Translations under genes and position numbers: made by a program
Assembly: GCA_043771685.1 (NCBI GenBank)
Contig: JAYVGX010000032.1
Coordinates: 1-49,565 of the forward strand
Direction: 5' to 3'
Source: Minisyncoccota bacterium
GTDB lineage: Bacteria; Patescibacteriota; Minisyncoccia; Phycocordibacterales; UBA9973
Length of the DNA stretch: 49,565 nt
Shown: in pieces, positions 1 to 49,565 of the stretch
Numbering within the stretch: position 1 is the first letter of the stretch
Layout of the letters: each line of letters opens with the position of its first letter
The notes under the pieces: generated by a model
Database searches by the model: none
Told to the model about the DNA's origin: nothing
Seen by the model: the letters and a program-made list of their open reading frames with translations, nothing else

Positions 1-1
1 G

Positions 2-103
2 AAAGGTATCGAGCCTGATTTTATAGTTCCATTTACAATAGAAGACCTTAAAAATAAAAAAGATCCTGCATTAGAAAAAGCAATCAAATTATTAAAAAAT
101 TAA
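2..103 (+). CDS. 3' end of a gene cut by the window edge; tail resembles a C-terminal processing (S41) peptidase
   Basis: Frame 2 reads KGIEPDFIVPFTIEDLKNKKDPALEKAIKLLKN, then TAA at 101-103. Only 33 aa are visible. Confidence 0.3.
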   Translation, partial: KGIEPDFIVPFTIEDLKNKKDPALEKAIKLLKN

Positions 104-112
104 TGAAAATTT

Positions 113-550
113 ATGAAAGTTATTTTACTAAAAGACATACCGAAAATAGGGAATAAGGATGACGTCAAAGATTTCAAAGAAGGCTATGCTCAAAATGTTC
201 TATTGTCAAAAGGATTAGCTATTATCGCTACTCCTCACAACCTGTTGTTACTTAATACTCGTAAAGAAAAAATCACCAAACAGAAAGAAGAAGAGCAGAA
301 AGATTTTACTAACTTTCTAGAATCTATAAACAATACTTTTACAATAAAAGTATTGGCAAATGAAAAAAATCATTTATTTAAAGCAATAAATAAAAAAGAC
401 ATCGTAGAAGCTATTTCTAAAGAAATATCTAGTATTCATTTAAATGAAGAGAGTATTGAAATGGATCCAATAAAAGAGATAGGATCACATCAGATCAAGA
501 TCAAAAAATGGAATAGTCAAAAAGTTATAAACATAAACGTAATAAAATAA
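113..550 (+). CDS. rplI: 50S ribosomal protein L9
   Basis: N-terminus MKVILLKDIPKIGNKDDVKDFKEGYAQNVLLSKGLA is a typical L9 N-domain. Length is 145 aa. Confidence 0.9.
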   Translation: MKVILLKDIPKIGNKDDVKDFKEGYAQNVLLSKGLAIIATPHNLLLLNTRKEKITKQKEEEQKDFTNFLESINNTFTIKVLANEKNHLFKAINKKDIVEAISKEISSIHLNEESIEMDPIKEIGSHQIKIKKWNSQKVININVIK

Positions 551-569
551 AACCCCTCAACGGGGTTTT
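549..569. terminator. Bidirectional intrinsic terminator hairpin between rplI and rpmA
   Basis: AAAACCCC-tcaac-GGGGTTTT, flanked by A/T runs and lying between convergent genes. Confidence 0.6.
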
Positions 570-572
570 ATT

Positions 573-845
573 TTATATAACGTTTACAACTTTTTTAACA
601 GATGTAGTGTTATTGAATTTCATCTGTCTTTTTGAAGAAAAAGAAACTGTCCCAGGTTTTAAAGCAAATAAGGTATGATCTTTACCTACTGCAACATTTA
701 AACCAGGCAAGATCTTTGTACCGCGTTGACGGATAATGATAGATCCTGCTTTTGCTTGTTCACCAGCATAAAGTTTAGTACCTAGATACTTTGGATTTGA
801 GTCTTTTAAGTTTTTTGCCGAACCTCCAGCCTTCCTATGTGCCAT
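573..845 (-). CDS. rpmA: 50S ribosomal protein L27
   Basis: [44 protein letters not shown] matches the conserved L27 N-terminus. Confidence 0.95.
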
Positions 846-886
846 ATGTAATTGCGGTATTGACGCTTATTATTTATAATATACAT

Positions 887-1288
887 ATGAGTATACATAA
901 TATAACTGAAAAAATCAAGTCCCTCAGACGTGGATTACATGAATCCACTATAACTGTAGTAGTTATAGTGCTAGTTTCTCTCGGTTCTTTCTTTTTAGGT
1001 AGATTTTCAAACAGTAAAAACATTGACGAAAACAAAGTTCTTTCAGATAATAAAATTATTGATTCAAAAACAAATGTTGAAAATAGTGATGAGATTATCG
1101 AGTATACAAAAAAAGTACCTCAAGTAAACAAAGAAGAAGGGAAGTATTTAGCTTCAAAAAATGGTAAGATGTATTATCCAGTGAGTTGCAAGAGCGCTTC
1201 GAGGATAAAAGAAAAAAATCGAGTTTATTTTATAAATGAAAACGATGCTAAATATCTCGGCTATAGAAAAGCTGAGAATTGTAAATAA
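887..1288 (+). CDS. Membrane-anchored hypothetical protein with a C-terminal Cys-containing motif (YYPVSCKSASRIKEKNRVYFINENDAKYLGYRKAENC)
   Basis: The ORF-track start at 791 is a TTG overlapping rpmA. ATG at 887 gives one TM helix (ITVVVIVLVSLGSFFLG). The C-terminal YxxxxC...N...F.....A...GY...C pattern recalls small metal-binding (Ada-like/sunset-type) tails. Confidence 0.5.
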   Translation: MSIHNITEKIKSLRRGLHESTITVVVIVLVSLGSFFLGRFSNSKNIDENKVLSDNKIIDSKTNVENSDEIIEYTKKVPQVNKEEGKYLASKNGKMYYPVSCKSASRIKEKNRVYFINENDAKYLGYRKAENCK

Positions 1289-2194
1289 ATGAAAACTTTA
1301 ATTAAAATTATAATAATCTTTATACTTGTATTTTTAATATACACTATACGTGATGATGTAAGTCTTGTTCTGAATAAATATATCGCTGGTTCACAGCAAG
1401 AAAAAAAAAGCTTTAACATTGGAATAAAAGAGTTACCACCGATAACAAAAATAAATACAGATACTCAAAATCAGATAAACACAGGGCTAGTACAAAATAT
1501 AAAAAACTTAACAGATAAAAATAAGAAATTATCCATCGAGGGTGTTTTACTTTATACAAACAAAAATAGAATAGATAATAAAATTCCTAATGAGTTAGTG
1601 TTAAATAAAAAGTTGAATAATTCTGCCGCGATCAAACTACAAGATATGTTTACTAATGAATATTTCGAACATGTATCACCAAAAGGTGTCTCAGTAGGAG
1701 ATTTAGCTCAAAACGTAAATTACAACTATATCACAATTGGTGAGAATCTAGCCTTAGGTAACTTCAAAGATGATCAAACTTTAGTTGATGCATGGATGGC
1801 AAGCCCAGGTCACCGTGCAAATATTTTAAGTAATAAATATACAGAGATTGGTATCGCTACTGGTTATGGTAGCTATAAAGGACAGAATACATGGCTTGCT
1901 GTACAGCATTTTGGAACTCCAAAAGAAATATGTCCAGAGATAGACAACATTTTGTCTCAAACTATTAAAATCGAGCAAGAAATGTTAAACAAGACAGCTA
2001 CAGAATTACAGAAACGCCTCGAAATGATCAACAGTGGGGCATTGTATCAAGGTCTAACTACTAATGAACAAATAGCCGTATATAACAATATGGTCAATTC
2101 TCATAATAAAAATATCGCCGATATTAAAGCAAAAATTTTAAATTATAATGCACAAGTAAAAAACTTCAATAATTGTTTACAGAATCATGTTTAA
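1289..2194 (+). CDS. Secreted/membrane-anchored CAP (SCP/PR-1, YkwD-like) domain protein
   Basis: N-terminal TM/signal helix. Shows GENLA...VDAWMASPGHRANIL...YTEIGIA...WLAVQHFG, the CAP-domain signature. Confidence 0.8.
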   Translation: MKTLIKIIIIFILVFLIYTIRDDVSLVLNKYIAGSQQEKKSFNIGIKELPPITKINTDTQNQINTGLVQNIKNLTDKNKKLSIEGVLLYTNKNRIDNKIPNELVLNKKLNNSAAIKLQDMFTNEYFEHVSPKGVSVGDLAQNVNYNYITIGENLALGNFKDDQTLVDAWMASPGHRANILSNKYTEIGIATGYGSYKGQNTWLAVQHFGTPKEICPEIDNILSQTIKIEQEMLNKTATELQKRLEMINSGALYQGLTTNEQIAVYNNMVNSHNKNIADIKAKILNYNAQVKNFNNCLQNHV

Positions 2195-2447
2195 TTTGAC
2201 CATACTAATATCTCTTATCTAATGTTAGGGTATATAGCAATACTCTTGTATTTGTCTATATATCTTAAATAGTATCGTGTCGCACAATAAGCCTTCACCG
2301 CCTGCGTAGGGTTTGTAATAGGGAAGTTGCCAACAGATCAATTCATGATCCTTGCTATTGCCGCGTCTTCGTTTTACTTCTCGAATAAGGGCGATTCGTC
2401 ACAGCCATTTGCAGGGAAGTAAATGGGTTTTCCACAAAGATTAACGC

Positions 2448-2476
2448 TTGCCTTATATACGACTATGTGATACTAT
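2448..2476 (+). promoter_or_regulatory. Sigma70-like promoter upstream of fic (TTGCCT-17-TACTAT with TG extended -10)
   Basis: -35 TTGCCT at 2448-2453, 17-nt spacer, TGa then TACTAT at 2471-2476. ATG is at 2502. Confidence 0.4.
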
Positions 2477-2501
2477 CTAATATATAAAATATATCACATA
2501 T

Positions 2502-3566
2502 ATGAACGATTACACAGACAAATTCAACAAGCGAATTAGCACACCAGAGCCACATATTGTGGCTATTTTGGCTGAAATAGACGGTATAAGAGGTGAATTT
2601 AAATCTGGACTACGCATGACTCCACAGGCCATAACGAGCCTTAAAAAGTCAGTCCTGATAACATCTGCCGGAGCTTCAACTCGTATCGAGGGTTCAAAAC
2701 TTTCTGATGAAGAGGTCAAGAAAATCCTCAGCAATTTGTCTATCTCAAAATTCTCAGATCGAGATTCTCAAGAAGTGCAGGGTTACCTTGAGACATTACA
2801 AAATGTGTTTGATAGTTATCAAACACTACCACTTCGTGAAGGTGTAATCACATCACTCCACAACGAACTAATGAAGTATTCAGATAAAGACAAACTACAC
2901 AAAGGAAGTTACAAAAAACAAGAAAATCTCGTCGGTGTTGCCAATGAAAAAGGTGAAGTCACACAGGTAATATTTGAGACTACTCTTTCATGGCAGACAC
3001 CAAAAGAAATGACAGAAATTGTCGAGTATTCATTTGATGAACTTGAAAAGAATCATTTTCATCCATTACTTGTGATTGCAAATTTTCTCGTAGAATTTCT
3101 GAAAATCCATCCATTTCAAGACGGTAATGGCCGTATGTCACGAGTACTTACCAACATGCTTTTACTTCGATCTGGGTATCAGTTTGTAGAATATGTATCA
3201 CATGAGCAAATCATCGAACAACGAAAAGATGAATACTATTACGCACTTCGCAAATCTCAAGAATCATTCAAAACAGAAAATGACACCATTTCACCTTGGC
3301 TCAACTATTTTCTATCAGTAGTTAGAGAACAGGCAACCAAAGCGCTTGTGTATTTGCAGGAAGAAAAGTTCGAGGATACATTATCACCAAAGCAACTAGA
3401 AGTATGGAAGTACCTCGTTATTAATAATGAAGCAAGTCCCACACAGATATCAAAAGATACTGGCATTATTATTGCAACAGTGCGACAAGCATTACTTCGA
3501 CTAATGGAACTCGAAAAGATCAAGCGAGTCGGTCGTGGTCCGCAGACTAGATATGTTAAAATTTAA
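2502..3566 (+). CDS. fic: Fic family protein (AMPylase/NMP-transferase type) with N-terminal inhibitory motif and C-terminal winged-helix-like tail
   Basis: HPFQDGNGRMSR matches HxFx(D/E)GNGRxxR. STRIEG near the N-terminus matches the (S/T)xxxE(G/N) auto-inhibition motif. C-terminal ...ISKDTGIIIATVRQALLRLMELEKIKRVGRG resembles wHTH. Confidence 0.9.
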   Translation: MNDYTDKFNKRISTPEPHIVAILAEIDGIRGEFKSGLRMTPQAITSLKKSVLITSAGASTRIEGSKLSDEEVKKILSNLSISKFSDRDSQEVQGYLETLQNVFDSYQTLPLREGVITSLHNELMKYSDKDKLHKGSYKKQENLVGVANEKGEVTQVIFETTLSWQTPKEMTEIVEYSFDELEKNHFHPLLVIANFLVEFLKIHPFQDGNGRMSRVLTNMLLLRSGYQFVEYVSHEQIIEQRKDEYYYALRKSQESFKTENDTISPWLNYFLSVVREQATKALVYLQEEKFEDTLSPKQLEVWKYLVINNEASPTQISKDTGIIIATVRQALLRLMELEKIKRVGRGPQTRYVKI

Positions 3567-3571
3567 AAGAT

Positions 3572-4144
3572 ATGCAAAACTCTAACCAAAACAAAAAAGT
3601 ATTTTTCATCCACGGATTCGAAGGTAGTCCAAACGGTGCGTGGCGACCATGGATGATGGGGGAGCTCGATAAGCATGATATTTACGCATGCGCATTGTCT
3701 ATGCCGAATCCAAAAACTCCTGAGGTATCAGAATGGATCAATGAAGTAAAGCGTCATGTTGACAGTAATCAACATGACAAGGTATACCTTGTCGGCCATT
3801 CTCTCGGCGGTACTGCTATTTTACGATATCTTGAAACATATCAAGGTAAAAATATTGATGGCGTGGTTATCATTTCTGCACCATGTCACAAAAATAAAAA
3901 CCAAAAAATTGATACATTTTTGGATACAGATTTCAATTGGAATATTATGAAAAACAAAATTCCAAAAATTGCAGTAATACATGGCGATAATGATCCATAT
4001 GTATCAATGTCAGATGCAGAAGAAACAGCAAAAGAACTTGGTGGCAAATTGATCGTCATACCAAATGGCAAACACCTTAATGGTTCGGCAGGGTTTGTAA
4101 GATTACCAGAATGTCTCGATGTCTTACTTGAGATGACAAAATAA
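3572..4144 (+). CDS. Small alpha/beta-fold serine hydrolase (YdeN/RBBP9-like)
   Basis: VFFIHGFEGSP, nucleophile elbow GHSLGG, and HGDNDPYV near the C-terminus. Length is 190 aa. Confidence 0.75.
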   Translation: MQNSNQNKKVFFIHGFEGSPNGAWRPWMMGELDKHDIYACALSMPNPKTPEVSEWINEVKRHVDSNQHDKVYLVGHSLGGTAILRYLETYQGKNIDGVVIISAPCHKNKNQKIDTFLDTDFNWNIMKNKIPKIAVIHGDNDPYVSMSDAEETAKELGGKLIVIPNGKHLNGSAGFVRLPECLDVLLEMTK

Positions 4145-4148
4145 TTAT

Positions 4149-4649
4149 ATGGCAATATACGATGCTACAACAAAAGATAATAAATGCATTTTCTGCGAGA
4201 TAGTCGCTGGGCATTTTGAAACACCCGGGATTTTCTGGCAAGATGATGAATTTATGGCATTTCTTTCTATTGATCCAAATTCCGAGGGATTTACTTGTGT
4301 AGTTCCAAAAGAACACTATGGAAGTGATGTGTTAAAGATGCCAAACGATGTATTACAAAGATTTATTATTGCTTCAAAACATGTAGCAAGTATCCTTGAA
4401 AAATACTATTCAGATGTAGGGAGGGTTGGTGTGCTGATAGAAGGGACTGGAATTGATCATGCACATATCAAACTTGTTCCAATGCACGGAACTGAAAATC
4501 TAAAGAAAGGTATTTGGCAACAATTTCTTTCTGGTAAAGAGTTTTGGTTCGACAAATATGAGGGGTGGATTTGCTCTGGTGGCGGTCCAAAAGCTGATCC
4601 TGAGAAACTCAAATTATTAGCACAAAATTTAATTGAATCCCAAAAATAA
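4149..4649 (+). CDS. HIT (histidine triad) family nucleotide hydrolase/transferase with a variant triad
   Basis: N-terminal CIFCEIVAG, and the triad region GIDHAHIKLVPMH (H-x-H-x-K rather than H-x-H-x-H). Confidence 0.75.
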   Translation: MAIYDATTKDNKCIFCEIVAGHFETPGIFWQDDEFMAFLSIDPNSEGFTCVVPKEHYGSDVLKMPNDVLQRFIIASKHVASILEKYYSDVGRVGVLIEGTGIDHAHIKLVPMHGTENLKKGIWQQFLSGKEFWFDKYEGWICSGGGPKADPEKLKLLAQNLIESQK

Positions 4650-4653
4650 CTTT

Positions 4654-5241
4654 ATGAATATCTCCAGACCAAAATCAAAACAACCAATTCCAGAAAACGC
4701 AGTATGTGTTTTCAAGGGTAAGATGTTTGACACATACCAATGGGAACAACCAATGTACGATGGTTCAACCAAAACTTTTGAGAAACTCAAGCGACCAGAT
4801 ACAGTTGTGGTATTTCCTGTGCTTGATGATGGAAGTATTATGCTCACAGAACAAGAACAACCGGGCAAAGAACCATTTATCGGTGCTTGTGGGGGTCGTG
4901 TCGAAGAGGGTGAAGATATTTTGGAATCAGCAAAGCGAGAGTTCCTCGAAGAGACTGGTTATGAAGCATCAGAATATGTACTCTGAAAATCAGAACACCC
5001 TGCATCGAAAATTGATTGGGTTGTGTACTTCTTCATCGCCAAAGGTTGCAAGAAAGTCGCCGACCAAGCACTTGATGGTGGAGAGAAAATCGAATTGAAG
5101 AAAGTCACTTTTGATGAACTTCTTCAAATTGGTCGTGACAAAACATTTATGGAAAAAGAAATCACTCCAGACCTTTACGAAGCATTACTCGACCCTGCAA
5201 AATATGCAGAACTCAAGCAATTATTTGCACCACTACAATAA
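4654..5241 (+). pseudogene. Nudix hydrolase (ADP-ribose pyrophosphatase-like) interrupted by one in-frame TGA at 4984-4986
   Basis: Nudix box GGRVEEGEDILESAKREFLEETGY. ORFs 4633..4986 and 5023..5241 share a frame, and the read-through gives ...EYVL*KSEHPASKIDWVVYFFIAKG.... ATG at 4654 follows the HIT stop. Confidence 0.75.
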
Positions 5242-5242
5242 T

Positions 5243-5641
5243 ATGAAAACTATACTTGTCGATGCGGTGAATACATCAATCATAAAAGATGAAATTAGAA
5301 ACTTTGTGCAGAATAAAGCAATGTTTGATTTGCTTGAAACATACCCAAATCCAAAACTTATTTTGACCAATGCAAATGACGAACAGATGATTCAGTTTGG
5401 ACTGAACACTGTGCCATATCCAGTATTCACCATGAAGCATAATCCAGACAAACCAGACCCAATCTATTTCAAAACACTTCTCAAACAACATAATTTTGAG
5501 ACAAAAGATGTTGTGTATTTTGAACACAATCCGGATGCAGTAGCTTCAGGACAATCAGTCGGCATTACTTCATATCATTACGACAAGGACGAAAAAGGTC
5601 TGATTGCTTTGAGAGAGTTTTTAGATTTAAATATTAAATAA
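5243..5641 (+). CDS. Small HAD-like hydrolase-fold protein
   Basis: ATG at 5243 is 1 nt after the Nudix stop. MKTILVDAVNT..., LILTNAND, and VVYFEHNPDAVASGQSVGI resemble HAD motifs I/II/IV. The ORF-track start at 5111 overlaps the Nudix gene. Confidence 0.5.
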   Translation: MKTILVDAVNTSIIKDEIRNFVQNKAMFDLLETYPNPKLILTNANDEQMIQFGLNTVPYPVFTMKHNPDKPDPIYFKTLLKQHNFETKDVVYFEHNPDAVASGQSVGITSYHYDKDEKGLIALREFLDLNIK

Positions 5642-5642
5642 T

Positions 5643-5969
5643 ATGCAATCACAAAACGTAAAATTTGTAGTATTTGTACCACTATCACACACAGACATTG
5701 TGCGTGAGGCTCTTGGTAGTGCTGGAGCTGGAAAGATTGGTAACTATGACTTTTGCTCATTCTCTGCTCTAGGTACTGGTCGCTATTGTGGTAATGCAAA
5801 CTCAAATCCTACTATTGGTGAAACACTTAAATATGAATCAGTAGAGGAAGAGAAAATTGAAGTGATCATACCTAGAGAAATTCTCAAAGAAGTGATTGAA
5901 AAAGTAAAATTAGTACATCCATACGAAGAGGTCGCATTTGATATTTACCCACTAGAAGATTATGAATAG
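5643..5969 (+). CDS. Stand-alone PII-like domain protein (NIF3/YqfO insert-domain family, COG3323-like)
   Basis: VKFVVFVPLSHTDIVREALGSAGAGKIGNYDFCSF...G.GRY...NP.IGE...EEKIEV and HPYEEVAFDIYPLE are as remembered for this family. Confidence 0.55.
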   Translation: MQSQNVKFVVFVPLSHTDIVREALGSAGAGKIGNYDFCSFSALGTGRYCGNANSNPTIGETLKYESVEEEKIEVIIPREILKEVIEKVKLVHPYEEVAFDIYPLEDYE

Positions 5970-6585
5970 TATGAAAATCAAAGCAATAATATTCGACCTC
6001 TGGGAAACACTCGGTACTAAAAATGTCGGCATTTCAGAATCTCTGCGTGCCAAATTTGAAATAGAAAAAACTCCTGACTTTATGCATCTTTATGAACATG
6101 CAGTGCAATTGAAAAAGTGGAATACTGAAGATGAAATGGCGGAAAACTTTTTGAAAGATTTTAAACTTGAAAATACTGAAATAAATCGAATGTGGATTAT
6201 TGAGTTGTTTCGAGAGGGGATAGATAAGGCGACATTATTTCCGGGCATACTTGAATTACTTCAAGATTTAAAGAATAAGGGATACAAGCTCGGATTCATT
6301 TCAAACACCACAGTATTTGAATCAGTGGTTCTTGATAAATGGAATGTTAAAGAATTACTTGATGTGATTTCTTTTTCATGGGAAGTTGGTTCTAAAAAAC
6401 CAACAAAGGAAATCTTTGATATTACTCTTGAAAAATTAGGTGTAGCACCCGAAGAAGCTGTTTTTATAGATGATGGACAGAAAAATATTGATGCGGCTCA
6501 AAGTTTTGGTATGCATGGAATTAGATTTGAATCAGTAGATCAACTTGTCGCTGATTTACATAAACTAAATATTTATGAAATCTAA
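5962..6585 (+). CDS. HAD-IA family hydrolase
   Basis: IIFDLWETLG (motif I variant), ISNTT (motif II), KKP, and FIDDGQKNIDAA (motif IV). An alternative start is ATG 5971. Confidence 0.8.
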   Translation: MNSMKIKAIIFDLWETLGTKNVGISESLRAKFEIEKTPDFMHLYEHAVQLKKWNTEDEMAENFLKDFKLENTEINRMWIIELFREGIDKATLFPGILELLQDLKNKGYKLGFISNTTVFESVVLDKWNVKELLDVISFSWEVGSKKPTKEIFDITLEKLGVAPEEAVFIDDGQKNIDAAQSFGMHGIRFESVDQLVADLHKLNIYEI

Positions 6586-7243
6586 CCCATGGCACATTCA
6601 AATACAAGCTGACACTTTGCTCTACTGGTATAGCAAACTCACAGGCACGAAAGGCAATGCCAAGGCTGCGGCTTTTTATCCTATACTTTTTACTACTAGT
6701 AAAATCCACCCCAAGATGCGTCCATATTTCATTAATCATGAAATCATTCATTTCACACAACAGAGGGAACTATGGATCTTGGGCGCATGGGCATACATGC
6801 TCTACGAATGGCTGTACTTGCGTCTCGTGAAAGGGAGATCTGCGTGGGATACATACCTGCTCCGCTCGACTGAGCAGGAAGCATACGACAATATGTTTGA
6901 TTTAGAATACCTCGGAAAACGAGAGAAATTTGCCTACAAAAAGTACTGGTCAAACAAGCCTGTAGTCTGGAAAGATTATCTCAAGAAAATGCTCCAGATC
7001 GAAGAATTCCCAATCGTCTACGAACACACCGATGCACCGGGGACGATCTATCCCGAGCATTTCCATAAAGGCAAAGTCTCATTCTTCGTCACCTACGGAT
7101 CAGTGACATTTTCTGGTGGTATCAAAAAGACTATCAAAACAGGTGAGCGATTCGACGTCCCAGTCGGTGTACACCACAGTGCCCTCGTTGGTCCCGATGG
7201 CTGCGACTATATCGTAGGTCAGGAGATAGAAAGGGATGCGTAA
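6575..7243 (+). CDS. Fusion protein: N-terminal HExxHxxQQ zincin-like domain (DUF4157-like) plus C-terminal cupin
   Basis: NHEIIHFTQQRE at about aa 64-75. The C-terminal YPEHFHKGKVSFFVTYGSVTFSGG...GERFDVPVGVHHSA is a cupin barrel pattern. Confidence 0.55.
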   Translation: MKSNPWHIQIQADTLLYWYSKLTGTKGNAKAAAFYPILFTTSKIHPKMRPYFINHEIIHFTQQRELWILGAWAYMLYEWLYLRLVKGRSAWDTYLLRSTEQEAYDNMFDLEYLGKREKFAYKKYWSNKPVVWKDYLKKMLQIEEFPIVYEHTDAPGTIYPEHFHKGKVSFFVTYGSVTFSGGIKKTIKTGERFDVPVGVHHSALVGPDGCDYIVGQEIERDA

Positions 7244-7252
7244 ATAAATTAT

Positions 7253-8440
7253 ATGTTAAAAAATACTTCACAAACAAAGAGACTTTACATAATTGCATTC
7301 TTGCGAGGACTGTATTTCTACCTTCCGATTTTTACTCTTTTCTTTACCGACAAAGGTGTCTCACTAGCAAGCGTTATCATTGCACAAACTTGTTATTCGA
7401 TTTTTTCTTTTCTTGGCGAAATACCAACAGGAGTATTTGCCGACAAGTTTGGTCAAAAGAAATCAGTCATCATTGGATATATCATTGAAATTGCAGGTAT
7501 TATCGGATTACTATTTTCACCAACTGCAATTGGTCTTTTCATATCGTACTCAATTCGTGGTTTCGGTAGTTCATTTATCTCTGGTGCAGATGACGCTTGG
7601 ACGTATGAAATTGCAAAGAATGAAGGGCAAGATTACAAGAAGGTGTCTGCTCGTATACAAACAATCGATCTGATCGGTGGTGCTTTATCTGCAGGTATTG
7701 CAGGTATTGTGGTTCAACTCTATGGTTCTGCGACATATACTTGGTTGATCATAGCAACAGCGGTTGCAATAGGGCTATCACTCGTTATATCCGCAACTTT
7801 GCGGGATTATATAGATGAAATACACGAGGAGCGACCAAAAATATGGAGTGGTATTATTTTGCCAACCATACAAATCCTCAAAAAGAATGTTGTGGTGCGA
7901 GCATTGCTTATTGTGCTTATTTTATCTCTCAACGGAGAGTACTTCTTGCAAAGCATTTACCAACCAATTTTTGTTGATAGAGCAGTACTACCAATATGGC
8001 TTGGGTTTGGTATGGCTATCGGAACACTGTTCAATGCAGTGATGACACAAAGTTGGGTACGACTTCATAAAACATATAAGTTCTCAACCCTACAATCTGC
8101 CTGTACTATTATCCTTGGTATTCTATTCGTTATATTTGCGAGTATATCAAATCCGATTATTACAATTGCATCGTACATAGCGATGATGGGACTATTCAAC
8201 ACGACACAACCGCTTATTTCTCAATATATTCACAAGGAGATTGAATCAAAAATACGAAGTACTGTCGGCTCGGCTATCTCGTTCGTCCGTACAGGGTTTC
8301 AGATAATGATGAGATTGTTGCTTGGTGCACTGGTTGGAGTATTCTCGCCACTCATAGCGATTGGATTTTTTGGAGTATATCTCGTCATTGGTGGATTTGT
8401 CGGCAAGAAAGTGTTGAAAGATTGTGGGTGTACAGATTAA
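7253..8440 (+). CDS. MFS transporter
   Basis: About 12 predicted hydrophobic helices and a GVFADKFGQKK loop (MFS motif A-like). Length is 395 aa. Confidence 0.8.
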   Translation: MLKNTSQTKRLYIIAFLRGLYFYLPIFTLFFTDKGVSLASVIIAQTCYSIFSFLGEIPTGVFADKFGQKKSVIIGYIIEIAGIIGLLFSPTAIGLFISYSIRGFGSSFISGADDAWTYEIAKNEGQDYKKVSARIQTIDLIGGALSAGIAGIVVQLYGSATYTWLIIATAVAIGLSLVISATLRDYIDEIHEERPKIWSGIILPTIQILKKNVVVRALLIVLILSLNGEYFLQSIYQPIFVDRAVLPIWLGFGMAIGTLFNAVMTQSWVRLHKTYKFSTLQSACTIILGILFVIFASISNPIITIASYIAMMGLFNTTQPLISQYIHKEIESKIRSTVGSAISFVRTGFQIMMRLLLGALVGVFSPLIAIGFFGVYLVIGGFVGKKVLKDCGCTD

Positions 8441-8443
8441 TGT

Positions 8444-9424
8444 ATGGAAACAATTACCATAAAATGTGATAGATGTACTCAAGATCATTCATATAATATT
8501 TCTCAAAAAGATTTAGAGAGTGGGATGACTTTAAATATCGCATGTTTTAATATAAAAAGACTTCCCAAAATAACTAGTACTCGTATTGATTTTAGAAAGA
8601 ACGCACTAAGTTCAACCAAGGAAAATATAGATAGAATTTCTTATTCTCACGGCTCACAAAATGCTGATGAGAAAATAAAGCGCATGAATGAGGTGAACGA
8701 ACCGCGCATGTGGCTCATTTACGATTTCGATCAATATTTTGAAGAAATAATCAATACCTATATCATAGGGTCTTTTTATCCTACTGCAACCTCGTGTACA
8801 ACTCTTGCAGAAAGATTGGTAAATTTATTTATACTCAAGTTGAGAGATTTGTACGATAAATCAATCCTAGAAAATGACATGCAAAAATATGTGTATACTC
8901 GAGATCAAAGCTGGCAATCATATGATTCAAACATGAAAGTCTTGAAAGCATGGGGGTTGCTCACTGATACCCAAAAAGAGCTGTTCAAGGGCTTACGAGA
9001 TATACGAAATCGAGCTGTGCATTTTCATAATGAATTCGATGCAAAATCAGATGCTCTCACTGCTATAAAAACCCTACATAAGATACTTGATAGTTATTTC
9101 AGTACCTTTGTAAGGAAAGATGTTCTACGAGTATTTGAAATCCCCGGCGAGATATGGGTCAGAGAGGACAAGATTGATAATCCTTTTGTTAAAGTTTTTG
9201 TCTTGCCGTGCTCAAGCATGTTCGCTTCTTGTGGTGCTTATAATACAGAAAATATCTACCATGAGAATTCTGGTCTAATTGGTATTTTTGCCGAAGATGA
9301 GTTTATTAAACAGCGATTGGAATACAGTGATGGGCTCAAAGAAAATAGACCGGATTTGGAATACAAACCTGAATATAAAACTTTTGATTGGCAAAATATG
9401 GAAGTAAAATATCGAATTATTTAG
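8444..9424 (+). CDS. Hypothetical protein with a central HEPN-like (DUF4145-like) domain
   Basis: Helical segment YIIGSFYPTATSCTTLAERLVNLFILKL, followed by LKAWGLLTDTQKELFKGLRDIRNRAVHF. The latter contains R-x4-H (RNRAVH), the HEPN RNase signature. Confidence 0.5.
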   Translation: METITIKCDRCTQDHSYNISQKDLESGMTLNIACFNIKRLPKITSTRIDFRKNALSSTKENIDRISYSHGSQNADEKIKRMNEVNEPRMWLIYDFDQYFEEIINTYIIGSFYPTATSCTTLAERLVNLFILKLRDLYDKSILENDMQKYVYTRDQSWQSYDSNMKVLKAWGLLTDTQKELFKGLRDIRNRAVHFHNEFDAKSDALTAIKTLHKILDSYFSTFVRKDVLRVFEIPGEIWVREDKIDNPFVKVFVLPCSSMFASCGAYNTENIYHENSGLIGIFAEDEFIKQRLEYSDGLKENRPDLEYKPEYKTFDWQNMEVKYRII

Positions 9425-9460
9425 CTGGATAAAATAGTTGAAAAATGATAAATTATATAT

Positions 9461-11824
9461 ATGAAATTTGAACAACCTCCCAAAATTGAAACGGAAAGAC
9501 AAGAGCCTTCTGTTGAACAGGTCTCTTTTTCTGATCAAGAAAATAATATTAGTGAAGTGTTCAAACTTTGTCCAGAATTGGAAAGCATCGCTCTTGAAGG
9601 CGTTGGCATTGATGAATCTCTTGCAAATAAAATAGTCCGTTTATACAGAATCGAAAACAGAAACAAGAAAGTAGAGAAAAGCAAAGAAGGTGGAAATAAT
9701 GATAAATACATTGGCCAATGGTTTACTACCGATTTATCCTATGCGATTGATTACATTGAGAATACCTACAACAAAAATGAGTCAGGGATAAATTATGATG
9801 ACACTGTATTGCACTATACAGAGCTACCCGTAAAAGAAGCCTCTAAGTATCTAGTCTCAAAAGAAACAATCACAAGTGAAAAACTTGAAGCAGAGCCAGA
9901 TAATTTTCATATAGAGGATCGTTCAAATCTACAAACACTAGAGCTTGCGGATTTATTACATACTTTTAAGAAAGGTGGTATTATCCGAACAAAATTTGGT
10001 TTTGATAAAAAACATATTGAGCCACTTATTCTCGATCAAATCTCTGAGTTAGTACCAGCCGATGGAACATTTGATGATGTTGTAGCTTTTGACGAAAAAA
10101 GAAAAGAAGCTATTGAAGAATATGGAAAATATCTGGAAACTATATTTCCAGAAAGCAAGCTCAAAGAAATTGTATACCACGGTACGAATAGAAAATTTGA
10201 TAAATTTGAAAGACGTCACGGTTTAGATGACCTATCAGGTATCGAAGGTGTTGATGATTACTATTTCACAGACAGTAAAGAGCTTGCTCGATCCTTCGCA
10301 GAGAAATACAAAAAAGTATTGTATGCTATTTTCAAAAGCCACGAAAGTGGTAACGTTGACTGGTATTTTAAAAGGCAAGATACTGCGGGTGATTTTTCTG
10401 AATTTCAAGATTCAACAAAAGAGCTCTGGGAAGATATTCACAAGGAATGGAACTATATAGTTACCGAATCACATAAAAGTAGAGCGCTAGATGACATATT
10501 GCAAGATACTAACATTCAGTATTTTAGCAACAAGGAAGGATTCGGATTTAAGTTTGGAAAGATGCTGATGCCATATTATTTGATGAATGATTATGACTCA
10601 TACAAAGAGTATCCCAATGGAACAGTAATACCTGTCATATTGGATTTAAAAAAACCATACATCAAAGAAGGCGATAGAAATTCTATGGATGGTATCTTGT
10701 CTGAAGCAGGTTATAGGCACAAAAAAGAAGACAGTGAGATTGATGGCGGAATACAGCAAGATTCCAGTGAGAAAAACATTGTGGTTTTTAATCCAGAACA
10801 AATTCACGTTCTTGGTTCAGAATTTGATGTTGAAAAATTCAAAGAATTTGTTAGTAAAAATGAGTCCAAAAAAGACAGACAAAGTATTGAGGGGTTCTTG
10901 AAAGAAAACGGTATTGAAAAAGTTCCTCACATTAAAACCAATTTCTTCTTTAATCAACACGCAACTGCCGAAGACGGTCAAATGGTTGCGGATAGGTTGA
11001 AAGACAAAGATATATTTATTCAAGAAAATGCAGGCTGGGATGATGAGAGACTTTTGACTTGGCAAAAAGTAACGAGTGGTGAGTTTACCGCCGATCAAGC
11101 TATTGAACACGAAAAAGCACGTGGTAAAGCATTCTTTTGGACTGAGTACTACAAATCTATTTTTGAAAATATACACGGAACAAATAAAGAGGTGTTGCTC
11201 GTTGATATAAAAGATGATAGTGAATTATACAAAGAAATTTATGACCTGATGAAAACTGATGGCGTGTACTGGAATATACTCGATAGATCAAAAACCTACG
11301 ATGAAGTCATAGAACATATAGGCGATGCTTCACAATTAGAGTCACTTAGCCAAGAGGAACGAGAAAATGAGATATTGAAAAATACGAAACAGAATTTGCT
11401 TGAACTTCTCAAAAATAAACCTGAATTGCAAGACAAAGAAGAGTTGAATGTATTGTTCTCAATGGGATCATTCCATACACGGCTCTATCACGAGATGAAA
11501 AAAGATGGGAACGATGTTACTCGTGAGCATCAATCTATGCCCTATACGTTTTCGCCCCGAATGGAAGTAGAACGATTAGTGCATTTCAAAGGTAGAGAAG
11601 TGGCGGAATCATCTATGCCAAAAGTCCTTTTGTATTTACTACTTGGTAAAACTGGCGTTTTTCGACTCGACCAAATGAAGCACGAACAACAACATATTGT
11701 TATGAAGAAATTTAATACAGATGCTCAAATCAGAGAATTGTACGAAAGATACCAAAAATCTGAATCTGATGAGCAGTTTAGAAAAAAAATAAATGGCTGG
11801 ATAGCTGAACAGTACAGGAAGTAA
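9461..11824 (+). CDS. Large (787 aa) hypothetical protein with two tandem ART-like modules and an uncharacterised C-terminal half
   Basis: Module 1 is LYRIENRN...GQWFTTDLSYAIDY. Module 2 is VYHGTNRKFDKFE...DYYFTDSKELARSFAE...NIVVFNPEQIHVLG. The H/R...[FY]FT[TD]...A..[FY]A...E-like pattern recalls ADP-ribosyltransferase-fold modules of phage/conjugative polyvalent proteins. Confidence 0.55.
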   Translation: MKFEQPPKIETERQEPSVEQVSFSDQENNISEVFKLCPELESIALEGVGIDESLANKIVRLYRIENRNKKVEKSKEGGNNDKYIGQWFTTDLSYAIDYIENTYNKNESGINYDDTVLHYTELPVKEASKYLVSKETITSEKLEAEPDNFHIEDRSNLQTLELADLLHTFKKGGIIRTKFGFDKKHIEPLILDQISELVPADGTFDDVVAFDEKRKEAIEEYGKYLETIFPESKLKEIVYHGTNRKFDKFERRHGLDDLSGIEGVDDYYFTDSKELARSFAEKYKKVLYAIFKSHESGNVDWYFKRQDTAGDFSEFQDSTKELWEDIHKEWNYIVTESHKSRALDDILQDTNIQYFSNKEGFGFKFGKMLMPYYLMNDYDSYKEYPNGTVIPVILDLKKPYIKEGDRNSMDGILSEAGYRHKKEDSEIDGGIQQDSSEKNIVVFNPEQIHVLGSEFDVEKFKEFVSKNESKKDRQSIEGFLKENGIEKVPHIKTNFFFNQHATAEDGQMVADRLKDKDIFIQENAGWDDERLLTWQKVTSGEFTADQAIEHEKARGKAFFWTEYYKSIFENIHGTNKEVLLVDIKDDSELYKEIYDLMKTDGVYWNILDRSKTYDEVIEHIGDASQLESLSQEERENEILKNTKQNLLELLKNKPELQDKEELNVLFSMGSFHTRLYHEMKKDGNDVTREHQSMPYTFSPRMEVERLVHFKGREVAESSMPKVLLYLLLGKTGVFRLDQMKHEQQHIVMKKFNTDAQIRELYERYQKSESDEQFRKKINGWIAEQYRK

Positions 11825-11825
11825 G

Positions 11826-12107
11826 CTACTTCATACCACTCATACCCTTGAACGATTCGATCTCCATACAAATCTGCGTATGGAGATCTTTTGTTATTTC
11901 CTCATTTTTGAATTCAACTCGATTCTTCCAATTATCGACAGCAAGAAATAATCGCCAATGCGATCCTCGGAAATCATAGAGAGCGATCAGCGTGAACGAT
12001 CCGTCTAGCTTTTCGTGATACCACAAAGTGGTCTTGTCACCATCCCAAACATGCGCGTTTTTGCGCAGCATTTCAAATGGATCAAACTGATAATCATTTT
12101 CAATCAT
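11826..12107 (-). CDS. Small hypothetical protein (93 aa), convergent with the 787-aa gene
   Basis: ATG-initiated ORF. Its stop codon lies 1 nt from the stop of 9461..11824, and no hairpin separates them. Confidence 0.45.
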   Translation of the reverse strand: MIENDYQFDPFEMLRKNAHVWDGDKTTLWYHEKLDGSFTLIALYDFRGSHWRLFLAVDNWKNRVEFKNEEITKDLHTQICMEIESFKGMSGMK

Positions 12108-12205
12108 AGGTGTGTATGTTTTAGCATACTTTTTGAAATTGTCGTAATAATTGGGGTAGGGGATAGTGTGGGAGTTTGTCCCCTTTTATGCTTATAAATA
12201 TAGAC

Positions 12206-12234
12206 TTGCATTATTTATAATGTGGGAGTATAAT
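12206..12234 (+). promoter_or_regulatory. Sigma70-like promoter upstream of the integrase (TTGCAT-17-TATAAT)
   Basis: TTGCAT at 12206-12211, 17-nt spacer, TATAAT at 12229-12234. The spacer contains one TGTGGGAGT copy. Confidence 0.45.
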
Positions 12235-12460
12235 CTAAAAACCTGATGAATCTCTTAACAGTGCCATGGCAGGGGACTCAGGAACAGGTAAAATATTATT
12301 AGAAATAAGCCTCTGTCCCTTGTCAGGGATAGCCCACAGCAGGCATTTGATTCATATCAAAGCCTTCTTTCGTTCCGATAGTGTGGGAGTTTACGATGTT
12401 GTTCTCGGAAAACATTTCAAGAACCCCTCAAACAGGCTTTTAATCATCAATAACAAATTT

Positions 12461-13393
12461 ATGCTACTTAGAGAAGCAATCGAAAAATACTTGCTATGGA
12501 AAGGTGCCGAGACTAGAACAGCAGCAAAAGTCTACCGACCATTTCTAGAGCATTTCTATGATTACGTAGGTAACAAAGATACTCTGCAAATAACCCTTGA
12601 AGAGATATCGGCATTCCGAGCATCGTTGAAGTTAAAATACAACGATGGCAACATAGCCAACCATAACAACGTAATCAAAAACTTTTACAAATGGCTGGAA
12701 GCAAACCGTATCACAACAGTGCATCCATTCTTGATCCGTAACCCAAGGTTCCAGCCACCAGAGCGCCCAGTAGCAACGCCTGAAGAAGTAGAGAAAATGT
12801 GTGCAACCCTTAACCCGAATTCCTACGGAGATTTGATGCGACTCGTCGCGATCAAGTTGATGTGGGAGTCAATGATCCGTGTTAGTGAGCTTATAGAGCT
12901 AAATATTGATGCAATTGATCCGCAAAAGAATTTTGTGGAAATAGTAGGGAAGAAGAATTATAAAAAAAGATGGATCATGTGGTCGCCTGATACCCATCAA
13001 CTCCTACTCACATACATTGCCAAAAGAAAAATGTTAGCTCCTCATGAAGCCTTGTTCGCGCATGAGAGCGCCGGGGTCACTCAGCGAATGGCAACTAGAA
13101 GTATTGAACGGTGGATGAAGGTTGCGCGAGAAAAAGCAAAACTCACCCAAGATATTTCTTGCCACGCGTTGCGACATGGCGGTGCTCATGAACTGGTCAA
13201 GAAAGGTGCGAGTCTTAAATTCCTCGGGCTTATACTCGGTCACTCGGATTCAAATCCACGAGCGGGGATGCAATATCTACGATTCAGCAAAGAAGAATCA
13301 CTCGATGTCGTAGAGAAATTTGTGGGACTAAGATTCGACAGATTAGCACCAGAGCCTTTTGTTAGAACATATAATAACTACAGCATTGCATAG
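12461..13393 (+). CDS. int: Tyrosine recombinase/integrase (XerC/D-like size)
   Basis: N-terminal SAM-like core-binding domain (LREAIEKYLLWKG...). Catalytic elements are MIRVSEL (Arg), CHALRHGGAH (HxxR), GHSD and MQYLR (Tyr). The 12266 start would add a non-protein-like 65-aa extension. Confidence 0.85.
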   Translation: MLLREAIEKYLLWKGAETRTAAKVYRPFLEHFYDYVGNKDTLQITLEEISAFRASLKLKYNDGNIANHNNVIKNFYKWLEANRITTVHPFLIRNPRFQPPERPVATPEEVEKMCATLNPNSYGDLMRLVAIKLMWESMIRVSELIELNIDAIDPQKNFVEIVGKKNYKKRWIMWSPDTHQLLLTYIAKRKMLAPHEALFAHESAGVTQRMATRSIERWMKVAREKAKLTQDISCHALRHGGAHELVKKGASLKFLGLILGHSDSNPRAGMQYLRFSKEESLDVVEKFVGLRFDRLAPEPFVRTYNNYSIA

Positions 13394-13434
13394 TATGATT
13401 TGTAAATGTGGGAGTTTTGTGATAAATTGTATTA

Positions 13435-13650
13435 ATGAAAAGTACGAGCATTACGAAACCAAAGGGTGGTCGTGGCAAAGTCGAGATCCTACGAAATAAA
13501 GCCATTGTGACCCTATATGAGACCGATCCAAAGAGCTACAACACTAACACGTTGGGGAAGTTATTCAGCCGCGACAGGAAGACTATTCAGGGCATTATAG
13601 AGAGATTTGCACCTTCAAAGCAGAATACAGCCGAAATGAGCCGGTCCTAG
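13435..13650 (+). CDS. Small HTH protein (possible excisionase/regulator)
   Basis: NTNTLGKLFSRDRKTIQGIIERF is helix-turn-helix-like. It lies immediately downstream of int and is preceded by a TGTGGGAGT copy. Confidence 0.5.
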   Translation: MKSTSITKPKGGRGKVEILRNKAIVTLYETDPKSYNTNTLGKLFSRDRKTIQGIIERFAPSKQNTAEMSRS

Positions 13651-13687
13651 GATATCCACTCATTTGGCAAAAAGTGCGGCGTAACGC

Positions 13688-13716
13688 TTGCTATATAAAC
13701 CTAATTGATTTAAAAT
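13688..13716 (+). promoter_or_regulatory. Candidate outward-facing promoter at the island's right end (TTGCTA-17-TAAAAT)
   Basis: TTGCTA at 13688-13693, 17-nt spacer, TAAAAT at 13711-13716. No ORF follows before the 13825 repeat. Confidence 0.3.
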
Positions 13717-13862
13717 GTTTGTAGAACCTTGAAAATCAAATCTTCCACGAAACGATTCGGGTGTGTAGGGAAGAAGACTAGTGTAGTTATAAGCCGCTTA
13801 ATGCGGATTTAAAAACAAGACACAGTGTCGCACAATATATCTTTACGACACTCGTATAATAA

Positions 13863-13896
13863 AAATAAACCCAAAGTAAAATACAATGGGTTATTT
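13863..13896 (-). terminator. Intrinsic terminator for the minus-strand gene ending at 13955
   Basis: AAATAAACCCA / TGGGTTATTT stem with one bulge. A T-run follows on the minus strand. Confidence 0.45.
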
Positions 13897-13954
13897 GACT
13901 ACGTGCTTGTATAAGCATCGTCTAGCTTGGTTGTTCAACAATATTTTAAAAGAA

Positions 13955-14212
13955 TTAAAAAGAAACCATTTCTTCCTTCCTTCCTTTTTTTCGTTCTCTT
14001 ATTTCTTTTCTTTTTTCTTCTTCAGTTCTAGAAACTACATTTTTTCCATTTATAATTTCTTGTTTAATAGATTTGGGTTTAGAAATTATTTTAACTTCTG
14101 ATTTACTAGCATCAACAACTTGCTTCACTGTCATTTTTGATGATTCAGTTGGTAAATGCCTTCTGCTATTTTTACCTTTTTTTGAATTTCCAGGGTTTTT
14201 TGATCTACACAT
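13955..14212 (-). CDS. Lys/Arg/Ser-rich small hypothetical protein
   Basis: ATG start and a downstream terminator. Composition is low-complexity and basic; the overlapping + strand ORF (13886..14101) is the less plausible of the two. Confidence 0.35.
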   Translation of the reverse strand: MCRSKNPGNSKKGKNSRRHLPTESSKMTVKQVVDASKSEVKIISKPKSIKQEIINGKNVVSRTEEEKRKEIRERKKGRKEEMVSF

Positions 14213-14410
14213 GTTTTTTATTTTTTAAAGGATTAAAATACACATATTTACTTAATGTAAACATGTAAATAAATTATTTATTTACTTAAAAATAACAATT
14301 TTTTAGATAAAAGTCAATGAAATTTATAAACACCTCTGTTCCCTATTATTATTGACTATTTTATAAAAAAATGTTTAAATTATTAAAAATTATTTTACAC
14401 CTAAATAAAC

Positions 14411-14803
14411 ATGGACATGCAAGAAATAGTAACCCGAGTAGCTTTTTGTAAGAAATGTTTTAAGAATGGTTCTCCAAAAAAAGGACAAAAAATAATGGTC
14501 CATGGATCTTCATCAAATTTATTTAAAATGATAGAAGCTTCAGATTACGGATATCCTGGTTTTACTCCCCATACTTTTGAAATTGTGAAATATTTAAGGG
14601 ACGAAAAACTCCTAGTTTCAAGTATTTGTGGAATTGAGGGGTGCGGTTCCTATTTTGTTTATGAGGTTATTAATCATAGACAACGTCATAGTTTTTTAAA
14701 ATTTATTGAAGAAAATTTAGAATTTGAAACTTTTACTTCAGAAAGGTGGAGTGCATTAATGTATTTATCTGAACATGACTTTGCGGAAATTTATAAAGTT
14801 TAA
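14411..14803 (+). CDS. Hypothetical protein with CxxC...CxxxxC cysteines
   Basis: CKKC at about aa 13-16 and CGIEGC at about aa 73-78. A strong terminator follows. Confidence 0.5.
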   Translation: MDMQEIVTRVAFCKKCFKNGSPKKGQKIMVHGSSSNLFKMIEASDYGYPGFTPHTFEIVKYLRDEKLLVSSICGIEGCGSYFVYEVINHRQRHSFLKFIEENLEFETFTSERWSALMYLSEHDFAEIYKV

Positions 14804-14810
14804 AAAACAA

Positions 14811-14843
14811 ATAGCCTATTACTTTTATAAGTAATAGGCTATT
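14811..14843. terminator. Bidirectional terminator hairpin
   Basis: ATAGCCTATTACTT-ttat-AAGTAATAGGCTAT, lying between convergent genes. Confidence 0.65.
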
Positions 14844-14856
14844 TATATTTTAGAAT

Positions 14857-16188
14857 TTAGCCTTGAACAAAAGTTAAAGCGATACCTTTTTTACTTGCAC
14901 GACCAGTACGGCCGATGCGGTGTACATAAGTATCGTATGTTTGAGGAATCTCGTAGTTTATAACATGTGTTACATCAGGTATGTCGAGTCCACGCGCTGC
15001 TACATCGGTTGCTACCAGGACGTTTAGTGTATCGTCTTTGAAGCTCGACAAAGTACGTTGACGGTCATTGTGTCGTTTATCACCATGGATAGAACCAGCA
15101 CGGAAACCACGTCTCTTTAATTCAACTGACAGTTTCTCGACTAGATGTTTTGTTTCAGCAAAAATAAGAACTTTTTTGAAATCAAGCTTTTTAGATAAAA
15201 GCTCTTCTAAGACATCCATCTTATCCACACCACGTTCTATGCGAACTATATCTTGTTCAACATTTTTTGATGTGTCTTGAGTTTTTACCATAATACGAAC
15301 TGGATCTTGGGAGAATCTTTCAATTAATTTCTCAATCGGTTTAGGAAGTGTCGCAGAGAAAAATAATCCTTGTCTGTCTTTAGCTGTTTTTTCAAGTAAA
15401 TATGTTATATCATCGATAAAACCCATGTCCAACATTCTGTCAGCTTCATCTAGTACAACAGATCGTGTATCAGATAAATCAATCTCGCCTTTTTTAACTA
15501 AATCCAAAAGTCTACCTGGAGTACCTATAACAAAGTTACATCCTTGGCGGAGTCTCTTTATTTGAGGAAAAATAGGTGCACCTCCGACACAAACTACAGC
15601 ATACATTTTCAATAAACGAGCAAAGTCGTTGAATTCTTTTTCAATTTGAATCGCTAGTTCACGTGTCGGAGCTATAATGATAACAGTTTCGTTTCTATCA
15701 TTTATAACTTTATTTATAAGAGGGATAAGAAATGCAGCTGTTTTACCAGTACCTGTATTGGCTATACCAAGTATGTCGCGACCTTCTAATGCACGTGGGA
15801 TGGCCTTGTCTTGAATCGGACTTGGGTAAATGTATTGTTTATTTGCAATAGCTTGTTTGAGCTTTTCGTCGATTTTAAAATCAGCAAAAGTATGAGTTGG
15901 TAAGTAGATCTCTTCTTTTTCTATAACAGTTGCGCGACTAATAAAACGTGATACATCTATGCGTTCAAATGAACCACCACGGCGATTACCACCTGAACGA
16001 TTACGATTGTTACCACCACTAAAACGTGCTGGTCCACGACTTCCTTGTCCAAAACTAGGACGAGAAGAACGTGAGCCTCCAGAAGAAGGTCTCGCTGAAG
16101 TAGAACTACGACGTGGTCCTGATTGTGTGGAAGATGCTCCACGTGAATAATTAGCTCCAGAGGAGCTTTTTGGTTTGTTGTTATACAT
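14857..16188 (-). CDS. DEAD-box ATP-dependent RNA helicase with an N-terminal Arg/Gly/Ser-rich extension
   Basis: Q-motif PSPIQ, AxTGTGKT, PTRELA, DEAD, SAT, ARGLDI and HRIGRTGRA. The first roughly 75 aa are RGG/RS low complexity. Confidence 0.93.
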   Translation of the reverse strand: MYNNKPKSSSGANYSRGASSTQSGPRRSSTSARPSSGGSRSSRPSFGQGSRGPARFSGGNNRNRSGGNRRGGSFERIDVSRFISRATVIEKEEIYLPTHTFADFKIDEKLKQAIANKQYIYPSPIQDKAIPRALEGRDILGIANTGTGKTAAFLIPLINKVINDRNETVIIIAPTRELAIQIEKEFNDFARLLKMYAVVCVGGAPIFPQIKRLRQGCNFVIGTPGRLLDLVKKGEIDLSDTRSVVLDEADRMLDMGFIDDITYLLEKTAKDRQGLFFSATLPKPIEKLIERFSQDPVRIMVKTQDTSKNVEQDIVRIERGVDKMDVLEELLSKKLDFKKVLIFAETKHLVEKLSVELKRRGFRAGSIHGDKRHNDRQRTLSSFKDDTLNVLVATDVAARGLDIPDVTHVINYEIPQTYDTYVHRIGRTGRASKKGIALTFVQG

Positions 16189-16290
16189 AATTTAATTTTC
16201 TTGCGTGTTTCAAAAATAAAATTGAAACGCTCATACACACAAAGAGTTTTTCAATATTTGTATATTAGCATTAGTAAAATAAAATGTCAA

Positions 16291-16333
16291 GTATACATAA
16301 AAAACGTACATGATGTACGTTTTTTATGTATAC
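16291..16333. terminator. Perfect 20-bp-arm palindrome (terminator-like)
   Basis: GTATACATAAAAAACGTACA-tga-TGTACGTTTTTTATGTATAC. Confidence 0.6.
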
Positions 16334-16336
16334 TTT

Positions 16337-16483
16337 TTATTTAGCTTTAACAGCTTGTTTTCTGAAATTCTTCTTTGCTTTCTTTGCGTCTAGCATTACT
16401 TGTTTTACAGCCAATCTCTTCTTTGTTTTCTTAGAGTGAATTGATTTCGGTTTTGGACTCAGTGTGGTACTTCTTTTTGCCAT
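16337..16483 (-). CDS. Unannotated 48-aa highly basic protein (ribosomal-protein-like composition)
   Basis: Manual translation gives MAKRSTTLSPKPKSIHSKKTKKRLAVKQVMLDAKKAKKNFRKQAVKAK. It is below the ORF-track length cut-off, and the palindromic hairpin follows it. Confidence 0.35.
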   Translation of the reverse strand: MAKRSTTLSPKPKSIHSKKTKKRLAVKQVMLDAKKAKKNFRKQAVKAK

Positions 16484-16551
16484 ATATTTTGTATATTTTT
16501 ATTGATATAACCTATTATAGCCTATTTTAATATTTATGTTAATATAAATAT

Positions 16552-17916
16552 ATGTCAAAGATAATAGTTAACAAAATAGGCGGTGGGATACTGGTGGACA
16601 AATACATACCACTAATCCCCCTTCGTATTCAAGCACAAATTAAAAACGGCTACACTCCGATACTGGTAGTTTCTGCATTTCCTGGTATTACTGATGATAT
16701 TCTTTTTTTTGCGAAACAAATTAAAGAAAATCAAAAAATAAATGAATCAATTTATATAAAAAGTATTTTGTCTAAACATACAAAGATTATAGATAGTTTC
16801 ATTATCGATACAAAAATAAAGAATCAAACTTTAAATCAATTAGATGAGTTGTTTTTAAAATTTGAAAAGGATATAAAGCTTTTTATTGATAATAAAAAAA
16901 ACACAGACAAGTCCCCTATTTACGAAGATGCATTGGTGGCTTATGGAGAGAGATTCGCTGCAACTATAATTGCAAAATTTCTAGAGAATAAAGATATGGT
17001 AACCAAAAGAGTTCTGGCTGAAGACATACCAATAATAACTGATGATAACTTTAAAGATGCAAATATCATAAAAGATATTTCTACAAAAAACCTCAATTCG
17101 TATTTTATAAAAAAAATAAAAAATAATTCCAACAGTGTATTAATCATTCCAGGTTTTACTGGTAAAACCAAAGCAGGAGCAACAACAACGCTAGGACGTG
17201 GTGGTACAGATACAGCCGCTTGTTTTATAGGTAGTGCATTAAAAGTAAAGAAAATAATTTTATGGAAAAACGTAGGTGGTGTGATGTCTTGTGATCCACG
17301 TTTAGTTACTAATGTTAAGAAGATAAGTACGATTAGCTACGATCAAGCCATAGAAGCAGGAAAAATAATCCACGAAAAAGCCATAGATTATGTAAAGAAT
17401 AGTAAAACTCCGATAGAAATCACATCTATCGAGAATCCGAAGCACAGTACGACAATCAAAGATATCCGTACAAAAGAAAGTGGTGCTAAAATAATAAGTC
17501 TAAAGAGAAATGCCCAGTTATTTCTAATAAATGATGAAACATTAGGAATATCCGAACTAATTTCTTTTACTGGAAATGTTTTCTCAAAATATAAAACTGA
17601 AATAGTATTAATAAGTAACACTCGTTATGGTCTACAAGTTGTTGCTTATGATGAAAATGATTCTATGGAAAGTATAAAAAGAGAGATATCAAATAAAGTT
17701 CAAAAAGTAGAAAAGACAGTTTGTGATATGATATTCATGGTTGGACAATTTAATCCAAATGATGTTAGTGATTTCAACAATTTACTCATAAAACAAGGTG
17801 TCGATTTAAATATAAGTGCTTTTTATTATCAGAATTGTACACGAATAGAGGCTGTAATCAAAACCAAAAATATTGAAAAAGTCGTAAATGCTGTGCATGG
17901 TAAGTTTATAAAATAA
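16552..17916 (+). CDS. lysC: Aspartate kinase
   Basis: Amino-acid kinase fold (KIGGGIL, VVSAFPGITD, GRGGTDTAA) plus a C-terminal ACT-like region. Confidence 0.85.
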   Translation: MSKIIVNKIGGGILVDKYIPLIPLRIQAQIKNGYTPILVVSAFPGITDDILFFAKQIKENQKINESIYIKSILSKHTKIIDSFIIDTKIKNQTLNQLDELFLKFEKDIKLFIDNKKNTDKSPIYEDALVAYGERFAATIIAKFLENKDMVTKRVLAEDIPIITDDNFKDANIIKDISTKNLNSYFIKKIKNNSNSVLIIPGFTGKTKAGATTTLGRGGTDTAACFIGSALKVKKIILWKNVGGVMSCDPRLVTNVKKISTISYDQAIEAGKIIHEKAIDYVKNSKTPIEITSIENPKHSTTIKDIRTKESGAKIISLKRNAQLFLINDETLGISELISFTGNVFSKYKTEIVLISNTRYGLQVVAYDENDSMESIKREISNKVQKVEKTVCDMIFMVGQFNPNDVSDFNNLLIKQGVDLNISAFYYQNCTRIEAVIKTKNIEKVVNAVHGKFIK

Positions 17917-17935
17917 TTAATAATTTTCGAATATT

Positions 17936-19024
17936 ATGAAAAAATTTAAAGTTGGAATACTGGGCGCAACTGGTATGGTTGGCCAAAAATACATTAGTTT
18001 ACTAGAAAACCACCCGTATTTTAGTGTTGTTTATGTGGCTGCTTCTGAAAAATCAGCAGGCAAGACTTATAACGAAGCTGTAAAAGGCCGTTGGCATATG
18101 GAAAATGATATTCCTAAAAATGTAGCGAAATTAAATGTTTATGATGTCGAAGATGTAGCTACAGCTATCAAACAATGCGACTTTGTCTTTTCTGCTTTCG
18201 AGATCTCTGATAAAAAAGAAGTTATACGCATAGAGGAAGCTTATGCAAAAGCCGGACTCCCTGTTATATCAAATTCATCGGCGAACCGATGGACCAGTGA
18301 CGTACCGATGATTATCCCTGAGATCAATAGTGATCATTCAAAAATCATTCCAACTCAGCAAAAGAATCATGGTTTTAAAAAAGGTTTTATCGCTTGCAAG
18401 CCTAACTGTAGTATACAAAGTTATCTCACTGCAATTTATGCTTTAGAGAAAGCAGGATTCCCTGTTTCAAAAATTATGGTTACTACTATGCAAGCAGTAA
18501 GTGGCGCTGGTTATCCAGGTGTACCGAGTCTCGACATGATAGATAACATTGTTCCCTATATCGGAGGTGAAGAAGAAAAAACAGAAAATGAACCGAAGAA
18601 GATTTTAGGTGAAATAAAAAATGGTGTCTTTAAGAAAAATAAAGATATTTCTATCTCTGCAACTTGCACACGTGTGCCTGTAACTGACGGCCATACAGCT
18701 GTGGTTCATATTAAATTCAAGAATAAAAAGCCAAGCATGGAAGAAATTGTAAAGATTTGGGATAAATTTTCTGGAGAGCCACAAAAACTCAAACTACCTT
18801 CTGCGCCAGTTCAACCTCTAATTTACAAAACAGAGGAAAACAGACCACAACCTAAAAAAGATCGTGATACAGAGAATGGTATGGTTTTATCGTTGGGAAG
18901 ATTAGAAGAGTGTGAAGTTCTCGACTATAAATTCGTTGGCCTCTCTCACAATACTGTTCGTGGAGCATCCGGCGGTGCAATACTAATGGCTGAGTTATTA
19001 GTTGCACAGAAATATATTAAATAA
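17936..19024 (+). CDS. asd: Aspartate-semialdehyde dehydrogenase
   Basis: KVGILGATGMVGQ Rossmann motif, active-site CKPNCS, and the GHT region. Confidence 0.9.
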   Translation: MKKFKVGILGATGMVGQKYISLLENHPYFSVVYVAASEKSAGKTYNEAVKGRWHMENDIPKNVAKLNVYDVEDVATAIKQCDFVFSAFEISDKKEVIRIEEAYAKAGLPVISNSSANRWTSDVPMIIPEINSDHSKIIPTQQKNHGFKKGFIACKPNCSIQSYLTAIYALEKAGFPVSKIMVTTMQAVSGAGYPGVPSLDMIDNIVPYIGGEEEKTENEPKKILGEIKNGVFKKNKDISISATCTRVPVTDGHTAVVHIKFKNKKPSMEEIVKIWDKFSGEPQKLKLPSAPVQPLIYKTEENRPQPKKDRDTENGMVLSLGRLEECEVLDYKFVGLSHNTVRGASGGAILMAELLVAQKYIK

Positions 19025-19035
19025 AAATGTAAAAC

Positions 19036-19066
19036 AAAAAAAGACTGACAATTGTTCGTCTTTTTT
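19036..19066. terminator. Bidirectional terminator hairpin
   Basis: AAAAAAAGAC-tgacaattgttc-GTCTTTTTT, lying between convergent genes. Confidence 0.55.
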
Positions 19067-19067
19067 A

Positions 19068-20453
19068 CTACCATCCTAGATTCTCACCAATTTCTTCAGC
19101 AGTTGTACGCTTGCGAGCCACCACTATATGCCCATTTTCGGCTATTATACGCTGTGGACGAGATATTAGGCAGTGATTCATAGATAATGCGTCCTGATAC
19201 GCTCCTGTGTCAAATACGACCACATACATAGGTTCATTAGCACTTTCAGAAAAGTTATAGTCAGGTAAAGTTACAGACCCATCTACTCCACGGTAAACAT
19301 CATCAGAATCACAAGTTGAACCCGCGAGCCAAACCTCGGTCAATTTATCGTCACCTTTATTGTTAACTGGAGCAATAAACCATTTTTGATCTATAGCCCA
19401 AGTGTCACACAAATCATTCATAAAACTACCGTCTATGATATACCACTTTTTTGCATCATTTTTCTTTTTATTTATTATCTTAGTGTCAATAATTTTGTAG
19501 ATATTTATCTGTGCAGGCGCTACAACATAACGTCCCCATTCACAAATTAGGTTTGGATGTGGAACTCCGTGCTTTTCTGATTCAGACTTCATAAGCTCGA
19601 AAACTTTTTCCATTATCTTGTCTAAATTGTAACCTTTTGTACGAGTATATGGTATCGGCATTCCCCCACCGATATCTAGTGTATCAAGAGATGGATTTGT
19701 CTTTTTTAATTTGAAGTAAACATTGAGAGCGTATTTAATCGGCACTAAAATGTCTGCTGGTTTTTCAATTTGCGAACCGATATGATAGTGCAGTATTTTC
19801 AAGTTTTTGAAAGCACCCATTTCGTATATTTCTTTTGCAGAGAAACCAAAACGATCTAACTTTTTATTCCAATACGAAGTTGCCTTCACTGGCATGTCGA
19901 GACGTATACCGACATTGTATTTAGAGTGTTGCAAATTTTTTAATTCACTTGGGCCTTCAATAAGAGGAAATATTTTGACGCCTTTGTGTTGCATGTCGTC
20001 TATTAGGTTTAGATAGTCATTATTTTTTGGACCACTACAGAGTATGCGGATGTCTGGATTAAACTTTTCTTGTTCTAACATTCTTTTGATGAGCCACAAA
20101 TCATTATAAGACGAAGTTTCCAAATGGGCGCCTTCACCAACGAGAGCCATGACAACTTCACGGTTTTGGTTTACTTTCATAGGATAATGATAGAAAAATT
20201 TGCCTTGATAGCCAACTTTTTTACTTACACTTGCTGCCAAGTCCATTAAATCTTCGAGACGTTCTTCAATAACGAATGGTAAAAGAATCTGCAATGATGT
20301 GCCGAATTTTTCTGCTAAGTAGCGTACATTATAAATATTGTGTCCCTCTTTAATAATCAAGTCTCCGTCTTTGTTGAAGTCGAAGTATTGAGTATTAAAA
20401 TCACTAATCCCAAGCTTCCAAAGTTTTTTAGAAGCAACTGAAAGTTTAGTCAT
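19068..20453 (-). CDS. PLP-dependent decarboxylase, Orn/DAP/Arg decarboxylase (alanine-racemase fold) family; substrate unresolved
   Basis: PMKVN (PLP lysine), HYHIGSQ, LDIGGGMPIPY and GSTCDSDD. The likely start is ATG 20453 (MTKLSV...) rather than 20507. Confidence 0.8.
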   Translation of the reverse strand: MTKLSVASKKLWKLGISDFNTQYFDFNKDGDLIIKEGHNIYNVRYLAEKFGTSLQILLPFVIEERLEDLMDLAASVSKKVGYQGKFFYHYPMKVNQNREVVMALVGEGAHLETSSYNDLWLIKRMLEQEKFNPDIRILCSGPKNNDYLNLIDDMQHKGVKIFPLIEGPSELKNLQHSKYNVGIRLDMPVKATSYWNKKLDRFGFSAKEIYEMGAFKNLKILHYHIGSQIEKPADILVPIKYALNVYFKLKKTNPSLDTLDIGGGMPIPYTRTKGYNLDKIMEKVFELMKSESEKHGVPHPNLICEWGRYVVAPAQINIYKIIDTKIINKKKNDAKKWYIIDGSFMNDLCDTWAIDQKWFIAPVNNKGDDKLTEVWLAGSTCDSDDVYRGVDGSVTLPDYNFSESANEPMYVVVFDTGAYQDALSMNHCLISRPQRIIAENGHIVVARKRTTAEEIGENLGW

Positions 20454-20535
20454 GTCTTTATATAAGGCGCAATTTCTTTTTGCCCACAAAAATGATAATA
20501 GATACAATCATATCATAAAATGAAGATATGTAAAG

Positions 20536-20572
20536 AAAAAGTGTCGCAAAGCTATGCTTTGCGACACTTTTT
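20536..20572 (-). terminator. Intrinsic terminator of dnaJ
   Basis: AAAAAGTGTCGCAAAGC-tat-GCTTTGCGACACTTTTT. Confidence 0.6.
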
Positions 20573-21659
20573 AAATCCCCTCTTCTTTCAACTTCTCCAC
20601 TAATTCCTTTTCATTCTTGGAAAGCTTGTTTGGCATTTTTACTTGTATTTTGATGATGATATCTCCGCGTCCACGATTAGTCGGCACACCACGGCCTTTG
20701 ACTCGCAATAGTTCCCCATGATTTATTCCACTCGGTATTTTAACTTCGATTTTATTACCATCGAGAGTTTCTAGATTGTAATTCATACCTAAAAGTGCAT
20801 CAGTTAATTTAATAGACAAGTTCATTATCAGATTGGCTTCATCACGTTTAAACAAATGATGAGACTCGACTTTAACTCGTACATATAGGTCGCCCGTTGC
20901 ACCACCTTTTACGCTCTCGCCATAACCATAAACACGGAGCATCTCTCCATTATTGATACCTTCTGGGATTTTTATTTCTACATCACTTTGTTTTTTAAAG
21001 ACCCCATGACCATTACATGTACTGCATTTATGTTCTGGAATTTTACCACTACCTAAACATGTTTTACAGTTTGTAACTTGTTTAAAGCTACCTAGAATAG
21101 AGCGTTTGATTTCTGTTGTTTGACCTTTTCCATCACAATCCTTACAAGTTTTTAACTCTGTTCCAGTTTTTGCACCTGTACCTAGACAGACGTCACATGT
21201 CGATTGTTTATTAAGATTAATTTTCTTTACAACTCCAAAAATAGATTCTTTGAAAGTAATATTAACTTCTGTCTCTAGGTCACGGCCTTTTGGTTTAGCA
21301 TTTCTTCTGCCACCTCCACCACCGAAAAAGTCGCCGAAAATATCACCCAAGTCACCCATGTCGAACTCTACACCACCTTGGCCGAAACCAGACGGGTCAA
21401 ATCCACCAAAGCCCCCGAAACCGCCACCTTGTTGACCACCACCGAATTGTGGACCATCAGCGCCAAAACGGTCGTATTGTGACCGTTTTGAATCGTCTGA
21501 GAGAGTTTGATAAGCTTCGTTTACTTCTTTAAACTTTTTATCATCGCCACCATTTTTATCTGGGTGATGAGAATGAGCAAGTTTATGAAAAGCCTTCTTG
21601 ATCTCATCCTTGGACGCAGTTTTATTTACACCTAATGTTTGATAATAATCTTTTGACAT
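20571..21659 (-). CDS. dnaJ: Chaperone DnaJ
   Basis: J-domain with HPD, a G/F-rich linker, and four CxxCxGxG zinc-finger repeats. Confidence 0.96.
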   Translation of the reverse strand: MSKDYYQTLGVNKTASKDEIKKAFHKLAHSHHPDKNGGDDKKFKEVNEAYQTLSDDSKRSQYDRFGADGPQFGGGQQGGGFGGFGGFDPSGFGQGGVEFDMGDLGDIFGDFFGGGGGRRNAKPKGRDLETEVNITFKESIFGVVKKINLNKQSTCDVCLGTGAKTGTELKTCKDCDGKGQTTEIKRSILGSFKQVTNCKTCLGSGKIPEHKCSTCNGHGVFKKQSDVEIKIPEGINNGEMLRVYGYGESVKGGATGDLYVRVKVESHHLFKRDEANLIMNLSIKLTDALLGMNYNLETLDGNKIEVKIPSGINHGELLRVKGRGVPTNRGRGDIIIKIQVKMPNKLSKNEKELVEKLKEEGI

Positions 21660-21718
21660 GTTGACTTTCTTTTTTAACTAAATTATAATATGAGTACAAA
21701 TTGCCGTTAGGCACCCGA

Positions 21719-21736
21719 GGACCCCGAAAGGGGTCC
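21719..21736. terminator. GC-rich hairpin between the MazF-like gene and dnaJ
   Basis: GGACCCC-gaaa-GGGGTCC. Confidence 0.35.
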
Positions 21737-21745
21737 GTTTCGTTT

Positions 21746-22159
21746 CTACTTAAACAATTGCATAAACTTCTCTTTAATCTCCTTAAAAACATTGTCGTTT
21801 ATATGGGCTACACGACGAATCATTCTTTTTGAGCTCATTAATCTTAATTGAGAAAGTATAACATAAGAAATTTTTTCCTCATAAACACCATTTTCATTTA
21901 AGATATTTAGAACTAATTTAAAATGAAATTTATTGTCTTTTTCTTTTGATGTCAAAGGAAAACCAAAGAACATGCCTTTATGAAATTTCCTAAAAACTAA
22001 AACTGGTCTTTCATATTTATCATTTTTACCATCTTCTTCAAAACCAACATTCTCTCCCAATGAACACCACCAAATCTCTTGATCACGAAACAAAACTTCT
22101 TTTTTAGAATTTTCAATACTAGTTTTTATTTTATGCCAGTTTTGATAATCTTTTACCAT
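21746..22159 (-). CDS. PemK/MazF-like (SH3-barrel toxin fold) protein
   Basis: W.KIK......(F)RDQEIWWCSLGENVGFEEDGKNDKYERPVLVF...GFPLTSK...ILSQLRLMSSKRM matches my memory of the roughly 140-aa PemK/MazF family. Confidence 0.55.
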   Translation of the reverse strand: MVKDYQNWHKIKTSIENSKKEVLFRDQEIWWCSLGENVGFEEDGKNDKYERPVLVFRKFHKGMFFGFPLTSKEKDNKFHFKLVLNILNENGVYEEKISYVILSQLRLMSSKRMIRRVAHINDNVFKEIKEKFMQLFK

Positions 22160-22174
22160 AATTATTTTATGTAT

Positions 22175-22570
22175 TTATTCACTTTTTATTAAAGCAAATA
22201 TTAGAAAAGCAGAAAACATACCTACTAAAACCCAAATAAATAAGTCATTGCTATTTGCTAAAATACAAAAACCTATAAATAATGCCAGGGGGACGTAAGT
22301 AACTATATATGTACTAAAAATTTGCCTTAAATTATTTTTAAATGGAATTTTTTCAATAATTCTATAGCTTACCGTACTAGAATATCCCATTGAATTTATA
22401 AGGTATGTATTTTTTTCTCTTTTTCCTTCTTTGATAACTCTCAAACATTTTCTTGGAAAAATTGGTAAGAGAAATAATACGAACCATTCAGTGGTAATAT
22501 AAGAATAGTTTACTGAGTTATAATCAGTTTTTCCATAATAAACATTTCCAATACCTTGAAATCTTGACAT
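22175..22570 (-). CDS. Hypothetical membrane protein (131 aa)
   Basis: Hydrophobic helices at WFVLFLLPIF and the C-terminal PLALFIGFCILA...VLVGMFSAFLIFALI. The start is 2 nt from the upstream gene. Confidence 0.5.
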   Translation of the reverse strand: MSRFQGIGNVYYGKTDYNSVNYSYITTEWFVLFLLPIFPRKCLRVIKEGKREKNTYLINSMGYSSTVSYRIIEKIPFKNNLRQIFSTYIVTYVPLALFIGFCILANSNDLFIWVLVGMFSAFLIFALIKSE

Positions 22571-22572
22571 AA

Positions 22573-22836
22573 TTATTTTTTATATTTTTTTAAAATTTGC
22601 ACAAACTCGTTACTATCTTCTAAAGTCACACCATAAGAATTATCTTTCAATTTCCATACCTCTCCATCCCAGATAGATTCATCTTTAGTTGGTTTATAAC
22701 CATCTTGTAAATAAACTATTTCTATATCACAAAAAGTATTTTCAAGATCTATACTACACACAACCGCAAAAAATGAAGAGATACTTTCTTTTTCAATTTT
22801 AATTAATTCTCCTATTTTAACATTAGGTTTTTTCAT
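22573..22836 (-). CDS. Hypothetical small protein (87 aa)
   Basis: It starts 2 nt after the dnaK stop codon, so it appears translationally coupled within the operon. Confidence 0.5.
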   Translation of the reverse strand: MKKPNVKIGELIKIEKESISSFFAVVCSIDLENTFCDIEIVYLQDGYKPTKDESIWDGEVWKLKDNSYGVTLEDSNEFVQILKKYKK

Positions 22837-22838
22837 AA

Positions 22839-24731
22839 TTATTCAGTCTTTGGATTTTCATTTACTTCTGCATCTTTTACCTCTGGGTTTTGTTCTGCTG
22901 TTGCTTCACTTGTTGGTTGGGCTTCAGGACTTGCTTTGCTTATTGCCTCACCGATTTTTGACATCTCTGTTGAAAGAGCTTCGAGGGCAGTTTTGATAGC
23001 TTGTAAATCTGTGCCGTCTTTTGCTTTGCGAACTTCGGCTATTTTTGCTTCTACGCTTGTCTTCAAACTAGCATCAACTTTGTCGCCGTATTCTTTGATT
23101 GATTTCTCGGCAGAAAAAATCATCATCTCGGCACTATTTTTTTCATCTACTAATTCTTTTTTCTTTGCATCTTCTTCAGCGTGAATCTCAGCGTCTTGTT
23201 GCATCTTCTTTATATCTGCGTCTGTTAAACCAGAACTCGCTTCGATACGGATAGATGACTCTTTACCACTTGCTTTGTCTTTTGCTTTAACATTTAATAT
23301 TCCGTTAGCATCCACATCGAAAGTAACTTCGATTTGAGGCATACCGCGTGGTGCTGGTGGAATATCTCCAAGAATAAATCTTCCCAATGATTTATTGTCA
23401 CTTGCTATCGGGCGTTCTCCTTGAGTGATATGTATCTCTACGCTTGTTTGATTATCAGCTGCAGTTGAGAAAATTTGAGATTTTGAACTTGGAATTGTAG
23501 TATTTCTTTCGATTAATTTTGTTGCCACACCACCGAGTGTTTCGATTCCAAGTGAAAGTGGTATAACGTCTAACAACAATACGTCTTTGACATCGCCTTG
23601 TAGGACTCCAGCTTGGACAGCAGCACCGAGGGCTACAACTTCGTCTGGGTTGATAGAACGATTCGGTTCTTTTCCAAAGAGTGATTTCACTGCTTCAACA
23701 ATTGCGGGCATACGAGTCTGACCTCCAACCATTATGATTTCATTTATCTCAGACATCTTGAAAGGACTTGCTTCCATGGCACGTTTTGTTATCTCGATAG
23801 AACGGTCGATGTACTCTTGAGAAAGCTCTATAAGTTGCGCTTGATTCATCTTTAGCAATAAGTGTTGTGGTCCAGCGTCAGTTGAAGTTATAAATGGAAT
23901 ATTTATTTCTGTTTCTGCAGTTGTAGAAAGTTCTATCTTTGCTTTTTCTGCAGCTTCATCTAGGCGTTGTAGTGCAAGTGGGTCTTTTGTTATATCGACT
24001 CCTGAAGTTTTTTTGAATTCAGAGGCTAACCAAGAAATTATCTTTTGGTCAATGTCGCGTCCACCCATGTGCGAGTCGCCGTCTGTTGATTTAACTTCGA
24101 TGACATCGTTAGAAACTTCGAGTACTGACACATCGAAAGTACCACCACCAAAGTCGTAAACAACTATTTTTTCATCTTTTTTAGAATTAAATCCGTATGC
24201 AAGAGCTGCGGCTGTTGGTTCATTGATTATTCTTTTAACATCCAGTCCTGCGATAGCGCCTGCATCTTTTGTAGCTTTTCTTTGTGCATCGTTAAAATAT
24301 GCTGGAACTGTGATGATAGCTTCTGTTATTTTTTCACCAAGTTTCGCTTCAACATCAGCTTTTATTTTAGCTAAAATCATCGCACTAATTTCTTCTGGAC
24401 GATTAAATTTATCGCCCATCTTTACTTCAACACCACCATCTGTACCTTTTTGAATTTGGAATGATGCTGTCTTTTGAGATTTCTGTATTTCTGGATCTTC
24501 GAAATTATGCCCCATGTATCTTTTGATACCATAAACTGTATTTTGTGGATTCGTAACTGCTTGACGTTTAGCCAAAAGACCAACGAGTCTCTCACCTGTT
24601 TTACTGATTGCCACGATTGACGGAGTTGTGCGTCCACCTTCGATGTTTTCAATTATCTTTGGTTGTCCACCTTCGATGATTGAAACCGCACTATTTGTTG
24701 TACCCAAGTCTATACCAATTATTTTTGCCAT
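22839..24731 (-). CDS. dnaK: Chaperone DnaK (Hsp70)
   Basis: [18 protein letters not shown] and full-length Hsp70 architecture. Confidence 0.98.
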
Positions 24732-24776
24732 ATTTTTTTACTTTGATTAATTAATAATTTTTTGATTTGTAGACCT

Positions 24777-24805
24777 ATTATATACTCATCTTTTATTTTT
24801 GACAA
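24777..24805 (-). promoter_or_regulatory. dnaK promoter (TTGTCA-17-TATAAT on the minus strand)
   Basis: Minus-strand -35 lies over 24800-24805 and -10 over 24777-24782. Its -35 overlaps a plus-strand TTGACA at 24799-24804. Confidence 0.5.
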
Positions 24806-24830
24806 GTATTTCGTGGTCGCATAATATATG

Positions 24831-24859
24831 TTGAAATACTATCCTTTATGTGATACTAT
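24831..24859 (+). promoter_or_regulatory. Promoter of the PaaX-like gene (TTGAAA-17-TACTAT with TG extension); implies a leaderless or near-leaderless mRNA
   Basis: TTGAAA at 24831-24836, TGa then TACTAT at 24854-24859. ATG at 24866 is 7 nt after the -10. Confidence 0.5.
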
Positions 24860-24865
24860 AGATTC

Positions 24866-25390
24866 ATGAATAAAAAACAAGATTTTTCAAAGAAAATCAT
24901 GAAAATACTATCAGGAAAGTCGGCGGTGGCTGTAAATGATATTACTGATAGCATAATAGAAGACGGTCAGACCCCTTATGCTATTACTCGCTCTATAAAG
25001 GGCCTACAAGACGCTGGTTTGATAGAAAAGATACATTCAGGTCAGAATAACTATGCACGCCTAACAACTGATGGAAAGAAAAAAATGCATAGTTTAAAGT
25101 TAGAAAATGAAAACACTCTTGTAAATACAAGTTGGGATAATCAATGGCGTATTATACTTTTAGACTTACCAGAGAGTCGCAAAAATGAACGTGAGTCACT
25201 TCGCTATTTGTTAAAAAAAGCCGGCTTTCTTTGTTTAAAGAATTCGGCTTGGATTTCCCCTTTTCCTCTTGAGTATTTATTTACAAATATCAAAAAAGAC
25301 CTAGGATTATCGACAGAGCTCGTAATAATCGTCACTTCACAAATAGATGAGATGACAGAGAAAGAATTAAGATTGATGTTTAATCATTAA
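24866..25390 (+). CDS. PaaX-like/wHTH transcriptional regulator
   Basis: The N-terminal wHTH is (ITRSIKGLQDAGLIEK). The C-terminal WDNQWRIILLDLPESRKNERESLRYLLKKAGFLCLKNSAWISPFP is the PaaX-type pattern. Confidence 0.6.
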   Translation: MNKKQDFSKKIMKILSGKSAVAVNDITDSIIEDGQTPYAITRSIKGLQDAGLIEKIHSGQNNYARLTTDGKKKMHSLKLENENTLVNTSWDNQWRIILLDLPESRKNERESLRYLLKKAGFLCLKNSAWISPFPLEYLFTNIKKDLGLSTELVIIVTSQIDEMTEKELRLMFNH

Positions 25391-25991
25391 ATTTATAAAC
25401 TTTAACTCGAGCGGGACGAATAACTTTATCATTTTTATTACTATCTAGTATTTTGTATCCAGACTGTACAATGTTTGAAACTAAATGATCTTCTTCTTTA
25501 TTTGTTGTTTCTATGTTTTCTATTGCTTCATGAAATTTAGCATCAAAAGGTACACCAACGGTATTTATAGGAGTAACTGAATTATTTTCAAAACTCTTTA
25601 GGAATTGTGAGTAAATGTATTCTATGCCTGAGCGCCAACTAGAGTCTACTTTTTCCCACGCTTCTTTATTTGACATCGCCATATCGAAACTGTCCATTGA
25701 AGGCAGTAAATCCTCGATAAAATTCGCTACGATAAAGTTTTTGAGATCTTTTCTCTTGCCTTCCTCTTCTTTTTGTAAGTTAACGTAGTCAGCTCGAACT
25801 CTTTGTGAGAGAGTTAAGTACTCGTCTCTTTCAATACGTATTTTTTTATTTTCTTCTCGAAGTTTCTTTACGATGTCTTTAGTTGGGAGAACATCTCCGT
25901 CTTCTGTGCTCTCAATAAAAGACACATCATCTTCGAATTCTTCTTTGTCTAAGTCTACTATTTCTTCTTTTTGTATTTCTTCATCATTCAT
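25380..25991 (-). CDS. grpE: Nucleotide exchange factor GrpE
   Basis: Coiled-coil N-terminal part, conserved core (DSFDMA..., FHEA...) and C-terminal RPARVKV. The likely start is ATG 25991 (MNDEE...). Confidence 0.85.
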   Translation of the reverse strand: MNDEEIQKEEIVDLDKEEFEDDVSFIESTEDGDVLPTKDIVKKLREENKKIRIERDEYLTLSQRVRADYVNLQKEEEGKRKDLKNFIVANFIEDLLPSMDSFDMAMSNKEAWEKVDSSWRSGIEYIYSQFLKSFENNSVTPINTVGVPFDAKFHEAIENIETTNKEEDHLVSNIVQSGYKILDSNKNDKVIRPARVKVYKFND

Positions 25992-26009
25992 AAATATTAT
26001 AATATACAA

Positions 26010-26037
26010 AAAACCAGACTTTCGCAAATCTGGTTTT
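26010..26037 (-). terminator. Terminator after rpsI
   Basis: AAACCAGA-loop-TCTGGTTT, with a T-run on the minus strand. Confidence 0.5.
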
Positions 26038-26050
26038 GAGTATTTTTGTA

Positions 26051-26461
26051 TTAACGTTTAGACCATTGTGGACTCTTACGAGCTTTCTTAAGACCGAATT
26101 TCTTACGTTCAACTTGACGAGGATCACGTTTAAGCATTTTTGCTTTTTTAAGAGGACCACGGAGTTCTGCATCGTACATAACTAATGCACGAGAGATACC
26201 ATGACGGACTGCTTCTGCTTGAGCGTGACTTCCACCACCTTTTACAGTTGCAACAACTTCAAATTTCTCAGCAGGGTTTGATGTTTCAAAAGCTCCAGTA
26301 ACAACCTTTTTAAGTTCTGCAGTTGGAAAGTAAACATTCAAATCTTTATCATTAAAAGTATAAGTAGTTTTAGCTCCCTTGTATAAACGCACAACAGCAG
26401 TTGCTGTTTTACGACGACCTATTGCTCTGTAGTATTCTTTTGTTGTTTTTTTATCTGTCAT
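26051..26461 (-). CDS. rpsI: 30S ribosomal protein S9
   Basis: GRRKTA..., GGGxxGQAxA-like core, and a C-terminal ...KKARKSPQWSKR. Confidence 0.95.
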   Translation of the reverse strand: MTDKKTTKEYYRAIGRRKTATAVVRLYKGAKTTYTFNDKDLNVYFPTAELKKVVTGAFETSNPAEKFEVVATVKGGGSHAQAEAVRHGISRALVMYDAELRGPLKKAKMLKRDPRQVERKKFGLKKARKSPQWSKR

Positions 26462-26468
26462 AAAAATG

Positions 26469-26819
26469 TTATTCGTTTACTGTTAAATTCTTCATCATTA
26501 TAGGGCGGAGTTTATTTGAAGGTAACATACCGTAAACAGCATCTGTATATAAATCTTTCCAACCTTTCTTATCTATGATTTCTTTGTTGTTCAAAGATTT
26601 CAAACCACCTGGGTGACCAGAATAACGTAAGTGCAGAGTCTCATTTAATCTCTTTTCAGACATTTTTGTTTGTTTCGCATTTTCAATTATAACTTTAATT
26701 TCAGATGGGGCGTTGGAAACATAAGAAACAGTATTCTTGCCCATAAGATGCTTTGCAGCTTCACTTGCAACTCTACCTAAAATTTTCCCTGTAGCATCAA
26801 TTGTATGTATGTTTTTCAT
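26469..26819 (-). CDS. rplM: 50S ribosomal protein L13 (short form)
   Basis: IDATGKILGRVASEAAKHLMGKN. Confidence 0.9.
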   Translation of the reverse strand: MKNIHTIDATGKILGRVASEAAKHLMGKNTVSYVSNAPSEIKVIIENAKQTKMSEKRLNETLHLRYSGHPGGLKSLNNKEIIDKKGWKDLYTDAVYGMLPSNKLRPIMMKNLTVNE

Positions 26820-26820
26820 A

Positions 26821-27174
26821 TTATATAAATTCTATTACTGCCATTAAACTTGCGTCTCCCGCACGGCGACCTAGCTTTGTTATACGTGTGTACCCCCCGT
26901 TTCTTTCTTTGTACTTTGGAGATATGTCATCTATCAATTTATTTGCTTCTGATGTTAGGTTGTACAAACGAGAAATAACTAGACGACGAGATGCCAAAGT
27001 TCCGATAAGAGCTTTTGTGATCAGTTTCTCTATCATAGGGCGTAGTTCTTTTGCTTTTGCTTCTGTTGTTTCTATGCGACCATGTGCGATAAGAGCTAGC
27101 ATTAGACCTTTCATTAAGGCATTACGTCCTGCGCGATTTCTATTAAATTTTCTTACATTGTTGTGGTGTCTCAT
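26821..27174 (-). CDS. rplQ: 50S ribosomal protein L17
   Basis: MRHHNNVRKFNRNRAGRNALMKGL...GRIETTEAKAKELRP. Confidence 0.95.
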   Translation of the reverse strand: MRHHNNVRKFNRNRAGRNALMKGLMLALIAHGRIETTEAKAKELRPMIEKLITKALIGTLASRRLVISRLYNLTSEANKLIDDISPKYKERNGGYTRITKLGRRAGDASLMAVIEFI

Positions 27175-27193
27175 ATAATTTCATTAAAAATAA

Positions 27194-28177
27194 CTACTTA
27201 AGTGTGATATTAAAAGAAGATAGAATTTTCTTTATTTCTAAAATACCTTTATCTCCGATACCTTCTATTTCAAGCAAGTCTTCCTTTTTCTTGCGAGCGA
27301 TACCACCGATTGTGCGGATATTTGCAGAAGTTAAAGCATTTAAAGTTCTTGTTGAAAAATCTAATGTATCAATTCTTGTTTTAAGAATATCTGTAAATTC
27401 ATTTGTATCGCCTTCTTTTTCTTTATCGTCTTCTTTGTCTTCTTTACTGCTGTGGTTTTCAGTTACTTCTACTTTCTTTTTTGCTTCTACTGTAAAACCA
27501 ATAATAGCTTGAAGTTGTTCAACCATTACTACTATAGATTTCTCTAGAGCTTCACGTGCAGTCAAAGTGCCATCTGTTTCGATAGAAACTCTTAAACGAT
27601 TGTGGTTTGTTTTATCACCAACACGCATGTTCTCAACTTCATAAGAAACACGACGAATAGGTGTGAAAATAGCATCCAAAGCAATCATACCAACTTCTGT
27701 TTTAGCTTTTTGATGTATATCTTTTGAAACGAAACCAAGTCCTTTTTGGACTGTCATTTCAATAGATAAATTAACTTTAGAAGTTATCTCAGCGATGTAT
27801 AGATCTTTATTCAATACTTCAACTTGACCTCCAGTTTCGATATCTGAAGCCATAACTTTTTTAGGTCCTTTAACATTTATTTTTACAGTTTGTGGTTCAT
27901 CTGTTAATAAGTTGAAACGAACTTGCTTCAGGTGAAGCAACATAGTTATAACATCTTCTTTTATTCCATCCATTGTAGAAAATTCGTGATCAACCCCTTC
28001 TATTTTAAGTGAAGTTATAGCTGCTCCAGGGATAGATGAAAGTATTATACGACGCAAAGAATTACCCAAAGTATGACCATAACCTGGGTAAAGACCGTCG
28101 ATTTGATAAACACCTTTTGTGTTATCTTCAGAAACTATAGATAATTTTGATGGTAGTATTATATTTAGATCAGACAT
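27194..28177 (-). CDS. rpoA: DNA-directed RNA polymerase alpha subunit
   Basis: N-terminal dimerisation domain (GHTLGNSLRRILLSS-like) and the C-terminal domain HhH (STRTLNALTSANIRTIG). Confidence 0.95.
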   Translation of the reverse strand: MSDLNIILPSKLSIVSEDNTKGVYQIDGLYPGYGHTLGNSLRRIILSSIPGAAITSLKIEGVDHEFSTMDGIKEDVITMLLHLKQVRFNLLTDEPQTVKINVKGPKKVMASDIETGGQVEVLNKDLYIAEITSKVNLSIEMTVQKGLGFVSKDIHQKAKTEVGMIALDAIFTPIRRVSYEVENMRVGDKTNHNRLRVSIETDGTLTAREALEKSIVVMVEQLQAIIGFTVEAKKKVEVTENHSSKEDKEDDKEKEGDTNEFTDILKTRIDTLDFSTRTLNALTSANIRTIGGIARKKKEDLLEIEGIGDKGILEIKKILSSFNITLK

Positions 28178-28215
28178 AAAATTTTGCTAAGCAAATTATT
28201 TAATAAAAATTTATA

Positions 28216-28824
28216 CTAACGACTATAGAATTCAAGCACAGTGTTAAAATCTAAGAAACCGTCGGTGGTGTTTGGTTTACCTTGTATTGTTGATGAAAGT
28301 GTTTCAGGACTAAAAGAAAGCCAGTTAGGAACAGTGTATTCTTTCATCTTTTTTTCTATATCTGTAAAAAGAACACTCTTTTGACTTCCAAGACGAACAG
28401 AAACTATGTCGTTTAATTTAACACGAGCACTAGCGATAGTTGTCTTTTTTCCATTCAAAAGTATATGTCCATGAGAAACCATTTGGCGAGATAGTCTACG
28501 TGTGTGAGCCAAGCCTAAACGATAAACGACATTGTCTAGTCTGTTTTCTAAAAGTTCAAACAAATAAGTAGAAGCAATACTTCCTTTATGAGAAACTGCT
28601 TCGTTAACATAGTTTTGAAATTGAGTTTCACTTAAACCATAAGTAAAGCGAACTTTTTGTTTTTCCATAAATTGAGTAGCGTAAACAGAAAGAGCTTTAG
28701 GTTTTCTACTTTTTAGACCTTTTGCATGACGATTCTCAGACGCAACGAATTTAGCTGTTTGACACTTTTCAAACACACCAGAACCTAAACGTCTACAGAT
28801 TTTATATTTTTGGGCTTGTTTCAT
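28216..28824 (-). CDS. rpsD: 30S ribosomal protein S4
   Basis: CRRLG..., LENRLDNVVYRLGLA, and an S4 RNA-binding domain. Confidence 0.95.
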   Translation of the reverse strand: MKQAQKYKICRRLGSGVFEKCQTAKFVASENRHAKGLKSRKPKALSVYATQFMEKQKVRFTYGLSETQFQNYVNEAVSHKGSIASTYLFELLENRLDNVVYRLGLAHTRRLSRQMVSHGHILLNGKKTTIASARVKLNDIVSVRLGSQKSVLFTDIEKKMKEYTVPNWLSFSPETLSSTIQGKPNTTDGFLDFNTVLEFYSR

Positions 28825-28837
28825 TATTATTTTTCAA

Positions 28838-29278
28838 TTAAACTCTTCGTGGTTTCTTAGCTTTTGGACCATTGTGTGGCACAGGAGTTATGTCGCGGAT
28901 AGAAGTCAACTCTATATCATATGCCATAAATGCTCTAATTGTAGGTTCACGACCGCTACCAACACCTTTTACTTTTGCATCAACTTCTTTTATTCCTAAA
29001 GCCTTAGCTTTTTCTCCGATAACAGATCCGGCTTTTGAAGCAGCGAATGGTGTACCCTTTTTGGCACCTTTGAATCCAAGAGCTCCAGCTGAAGTCCAAA
29101 ACAATGTATTGCCTTCTTTGTCAGAAAGAACCACCTTTGTATTGTTAAAAGTTGCTTCAACGTGTAGAGTTCCAGCGATAACTTTCTTTTTTGGAACTTT
29201 TACTTTAGATGAAGTTTCTACTGCTTTAACTTCATTGTTTTCTTCTTTTTCTTTAGTTATAATTTTAATTTTTCCCAT
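28838..29278 (-). CDS. rpsK: 30S ribosomal protein S11
   Basis: HVEATFNNT..., GFKG.KK.TPFAA, and a C-terminal DITPVPHNG...PRRV. Confidence 0.95.
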   Translation of the reverse strand: MGKIKIITKEKEENNEVKAVETSSKVKVPKKKVIAGTLHVEATFNNTKVVLSDKEGNTLFWTSAGALGFKGAKKGTPFAASKAGSVIGEKAKALGIKEVDAKVKGVGSGREPTIRAFMAYDIELTSIRDITPVPHNGPKAKKPRRV

Positions 29279-29283
29279 ATTAA

Positions 29284-29664
29284 TTATGTTTTACTTTCTT
29301 TACGACGACCAGATGCCATTGTCTTTCTAACATTTCCACGAACTGTACGAGAATTTGTTTTTGTTCTTTGGCCGTTTACTGGAAGACCTCGCATATGTCT
29401 GATTCCACGGTATGCTTTTATGTCTTTAAGTCTTTTAATATTTGCAGAGATTTCACGTTTTAGACCTCCTTCGATTGAAAAACCTTCTATTAACTTACGG
29501 ATAGCATTTTCTTGATCAAGAGTTAATATGTCACTTTTGTCATTTGGATTAACACCAACCTCTTTTAGTATTTTACGAGCACGAGAAAGACCGATACCAT
29601 AGAGTGATGTAAGAGCGATGTCTAAATGTTTATTGTTTGGGATGTTGATACCGAGGATTCTCAT
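29284..29664 (-). CDS. rpsM: 30S ribosomal protein S13
   Basis: MRILGINIP..., YGIG, and YRGIRH..GLPVNGQRTKTN. Confidence 0.95.
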   Translation of the reverse strand: MRILGINIPNNKHLDIALTSLYGIGLSRARKILKEVGVNPNDKSDILTLDQENAIRKLIEGFSIEGGLKREISANIKRLKDIKAYRGIRHMRGLPVNGQRTKTNSRTVRGNVRKTMASGRRKESKT

Positions 29665-29666
29665 AA

Positions 29667-29777
29667 TTATTGTTTTTGTTTATGTTTAGGGTTGTCGCAA
29701 ATAATATGAAGATGGCGTTTTCGTGACACCATTTTGCATTTCGCACAAATTTTTTTTACTGCTGATTTGATTTTCAT
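29667..29777 (-). CDS. rpmJ: 50S ribosomal protein L36 (not in the ORF track)
   Basis: Manual translation gives [36 protein letters not shown], with the C..C...C...H pattern. It sits between infA and rpsM, as is usual. Confidence 0.85.
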
Positions 29778-29883
29778 ATTATGTCTTTATATAAAATAAA
29801 AATAAAGGAATTAATCCTATATTTTTTGTATTTGAACACGTTGTAACATCCTACACTATTTGCCATATAAAAGCAAGTCTTTT

Positions 29884-30099
29884 TTAATTTCTTTTTATGA
29901 TACGACCCTTGCCACCATATGGATCCAAAAGAACTTCTACTTTATCCCCTACTAGAACCTTGATTCTATGTAATCGCATCTTTCCAGATAGATAAGCAAT
30001 AATGATTTTCCCTTCACCTAAATCAACTCTAAAAAGAGTATTCGGAAGTGCTTCAGTCACGATAGCCATCACTGTATTTTTATCATCTTGTTGATTCAT
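29884..30099 (-). CDS. infA: Translation initiation factor IF-1
   Basis: S1-like fold sequence ...VTEALPNTLFRVDLGEGKIIIAYLSGKMRLHRIKVLVGDKVEV. Confidence 0.92.
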   Translation of the reverse strand: MNQQDDKNTVMAIVTEALPNTLFRVDLGEGKIIIAYLSGKMRLHRIKVLVGDKVEVLLDPYGGKGRIIKRN

Positions 30100-30146
30100 T
30101 TTGTTTTATTAGTATACTAAACAAAACTTTTTAAGTCAAATAAAAA

Positions 30147-30169
30147 AAGCCTACAGTTAATGCAGGCTT
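30147..30169 (-). terminator. Terminator-like hairpin downstream of 30188..30859
   Basis: AAGCCTACA-gttaa-TGCAGGCTT (one mismatch), flanked by A and T runs. Confidence 0.45.
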
Positions 30170-30187
30170 CCTTTTTAATTAAAAAAT

Positions 30188-30859
30188 TTAGAATTCAAAT
30201 TCTCCTGAAGATATTTCTTCAAGAGCTTTTATACAAACCGGACCATCGCACATATACCCCATACTGTCTCGATGTTTCTTACTTGTAACTCCTTGTGGAA
30301 CAAGAAGACCGTTTGAAATAGATATTATTCTACCGTAATTGACTCCTTTTCCTCTTTCAACTACGTGGACAGTCGAAGCTGTCCACTTCTGACCATCTTC
30401 GATAGCCATAGCGACAGGATTATTGCCAATATATTTTGGTTTACCTGTAGCTGGGTCTTTGATGCTTAGATCAGCTGGATAAACATTGATAATTGGTATG
30501 CGACCCAACAATGGCTTTATAATAACTAGCTCGAAATTATAAAGCAAAATTAGATCAGGTTTAAACCGACTTATTTTTTTTAAAACAAAATAAAAGTAGT
30601 CTTCTCTTGTTGAATGTGGCATGTTAGCTAATGAATCAGTAAATGGTGGCTCTTGAGCTAAACAAAACTTTCTAGGATTTACCTCTATAAAAGGGATATT
30701 TTTTTGTTTTAAAAATAATTTTCCTTCTGGGTTTAGCTGCTCAGTTGAAACTTCACAAGCCATATCGTAGTTTTTACCACAATTTTTATCTTTTGAAAAT
30801 AAATATGGAGCAAGACTAACACCTCCAGAAGACATCAATACAATTCTTAATTTTCCCAT
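30188..30859 (-). CDS. Formyltransferase-fold (PurN-like) protein with apparently substituted catalytic residues
   Basis: LRIVLMSSGG at the N-terminus. INVYPADLS occupies the position of the N-x-H-P-S-L-L-P motif, and VNYGRII the position of the D-x-G-x-I motif. Confidence 0.45.
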   Translation of the reverse strand: MGKLRIVLMSSGGVSLAPYLFSKDKNCGKNYDMACEVSTEQLNPEGKLFLKQKNIPFIEVNPRKFCLAQEPPFTDSLANMPHSTREDYFYFVLKKISRFKPDLILLYNFELVIIKPLLGRIPIINVYPADLSIKDPATGKPKYIGNNPVAMAIEDGQKWTASTVHVVERGKGVNYGRIISISNGLLVPQGVTSKKHRDSMGYMCDGPVCIKALEEISSGEFEF

Positions 30860-30949
30860 ATTATTGTTTTTTTAAATAGTTTAAATTTAACCTCAAAATA
30901 CTATAATTGTGATTTATAGTCAAGAAAAAAAGTACTAGATTTATTGAGG

Positions 30950-32290
30950 TTATTTTACAATTATCTTTACCTTTTTAGAATCGAGAGGGATTTTTTTTAA
31001 CCAAAATGGAAATATCCTGACACTAGCAGAGCCTATGCTTTCATTAGCTTGAAACATGTAGAGACTTTCATCTATTGTCTTACCTAATGTATTATTTTTA
31101 ATCATATCTCTATTTGGGTGCCAAATAGCCTCAGTATCACCAGTTAGTTGGAAATCCAAGACTTCTGTATCTTTGGATATTGTAGATATATTTGGGTTGT
31201 AATTAAAGACCAAGTTCTCGACATTTTTGAATTCGATGTTTTGATACTCTTCATCTGTTTTATTTGGAACGTATTTTTTCAACATAAAAGTATCTAAATT
31301 TTTCTTTTTCAAAATAGGAGCCTTTATTGTTCCGTTAACAACTATCTTTGCTTGTTGGTTTTTAGACTGTAGAGTATTGTCATCGAACTTGTAATCAAAG
31401 AAAATAGAATCCTCATATAAAATATATCCATCCGGAACTTGGGCTTTCATTTTCTTAATCATTTCTTTTTTGAATTCAGTTTTTATTCTATCTTCTAAGA
31501 TTTTTTTATCTGCATCGTTAACGATGTAAACAAAACCAGAAAAACCACCATTTATTTCCCCTTTTGATTTTGCGTATATATATTTGTATCTCGCACTGTC
31601 GTTTTTAAAATCATTGAAATAGAAATCTGTACTTGTATTGTTGTATGATTCACCAGCTAGAAATGCTGTAACTTTGGCATCAATGGAGCCTGGAACACTC
31701 TTTTTATCACCATCTTTTGTAAAACCTGGAACTTCAATTGTGTCATTTAATGTGTAAGTTTTTCCACTAGGATCAGATATAAAAATCCCAGATTTCATAA
31801 TAAGTGGTTTCTTACTGTAATCATTGTAAATAGTAACTTCACCTGAGGCTTTTTTTGATATATTTGCTGTCTCAAGTAGGGTCAGATCCACTGAATCTGA
31901 AAAATCTATACTCATTATCTCGAAAGGAATTTTAGAGTCTAATCCTTTTAGAGAGTTCACATTTTGTTTCTCGATAGTAAATACTTGATGTTTAGATTTA
32001 ATTATTATGTTTACTTTATTTAAAAAGAAAGAAATAATGTAAGCAAAGAAACAGATCATAATCAAAACAGAAATTATAAATACATAGATGGATTTTTTAT
32101 TTGTTCCTACTACTTCTACTTCTTCTTCGGCATCTTTTTCTACATTTATTACTTCTGATTTATAGTTGTCCGTGTTAATTTTTATTTCTTTTCTTTGATT
32201 AAATGCTACAGGAATAGCTTTGTTTTTTTTTACAATTAAATCTACTCCTCGTTCACCTGGTTTTTTAATATCTTGTATTCTTCTAATCAT
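30950..32290 (-). CDS. Hypothetical single-pass membrane protein (446 aa)
   Basis: One TM helix (IYVFIISVLIMICFFAYIISFFL) and a large extracytoplasmic part. Its start abuts the stop of the upstream actin-like ATPase gene. Confidence 0.6.
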   Translation of the reverse strand: MIRRIQDIKKPGERGVDLIVKKNKAIPVAFNQRKEIKINTDNYKSEVINVEKDAEEEVEVVGTNKKSIYVFIISVLIMICFFAYIISFFLNKVNIIIKSKHQVFTIEKQNVNSLKGLDSKIPFEIMSIDFSDSVDLTLLETANISKKASGEVTIYNDYSKKPLIMKSGIFISDPSGKTYTLNDTIEVPGFTKDGDKKSVPGSIDAKVTAFLAGESYNNTSTDFYFNDFKNDSARYKYIYAKSKGEINGGFSGFVYIVNDADKKILEDRIKTEFKKEMIKKMKAQVPDGYILYEDSIFFDYKFDDNTLQSKNQQAKIVVNGTIKAPILKKKNLDTFMLKKYVPNKTDEEYQNIEFKNVENLVFNYNPNISTISKDTEVLDFQLTGDTEAIWHPNRDMIKNNTLGKTIDESLYMFQANESIGSASVRIFPFWLKKIPLDSKKVKIIVK

Positions 32291-33460
32291 TTATTTTTTT
32301 GTATATGCTATTGATTCAATCATTAAAAATGGATCACAATTTGTGTTTTTTACTTTACATATATCAGAAAAATCTTTATTTTCAAGTGAAACAACTGTAC
32401 AGATATTGTTATAGAAGAGAGATTTAATTTTCTCTTGTTTTTGTAATAAATTTACAAAAAATATGTTTGAGTTAGTTTCAACTGTCAAGAATAAAGGATT
32501 CGCTACAGTGATAGGCTTGTCCTCATTATTAATAGATTCATAAAAAGATTCAGCATAAGACTCCTCGATGTTTTTCATCAGACTACTCATTTTTGTTTTT
32601 AAATTTTCTGCCATAGAATTGCTATTGTATAGACGAAATAATTCTGAGGCGTCACGTAGACTTATGTCTAATTTAGTTGAGATAGTTGAAAGTAAGGTTT
32701 TGCGACCAAAAGGAAAAGATGCTATTTTTGCTATCGCATTATTTTTTATAATAGTTATATCAGTTACATCTCCTCCTATATCCACCATCATATAAGAATC
32801 GAGCTCGCTATATCGGTCACGAATAGCTAAAAAAGAATCTAGAACAAAAGAAGAAAATTCAACAGGAGTTTCGTGAAAAACTTTCTCAAAAATACTCTTT
32901 AATGACGACAAAAATGATCCAGGAGAAGATGATACTATTATTCCTAAATCAACAGAATTGACCTTCTTACCAATTGGATTTGTAACTTGGTAACCATTTA
33001 AAGATATATTAAGAATATTTTTCTCAAAAATCTCTGGTATATCTGGATTTTCACCAAACTTTTCTTTATTTAAAATTTCATTAGCAGTTATTTCCTTCTT
33101 AAGTAACTCTGAAATGTTTTTTTCATCAAATAAAAAAGGTGTGTCGCGAGAATTTTTTATGGTTTTTGTTTGTGTTTCGTACCAAGGAGAAGCCAAAACA
33201 CAAATTATATTCTTAGGTGCTCCTATTTTTTTATTGTATAGTTCATTTGCATTTATAGACAATGCTTCGAACATATCGGTAGATAAGTTCTCGTAGTTAA
33301 TATCTTTTTTGTGATTTATATCAGTACGTACGAAAGCGATAATAGTTGGGTGAGTGTTTTTGTTATTTGAGACCTCCACCATAGCACTACCAACAGTACT
33401 CGATCCAATATCAAAAATAGCGATTATCTTTTTTTTATCTTTTTTATTAAAAAAACTCAT
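32291..33460 (-). CDS. Actin-like ATPase (FtsA/PilM family)
   Basis: IIAIFDIGSSTVGSAMV (phosphate-1) and MMVDIGGDVTDITII (phosphate-2). Confidence 0.6.
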   Translation of the reverse strand: MSFFNKKDKKKIIAIFDIGSSTVGSAMVEVSNNKNTHPTIIAFVRTDINHKKDINYENLSTDMFEALSINANELYNKKIGAPKNIICVLASPWYETQTKTIKNSRDTPFLFDEKNISELLKKEITANEILNKEKFGENPDIPEIFEKNILNISLNGYQVTNPIGKKVNSVDLGIIVSSSPGSFLSSLKSIFEKVFHETPVEFSSFVLDSFLAIRDRYSELDSYMMVDIGGDVTDITIIKNNAIAKIASFPFGRKTLLSTISTKLDISLRDASELFRLYNSNSMAENLKTKMSSLMKNIEESYAESFYESINNEDKPITVANPLFLTVETNSNIFFVNLLQKQEKIKSLFYNNICTVVSLENKDFSDICKVKNTNCDPFLMIESIAYTKK

Positions 33461-33487
33461 AATAACATTTTTATTATAACACTTTTT

Positions 33488-35272
33488 TTAAGCTAACACA
33501 CCTTTGATACGACGAATTCCAGCTGAAACAGCTTCTTCTTTTTGGATTGAAAATCGAGTTAGTTCTTTTGTGTTATTTATATGAGGTCCACCGCAGAATT
33601 CTTTAGAAAAACCATTACCATTTTCGTCTTCGATAAAATAAACAGACACAGTTTCTGGGTACTTGGCACCAAATTCCATTTGAGCACCGATTTTCTCTGC
33701 ATCTTGTAATGACATCTCACGTCTGACCACATTTAAACCTTTTTCGATTTTATCATTAACCCAATTTTCCACTTTTTGTTTTTCTTCATCGGTTAATTTA
33801 TGATCACAAACAAAGTCTATACGTAATCTTTCCTCGGTTATATTACTTCCTCTTTGTTTAATATCAGGATTTACAACTGCTTGAAGAGCAGAGAGTAATA
33901 AATGGTGTATAGTATGCAACTTGATAGTTTTATCATTATGATTTGCCAATCCACCTTTGAACATCCCTGCACTTGCTGTTTGAGATAACTTTTGATGTTC
34001 AGCCATTTTCTTATTAAAATCTTCCCTGTCTATTTCCATACCCTTTTCTTTTGCGAGTTCTTTTGTGAGTTCTATTGGGAAGCCGTAAGTTGTTGCCAGT
34101 ATAAATGGATCAACTCCTTTTTCAAATTCTTTTTTACCATCATTTAAAGTTACAGAGAATTTTTGTTGTTCTGCTTTAAAGATAGAAATTATATCGATTT
34201 CTGCAATACGAGGATATATTTGTGAATAGAAATCAACATAGTATTTAATTATATTTGCTATTGTATTTTCTTCTAAATCCATTTTTTTCACATAAAAAAC
34301 TGCCCGTCGAATTAAACGTCGGAGAACATAACCTTGGCTTTTATTTGCAGGTATAACACCGTCAGCAATTAGCATTGTTGACGCGCGTACATGATCCACA
34401 ACAATACGACAAGAAAGATCATCAAAGTTCTTTGCACTTTGTCTAATCATATCCATCACTGGTTTCAAGATATCACTCTCATACGCAGTATTTTTTTCTT
34501 GCATAACAGCAGTTATACGCTCGAGTCCTGCACCAGTATCTACATTTTTTTGTTTTAATTTTCCGATTACTTTTCCATTTTTCTTTTCGTATTCCATGAA
34601 AACATCGTTCCAAATTTCGATGATAGTTTCTTTTCCAGTTTCTTGTATGAATTGTTCTTTTGAAATTTTTTGACCTATAAACTGACCACTCATATCGTAA
34701 AACATCTCGCTACATGGACCACAAGGACCATTATCACCTGGACTCCACCAGTTATCATCTGCTGGGAGTGCATAAATTCGGTTTTCTGGTATACCTAAAC
34801 TCATCCAGATATCTTTGGATTCTTGATCGTACGGGGCATTTTCATCACCCTCAAAAATTGTTACATAAAGACGATTTACATCGAGACCAAGACCTTCTTC
34901 TTTTGAAGTCAGAAATTCATAAGACCAAGTTATAGCTTCTTGTTTAAAATAGCCTTGTCCGATTCCGTCAGTAGAATTAGGATCACCGAGTGACCAGTTC
35001 CCCATCATTTCAAAAAATGAAAAGTGTCGATCATCCCCAATGTCTTCTAAGTCTCCTGTTCTTACACATTTTTGTATATCTACGATTCTCTTACCCATTG
35101 GATGTTCTTGGCCGAGTAGGTACGGCACAAGCGGTTGCATACCGGCAGTATTGAAAAGCACCGATGGGTCGTTTTCAGGTACGAGTGATGCCGAAGGGAT
35201 AACTTTATGTCCTCTGTTTTCAAAAAAATTCAAAAACCTATTTCGTATTTCATTTGATGTCATATAGCTCAT
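33488..35272 (-). CDS. alaS: Alanine--tRNA ligase, short form lacking the C-terminal (C-Ala) domain
   Basis: The class II AlaRS N-terminus is (FLNFFENRGHKVIPSASLVPENDPSVLFNTAGM). The editing-domain motifs are HTIHHLL and CGGPH. The protein ends shortly after the editing domain, at 594 aa. Confidence 0.92.
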   Translation of the reverse strand: MSYMTSNEIRNRFLNFFENRGHKVIPSASLVPENDPSVLFNTAGMQPLVPYLLGQEHPMGKRIVDIQKCVRTGDLEDIGDDRHFSFFEMMGNWSLGDPNSTDGIGQGYFKQEAITWSYEFLTSKEEGLGLDVNRLYVTIFEGDENAPYDQESKDIWMSLGIPENRIYALPADDNWWSPGDNGPCGPCSEMFYDMSGQFIGQKISKEQFIQETGKETIIEIWNDVFMEYEKKNGKVIGKLKQKNVDTGAGLERITAVMQEKNTAYESDILKPVMDMIRQSAKNFDDLSCRIVVDHVRASTMLIADGVIPANKSQGYVLRRLIRRAVFYVKKMDLEENTIANIIKYYVDFYSQIYPRIAEIDIISIFKAEQQKFSVTLNDGKKEFEKGVDPFILATTYGFPIELTKELAKEKGMEIDREDFNKKMAEHQKLSQTASAGMFKGGLANHNDKTIKLHTIHHLLLSALQAVVNPDIKQRGSNITEERLRIDFVCDHKLTDEEKQKVENWVNDKIEKGLNVVRREMSLQDAEKIGAQMEFGAKYPETVSVYFIEDENGNGFSKEFCGGPHINNTKELTRFSIQKEEAVSAGIRRIKGVLA

Positions 35273-35300
35273 ATTTATATATTACACTAAATTCGGGAAT

Positions 35301-35330
35301 AAAAAAAGACTTCATATGAAGTCTTTTTTT
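35301..35330 (-). terminator. Terminator after the MgtC-like gene
   Basis: AAAAAAAGACTTCATATGAAGTCTTTTTTT is a perfect palindrome. Confidence 0.6.
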
Positions 35331-35334
35331 ATAA

Positions 35335-35814
35335 TTAATGGTCGTCGGAGGTAGAGTTTTTGAAGAAACGAGTTTTTTTGAATTGTTGTTCAAAAAACCA
35401 AAGGACTATAAAGACAAATAGGAGCATAATGGTTGCTATGATAGCAAGTTTAAACAGTCCAGATCCTGCAGCCATACCAATACCCGCAGAAACCCAAAGT
35501 CCTGTAGCAGTAGTTAAACCCATTAGTTTATTGTCTTTGGTAAATATCAAACCTGTGCCAATAAAACCGATACCGACAACAATTTGCGAAACAAGCATGA
35601 GTGGATTCGTACCTGGAAAGCTCGCGTATTGTGCAATCATTGCATCAGAAATAATAACAAATAAAGCCGAACCCATCGAAACGAGTGCGTACGTACGCAT
35701 GCCTGCTGTCTTATGCGCCCAAACACGTTCGGTTCCGATAACGAAACCTAAAATTAATGCAATAAAAAGTTTTACAATAATATCTACAGTTGCTGTGTCA
35801 AAAAAATTTTCCAT
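35335..35814 (-). CDS. MgtC/SapB family membrane protein
   Basis: LILGFVIGTERVWAHKTAGMRTYALVSMGSALF. Confidence 0.85.
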   Translation of the reverse strand: MENFFDTATVDIIVKLFIALILGFVIGTERVWAHKTAGMRTYALVSMGSALFVIISDAMIAQYASFPGTNPLMLVSQIVVGIGFIGTGLIFTKDNKLMGLTTATGLWVSAGIGMAAGSGLFKLAIIATIMLLFVFIVLWFFEQQFKKTRFFKNSTSDDH

Positions 35815-35817
35815 ATA

Positions 35818-36120
35818 TTATGCTAATTGTGTTACTTGTTCTTTTAATAAATTAAAGTCTTTTTTATCTACTTTTGTATGTAAATCTAAAGCGATAGAAC
35901 CTATCATTTCTGTGTGTGAATCTAATTTTTTATTAATAAGTTCAAGTTTGTTATCTATTCTATCAAATTTGTCTTGACTTATTTTCATATATTCTTTAAT
36001 AGCCTTTAGATCTTCAGAATGTTGCTCATTTAAAACACCAAGATACTTTTCCAAATTAGCCTGGTTATTTTTATTCATTATCTCTAAATATTCTATTATT
36101 TTATCTTCACCTTTTTCCAT
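35818..36120 (-). CDS. Hypothetical coiled-coil protein
   Basis: Heptad-rich sequence. ATG 36120 avoids an overlap with mnmA. Confidence 0.45.
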   Translation of the reverse strand: MEKGEDKIIEYLEIMNKNNQANLEKYLGVLNEQHSEDLKAIKEYMKISQDKFDRIDNKLELINKKLDSHTEMIGSIALDLHTKVDKKDFNLLKEQVTQLA

Positions 36121-36128
36121 ATGTTTTA

Positions 36129-37349
36129 TTATACTACTACCCCACCTCCCATGCAAATATCTCCATCGTAAATGACGATAGACTGGCCAGATGAAACGAT
36201 CGTTTCTTTTTCAAATGACACTACGTTGCCTTTTATATAGCAATCTAACTGTTCACCATGATAACGAATCTGCGCTGTGTACTTTTTATCTTGTTTTGGT
36301 GTTTTGTTAATCCAGTTTATTTGTTTCAAACAAAACGAAGAGAGTGATTTTTCCGAATGGTCTGGTGACTTACCCCGAGGACCTGAGGAAAAATCACTTT
36401 CGAGTTTTGTAGATACAGTAATAGTATTATTTTCTACATCTTTATTTACAACATACAAAGCTTTACTACTGTCAGTGTTTTTAGTAATTGTAAAACCATG
36501 CCTTTCGCCGAGTGTAAAAAACACTGCACCGTCATGATACCCTATGACAACACCATCTTCATTTAACACATTACCCTCCTTACTTTCTATGTAGTGTTTC
36601 AAAAAGTCTTTCATATCAAGTGGCCCCAAGAAACACACACCCTGACTGTCTTTTTTAGTGGCTACAGGTATTTTGCATTTTTCTGCGAGTTTTCTAACCT
36701 CCTTTTTTTCTAAATGACCAACTGGAAAAAGAGTATGGGATAAGTCGTCTTGATTGAGAGTCCAAAGAAAATAACTTTGGTCTTTGGATTCATCTGCCCC
36801 TTGTTTTAATTCAAATATATTTTCTCTAAGTTCCTTAACCCCATTTTCCGCTGTTGCAGAAAACGGCACGCCCCCACCCGTCACTTCTCGAAAATTATTT
36901 GAATTTACACGTGCATAGTGCCCTGTCGCGATAAAGTCTGCTCCATGTTTTTTTGCAAATTGCCAAAAAACACCGAACTTTACTTCACGGTTACACATGA
37001 CGTCTGGGTTTGGTGTATTACCATTTTTGTATTCATTTATCATGTAGTCTGCGACTCCTTTTTTATAAGCCTCTACACCATCGCACTCTAAAAATGGAAT
37101 ATTTAGATGTGCGCAGACACGCATAGCATCACGACGCTCGTCACGCCATGTACACTCTATAAAGTCTGGTTGCCATGTACGAATAAAAACACCAACGACA
37201 TTATACCCACTAAACCCATTCGGTGTCGGGCGACCAAAAAGTTTTTTATAGTTTTTTGGTGTAGCCTCTTTAAGTAGTGCAGCCGAAACAGAGCTGTCAA
37301 CCCCGCCAGACATACCGACAAAGACAGTTTTATTTAAATTCTTTCCCAT
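36129..37349 (-). CDS. mnmA: tRNA 2-thiouridine(34) synthase MnmA
   Basis: PP-loop VGMSGGVDSSV, with catalytic cysteines in conserved contexts. Confidence 0.92.
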   Translation of the reverse strand: MGKNLNKTVFVGMSGGVDSSVSAALLKEATPKNYKKLFGRPTPNGFSGYNVVGVFIRTWQPDFIECTWRDERRDAMRVCAHLNIPFLECDGVEAYKKGVADYMINEYKNGNTPNPDVMCNREVKFGVFWQFAKKHGADFIATGHYARVNSNNFREVTGGGVPFSATAENGVKELRENIFELKQGADESKDQSYFLWTLNQDDLSHTLFPVGHLEKKEVRKLAEKCKIPVATKKDSQGVCFLGPLDMKDFLKHYIESKEGNVLNEDGVVIGYHDGAVFFTLGERHGFTITKNTDSSKALYVVNKDVENNTITVSTKLESDFSSGPRGKSPDHSEKSLSSFCLKQINWINKTPKQDKKYTAQIRYHGEQLDCYIKGNVVSFEKETIVSSGQSIVIYDGDICMGGGVVV

Positions 37350-38209
37350 CTAGCAAATATACCACAAGGTAATAGTCTTTTGCTATCACTTTCTTCTATT
37401 GCTAATTCCCCTATTTCTATCTTGCCTTTATTGTTTTCCATCATATCTTGTAAATTATTTTCATATGCAATAGCAGAATAACCAGCTGTGTAGCCGTTTA
37501 TTAGAACAAAAAGTGGTTCATCGGACAAGACTTTTTTACATAAATCCATCAACTTTATAAAGTGCTCTTCAATTTTCCATAATTCATCTTTTGGACCATG
37601 ACCAAACGATGGTGGATCCATTATTATAGCGTCATACTTATTTCCTCGTTTTATTTCTCTTTCTAAAAACAAAATTACATCGTCGACTATCCAGCGTATC
37701 TTAGATTCTTTTAATCCTGACAACTCTGCGTTTAGACGTGCCCAAGCAACAGCAGTTTTAGACCCATCAACATGACAGACCTCTGTATAATCAAAACTTG
37801 AAGCAATAGTCGCGCCACCAGTATAAGCAAATAAATTTATAATTTTTATAGGTCTATTGTATTTACTTTTATTTTTCTCTATTACACTTTCTATCCATTG
37901 CCAGTTTGCAAGTTGTTCTGGGAAAAGACCGATATGTTTGAAAGAAGTAGGTTTAATAGAAAATTTGAAATTTCCATAATCAATAGTCCAATCAGATTGG
38001 ACGTCTTTTTTAATATTCCATTTTGAACGACTGCCAGTACGTGTAAAAGTCAAATCAGCGTCTTGCCAAAATTTAATATTCTTTTTCTTTTTCCATAAAG
38101 CTTCGGGATCAGGACGAGACATAGTATATGAACCGTATCGCTCTAATTTCTGACCATCACCACTATCTATCAATTCGTAGTCTTTTTGTTTTTTTATTTT
38201 TTCAATCAT
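37334..38209 (-). CDS. Class I SAM-dependent methyltransferase (RlmI/COG1092-like catalytic domain)
   Basis: INLFAYTGGATIA (motif I) and IIMDPPSFG (motif IV). Confidence 0.75.
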   Translation of the reverse strand: MIEKIKKQKDYELIDSGDGQKLERYGSYTMSRPDPEALWKKKKNIKFWQDADLTFTRTGSRSKWNIKKDVQSDWTIDYGNFKFSIKPTSFKHIGLFPEQLANWQWIESVIEKNKSKYNRPIKIINLFAYTGGATIASSFDYTEVCHVDGSKTAVAWARLNAELSGLKESKIRWIVDDVILFLEREIKRGNKYDAIIMDPPSFGHGPKDELWKIEEHFIKLMDLCKKVLSDEPLFVLINGYTAGYSAIAYENNLQDMMENNKGKIEIGELAIEESDSKRLLPCGIFARWERI

Positions 38210-38210
38210 A

Positions 38211-38897
38211 TTATTTTAGATAATTCTTTATATTTTTTCGATGTTCATTATAATTACGAGCATAATATACTTGTCCACTTTTGTCATGCAAATAGTATAG
38301 ATAAGGAGATGGAGTAGATGAAATAGATGCTTGTAAAGAAAGTGAACCTGGGTTACTAAGTGGTAACTTCGGTAAACCTTTTTCTTTATATGTAATAGGT
38401 GCAGCATCAACTTGTAACGGTAAACCAATAGACATACGTTTCCATAGTATACCAGAAATAATAGCAACATCTTCTGGTCCATTAGCTTCTTCTTCTAAAA
38501 TAGAGGCCATAATGATGATATCTGATAGCGACTTATCAGTCATTTCAATTGAAGGTTGTAATTCTTTAATTTTTCTGTTAAAAGTATTATTCAATGTTTT
38601 ACTTACTTCTTCTGTATTTGTTTTTTCTGTGAAAAAATAAGTGTCTGGGAAAAGATAGCCTTGAACATTGTTTTTATTACTTAAAAATTCTTGTTTATTA
38701 AAAAGTGGCAATTTGCGCTCCAAGATATCAGCCATCTGCTCATTGTTTGTGCCTTCTGGTAATGTCACAACTATCTTAGGAGCTTGAATTATTTTTGGTG
38801 GACGGTTTTTGTATTGAATATAAAAATTATATCCAGTAATACTAGAAAAAATAATAAACAAAAATAAAACTAAAACAGAATATAGTTTTCTATTCAT
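38211..38897 (-). CDS. mltG: Endolytic murein transglycosylase MltG (YceG-like), short form
   Basis: N-terminal TM, then GYLFPDTYFF, ASILEEEA and LPLQVDA. Confidence 0.8.
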   Translation of the reverse strand: MNRKLYSVLVLFLFIIFSSITGYNFYIQYKNRPPKIIQAPKIVVTLPEGTNNEQMADILERKLPLFNKQEFLSNKNNVQGYLFPDTYFFTEKTNTEEVSKTLNNTFNRKIKELQPSIEMTDKSLSDIIIMASILEEEANGPEDVAIISGILWKRMSIGLPLQVDAAPITYKEKGLPKLPLSNPGSLSLQASISSTPSPYLYYLHDKSGQVYYARNYNEHRKNIKNYLK

Positions 38898-38899
38898 AT

Positions 38900-40201
38900 C
38901 TATAGTGGTAGATTAGCAGGTGGTTTAGCAATTTTAGATTCGATACGCTTGAAGCTCGGTGTTTCAGAAACCATACCTGGGAAGTGAAAAATCGTCGACA
39001 ATTCTTGTGCAGATAGAACAAATAATTTTGGTTTATTTGGTGGGAAAAATATATTTATAGGAAAAGGATATTCGAAACCATATTGTATTGGTGGATGAAA
39101 AAAAGTACGCAAACGATAAAAATCAACCATTCTTTTTTTCATTTTGTCTAAAGCCAGTCCCGTAGGGTCAGACCATGGTGCATCGAACTGAGTGGAGTTT
39201 ACACGCCAAAGTTCATTTATATTTGGTTGAGCATACTGACGAAAAAGTAGACGTGCATTACGACGAAGTTCCATGAACTGATCATAAGTACAGAGCTTTT
39301 TATCTGAAATGGTTACTAATCGGATACCACAATCAAAGTGTAGATATTTTAATTGATCAGAAATAGCACTGATTTTTGGTTTTAAGTGTTCAGGCATACC
39401 AACTTGTTTACCGAACGTACCAACTACATTGTCGTTTTTTTGTGTACGAGTATATGGTGCCAATAAATGTTCCATGAATTCAACAGCTCCTTGACTAAAA
39501 TCAACATGCTTTCCAGTAGAATGACTATGGTAAGTTTTTATTGTTTGTCGAATTAAAATTTGTATCCACAATTGTTGACCTTGTGGTAAAGAACCTAGAT
39601 ATTCGATCGTAGGTGTTATAGGATCAACACGATACTCTTCTTTTATACCTGTCTTCATATCATCGCCGAAATCTTTCCAAGTTTTAAAAGGTAAAAAATC
39701 TTCATGAAGTTTATTGAATTCACATCCCCACATATTGTACGGACCGTTTTTATTGTATTGTGGTAAATCCCAAACATAATCATCTGTTTCGATAACTTTT
39801 GCTTGTGGGTATTGAGCATAAACTTGTGTTTCTACAAGTCCACGAATACGAGACGGGGTTCGGATAAAGAACCGTACACGTCCATCAATTGATACTATTT
39901 CAAGTGAGAACCAGAGCCACGGTGCACCGATAATATACTCTTCCCAGAATCCTTTGAAACTTTTTTGGTAAAAAGCATTTGCAAAAATCAACTCCATGGC
40001 TGATGGGCTTTTGATGACATCACGAGGGATCTGAATTTCAAGTAAAATCCACTTTATACCAACAATAAATTGTTCCTGTCTATAGTGATGCCACAAATGA
40101 ACAGCGATTACTGAAAGTGGTATGAACAGTAAGTAGCCAATAATTGACAGTATGATACTAAGATAGTGTATATCGTTATTTGCAAAAAATTCAGCCATCA
40201 T
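38900..40201 (-). CDS. Hypothetical membrane protein (433 aa)
   Basis: N-terminal TM helix and no recognisable catalytic motif. Confidence 0.6.
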   Translation of the reverse strand: MMAEFFANNDIHYLSIILSIIGYLLFIPLSVIAVHLWHHYRQEQFIVGIKWILLEIQIPRDVIKSPSAMELIFANAFYQKSFKGFWEEYIIGAPWLWFSLEIVSIDGRVRFFIRTPSRIRGLVETQVYAQYPQAKVIETDDYVWDLPQYNKNGPYNMWGCEFNKLHEDFLPFKTWKDFGDDMKTGIKEEYRVDPITPTIEYLGSLPQGQQLWIQILIRQTIKTYHSHSTGKHVDFSQGAVEFMEHLLAPYTRTQKNDNVVGTFGKQVGMPEHLKPKISAISDQLKYLHFDCGIRLVTISDKKLCTYDQFMELRRNARLLFRQYAQPNINELWRVNSTQFDAPWSDPTGLALDKMKKRMVDFYRLRTFFHPPIQYGFEYPFPINIFFPPNKPKLFVLSAQELSTIFHFPGMVSETPSFKRIESKIAKPPANLPL

Positions 40202-40326
40202 AAAATAGAGTTTTGTATTTGAGGAGCATTTACATGATTAGGTGTAGTAAAAACTCCAATTAAAATTGCAATAATAATAAAACCTAGGATGATAGCTATG
40301 ATATGTCCGAAACCTTTTTTGTACAT
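40198..40326 (-). CDS. Unannotated 42-aa single-TM peptide overlapping the next gene by ATGA
   Basis: Manual translation gives MYKKGFGHIIAIILGFIIIAILIGVFTTPNHVNAPQIQNSIL. Its TGA stop overlaps the ATG of 38900..40201. Confidence 0.35.
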   Translation of the reverse strand: MYKKGFGHIIAIILGFIIIAILIGVFTTPNHVNAPQIQNSIL

Positions 40327-40351
40327 ATTTAAATTATAACACAATAATCAA

Positions 40352-41299
40352 TTAATCAAATATTTTTAAATACTTTTTTGTTTTATAAAACTTCCATTTT
40401 AGATTGCAAAGCAAATTACAATAAGCCAAACCTCTACCCTGACTTATCTCGGTACTTCCTTCTTCTAAACAGTTTTCACAACAAATAAAGTGCTCATGAC
40501 AATTTAAATTTGCACAATTTACATAATGCTCTGTTTTAATACCACATTTCTTACATCGGCCTATTATTTCATGCTTGTCACCATTGAAATTCATAGTAAT
40601 TCGCTTGTCAAAAACATAAAGAGAACCTTTGAAATCCTGTCCCGGATACTTTTCCATATAGCTTACTATTCCACCATCTAGCTGATAAACATCGGAAAAA
40701 CCTTCACGCGCAAGTAAACCCGAGGCTTTTTCACAACGAACACCACCCGTACATACAGTCAAGACAACCTCATCTTTTATACTTTCTATTTTCTTAATAT
40801 TCTTTTTTAAGTCACGGAAATTATTTAAATCTGGGAAGATGGTGCCTTCGAATTTACCAACTTGTAATTCGTAGTCATTTCTCATATCTACAATATGAAA
40901 CTTTTTTCCTTCTTTGTACCATTTATGTAGATCCTCGGGTGTCAGATGCTTGCCAGTGATTTTATTTGGATCTATGTCCTGCTCATCACCTAAATGCAAC
41001 GATACAATTTCTTTTCTTATTTTTATTGAGAGACGTGGAAAAGCATTACCGTCATTTGTACCGTCACTTATTTTCCAATGGATATCGGCAAAGCGTGGGT
41101 CACTTTTCATAATACTCATATATTCATTACAAGCAGCTTCAGTGCCTTCATAAGTACAGTTTATGCCTTCCTTTGCGATAATCCCACGACCTTTGAAAAC
41201 AAGACGTCGACAAAGAACTTTTTGTTCTTCCCAAAGTTTTTGTGTGTCTTCTATGTGGACGTATTTGTAGAAAAGGATTATTTTGTATTTATCTTTCAT
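40352..41299 (-). CDS. trhO: Rhodanese-domain tRNA uridine(34) hydroxylase TrhO/YceA (UPF0176) family
   Basis: ILFYKY N-terminus, rhodanese active-site loop CTGGVRCEKAS, and a Cys-rich C-terminus. Confidence 0.85.
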   Translation of the reverse strand: MKDKYKIILFYKYVHIEDTQKLWEEQKVLCRRLVFKGRGIIAKEGINCTYEGTEAACNEYMSIMKSDPRFADIHWKISDGTNDGNAFPRLSIKIRKEIVSLHLGDEQDIDPNKITGKHLTPEDLHKWYKEGKKFHIVDMRNDYELQVGKFEGTIFPDLNNFRDLKKNIKKIESIKDEVVLTVCTGGVRCEKASGLLAREGFSDVYQLDGGIVSYMEKYPGQDFKGSLYVFDKRITMNFNGDKHEIIGRCKKCGIKTEHYVNCANLNCHEHFICCENCLEEGSTEISQGRGLAYCNLLCNLKWKFYKTKKYLKIFD

Positions 41300-41408
41300 T
41301 TTATGAATATATCAAAAATTTGTTTTTTTGTATATAGATATACAAGCTTAATTTGACAAAAGTCTATACAAATGATATCTTTAGTTAAATTTAAACAAAA
41401 TAAATACT

Positions 41409-41705
41409 ATGGAAAATTTACTAACTCTAGTCTCTGGTTTTTTGATGTTTTTTGGATTCTTAGTCCTTATTTGGGCTATGGTGATATTTAATAAGTATAG
41501 CTATGAACTTAGCTCAATTGTTTCTATTGGATCTTTCATTCTATTCTTTATGGCTGCTGTTTTTGCAAACAGTAATGGAGTAAATTATCTGACTTTTATT
41601 TCTGGAATGTTGTTCTTTGGAGTGATTGCAATAGTACTATTTTTTATTGCATTATTTAATCTACCCAAAGTATCTTATTCTTCAATGGAACTATTTAAAA
41701 AATAA
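41409..41705 (+). CDS. Hypothetical membrane protein (98 aa, 3 TM)
   Basis: Three hydrophobic helices, and a terminator hairpin follows. Confidence 0.5.
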   Translation: MENLLTLVSGFLMFFGFLVLIWAMVIFNKYSYELSSIVSIGSFILFFMAAVFANSNGVNYLTFISGMLFFGVIAIVLFFIALFNLPKVSYSSMELFKK

Positions 41706-41722
41706 CTACTATCTTAAAATCC

Positions 41723-41743
41723 ACTCATTATGCAAAATAATGA
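41723..41743. terminator. Terminator hairpin between convergent genes
   Basis: CTCATTAT-gcaaa-ATAATGAG, followed by a T-run. Confidence 0.45.
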
Positions 41744-41752
41744 GGGACTTTT

Positions 41753-42196
41753 TTATTTACGATATTTCTTTGTTCTCCATTTATCAGCGATTTTTACACG
41801 AGTGAGCTGTCTCTCTAGTTCTGTTGCAAAGTGTTCGAAATCAACAACTTCATTATTGTCTCTTTGTTTCTTAAGTTCTTCTGCTTTCTCTAAAGATTTA
41901 TTTATTTCATCATCAGTCAAACTTGAAACGTGTTCTGCGAAATCTGCCAAGATAGCAACGATAGTGTTACCTTTCTCGTCTTTTTTGATTTCAGCAAATC
42001 CTCCCACAACAGCGTATGGTATATCTTCATTGTTTTTATGCGCCACAATATCCCCACTAGCGAGACTGGCGATCAGTGGTATATGATCAGGCAGTATTGT
42101 TATCTCGCCATTTGTGGTTGGTATAGTTACACCTTCAACTTGTTCTTCGCCAACAAGCTCTTCTGGTGTTATGATTTTAAGATTTAATAATTTCAT
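41753..42196 (-). CDS. atpC: F1 ATP synthase epsilon subunit
   Basis: MKLLNLKIITPEE...GEITILPDHIPLI. Confidence 0.9.
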   Translation of the reverse strand: MKLLNLKIITPEELVGEEQVEGVTIPTTNGEITILPDHIPLIASLASGDIVAHKNNEDIPYAVVGGFAEIKKDEKGNTIVAILADFAEHVSSLTDDEINKSLEKAEELKKQRDNNEVVDFEHFATELERQLTRVKIADKWRTKKYRK

Positions 42197-42202
42197 TTTA
42201 AA

Positions 42203-43567
<1,365 letters not shown>

Positions 43568-43579
43568 TTAATAATAAAT

Positions 43580-44479
43580 TTAATTTATACTTGCCATACC
43601 GGCACTAATTTCTGATATCTCTTGGGTTATTCCTGCCTGACGAGCTTTGTTAAAAGCTAATGTTAAATCGTCAACCATCTCTCCAGCAGCTTCGTTTGCA
43701 TTCTTCATCGCGACCATTCTAGCAGATTGTTCAGATGCATTTGATTCAAGTATCATCTGATAAACTTGCATTCTCACTAATTTCTCAGCCAAGCTTTCAA
43801 TTAAAATATCTATTTTACCTTCAAACGAATACTGGATATTTTCTTTTTTTAAAACCTGCTGTTCGCTATTTTTACCTAAACTCTCTATTATCTCTTTTAC
43901 CTCTTCTTTGTTTATTGGTAATAATTGTCGAATGTTTGCTTTTTGAGTCAGAGCAGATATAAAATCAGTATATATTACTTTTACATTTCTATAGGTACCT
44001 TCTTTGTATTTAAGTGTGACGAGTTCAGAAAGCGCTCGGACATCAGATAATTTAGTATTATCTGGTATCTCTATGAAAGAAGCGATTATATTTTGTCCTA
44101 TTCTGCGCATCGCATTATCCCCCTTTTTACCTACAGATATAATTTCACAGTCTACCTCATTTTCTTTGAGTATAGAAAGTGCCTTTTTTATAGTTTGTGA
44201 ATTATAAGAACCACAGAGACCACGATTCGAGGTTATCAAAACTACGAGGGTTTTTTTATTGTCTTTATTCTCTACAAAAAATGGATGGTTAATCTCTTCT
44301 AGGTTGCTAGATAGAGAGTTTAAAAGATCCCATGAATATGTCGCATAGAGTCGAGAAGAAAGCGTTGCATTTACTGCACGTTTCATCTTTGAAGCCGCCA
44401 CTAGTTCCATCGCTTTTGTGATCTTCTTCGTGTTCTTCACACTCTTTATTCTGCTTTTTATTAATTTTTGATTAGACAT
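43580..44479 (-). CDS. atpG: F1 ATP synthase gamma subunit
   Basis: IKSRIKSVKNTKKITKAMELVAASKMKRA N-terminus and a C-terminal ITQEISEI. Confidence 0.93.
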   Translation of the reverse strand: MSNQKLIKSRIKSVKNTKKITKAMELVAASKMKRAVNATLSSRLYATYSWDLLNSLSSNLEEINHPFFVENKDNKKTLVVLITSNRGLCGSYNSQTIKKALSILKENEVDCEIISVGKKGDNAMRRIGQNIIASFIEIPDNTKLSDVRALSELVTLKYKEGTYRNVKVIYTDFISALTQKANIRQLLPINKEEVKEIIESLGKNSEQQVLKKENIQYSFEGKIDILIESLAEKLVRMQVYQMILESNASEQSARMVAMKNANEAAGEMVDDLTLAFNKARQAGITQEISEISAGMASIN

Positions 44480-44509
44480 ATACTACGAGATCTTTACAAT
44501 TTTTATTTA

Positions 44510-46012
44510 TTATGCAGTAAATTTTTTTACAAAATCTTCGATTGCTTTTTTAATTGAATTTTCTGATTCGTCAGTCCACATTTTTTTCTCAGAAACATCA
44601 GTATAGAAATCTTTTGCATTTTGTTCAGTATAATCAGCGAGCTCTTCTTCGAATTGCTTGATTTTGTCTACTGGGACAGTATCCATATACCCCTTCACAA
44701 GCGCATACAGAGTCACTATTTGTTTTGTTGTATCAACTGGAGAGTATTGAGGCTGTTTGAGGACTTCTACCGCTCTTTTACCACGTTCTAATTGACGCTT
44801 AGTTGATTCATCGAGATCTGAACCGAATTGAGAAAATGCTTCGAGTTCGCGGAATTGCGCGAGATCGAGTTTGAGAGTTCCAGCCACTTTCTTCATGGCT
44901 TTAATCTGAGCACTACCTCCAACACGTGACACACTGTTCCCGACGTTTACCGCAGGACGGATACCCTTGTAGAATAAATCAGTTTCAAGAAATATTTGTC
45001 CATCTGTAATAGAGATAACGTTTGTTGGAATGTATGCAGATATATCACCACCTTGAGTTTCGATGATTGGAAATGCAGTGATAGAACCACCTCCGTAATC
45101 TTTGTTTCTTCGACATGCACGTTCAAGTAAACGTGAGTGCAAGTAGAACACATCTCCAGGATAAGCTTCACGGCCTGGTGGTCGGCGAAGAAGAAGTGAG
45201 ATTTCGCGGTATGCTACAGCGTGTTTTGAAAGATCATCATAAATGATAAGCACATCTTTCCCTTGATCCATAAAGTATTCAGCGATAGATACTCCAGTAT
45301 AAGGAGCGATGTATGAGAGAGCTGCTGCTTCAGAACTACCCGCAGAAACTATAACCGTATAGTCCATAGCTCCACCTTCTTCAAGTCTGGTTTGTAGTTT
45401 TCTTAACTTCGAATCTTTTTGACCGATAGATACATAAACACAAATCATGTTTTGTCCTTTTTGATTCAAAATCGCATCAATTGCAATCGCAGTTTTACCT
45501 GTTTGACGATCACCGATGATAAGCTCACGTTGTCCGCGACCAACTGGGATAATAGCATCGATAGCTTTGATACCTGTTTGCACTGGTTGATCAACACTTT
45601 GACGAGACATAACTCCACTTGCAACACGTTCAATAGGATTGAATTGTTTCGCTACTATTTTACCCTTACCATCAATTGGTTCCCCTAGAGCATTTAACAC
45701 ACGACCAATCTGATTATCTGAAACTGGTACAGACAATATTTCTCCTGTAGATTTCACTTCATCACCTTCTTTAATCTTTGAGAATTCTCCGAGAATGATT
45801 ATACCCACTGAATCTTCATCCAAGTTAAGAGCAACACCCTTTGCTCCTGACGCAAAAACAACCATTTCTGATGCTTTTAAATCAGAAAGACCTGAGACTT
45901 TTGCAATACCATCAGATACTTCCATAACATAACCAACTTTCTCAGCTTTTACTTCTATGCTGAATTTTTCAAGATGTTTTTTTAAATTTTCTATAATGTC
46001 ATTTTTTATCAT
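44510..46012 (-). CDS. atpA: F1 ATP synthase alpha subunit
   Basis: GDRQTGKT Walker A and full-length alpha architecture. Confidence 0.98.
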
Positions 46013-46013
46013 A

Positions 46014-46424
46014 TTATATTTGAGAAATTAAATAATTTTGTAATTGGTGCAATCTTGTTGATAGTGTCAGGTTTATAACTTCATCAGCCACTTGTATCTT
46101 TATACCTCCTAGATGTTTTTTATTTTCTACAACTTCGAGGTGAATCTTGTTTACATTGTATCGCTTTTTTAATTCATCCTCTAGTATGTCAGATGTTTCT
46201 TTTGATAAAGGATGAGGTGTTTCTATATGAGCTCGGATTACACCTTCTTTCTTGTCTATTATCTTTTGGAGATGAGACAATACTTCCGGAGCTTTACCCA
46301 TGATATTTCTTTCCATAAGAAAGTCTGTTGTACTAGAAAGGATACTATCTAAATTCTTTCCTTCCATTTCCAAAGAAGCTTCATAGACAGCTTGAGCTAT
46401 TTTTTTTGTAGATATATTTAACAT
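46014..46424 (-). CDS. atpH: F1 ATP synthase delta (OSCP) subunit, short
   Basis: Supported by its position between atpF and atpA and the C-terminal LGGIKIQV pattern. Confidence 0.75.
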
Positions 46425-46429
46425 ATTAT

Positions 46430-46921
46430 TTAAGCTTCTTTTATGTGCTTGAGTTGTTTATTAGTAAAAGAATGATCTATGTCATCTTCGAGAAGTTTTT
46501 CTGTAGCTCTAACAACCAGAGAAACAACTTCTAGTTTCGCCTCATCTAGAATACGAGCCTTTTCTGATTCAAGAATCTTTTTTGTATTATCGAGCATCGA
46601 TTGTACTTCTATCTTTGCTTCGTCGAGCATTTTTTGTTTTTTTATCTCAGCGTCTTCTTTAGCTTCTTTCCAGATTTCATGACCTTCGACACGTACTCTC
46701 GCTAAAATTTCTTCAGATTCTTTTTGAGTTAGTTCGAGAACATTTTCATTGTGCTTAGCATCTGTGATACCTTTTTCAATTCGTTCTGTTCTCTCCTTCA
46801 TAACTTTCTTTAGAGGTTTTAGAGCAAATAAATAAAAAATAGCTAAAACAACTCCGAAATTTAACGCTTGAGCGATGATTATTTTCCAGTCTATGTGAAA
46901 TGTTTCGATAAATGAATCCAT
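46430..46921 (-). CDS. atpF: Fo ATP synthase b subunit
   Basis: N-terminal TM plus a long charged helix, and its position in the operon. Confidence 0.8.
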   Translation of the reverse strand: MDSFIETFHIDWKIIIAQALNFGVVLAIFYLFALKPLKKVMKERTERIEKGITDAKHNENVLELTQKESEEILARVRVEGHEIWKEAKEDAEIKKQKMLDEAKIEVQSMLDNTKKILESEKARILDEAKLEVVSLVVRATEKLLEDDIDHSFTNKQLKHIKEA

Positions 46922-47008
46922 AAATAATTTGTTTAATGATAATTTTTTGATACCTAATTTCTAGCAACTAGAGATAGAGTTCTAATTACTAGTGTTAGAT
47001 ATCAACTT

Positions 47009-47239
<231 letters not shown>

Positions 47240-47268
47240 CTAATAATAATTTCCGACTTTTGTATTCA

Positions 47269-47318
47269 GGAAATTTTTATTGAAAATATAATCAAATATC
47301 TTTTCAATAAAAATTTCC
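47269..47318. repeat. Perfect 18-bp inverted repeat in the atpB-atpE spacer
   Basis: GGAAATTTTTATTGAAAA (47269-47286) and TTTTCAATAAAAATTTCC (47301-47318), separated by a 14-nt loop. Confidence 0.8.
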
Positions 47319-47327
47319 CGATATACT

Positions 47328-48233
47328 TTAAACTGTTTTTAATTCTAAATTCTTATTTTCTTCATGCTTTTTATCATCATGATCATGATCGTGTGATGCA
47401 ATCGTATAGTAAACAAGAGTTAGTACAGCAAATATAAAAGCCTGTATAACTCCAACAAAAACTTCCAAAATTATAAACGGTGTTGGTAGTAAATATGCGA
47501 TAATTGCTCCCATCGATGCAAGCAGAACTTCTCCTGCAAAAACGTTACCGAAAAGACGAAAAGATAGAGATGCGACTTTAGCGAATTCACCTATTAATTC
47601 AAGGAAACCGACAGCAAACATGATAGGAGCGGTCATCAGGATTGTTGGTTCTTTCTTTATTTTTCTAAATATACTACCTAACGCTTTTAGATTAATATAT
47701 TTATTTATTGTTTTCCAAAGTCCAATTGAGAAAATACCGAAAAGATTTGCTCCTAGAACTGAAAGAATGGCAAGTGGTAATGTACCGTTTATGTCTGCAG
47801 TACCACTACGAATTAGTGGTATGAAAACTTTACCGTGATCAGTCATTTCTATTAGACCGAAACCACCAAATGGCATTATTCCCATCCAATTATTCAGCAG
47901 AACTATAAAAAATACTGTAAAAACTATAGGGAATGCTTTATCTGTAATTTTTCTATCTCCTGTTATTTGATCAGCTAATTTTTCTACGCCTTCAATGATG
48001 AATTCAAATAAATTCTGAATTCCTCTTGGTATTTGTTTTATAGATGTTCGAATTACGATTGATATTATTGTGATCATCACAACAACTATCCAACTAGTAA
48101 AAAGAGCGTTTGTGATAGTAAAAGAACCAATATGAAAAATAGGCTCAGCATATAGTGTCGGAACATGAGCTACATGAGCTTCTTCTTGATATATTGTTGT
48201 ATCAGTATTTAATTCGTTGTTATTTGATGTCAT
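47328..48233 (-). CDS. atpB: Fo ATP synthase a subunit
   Basis: Conserved LSFRLFGN(V)FAGE with the essential Arg. It has a His/Asp-rich C-terminal tail (HDHDHDD). Confidence 0.9.
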   Translation of the reverse strand: MTSNNNELNTDTTIYQEEAHVAHVPTLYAEPIFHIGSFTITNALFTSWIVVVMITIISIVIRTSIKQIPRGIQNLFEFIIEGVEKLADQITGDRKITDKAFPIVFTVFFIVLLNNWMGIMPFGGFGLIEMTDHGKVFIPLIRSGTADINGTLPLAILSVLGANLFGIFSIGLWKTINKYINLKALGSIFRKIKKEPTILMTAPIMFAVGFLELIGEFAKVASLSFRLFGNVFAGEVLLASMGAIIAYLLPTPFIILEVFVGVIQAFIFAVLTLVYYTIASHDHDHDDKKHEENKNLELKTV

Positions 48234-48236
48234 AAT

Positions 48237-48491
48237 TTATTTAATTTCTTTTTTGTCTATTTCTTCGTTTTTTAATTTATCTAAATATTCTTTTATACAT
48301 TTCCATATACTCATGATTGATACTCCAAAAGCAACTAAAATAAGTCCTAAGAATATCCAAGGTGTTGTCTGATATCTATTGTCTAGATATTTTCCAATAG
48401 GAAGCGCAACTATTATAGGGACAGCTATCGCTGTCGATACTTTTGCAAAAACTATTATACCTGGTTTCCACCAATCATTTTTATTATCCAT
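48237..48491 (-). CDS. AtpZ/AtpI-like small membrane protein
   Basis: Two TM helices, and it is the first gene of the atp operon. Confidence 0.6.
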   Translation of the reverse strand: MDNKNDWWKPGIIVFAKVSTAIAVPIIVALPIGKYLDNRYQTTPWIFLGLILVAFGVSIMSIWKCIKEYLDKLKNEEIDKKEIK

Positions 48492-48510
48492 TTTATTTAT
48501 TTTAGAACCA

Positions 48511-48548
48511 GTGCGTGTGGAAAGAATCGAACTTTCGGCCTCTGTCTT
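48511..48548 (-). repeat. Perfect 38-nt duplicate of the 3' part of tRNA-Ile (anticodon-stem 3' strand through discriminator +1)
   Basis: It is identical to 48593-48630. Confidence 0.85.
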
Positions 48549-48549
48549 T

Positions 48550-48580
48550 CAAATGGCAACGAATCGTAAAATGAAATAAA
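48550..48580. repeat. Left arm of the inverted repeat flanking tRNA-Ile
   Basis: CAAATGG (48550-48556) and AAAATGAAATAAA (48568-48580) are complementary to 48706-48712 and 48682-48694. Confidence 0.8.
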
Positions 48581-48593
48581 CTACCGCCCTGCG

Positions 48594-48665
48594 TGCGTGT
48601 GGAAAGAATCGAACTTTCGGCCTCTGTCTTATCAGGACAGCGTTCTACCACTGAACTACACACGC
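48594..48665 (-). tRNA. tRNA-Ile (anticodon GAU), 72 nt, no encoded CCA
   Basis: The manual fold is GCGUGUG-UA-GUUC-AGUGGUA-GAAC-G-CUGUC-CUGAUAA-GACAG-AGGCC-GAAAG-UUCGAUU-CUUUC-CACACGC-A. All stems are Watson-Crick. Confidence 0.88.
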
Positions 48666-48681
48666 ACGCAAAGAATTAGTT

Positions 48682-48712
48682 TTTATTTCATTTTCGATGA
48701 GCGCACCATTTG
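48682..48712. repeat. Right arm of the inverted repeat flanking tRNA-Ile
   Basis: TTTATTTCATTTT (48682-48694) and CCATTTG (48706-48712). Confidence 0.8.
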
Positions 48713-48756
48713 TATTTAATCAGAGGACAGAGTTCTACCACACAACTACACAAAGC
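48713..48756 (-). pseudogene. Degenerate copy of the 5' half of tRNA-Ile
   Basis: The minus strand reads GCUUUGUGUAGUUGUGUGGUAGAACUCUGUCCUCUGAUUAAAUA, against GCGUGUGUAGUUCAGUGGUAGAACGCUGUCCUGAUAA in the intact gene. Acceptor and D-stem pairing are damaged. Confidence 0.5.
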
Positions 48757-48804
48757 GTGGGATTTCTCCGTACAGACATTGATTCAAATTTAAAGAACAA
48801 GGAT

Positions 48805-48833
48805 ATTGTAACAGAAAAAACTCAAATTTGCAA
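48805..48833 (-). promoter_or_regulatory. Strong sigma70-like promoter (TTGCAA-17-TACAAT) upstream of the tRNA-Ile/atp region
   Basis: Minus-strand -35 lies over 48828-48833 and -10 over 48805-48810. It sits directly after the RRM-gene terminator. Confidence 0.5.
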
Positions 48834-48835
48834 AC

Positions 48836-48865
48836 AAAAATCCCCTACTTTCGTAAGGGGTTTTT
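48836..48865 (-). terminator. Terminator of the RRM protein gene
   Basis: AAAAA-CCCCTAC-tttc-GTAAGGGG-TTTTT. Confidence 0.55.
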
Positions 48866-48882
48866 GAGCATAACAATATATG

Positions 48883-49173
48883 TTATCTGTTTCCGCGGAA
48901 TCCTCCTCCACCTTGTGGACGTTCTTCCATAGGGCGAGCTTCGTTTACAGTAAGATTGCGACCATCGAAATCTTTACCATCGAACATACTAACTGCATTT
49001 GTTGCATCAGCATCGTTTTCGAATTCAACGAAACCAAAACCTTTTGAACGACCAGTCATTTTATCCATGATGATAGTTGCTGAAGAAACAGCACCTGCAC
49101 CACTAAAATGAGCTTTTAGTTCATCGTTAGTTGTTTTATAAGGAAGACCACCAACGTATAACTTTTTTGCCAT
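48883..49173 (-). CDS. RRM-type RNA-binding protein with a C-terminal Gly/Arg tail
   Basis: RNP-2 is KLYVGGL and RNP-1 is KGFGFVEF, with a C-terminal GGGGFRGNR. The likely start is ATG 49173 (MAKKLYV). Confidence 0.88.
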   Translation of the reverse strand: MAKKLYVGGLPYKTTNDELKAHFSGAGAVSSATIIMDKMTGRSKGFGFVEFENDADATNAVSMFDGKDFDGRNLTVNEARPMEERPQGGGGFRGNR

Positions 49174-49316
49174 ATATGACACTATGCTTCTTGTAGTAAT
49201 ACTTTCATACACACTACTTGAAGGAAACTAATTTATAAATGTAATACAAATGCCTATTTTCACAGACTTTAACTACTTTGACTAGTATAACACATATATT
49301 TTAAAACACAATAAAA

Positions 49317-49345
49317 AAAGACCTAGCATGTAATGCGAGGTCTTT
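49317..49345 (-). terminator. Terminator-like hairpin downstream of 49370..49555
   Basis: AAAGACCT...AGGTCTTT with an inner GCA/TGC pairing. A T-run follows on the minus strand. Confidence 0.45.
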
Positions 49346-49369
49346 CTAAATTATTATTTAATCTAATAT

Positions 49370-49555
49370 TTATAATTTCGAATCGAATCTAATTTCTGAA
49401 ATATTCACAGTCCGACGCTTACGTTTGAAATTTATAATTTCGGGAGATATTCTTTCAAAGTCATATATTATTGCTCTAAACCTTAATATACTATCCTTCT
49501 CGTTTTTGCTTCTATAAAAATAGATACTAACATAACAGTCTATGTCTCCATACAA
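49370..49555 (-). CDS. Doubtful small ORF (61 aa)
   Basis: Only the ORF and a downstream hairpin support it. It has no recognisable motif and lies at the window edge. Confidence 0.2.
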   Translation of the reverse strand: MYGDIDCYVSIYFYRSKNEKDSILRFRAIIYDFERISPEIINFKRKRRTVNISEIRFDSKL

Positions 49556-49565
49556 GCAAAGTCCA

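Follow-up and report, generated by a model that had tools for sequence, protein, structure and literature searches.

The region at positions 8444-12107 of the analysed DNA (a stretch of 49,565 nucleotides from a Patescibacteria (CPR) chromosome, hereafter the window) is probably a variable cargo slot, in which two independent conflict genes lie beside a conserved module of a 93-aa gene, an integrase and orf71. This reading draws on domain assignments (each at the confidence given with it below), the conservation of catalytic-type residues, the absence of co-occurrence among the three genes of the region and the mobile contexts of their homologues. A preliminary description had proposed a conflict or defence module; its conflict cargo next to an integrase was retained, and its single three-gene system was not.

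The region holds an HEPN-like gene (gene 1; 8444..9424, plus strand, 326 aa), a large gene (gene 2; 9461-11824, plus strand, 787 aa) and a small convergent ORF (11826-12107, minus strand, 93 aa). Genes 1 and 2 lie on the same strand with a gap of 36 nt, which still permits their co-transcription in this genome, and the convergent stop codons of gene 2 and the 93-aa ORF are 1 nt apart. These ORFs and the 1-nt spacing had been described correctly, as had the adjacent integrase, a tyrosine recombinase gene that adjoins the region. A terminator-like hairpin (11-bp stem and T-run, plus strand) was found at 11859-11888, inside the 3' coding end of the 93-aa ORF and beginning 35 nt after the stop codon of gene 2, contrary to the earlier statement that the convergent pair has no terminator. 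The three-ORF arrangement was kept in all seven contigs that encode an identical 787-aa protein. Close homologues of the two cargo genes were patchily distributed (only 12 and 22 among 5.8 billion clusters), and homologues of both were found in mobile or defence-island contexts, in keeping with the conflict or defence cargo originally proposed. PADLOC matched neither the HEPN-like gene nor the 787-aa gene to a named defence system, and returned only Drt9, DUF3644 and HEC-08 (E up to 1) for the HEPN-like protein.

Gene 1 encodes a predicted zinc-ribbon protein of the HEPN type (DUF4145-like) with an Rx4H signature, an assignment supported by weak but reproducible profile matches. Across the 21 homologues in alignment A2, R188 and H193 were invariant; they delimit the motif R188-N-R-A-V-H193 (9005..9022, plus strand), the predicted HEPN RNase active site, within the LRDIRNRAVHF segment that had been pointed out from the start. 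The spacing conforms to the Rx4-6H motif of the HEPN superfamily. The HEPN signature in a DUF4145-like layout, as claimed there, was upheld by several weak matches falling in one place: Pfam DUF4145 (PF13643; E=1.7e-3, 18.8 bits, below the cut-off of 23.1), the N-terminal region of NCBIfam PRK11448 (HsdR; aa 144-225) and PADLOC DUF3644 and HEC-08 (aa 173-206). The three libraries converge on a single segment containing the invariant R188/H193, and the putative HEPN core spans aa ~144-225 (nt 8873-9118, plus strand). DUF4145 was matched by 10 of the 21 homologues (E<0.1) and HEPN_Swt1 by 5; a PDB profile search with the window protein gave no match. Alignment A2 also delineates a putative zinc-binding CxxC..H..C at the N-terminus (C8, C11, H15 and C34 conserved) and a conserved C-terminal domain (FEIPGEIWV...PFVK.FVLPC...ASCG...YHE), both on the plus strand.

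HEPN domains of the DUF4145 type (PF13643) are associated with restriction-modification (Anantharaman et al. 2013, PMC3710099). The window protein resembles them in its weak Pfam, NCBIfam (HsdR N-terminal region) and PADLOC matches, all on the Rx4H helix region, and differs from them in scoring below the curated cut-off, in standing alone rather than being fused to HsdR, and in carrying extra N- and C-terminal domains. Stand-alone homologues were located beside an OLD-family ATPase/TOPRIM gene, a serine recombinase and ArdC/MPTase-PolyVal (locus L011), beside a restriction-modification-like pair of a methylase and a ResIII/RE_endonuc gene (L013), and beside IS66 on a Bradyrhizobium plasmid; some other homologues sit among housekeeping genes.

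By analogy, the closest characterised counterpart of the HEPN-like protein would be the single-gene defence RNase RAZR (PD-T7-4), a ring-activated zinc-finger RNase with a zinc-finger and DUF4145 architecture and an abortive-infection mechanism (PMC13017515). Both are single genes in accessory or mobile contexts, and both combine an N-terminal zinc-binding module, a linker and a divergent HEPN RNase of the DUF4145 type with a conserved Arg...His pair (zinc binding and RNase domain putative in the window protein). The window protein is, in contrast, ~100 aa longer and ends in an additional conserved domain rich in Cys; the metal ligands are apparently CxxC..H..C as against Cys4 in RAZR, and its active-site motif is Rx4H as against R146...H154. 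No sequence homology to RAZR was detected with the PADLOC named systems or the PDB profile search; the PADLOC release used presumably includes PD-T7-4. The enzymatic activities and targets given here and below, and a role on the side of defence or of the invader, are those that we infer for the two cargo products. Gene 1 would be a single-protein HEPN RNase composed of a putative zinc-binding N-terminus, a DUF4145-like core and an extra C-terminal domain; on the RAZR model, the non-catalytic domains would most likely have to sense an invader before the enzyme, otherwise inactive, cleaves RNA and so aborts the infection.

Gene 2 would encode a multi-enzyme protein of the 'polyvalent' type, made up of a family-specific leader, module 1, an ART-PolyVal domain and a C-terminal H-E-R-H hydrolase-like domain. 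An extended -10 promoter-like element, TGATAAATT (9446..9454, plus strand), ends 6 nt before its ATG, and the corresponding TGnTAAAAT element occurs at the identical 6-nt distance in seven homologue loci (L001, L005, L021, L023, L026, L028 and L029), which suggests that the gene has its own promoter and is probably transcribed from it as a leaderless mRNA. The hydrophilic N-terminal leader of ~45 aa (9461..9601, plus strand; conserved in alignment A1) was compared among variants from L023, L024, L026, L027 and L029; it is conserved across Gottesmanbacteria, Paceibacteria and Saccharibacteria, and every architectural variant of the family has it apart from the NTase-fused protein of L028, where just the C-terminal part of the leader is retained, internally. 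Members of the family range from 285 to 787 aa.

Module 1, 'LYR...GxWF' (9602..10105, plus strand), has the invariant residues L-Y-R-x-E, G-x-W-F, Y and K (alignment A6); in paralogous family members it is absent or replaced by a GNAT or NTase module, and the family appears to evolve by exchange of modules between conserved linkers. The preliminary description had seen two similar ART-fold modules in this protein, the first of them R-type. Module 1 (aa 48-215) found no support as an R-S-E ART: profile-profile comparison by hhalign with the ART module gave a probability of only 0.1-0.3%, which leaves the similarity of the two modules without foundation, and module 1 had no Pfam or PDB match and hence no ART match, so that the R-type assignment found neither profile nor structural support. 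R-S-E ARTs carry R / S-T-S / ExE motifs; in L029 neither the S/T that follows WF nor the acidic motif is retained. The AlphaFold2 pLDDT of module 1 was about 30.

The second module, which had been described as an ART-fold unit of the H-Y-E type, fared better. A conserved linker (YLETIFPESK) and the ART-PolyVal domain occupy 10106..10870 (plus strand), and Pfam PF18760 matches aa 237-448 with E=3.4e-7 and 31.6 bits, 0.4 above the cut-off of 31.2. The same family was matched by 8 of 12 large-gene homologues (best E 7.6e-12; 62.6 bits for P0051), which supports an H-Y-type ART domain (ART-PolyVal), with the Pfam score of the window protein lying just above threshold. The motifs YHGT...DYYFTD...VVFNPEQI lie inside the match, the domain carries a large insert of ~130 aa, and a conserved motif, QIHVLGS..D.EKFKEF, follows it. 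The ART-PolyVal active site consists of H (strand 1), Y (strand 2) and D (strand 5) (PMC5512222), and the candidate triad here is likewise H-Y-D, namely H240 (VYHGT), Y268 (YYFTD) and D428 (EIDGG), conserved in alignment A1; conservation reaches at least 90% at D428 and G241, and K replaces H in homologue P0011. The AlphaFold2 model of the ART region was of low confidence (pLDDT below 50). The domain is predicted to use NAD+ to modify a protein target.

The C-terminal ~313 aa (10883..11821, plus strand) form an alpha/beta domain that, from its AlphaFold2 model and Foldseek searches, is a predicted hydrolase resembling the Ere/ChaN/HopBA1/TraB fold group. The domain had no Pfam or PDB sequence match; no Pfam family covered it in any of 10 sampled homologues, and recurrent Pfam matches among 100 members were only weak, with at most 4 members each. 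Its family comprises 791 representative clusters, and stand-alone homologues occur among housekeeping genes. The model, built from 100 sequences, had a pLDDT of 96.1 and a pTM of 0.92. The best Foldseek matches were HopBA1 (5t09, probability 0.92) and BcR135 (3b55, 0.66), the latter an erythromycin-esterase-like protein, and the best BFVD match was a TraB family protein (probability 0.98, E=0.025), so that the Ere/ChaN/HopBA1/TraB-Tiki group gives the top fold matches in two libraries; all of these matches are weak (E 0.025-0.23, TM 0.27-0.39). Among 100 diverse members (alignment A4), H500, E522, R634 and G669 are invariant, H672 is near-invariant (at least 90%) and E635 is at least 90% conserved. 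In the model, each of the two His residues and the Glu is preceded by a beta-strand, which is where an active site at the sheet's C-terminal edge would place them. EreC, BcR135, ChaN and HopBA1 share one fold, and the catalytic order of EreC is H50-E78-R261-H289 (PMC7979712); H-E-R-H occurs in the same sequence order in the C-terminal domain, a comparison of order and not of three-dimensional position. The first motif of the domain lacks a Gly at the corresponding place. TraB/Tiki proteins carry a GxxH motif, from which the domain differs in this respect.

In the polyvalent proteins of phages and conjugative elements, which include members with ART-PolyVal / Tox-ART-HYD2 domains, GNAT and NTase typically occur as partner domains (Iyer et al. 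2017, PMC5512222). The 787-aa protein resembles such proteins in belonging to the PF18760 ART family with conserved H-Y-D-type residues, in joining ART-PolyVal, an Ere/TraB-like domain and module 1 in one polypeptide, and in having sister proteins with GNAT or Pol-beta NTase and a link to mobile DNA. It differs from them in that the proteins of its family are small and each is encoded by a one-gene cassette in CPR chromosomes, and in that the leader, module 1 and C-terminal domain are without a Pfam match. MuF, MPTase, ArdC, virion and T4SS genes were all absent from the window. No relatives of the large gene were found in phage, plasmid or IMG/VR collections, so that these searches lend no support to a classical polyvalent protein delivered by virion or T4SS. 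Homologues of the large gene abut tRNA genes or sit near serine recombinases, with phage-like neighbours only in L029 and L021; the family would move as a one-gene cassette, with insertion alongside a tRNA gene or a serine or tyrosine recombinase.

The 93-aa ORF had been put forward as a partner of the large gene. With 11 homologues at about 60% identity and 33 invariant columns (alignment A5) it is, judged by its conservation, a real and strongly conserved gene. Next to it lies an integrase module (12162..13417, plus strand) comprising five TGTGGGAGT motifs and the tyrosine recombinase, followed downstream by orf71 (13435-13650). The recombinase ends at 13393 and probably starts at 12461, not 12266, because its counterpart in L031, 86% identical, begins with the Met that corresponds to 12461. 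The TGTGGGAGT motif, earlier placed in the promoter region of the 93-aa ORF, is indeed present, in five copies (at 12167, 12221, 12382, 12861 and 13407; 0.16 expected), but all five are on the plus strand, opposite to that ORF and co-oriented with the integrase and orf71; -10-like hexamers lie ahead of four of the copies, and L031 and L032 retain the motif in corresponding positions. DNA synteny at 75% identity extends across the 93-aa gene, integrase and orf71 in L031, and in L032 the 93-aa gene is truncated beside the TGTGGGAGT motifs. Elsewhere it neighbours metK, an HTH gene or a TrpR-like gene, and converges on unrelated genes, metK or the HTH gene among them. On this gene order, the 93-aa ORF belongs to a conserved 93aa-integrase-orf71 module, travelling with the integrase, orf71 and TGTGGGAGT rather than acting as immunity partner to the large gene.

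Co-occurrence of the three genes had been set beforehand as one test of a joint system, and they were never found together outside this genome. By tblastn, the HEPN-like and 93-aa proteins were detected in none of more than 30 loci holding large-gene homologues, and co-occurrence was likewise absent from all 7 HEPN-like loci and all 7 loci of the 93-aa gene; a joint system of the three was rejected, given that homologue loci of any one gene lack the other two. A single toxin/immunity or anti-phage system of all three products, with the small ORF as immunity gene or regulator, would agree with the tight packing (36 nt between genes 1 and 2, 1 nt between convergent stops), with the arrangement kept in the seven contigs with an identical large protein and with the effector-type domains. 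It is nevertheless very improbable: beyond the absence of either other gene from homologue loci of each, in L031 the 93-aa gene and the integrase are syntenic, and that gene is truncated beside the same motifs in L032 and convergent with unrelated genes elsewhere; the large gene retains its own conserved promoter-like element; and most members of its family have no small neighbouring ORF, those of L002 and L003 lying inside an inverted-repeat arm.

The 787-aa protein might instead be exported as a polymorphic-toxin-type effector that an episymbiotic CPR cell directs at its host bacterium or at competitors, with the 45-aa leader as trafficking signal and swappable enzymatic modules as payload. 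A leader conserved over three lineages, enzymatic modules exchanged between conserved linkers and the type III effector HopBA1 as top PDB fold match for the C-terminal domain all fit such a protein, which would need no immunity gene if the producer lacks the target. We consider it unlikely, as neither a signal peptide nor a known trafficking domain was found, adjacent secretion-system genes and a conserved immunity-like neighbour were both absent, and the modules that vary lie inside the protein and not at its C-terminus. That the cargo genes are ordinary housekeeping or regulatory enzymes of CPR bacteria (such as an endogenous regulator of ADP-ribosylation and a HEPN protein that processes RNA), placed beside an integrase by chance, is distinctly unlikely. 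The GC content of the genes (0.34-0.35 vs 0.346 across the window), the occurrence of some HEPN-like and C-terminal domain homologues among housekeeping genes and the stable gene order in seven contigs speak for it; against it stand the patchy distribution (the 12 and 22 close homologues above) and the module shuffling, tRNA-adjacent insertion, recombinase association and defence-island neighbours, which are hallmarks of accessory conflict genes.

As a separate observation, some relatives of the large gene lie in cassettes between inverted repeats of 240-307 nt, beside large serine recombinases, and were assembled in both orientations; the repeat-flanked segment measures 1.6-2.2 kb and is at most a candidate for inversion, since an assembler may place it either way. 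Phage Mu G and P1 C are invertible segments with adjacent serine recombinases. These relatives, not the window copy, resemble Mu G and P1 C in their long inverted repeats, serine recombinase neighbour and both orientations, and differ from them in that the segment holds a single complete gene with its own promoter and that a large serine recombinase takes the place of the small invertase.

The three open reading frames that the preliminary description had grouped as one candidate conflict/defence module lie where it had placed them: gene 1, encoding a 326-aa HEPN-like protein (8444-9424, + strand); gene 2, encoding a 787-aa protein (9461-11824, + strand); and a 93-aa ORF (11826-12107, - strand). 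Genes 1 and 2 are 36 nt apart, 1 nt separates the convergent stop codons, and all of the sequence motifs quoted for these genes were found in the window. The genes lie on a low-GC (about 35%) chromosome segment that also carries genes for ribosomal protein L9, DnaK/DnaJ and aspartate kinase, and the gene order was the same in all seven public contigs encoding an identical 787-aa protein. The nearest relatives of the studied genes are in metagenome-assembled genomes of Gottesmanbacteria, Paceibacteria, Saccharibacteria, Uhrbacteria and Sungbacteria, which places the organism within the candidate phyla radiation (CPR; Patescibacteria). The convergent pair had been described as having no terminator; a + strand terminator-like hairpin (11859-11888; 11-bp stem followed by a T-run) is present within the 3' end of the 93-aa ORF.

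Co-occurrence of the three genes, which the preliminary description itself had named as the test of its module, was assessed through a context survey of each gene. The HEPN-like, 93-aa and integrase proteins were used as tblastn queries against all loci with a gene 2 homologue (9 genome loci, 24 metagenome loci and an earlier set), and both the HEPN-like gene and the 93-aa gene were absent from every one of them; reciprocal searches were likewise negative. In the loci surveyed, the three genes do not co-occur outside this genome, and the three-gene module is therefore refuted. A three-gene operon was rejected on the context surveys of each gene. The appealing idea of a "three-gene system" is thereby set right, whereas the types of gene involved and their position as cargo had been interpreted correctly.

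The 93-aa ORF is a genuine gene: it has 11 homologues sharing about 60% identity, and their alignment contains 33 invariant columns. Its 3' neighbour differs in every context: metK directly (L019, L032), an 88-aa ORF and then metK (L031), an HTH gene and a transposase (L017), or a GNAT gene and an ABC transporter (L015/L016). On its 5' side, the L031 locus has the same integrase (86% identity), orf71 (window 13435-13650) and TGTGGGAGT at equivalent positions, with 75% DNA identity over 1.8 kb, and L032 has the same TGTGGGAGT motifs as far as its contig end. From the shared integrase, orf71 and TGTGGGAGT together with the changing 3' neighbours, comparison of these loci places the 93-aa gene in the integrase module and not, as had been proposed, with genes 1 and 2 as their small partner. 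Beyond its 3' end lies a variable slot, filled in the window by genes 1 and 2; other genomes have restriction-modification, PD-(D/E)XK, nucleotidyltransferase or diversity-generating-retroelement genes there. In the genomes of L015-L019, L031 and L032, the stretch beside the 93-aa gene looks like a defence-island hotspot. Variable cargo there also includes a methylase, a DGR reverse transcriptase with bAvd, and AAA ATPases; metK is usually found within a few genes of the 93-aa gene in these loci, and the window has no metK.

Searches for island features around the window genes gave no compositional foreignness and no long inverted or direct repeats, the sole pair having 32-nt arms with 72% complementarity. 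Synteny gave no island boundaries, the MFS neighbour having no close relative among GTDB representative genomes.

The TGTGGGAGT motif, which had been assigned to the promoter region of the 93-aa ORF, is real and strongly over-represented, with five copies of the 9-mer in the window against 0.16 expected (12162-12392, 12861, 13402-13417); all copies are on the + strand, which is the direction of the integrase and orf71 and not that of the 93-aa ORF. It could serve as a promoter or operator specific to the element, or as a binding motif for a recombinase. Four of the five copies follow -10-like hexamers (GATAGT, TATAAT, GTAAAT), and the homologous integrase of L031 and L032 has the motif in corresponding positions around it. 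The true start of the integrase ORF (12266-13393, listed as 375 aa) is probably Met66 (nt 12461), the point at which its Pfam domains begin and at which the L031 homologue, 86% identical, also starts. With this start, one TGTGGGAGT copy (12382) lies in the promoter region.

Gene 1 has 22 homologues at 50-65% identity, nearly all in CPR genomes. R188 and H193 (IRNRAVH) are invariant in their alignment, C8, C11, H15 and C34 near the N-terminus are conserved, and a C-terminal block (FEIPGEIWV...PFVKAFVLPCC...ASCG...YHE) is strongly conserved. On the Rx4H region, Pfam DUF4145 was matched at E=1.7e-3, under its gathering score, and this match recurs in 10 of 21 homologues, and HEPN_Swt1 is matched by 5 of the 21; the PADLOC models DUF3644 and HEC-08 and the NCBIfam HsdR model (N-terminal region) also match this segment. 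Moderate evidence of this kind points to gene 1 as a putative divergent DUF4145-type HEPN RNase. Its homologues are stand-alone genes whose neighbourhoods change between loci: one adjoins an OLD-family ATPase/TOPRIM protein, a large serine recombinase and an ArdC/MPTase-PolyVal protein (L011), one follows a restriction-modification-like pair of a methylase and a ResIII/RE_endonuc protein (L013), one is surrounded by small phage-like ORFs (L014), and those of L008-L010 are amid housekeeping genes. No gene 1 homologues were found on viral contigs. Distant homologues (26-35% identity) are present outside CPR on megaplasmids of Bradyrhizobium (pBs1S1a, L057:5839-6813; annotated as hypothetical and adjoining IS66) and Bacillus (plasmid of Bacillus sp. 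F19, L058:6001-6363; unannotated).

The closest characterised protein to gene 1 is RAZR (PD-T7-4), a single-gene abortive-infection RNase whose N-terminal zinc ribbon precedes a DUF4145 HEPN domain and which is activated by assembly around phage ring proteins (PMC13017515). The likeness is in the predicted domain layout; unlike RAZR, gene 1 has an additional C-terminal domain, and the two have no sequence match. By analogy with RAZR, the gene 1 protein would most likely be a sensor-gated HEPN RNase acting alone. Its prediction as a RAZR-like zinc-ribbon HEPN protein, in a phylum far from E. coli, can be tested.

Close homologues of gene 2 are few, with only 12 among 5.8 billion clusters, and scans of genomes and metagenomes added about 30 more distant loci; no relatives were found in phage, plasmid and IMG/VR collections. 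Their alignment describes a modular protein. A conserved 45-aa leader is followed by an LYR/GxWF module (module 1; aa 48-215 in the window), by a GNAT domain, or by no first module, and then by a conserved linker (YLKTIFPESK), an ART domain (which occurs in at least seven divergent forms across the family), a conserved QIHILGS..DIEKFKEF segment and, finally, a C-terminal domain of ~313 aa, an unrelated tail or the protein end. In L028, a Pol-beta-type NTase is at the N-terminus and the leader is kept only partly, in an internal position. This 491-aa protein (L028:225-1700) has its nucleotidyltransferase motif (GS...DVD) ahead of the ART domain, and in P0010 and P0012 unrelated C-terminal tails replace the Ere/TraB-like domain.

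The preliminary description had read gene 2 as carrying two similar ART-like modules, the first of the R type. The ART-PolyVal model of Pfam matches the window protein at 31.6 bits against a threshold of 31.2 and its relatives at up to 62.6 bits. The defining feature of this family is an H-Y-D active site, and in the polyvalent proteins of phages and conjugative elements it is usually accompanied by GNAT and NTase domains (Iyer et al., PMC5512222); in the alignment, H240, Y268 and D428 of gene 2 fit as candidate H-Y-D residues. Module 1 had no match in Pfam or PDB, its AlphaFold2 model was unusable (pLDDT about 30), and it had no detectable similarity to the ART module (hhalign probability 0.1-0.3%). 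On this lack of profile matches and of similarity, the reading of module 1 as a second, R-type ART is unsupported, although in structure it may still be one.

When 1.84 billion representatives were searched with a profile of the C-terminal domain (aa 475-787), 791 proteins matched at E<1e-3, of which 468 reached E<1e-10. This family, amounting to about 800 clusters at 50% identity, consists mostly of stand-alone proteins of 320-400 aa. No Pfam family covered the domain in any of 10 sampled homologues, most of them stand-alone; a Pfam scan of 100 members gave nothing consistent (DUF5694 in 4 of 100, best E 0.046); and PDB profile searches returned spurious low-complexity matches only. Neither the gene 2 architecture nor this family had a match in the profile and structure libraries searched. 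Members include P0049-P0196 and L020:5001-6101; one (P0098) has an FHA domain, and one lies amid pentose-phosphate genes.

AlphaFold2 modelled the domain from a 100-sequence alignment with a pLDDT of 96.1 and pTM of 0.92. Foldseek gave no significant neighbour for this model; the best PDB matches were HopBA1 (probability 0.92) and BcR135 (0.66), the best BFVD match was a TraB family protein (probability 0.98, E=0.025), and a search with the full-length model returned the same weak top matches. TraB/Tiki proteins belong with the ChaN/HopBA1/BcR135 fold group, and the best matches in the two libraries agree in direction. HopBA1 and BcR135 have been placed in one fold group with ChaN in the study of EreC, whose catalytic residues are H50, E78, R261 and H289 (PMC7979712). 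Across 100 diverse members of the C-terminal domain family, H500, E522, R634 and G669 are invariant and H672 is at least 90% conserved, giving the same His/Glu/Arg/His order as in EreC, and in the model both His and the Glu each come after a beta-strand. We infer that the domain would be a hydrolase distantly related to the Ere/ChaN/HopBA1 group. It represents a confidently modelled family with no Pfam match and a testable H-E-R-H signature.

In the window and in 7 diverse homologue loci, the gene 2 ATG is preceded, at a distance of exactly 6 nt, by an extended -10-like element (TGnTAAAAT), which argues for a promoter of its own and a leaderless transcript, and so for independence of gene 2 from gene 1. 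In L025 (398-484) and L027 (7891-7971), a tRNA-Val or tRNA-Asn gene ends 7-11 nt ahead of a short gene of the gene 2 family (leader-ART gene), and in L023 (6920-7004) tRNA-Leu and HNH endonuclease genes are about 1 kb upstream. Other homologues are beside large serine recombinases (L001/L022, L026, L044, L056 and the ERZ1426829 contig), and the one in L029 has a ParB-methylase and an HTH protein as phage-like neighbours. In L026, a tRNA-Val (11492-11567) and the serine recombinase gene overlap at the 3' end of the latter.

The most likely product of gene 2 is a predicted NAD+-dependent protein ADP-ribosyltransferase joined to a hydrolase domain. It would act in conflict between genomes, on behalf of the host cell or the mobile cassette, or through export against the bacterial host of the CPR cell; there is no conserved immunity gene, which argues against a classical self-toxic toxin. 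Because its candidate catalytic residues are clear, this compact ADP-ribosyltransferase of the polyvalent type can be tested. The locus is best regarded as a variant of already known kinds of conflict genes.

In relatives (L001-L007, L022, L026 and L033), inverted repeats bracket the gene 2 homologue; this inverted-repeat element had no blastn match in the window. Each repeat spans 240-307 nt; the two copies of one locus are 97-99% complementary, and those of different species are 72-93% identical. The repeats contain internal hairpins, and contigs often break at them. A large serine recombinase adjoins the cassette at L001:1732-4497 and L026:7587-9673, and the gene orientation relative to the recombinase is opposite between these two loci. 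In L004 and L001, which are from different samples and 99.9-100% identical, the same racemase/DnaB chromosomal flank is joined to opposite cassette ends. These arrangements suggest whole-gene inversion of the cassette in the relatives, but an assembler can place a segment between inverted repeats either way, and the two orientations may be an assembly artefact.

CPR/Patescibacteria are uncultivated episymbionts and, to our knowledge, little is known of how they fight phages or manipulate hosts. Across the leader-ART family, the exchanged modules comprise ART-PolyVal variants, GNAT, NTase, the LYR module and the Ere/TraB-like hydrolase. A tentative and somewhat doubtful wider reading is that these genes form a family, so far from CPR only, of one-gene effector cassettes that exchange modules and insert beside tRNA genes, with one subfamily flipped by a large serine recombinase between 240-307-nt inverted repeats as whole-gene phase variation of an ADP-ribosylating effector in episymbionts, and with the C-terminal domain as a large unrecognised enzyme family. 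If real, inverted-repeat cassettes beside serine recombinases could add whole-gene effector inversion to the known forms of phase variation.

Further conflict-type genes are present elsewhere in the window (2502-3566, 21746-22570 and 24866-25390): a Fic/DOC protein ending in a TrmB-like HTH at its C-terminus, a PemK/MazF toxin for which a 131-aa ORF upstream may be the antitoxin, and a PaaX-like protein whose middle domain is Cas2-like. A near-perfect palindrome with 31-nt arms (14794-14859), scored as a terminator on both strands, lies between orf130 and a convergent DEAD-box helicase gene.

Follow-up and report, generated by a model that had tools for sequence, protein, structure and literature searches.

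tRNA genes are classic integration sites, the anticodon-loop sublocation included, and an island that enters one rebuilds the gene, with a displaced fragment left behind (PMC4383910). Disrupted bacterial tRNA genes are known only in the group I intron type: such introns occur in the anticodon loops of cyanobacterial tRNA-Leu and tRNA-fMet and of Azoarcus tRNA-Ile (PMC4033280). Here we describe a locus from a window of 49,565 nt (the whole stretch of DNA that was analysed, contig JAYVGX010000032.1 of a Minisyncoccota bacterium) in which one tRNA gene lies within another: a 173-nt block is seated in the anticodon loop of an older tRNA-Ile(GAU) gene, at the A35/U36 bond. A full-text search of the literature on nested or disrupted bacterial tRNA genes found no description of this architecture.

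Several described systems resemble the locus in part. Like the tyrosine-integrase islands and prophages of tRNA genes catalogued in Islander (PMC4383910), the block targets a tRNA gene at the anticodon-loop sublocation, disrupts it, brings sequence that keeps a working tRNA and has its ends marked by displaced fragments. However, it has no integrase, and such inserts measure about 100-180 nt, whereas islands span kilobases. It also carries the whole tRNA and not just the 3' part, displaces both halves of the target, has no common identity block at its junctions, and its ends are complementary over their full length and covary. The homing of group I introns and inteins likewise concerns an identical site in homologous genes and shows presence/absence polymorphism between close strains; there, as in twintrons, junction-proximal host nucleotides travel along and repeated invasion leads to nesting. 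The block differs in lacking both a ribozyme core and a homing endonuclease gene, and its host would be rescued not by splicing but by the carried replacement copy, which re-creates the target site. The group I introns of tRNAs (PMC4033280) share with it the bacterial anticodon loop, even that of tRNA-Ile, but the non-tRNA part of our insert is just 101 nt, has no Intron_gpI match and leaves a junction that cannot be restored.

With the IVS of 23S rRNA and the RNase III rRNA processing stems (PMC4990558, PMC6582327) the locus has in common an extended stem-loop in a loop of a structural-RNA gene, which is conserved here as in rRNA-type IVS, a sporadic and selfish-looking distribution, and a long stem that is a likely substrate of a double-strand-specific RNase. 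Fragmented rRNA remains functional after removal of the IVS, in contrast to a tRNA that is severed in the anticodon loop; function here would reside in the cargo tRNA at the stem tip, and cleavage is predicted. The archaeal disrupted tRNAs (BHB introns, split and tri-split genes, intron transposition; PMC4033280) also have separated halves, complementary arms that could reunite them and extra inserts at non-canonical positions (D region, T loop). Unlike these, the present locus has a bacterial host and a decaying shell, its exons are not restorable in the window's family, and the tRNA in its insert is complete and has the same identity. Finally, the arms are inverted repeats as in MITE- or IS-type elements, yet a target-site duplication was not found in any family.

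Results

The intact gene is tRNA-Ile(GAU) at 48594..48665 (minus strand, as are all elements below), a functional gene of 72 nt to the discriminator, with CCA not encoded. ARAGORN called a single tRNA-Ile(GAT) at 48593-48665 (-) and Rfam matched its tRNA model at 48594-48665 (76 bits, E = 8e-17), which shows the inner gene to be the only intact tRNA of the composite locus, as the sequence-only reading had proposed. The six elements which that reading had laid out along the minus strand are all there, with small shifts of coordinates. The block runs from a 56-nt leader arm through the intact tRNA-Ile(GAU) to a 45-nt trailer arm, with the halves of the older gene on either side; with a slash for the junction, its borders in the window read CCTCT/GA... 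on the 5' side and ...TTTGA/AAGACAG on the 3' side. Four other assemblies share the 391-nt spacer letter for letter, so that it is known from at least four independent assemblies, and the locus is not an artefact of assembly. Four further short contigs cover the spacer in part and match in the overlap; they start or stop inside or beside the duplicated tRNA segments. The perfect 38-nt repeat together with the arm pairing of more than 24 bp is far above chance.

The two halves of the older gene have fared differently. The outer 5' half (48722..48755, 34 nt) corresponds to positions 1-35 of the former tRNA-Ile gene and is decayed, with the acceptor strand CTTTGTG. A degenerate 5' half had been placed at 48756-48713; it is indeed present, and we place the full half at 48755-48722. 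It has 7 mismatches to the inner copy in its first 33 nt (48755-48723), and the direct repeat between the two covers 29 nt at 90% (48724-48752 against 48634-48662); in the relative L002 the outer 5' half has 1 mismatch only. The outer 3' half (48511..48548) corresponds to positions 37-73 (+1) and equals the inner copy in 38/38 positions, which gives a direct repeat of 38 nt at 100% (48511-48548 = 48593-48630). We attribute this identity to gene conversion, and selection on that copy may play a part; the outer 3' half tracks lineage-specific changes (L038). When the halves of the window are joined, the anticodon becomes CUA (CTA in DNA) and 5 of 7 acceptor pairs remain with G.U counted. By its letters, therefore, the outer shell is predicted to be dead, as had been supposed: its two halves are in decay and could not be rejoined into tRNA-Ile. 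The CUA anticodon also speaks against outer halves that still act as a tRNA, and so do the shells of relatives, which are often truncated or carry further inserts or hairpins (L006, L007, L010, L022, L032, L043, L049, L051). Joined family-A shells have non-Ile anticodons throughout (GAA, TAA, GCT and GCC besides the CTA of the window), and joining restores GAT only in six family-B shells.

Upstream of the outer 5' half, alignment with relatives delimits the leader of the outer tRNA, ACGGAGAAATCCCACG, and ahead of it TCTGTAC, a short remnant of an older 5' fragment (48756..48776); from this remnant we infer a still older shell. As read from the sequence, the leader unit around ACGGAGAAATCCCACG is tandemly repeated in relatives, with one extra unit in L002 and more in L001.

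The 5' arm of the block (X and leader, 48666..48721, 56 nt) holds the CAAATGG, AUCG and AAAATGAAATAAA helices and a loop segment that reads TGCGCTC in the window and is conserved as TTCGCTC in most relatives; at its end the leader UUCUUUGCGU extends the inner acceptor stem. The complementary 3' arm (trailer and X', 48549..48593, 45 nt) terminates in CCATTTG followed by A where U36 would stand. The pairing of 13 + 4 + 7 bp that had been read from the letters was found again in a perfect 13-nt inverted repeat (48568-48580 / 48682-48694), in AUCG with CGAU, and in CAAATGG (48712-48706) with CCATTTG (48556-48550). Folding bears this out: the nested fold of 48505-48765 (-) reaches -91.4 kcal/mol (z = -5.7; none of 200 shuffles folds as well), the cassette alone reaches -66.6 kcal/mol (z = -7.6), and the sense strand folds better than the antisense strand by 7.6 kcal/mol. 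Across relatives, 34 arm pairs are paired at 94.9% compared to 86.2% in shuffles (0 of 500 reach the observed value), and 13 pairs are changed on both sides, compared to 0-3 for partners shifted by 1-3 columns. Three U.G columns are conserved, and a count of the pair table by hand gave about 28 G.U cells and 4 A.C cells. The 13 compensatory pairs and the conserved G.U wobbles thus indicate a leader/trailer stem that acts at the RNA level on the tRNA-sense strand, and the arms form a long stem, an extension of the inner acceptor stem, that is maintained by compensatory changes. Family B has the same rod, again with compensatory pairs. The earlier suggestion of a processing stem fits these data, and cleavage of the stem is predicted. 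Separately, the arm loops were compared with D-arms and T-arms as possible relics of these, and the similarities (5-7 nt) were too weak.

The tRNA of the closest relative, L001, whose AtpB is 95% identical, is plain. On either side of this tRNA, in the leader ACGGAGAAATCCCCAC and in the trailer, the sequence agrees with that around the outer halves of the window, and TGGTTCT... follows both the outer 3' half of the window and the plain tRNA of L001; thus L001 looks like an empty site. The difference between the two alleles may be a gain or a precise loss of the block. Relatives with a plain tRNA-Ile and no repeats, or arms without covariation, had been named as refuting the sequence-only reading, and the outcome is mixed: an uninterrupted tRNA stands in one close relative (L001), but the repeats are present in many others and the arms covary. 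An identical (100%) RRM protein accompanies the plain allele (L065), alleles of the L002 type (L067-69) and alleles of the window type (L062-66). Among the 20 atpB-linked relatives, L002, L003, L004, L006, L007, L010, L014 and L018 are nested or partly nested. In L005, L006, L007, L010, L012 and L032 the tRNA is inverted and divergently transcribed, with a promoter-like duplicate facing atp.

Blocks of the same kind occur in many Patescibacteria (ultra-small bacteria). The metagenome search returned 36 loci with an orphan 5' half; its pattern required this half, so the number shows breadth and not frequency. At least three arm families exist and the insertion bond A35/U36 is common to all of them, with homologous and non-homologous tRNA-Ile hairpin blocks occupying one position in many Patescibacteria. 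Nesting reaches up to three layers and is serial in L021, L041, L043, L056 and the leader of L034. Where the innermost copy of a nested locus lies inside the fetched contig, it is the single intact Ile tRNA of that locus.

In a group of loci (L021/52, L031/40, L033, L034, L037/44, L047, L048) the outer acceptor strands pair 7/7 with each other and the inner acceptor differs. Since the outer halves of these loci pair mutually rather than with the inner tRNA, it was with the insert that the inner gene came. In L049 and L050 the inner tRNA type itself differs from a self-consistent shell. In subfamily A1, to which the window belongs, the acceptor stem is GCGTGTG inside and outside alike, and the case for a foreign origin is made in this lineage through homology to the other families, not directly. 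L021 and L029 have nearly identical family-B arms and the same inner-tRNA marker (GAAGTC) in different shells (GGGCACA and GGGCGGC); L028 shares shell and arm with L029, and the DprA-like neighbours of L021 and L028 are only 52% identical. A2-type loci have at least seven different shells, and A35 is never present in them (C in 10, T in 1). These family-B and A2-type loci speak for horizontal spread. The family-B junction partitions the gene at A35/U36 with zero duplicated nucleotides, CCTGA/CC...GG/TAAGACAG. Cassettes are also found in unrelated contexts: some lie beside tRNA-Val and dprA, and that of L044 lies downstream of 16S rRNA. The 5' halves form tandem arrays in L035, L042 and L046.

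Searches around these loci gave little else. Arm motifs away from tRNA-Ile were not seen in the window or in the fetched loci, a small sample selected for tRNA-Ile; orphan halves of other tRNA species came to 0 of 22 real cases in a small and biased sample, and a tRNA-Val cross-matched the Ile 5' half once in the orphan-half search. Rfam reported no family besides tRNA over the composite or 10 nested loci, and distant outer 3' halves, which would reveal long ORF-bearing cassettes, were absent within the fetched loci. Viral origin was considered and dropped: the orphan-5'-half pattern and the tRNA core were both absent from IMG/VR contigs. A shared recombinase beside the loci was rejected as well, as a 'protein family' of 9 loci turned out to be an antisense translation of tRNA and no recombinase recurred across loci.

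The composite lies between the gene of an RRM protein and that of AtpZ. The upstream ORF, which ends at 48883 and matches RRM_1, is followed by an intrinsic-terminator-like hairpin (48842..48859; 7-bp stem with 4 GC pairs, T tail) that sets the upstream limit of the tRNA/atp transcription unit. Next comes a sigma-70-like promoter upstream of the whole composite (48805..48833, TTGCAA-17-TACAAT with extended TG, a consensus match only), and the promoter-like site is conserved in L001, L002 and L062-L071. The first atp gene (48237..48491, 84 aa, ATPase_gene1 / AtpZ-I-like) has its ATG at 48491, 19 nt past 48511, and atpB, E, F, H, A, G, D and C follow in this order. The promoter, the perfect 3' copy and the 19-nt distance are thus as first read. 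No terminator-like site was found between the tRNA and the atp genes. The upstream promoter, the absence of a terminator in this interval and the 19-nt gap make co-transcription of tRNA and atp plausible on the sequence.

Discussion

Our analysis makes it likely that the block is a horizontally spreading tRNA-Ile cassette, which replaces the gene that it disrupts and spreads probably by homology-dependent conversion. Of the origins considered in the sequence-only reading, a remnant of a tRNA-targeted insertion agrees with the empty site in the closest relative, with the same insertion point in many lineages and with inner acceptor stems that are often foreign. The cassette would survive because it supplies the replacement for the disrupted gene. 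Conversion would use the invariant tRNA core as homology arms and would resemble homing, with shell nucleotides near the junction co-converted. Findings typical of homing are the same site, presence and absence in close strains (L065 and L001 plain, L062-69 filled) and flank co-conversion; however, the homology arms are short for RecA-type exchange (5' about 26-33 nt, 3' down to about 13 invariant nt), and no site-specific endonuclease that would cut the empty allele is encoded in or beside the cassettes. In the transcript the arms would form a processing stem, probably cut by RNase III or another double-strand-specific enzyme and then by RNase P and RNase Z; such cleavage would free the inner tRNA and prevent its mispairing with the duplicated halves.

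A bolder proposal, which we regard as possible but rather doubtful, is that the blocks form a new class of 'homing tRNA' cassettes, which encode no protein and propagate themselves: each would be a tRNA-Ile gene on a structured hairpin that invades the anticodon loop of the resident tRNA-Ile, kills it and replaces it. Such a cassette re-creates its own target and so would be invaded in turn, resulting in Russian-doll tRNA genes across Patescibacteria. The drive could come from a trans-acting nuclease that cuts the tRNA-Ile gene or from selection for new acceptor-stem alleles. Attack by tRNA-Ile-specific tRNases is a possible selector of such alleles. Family B, with its exact junction, might in addition be excised at the RNA level.

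A tRNA gene that sits whole in the anticodon loop of the gene it succeeded would represent a new architecture of tRNA genes, and probably a small mobile element that is new as well. The locus offers a natural record of the horizontal replacement of an essential tRNA in minimal-genome organisms, and it explains the orphan tRNA-Ile halves reported by tRNA finders as well as the breaks of short-read assemblies at these loci. The nesting, inversion and tandem arrays mark a recombination hot spot next to core operons, and the loci provide a testable system in which a structural-RNA gene is invaded without functional loss.

One could argue that nothing foreign is needed: slippage or unequal exchange could have made a partial duplicate of the resident tRNA-Ile on the spot, with the arms as leftover spacer. 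The window, L002, L004 and L038, with identical inner and outer acceptor stems and a perfect 3' copy, agree with such a local rearrangement, and the 5'-half arrays (L035, L042, L046) and leader-plus-5'-fragment units (L001, L002) indicate that unequal exchange is active. However, tandem duplication yields head-to-tail copies and not a whole gene inside halves split at one bond without overlap. It also leaves unexplained the complementary, covarying arms conserved across genera and the inner acceptor stems or tRNA type (L049, L050) that differ from self-consistent shells. We therefore regard plain local duplication, which had been named as an alternative to insertion, as very unlikely.

Ordinary integrase scars are a highly improbable origin too. 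Here one or two islands or prophages would have entered tRNA-Ile, regenerated the gene and later been deleted to short spacers. tRNA genes, anticodon loop included, are classic integration sites (PMC4383910), a large serine recombinase abuts the 3' end of tRNA-Ile in L027, L042 and L046, and the window has a tyrosine recombinase at 12266-13393. That recombinase, however, lies 36 kb away with no tRNA-Ile fragments found near it, and the serine recombinase is restricted to one organism. After an integrase event one would expect a single displaced fragment, and the two junctions would have a core in common. In the window both halves are displaced, 56 and 45 nt from the intact gene, and the partition at A35/U36 has no duplicated core. 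On inspection the shared dinucleotide or core logic of serine or tyrosine enzymes does not fit the junctions. In addition, none of the A or B loci has an ORF between its halves, and two independent, almost fully deleted islands would not yield spacers that pair over their full length and covary.

The chance is very small that the locus is a genuine intron-bearing or split tRNA gene, in which the stem joins the outer halves, the insert is cut out and ligation gives two tRNA-Ile from one transcript. Family B is the best case for it: with the insert taken out, CTGATAA reappears exactly, and in L021, L029, L031, L040, L047 and L052 the joined shell is recognised as a tRNA-Ile by ARAGORN; moreover, the arms stack on the outer anticodon stem as a single rod. 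In the window and all family-A loci, by contrast, GAU is impossible at the junction; the outer acceptor of the window has decayed, and truncation or further interruption affects many shells. A group I core had no Rfam match in 48300-49000 (E <= 10) or in 10 nested loci (E <= 0.05). The BHB motif has two 3-nt bulges on opposite strands with a 4-bp helix between them, and it carries both cut sites. On inspection the consensus folds had no staggered bulges: the junctions, and with them the cut sites, lie directly opposite one another where a continuous helix begins, next to a 3x2 or 4x3 internal loop, and not with the 4-bp offset of BHB. No match to the EndA splicing endonuclease or an RNA ligase was found among the 50 ORFs scanned in the 49.5-kb window, and no bacterial enzyme is known to carry out splicing of this kind.

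It is extremely unlikely that the composite is a tRNA-like leader that regulates atp, as a charging sensor or through read-through or stability of the atp mRNA: it does sit, terminator-free, ahead of the first atp gene and behind the sole promoter-like site, but relatives keep the same operon behind a plain tRNA (L001), nested forms or an inverted, divergent tRNA, cassettes occur in the unrelated contexts given above, and matches to T-box or other cis-regulatory families are absent.

For the horizontally spreading tRNA-Ile cassette, the position in front of the operon would have a consequence: since the one promoter would also drive atp, the trailer arm and the outer 3' half would become, or be trimmed from, the atp 5' leader. 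Family B, with its exact junction, might in addition be excised at the RNA level.

A tRNA-Ile gene nested in the halves of another

The only tRNA gene that ARAGORN and Rfam each find in the 49.5-kb window is a tRNA-Ile(GAU) on the minus strand (48665-48594; Rfam score 76 bits), and it lies between two displaced halves of another copy. A repeat finder returned a perfect 38-nt direct copy of its 3' part (48548-48511), a copy of its 5' part over 29 nt at 90%, and a perfect 13-nt inverted repeat on both sides of the gene; direct reading extends the pairing of these arms into CAAATGG/CCATTTG and AUCG/CGAU. The full outer 5' half measures 34 nt in our placement (48755-48722, minus strand), with 7 mismatches to the inner copy in its first 33 nt (48755-48723). 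The nested anatomy proposed in the sequence-only reading was recovered in every part, with slight shifts of coordinates. The non-tRNA share of the insert is 101 nt. The nested fold (48505-48765) reaches -91.4 kcal/mol (z = -5.7), and the insert, or cassette, folded by itself gives z = -7.6. Four further assemblies have an identical 391-nt spacer. Another four contigs, all short, span only part of it; they agree with the window over the overlap and start or stop within or next to the duplicated tRNA segments, which is the pattern expected of a real repeat.

The upstream neighbour is an RRM protein gene ending in a terminator-like hairpin, after which comes a promoter-like TTGCAA-17-TACAAT site. 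No terminator-like site was found between the locus and the atp genes, the first of which is AtpZ/I-like and starts 19 nt past the 3' copy; atpB, E, F, H, A, G, D and C come after it. From this layout we infer that the tRNA and atp genes would be co-transcribed.

Close relatives and an apparent empty site

Twenty AtpB-linked loci from species-representative genomes served as relatives, and by these the window is assigned to Paceibacteria (Patescibacteria/CPR). A tRNA-Ile(GAU) is called upstream of the atp operon in 16 of the 20, in both directions relative to atp, and locus L018 has one too, with a mismatched acceptor, which ARAGORN leaves uncalled. In L001, the closest relative (AtpB 95%), the tRNA is a plain one whose leader and trailer match sequences outside the window's outer halves; it therefore looks like an empty site, and its difference from the window may be a gain or a loss. 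The plain tRNA that the sequence-only reading had considered for relatives is thus present in L001 and not in L002 (AtpB 92%; outer 5' half almost intact, with 1 mismatch), L003 and L004 (AtpB 72-74%), which bear the composite; partial forms occur in L006, L007, L010, L014 and L018. Among contigs whose RRM protein is 100% identical, some bear the plain allele and others that of the window or of L002, so that presence or absence differs between very close strains.

Over ~250 nt of cassette and 3' half the window and L002 are identical, and about 7 positions differ in 40 nt of outer 5' half and junction (48716-48755 against L002:996-1035), a local burst of change in the dead half. Tandem units of a leader (GGAGAAATCCCAYGC) and a degenerate 5' piece of the tRNA that breaks off within the D arm are found as one remnant in the window (48756-48776), one extra unit in L002 (935-990) and more in L001 (1590-1709); possibly they derive from an older shell whose junction lay in the D loop, as in the metagenome locus L043. 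Upstream of atpZ in L005, L006, L007, L010, L012 and L032, the tRNA-Ile locus as a whole, be it nested or plain, is oriented opposite to the atp operon, and the promoter region is duplicated as a palindrome (TATAGCAAAAA...TTTTTGCTATA) between the two. Several plain loci (L005, L008, L015, L016) have inverted T-arm relics downstream.

Recurrence at one bond

A metagenome scan for a tRNA 5' half without U36 after it returned 36 loci which, read in register, share one plan: an intact tRNA-Ile between two complementary arms, with the outer 5' half before them and the outer 3' half after them. This plan spans lineages with very different acceptor stems, and at all loci that allow exact reading the insert sits at the A35|U36 bond. 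L021, L041, L043 and L056 are nested two or three layers deep, and in L034 the shell itself retains a family-A leader. Wherever the innermost copy of a nested locus lies inside the contig that was fetched, it is the single intact tRNA-Ile there.

Three arm families can be told apart. Family A, the window's, is marked by the helices AAAYGG/CCRTTT and AAAATGAAA/TTTCATTTT and by a conserved internal loop, GGTTCGCTCG / CTCRCTGCC; in family B the junctions read CCTGA|CCYGCCCGCC...GGCRGGCGGG|TAAGACAG; family C has 5' halves in tandem with a 17-nt linker.

The arms covary, and we take them to be an RNA stem under selection. In ten sequences of A1, the window's own subfamily, RNAalifold gave a rod that starts at the outer helix and reaches the inner acceptor stem; over 34 arm pairs 94.9% of cells were paired, while shuffles gave 86.2% and none of 500 was as high. 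The compensatory changes to which the sequence-only reading had looked are present, with changes on both sides at 13 pairs compared to 0-3 when partners were slid by 1-3 columns. Family B forms the same rod with compensatory pairs. A conserved U.G at three columns, the excess of G.U over A.C cells (~28 against 4, our count from the pair tables) and a sense-strand fold 7.6 kcal/mol better than the antisense one favour a structure acting in the tRNA-sense transcript, where the stem would be a processing element. Besides tRNA, no Rfam family matched at the locus or in the nested loci searched.

Decay of the shell and origin of the inner gene

The outer halves, or shells, are decaying. Joined, those of the window give a CTA anticodon and 5/7 acceptor pairs, in agreement with the earlier view that the outer tRNA is probably dead; all joined family-A shells have non-Ile anticodons, and GAT is restored in six joined family-B shells. 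Shells are often truncated, as in L007, L022, L023 and L039, or have extra hairpins, placed either within the T loop or behind the D arm, as in L006, L007, L010, L032, L043, L049 and L051. Exchange between the direct repeats would produce both half-deleted forms (5' half, arm and tRNA, or tRNA, arm and 3' half) and mismatched chimeras such as L018 and L035. Cargo-less hairpins of three unrelated sequence types sit at the G53|T54 T-loop junction of dead outer 3' halves (L006:1658-1790; L010:2370-2470; L032:7283-7390; L043, L051; L049); in L007 a hairpin follows the D arm of the outer 5' half, and L037 and L044 have a family-A hairpin without tRNA.

Where inner and outer stems differ (L021/52, L031/40, L033, L034, L037/44, L047, L048), the outer acceptor strands pair 7/7 with each other and only poorly with the inner tRNA. 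Both halves are therefore one former gene, still selected for pairing when the lineage diverged, and each shell was invaded after divergence. At such loci the inner gene is foreign and came with the insert. L049 and L050 even have an inner gene of another tRNA-Ile type, one with a long D loop, and L021 and L029 have nearly identical family-B arms and inner-tRNA marker. L028 shares its shell and arm with L029, the L021 shell differs, and the DprA-like proteins encoded next to L021 and L028 are only 52% identical.

The cassette would have spread by gene conversion, with the invariant tRNA core as homology. Loci of another type, A2, have at least 7 different shells, and A35 is absent in all (10 with C, 1 with T). 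As A35 would survive independent clean insertions, its shared loss is unlike independent insertion; a mutation beside the junction, carried along with the cassette, would fit co-conversion during homology-dependent transfer. The outer 3' half matches the inner copy exactly even across differing lineages (L038), which we read as probable gene conversion, with selection as the alternative.

Rejected identities and related systems

An integrase scar was rejected, since both halves are displaced, the junctions have no common core, no ORF lies between the halves, and the window's only recombinase is 36 kb off, without tRNA fragments nearby. The suggestion that a tRNA-like element regulates atp did not survive either: plain, nested or inverted tRNAs all precede the same operon, and cassettes are also seen next to tRNA-Val and dprA, as well as downstream of 16S rRNA. 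A group I intron finds no core match and the non-tRNA part of the insert is only 101 nt long, the junctions lie opposite each other at a helix base rather than as in a BHB intron, and a transposon with target duplication was likewise rejected. The nearest known systems are islands that target a tRNA gene and restore it (PMC4383910), introns that home with co-conversion of their flanks, the intervening sequences of rRNA (PMC4990558) and the disrupted tRNAs of archaea (PMC4033280); the cassette has some features in common with each and departs from each in defining ones. The full-text literature searched on nested or disrupted bacterial tRNA genes, which covers part of the journals, gave no account of bacterial tRNA genes nested in tRNA halves.

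In L044 a nested tRNA-Ile (2020-2247) lies ~1.2 kb downstream of the 16S rRNA gene 3' end, so cassettes occur in an rRNA-operon setting too. An element at L042:2901-4785, one of the loci where a large serine recombinase abuts the tRNA-Ile 3' end, is also found in L046, in opposite orientation, and in L027; a long ORF crosses the tRNA array on the antisense strand. L035 is without the element, is 100% identical on the other side of the tRNA, and its 3' acceptor strand mismatches its own 5' half.

Elsewhere in the window, 9461-13393 encodes a 787-aa ART-PolyVal-domain protein and then a tyrosine recombinase (Phage_integrase), at a GC of 0.40 against ~0.33, and may be a separate integrated element; it has no link to the tRNA-Ile locus. 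A Fic-domain protein is encoded at 2502-3566 (plus strand), and a MazF/PemK-type toxin ORF (21746-22159, minus strand), with an unassigned 131-aa ORF immediately upstream, lies between dnaJ and dnaK. In the stretch ~14000-19000 the cumulative GC skew peaks, at ~16-18 kb, and the main coding strand turns there from plus to minus, which could mark a replication origin or terminus.
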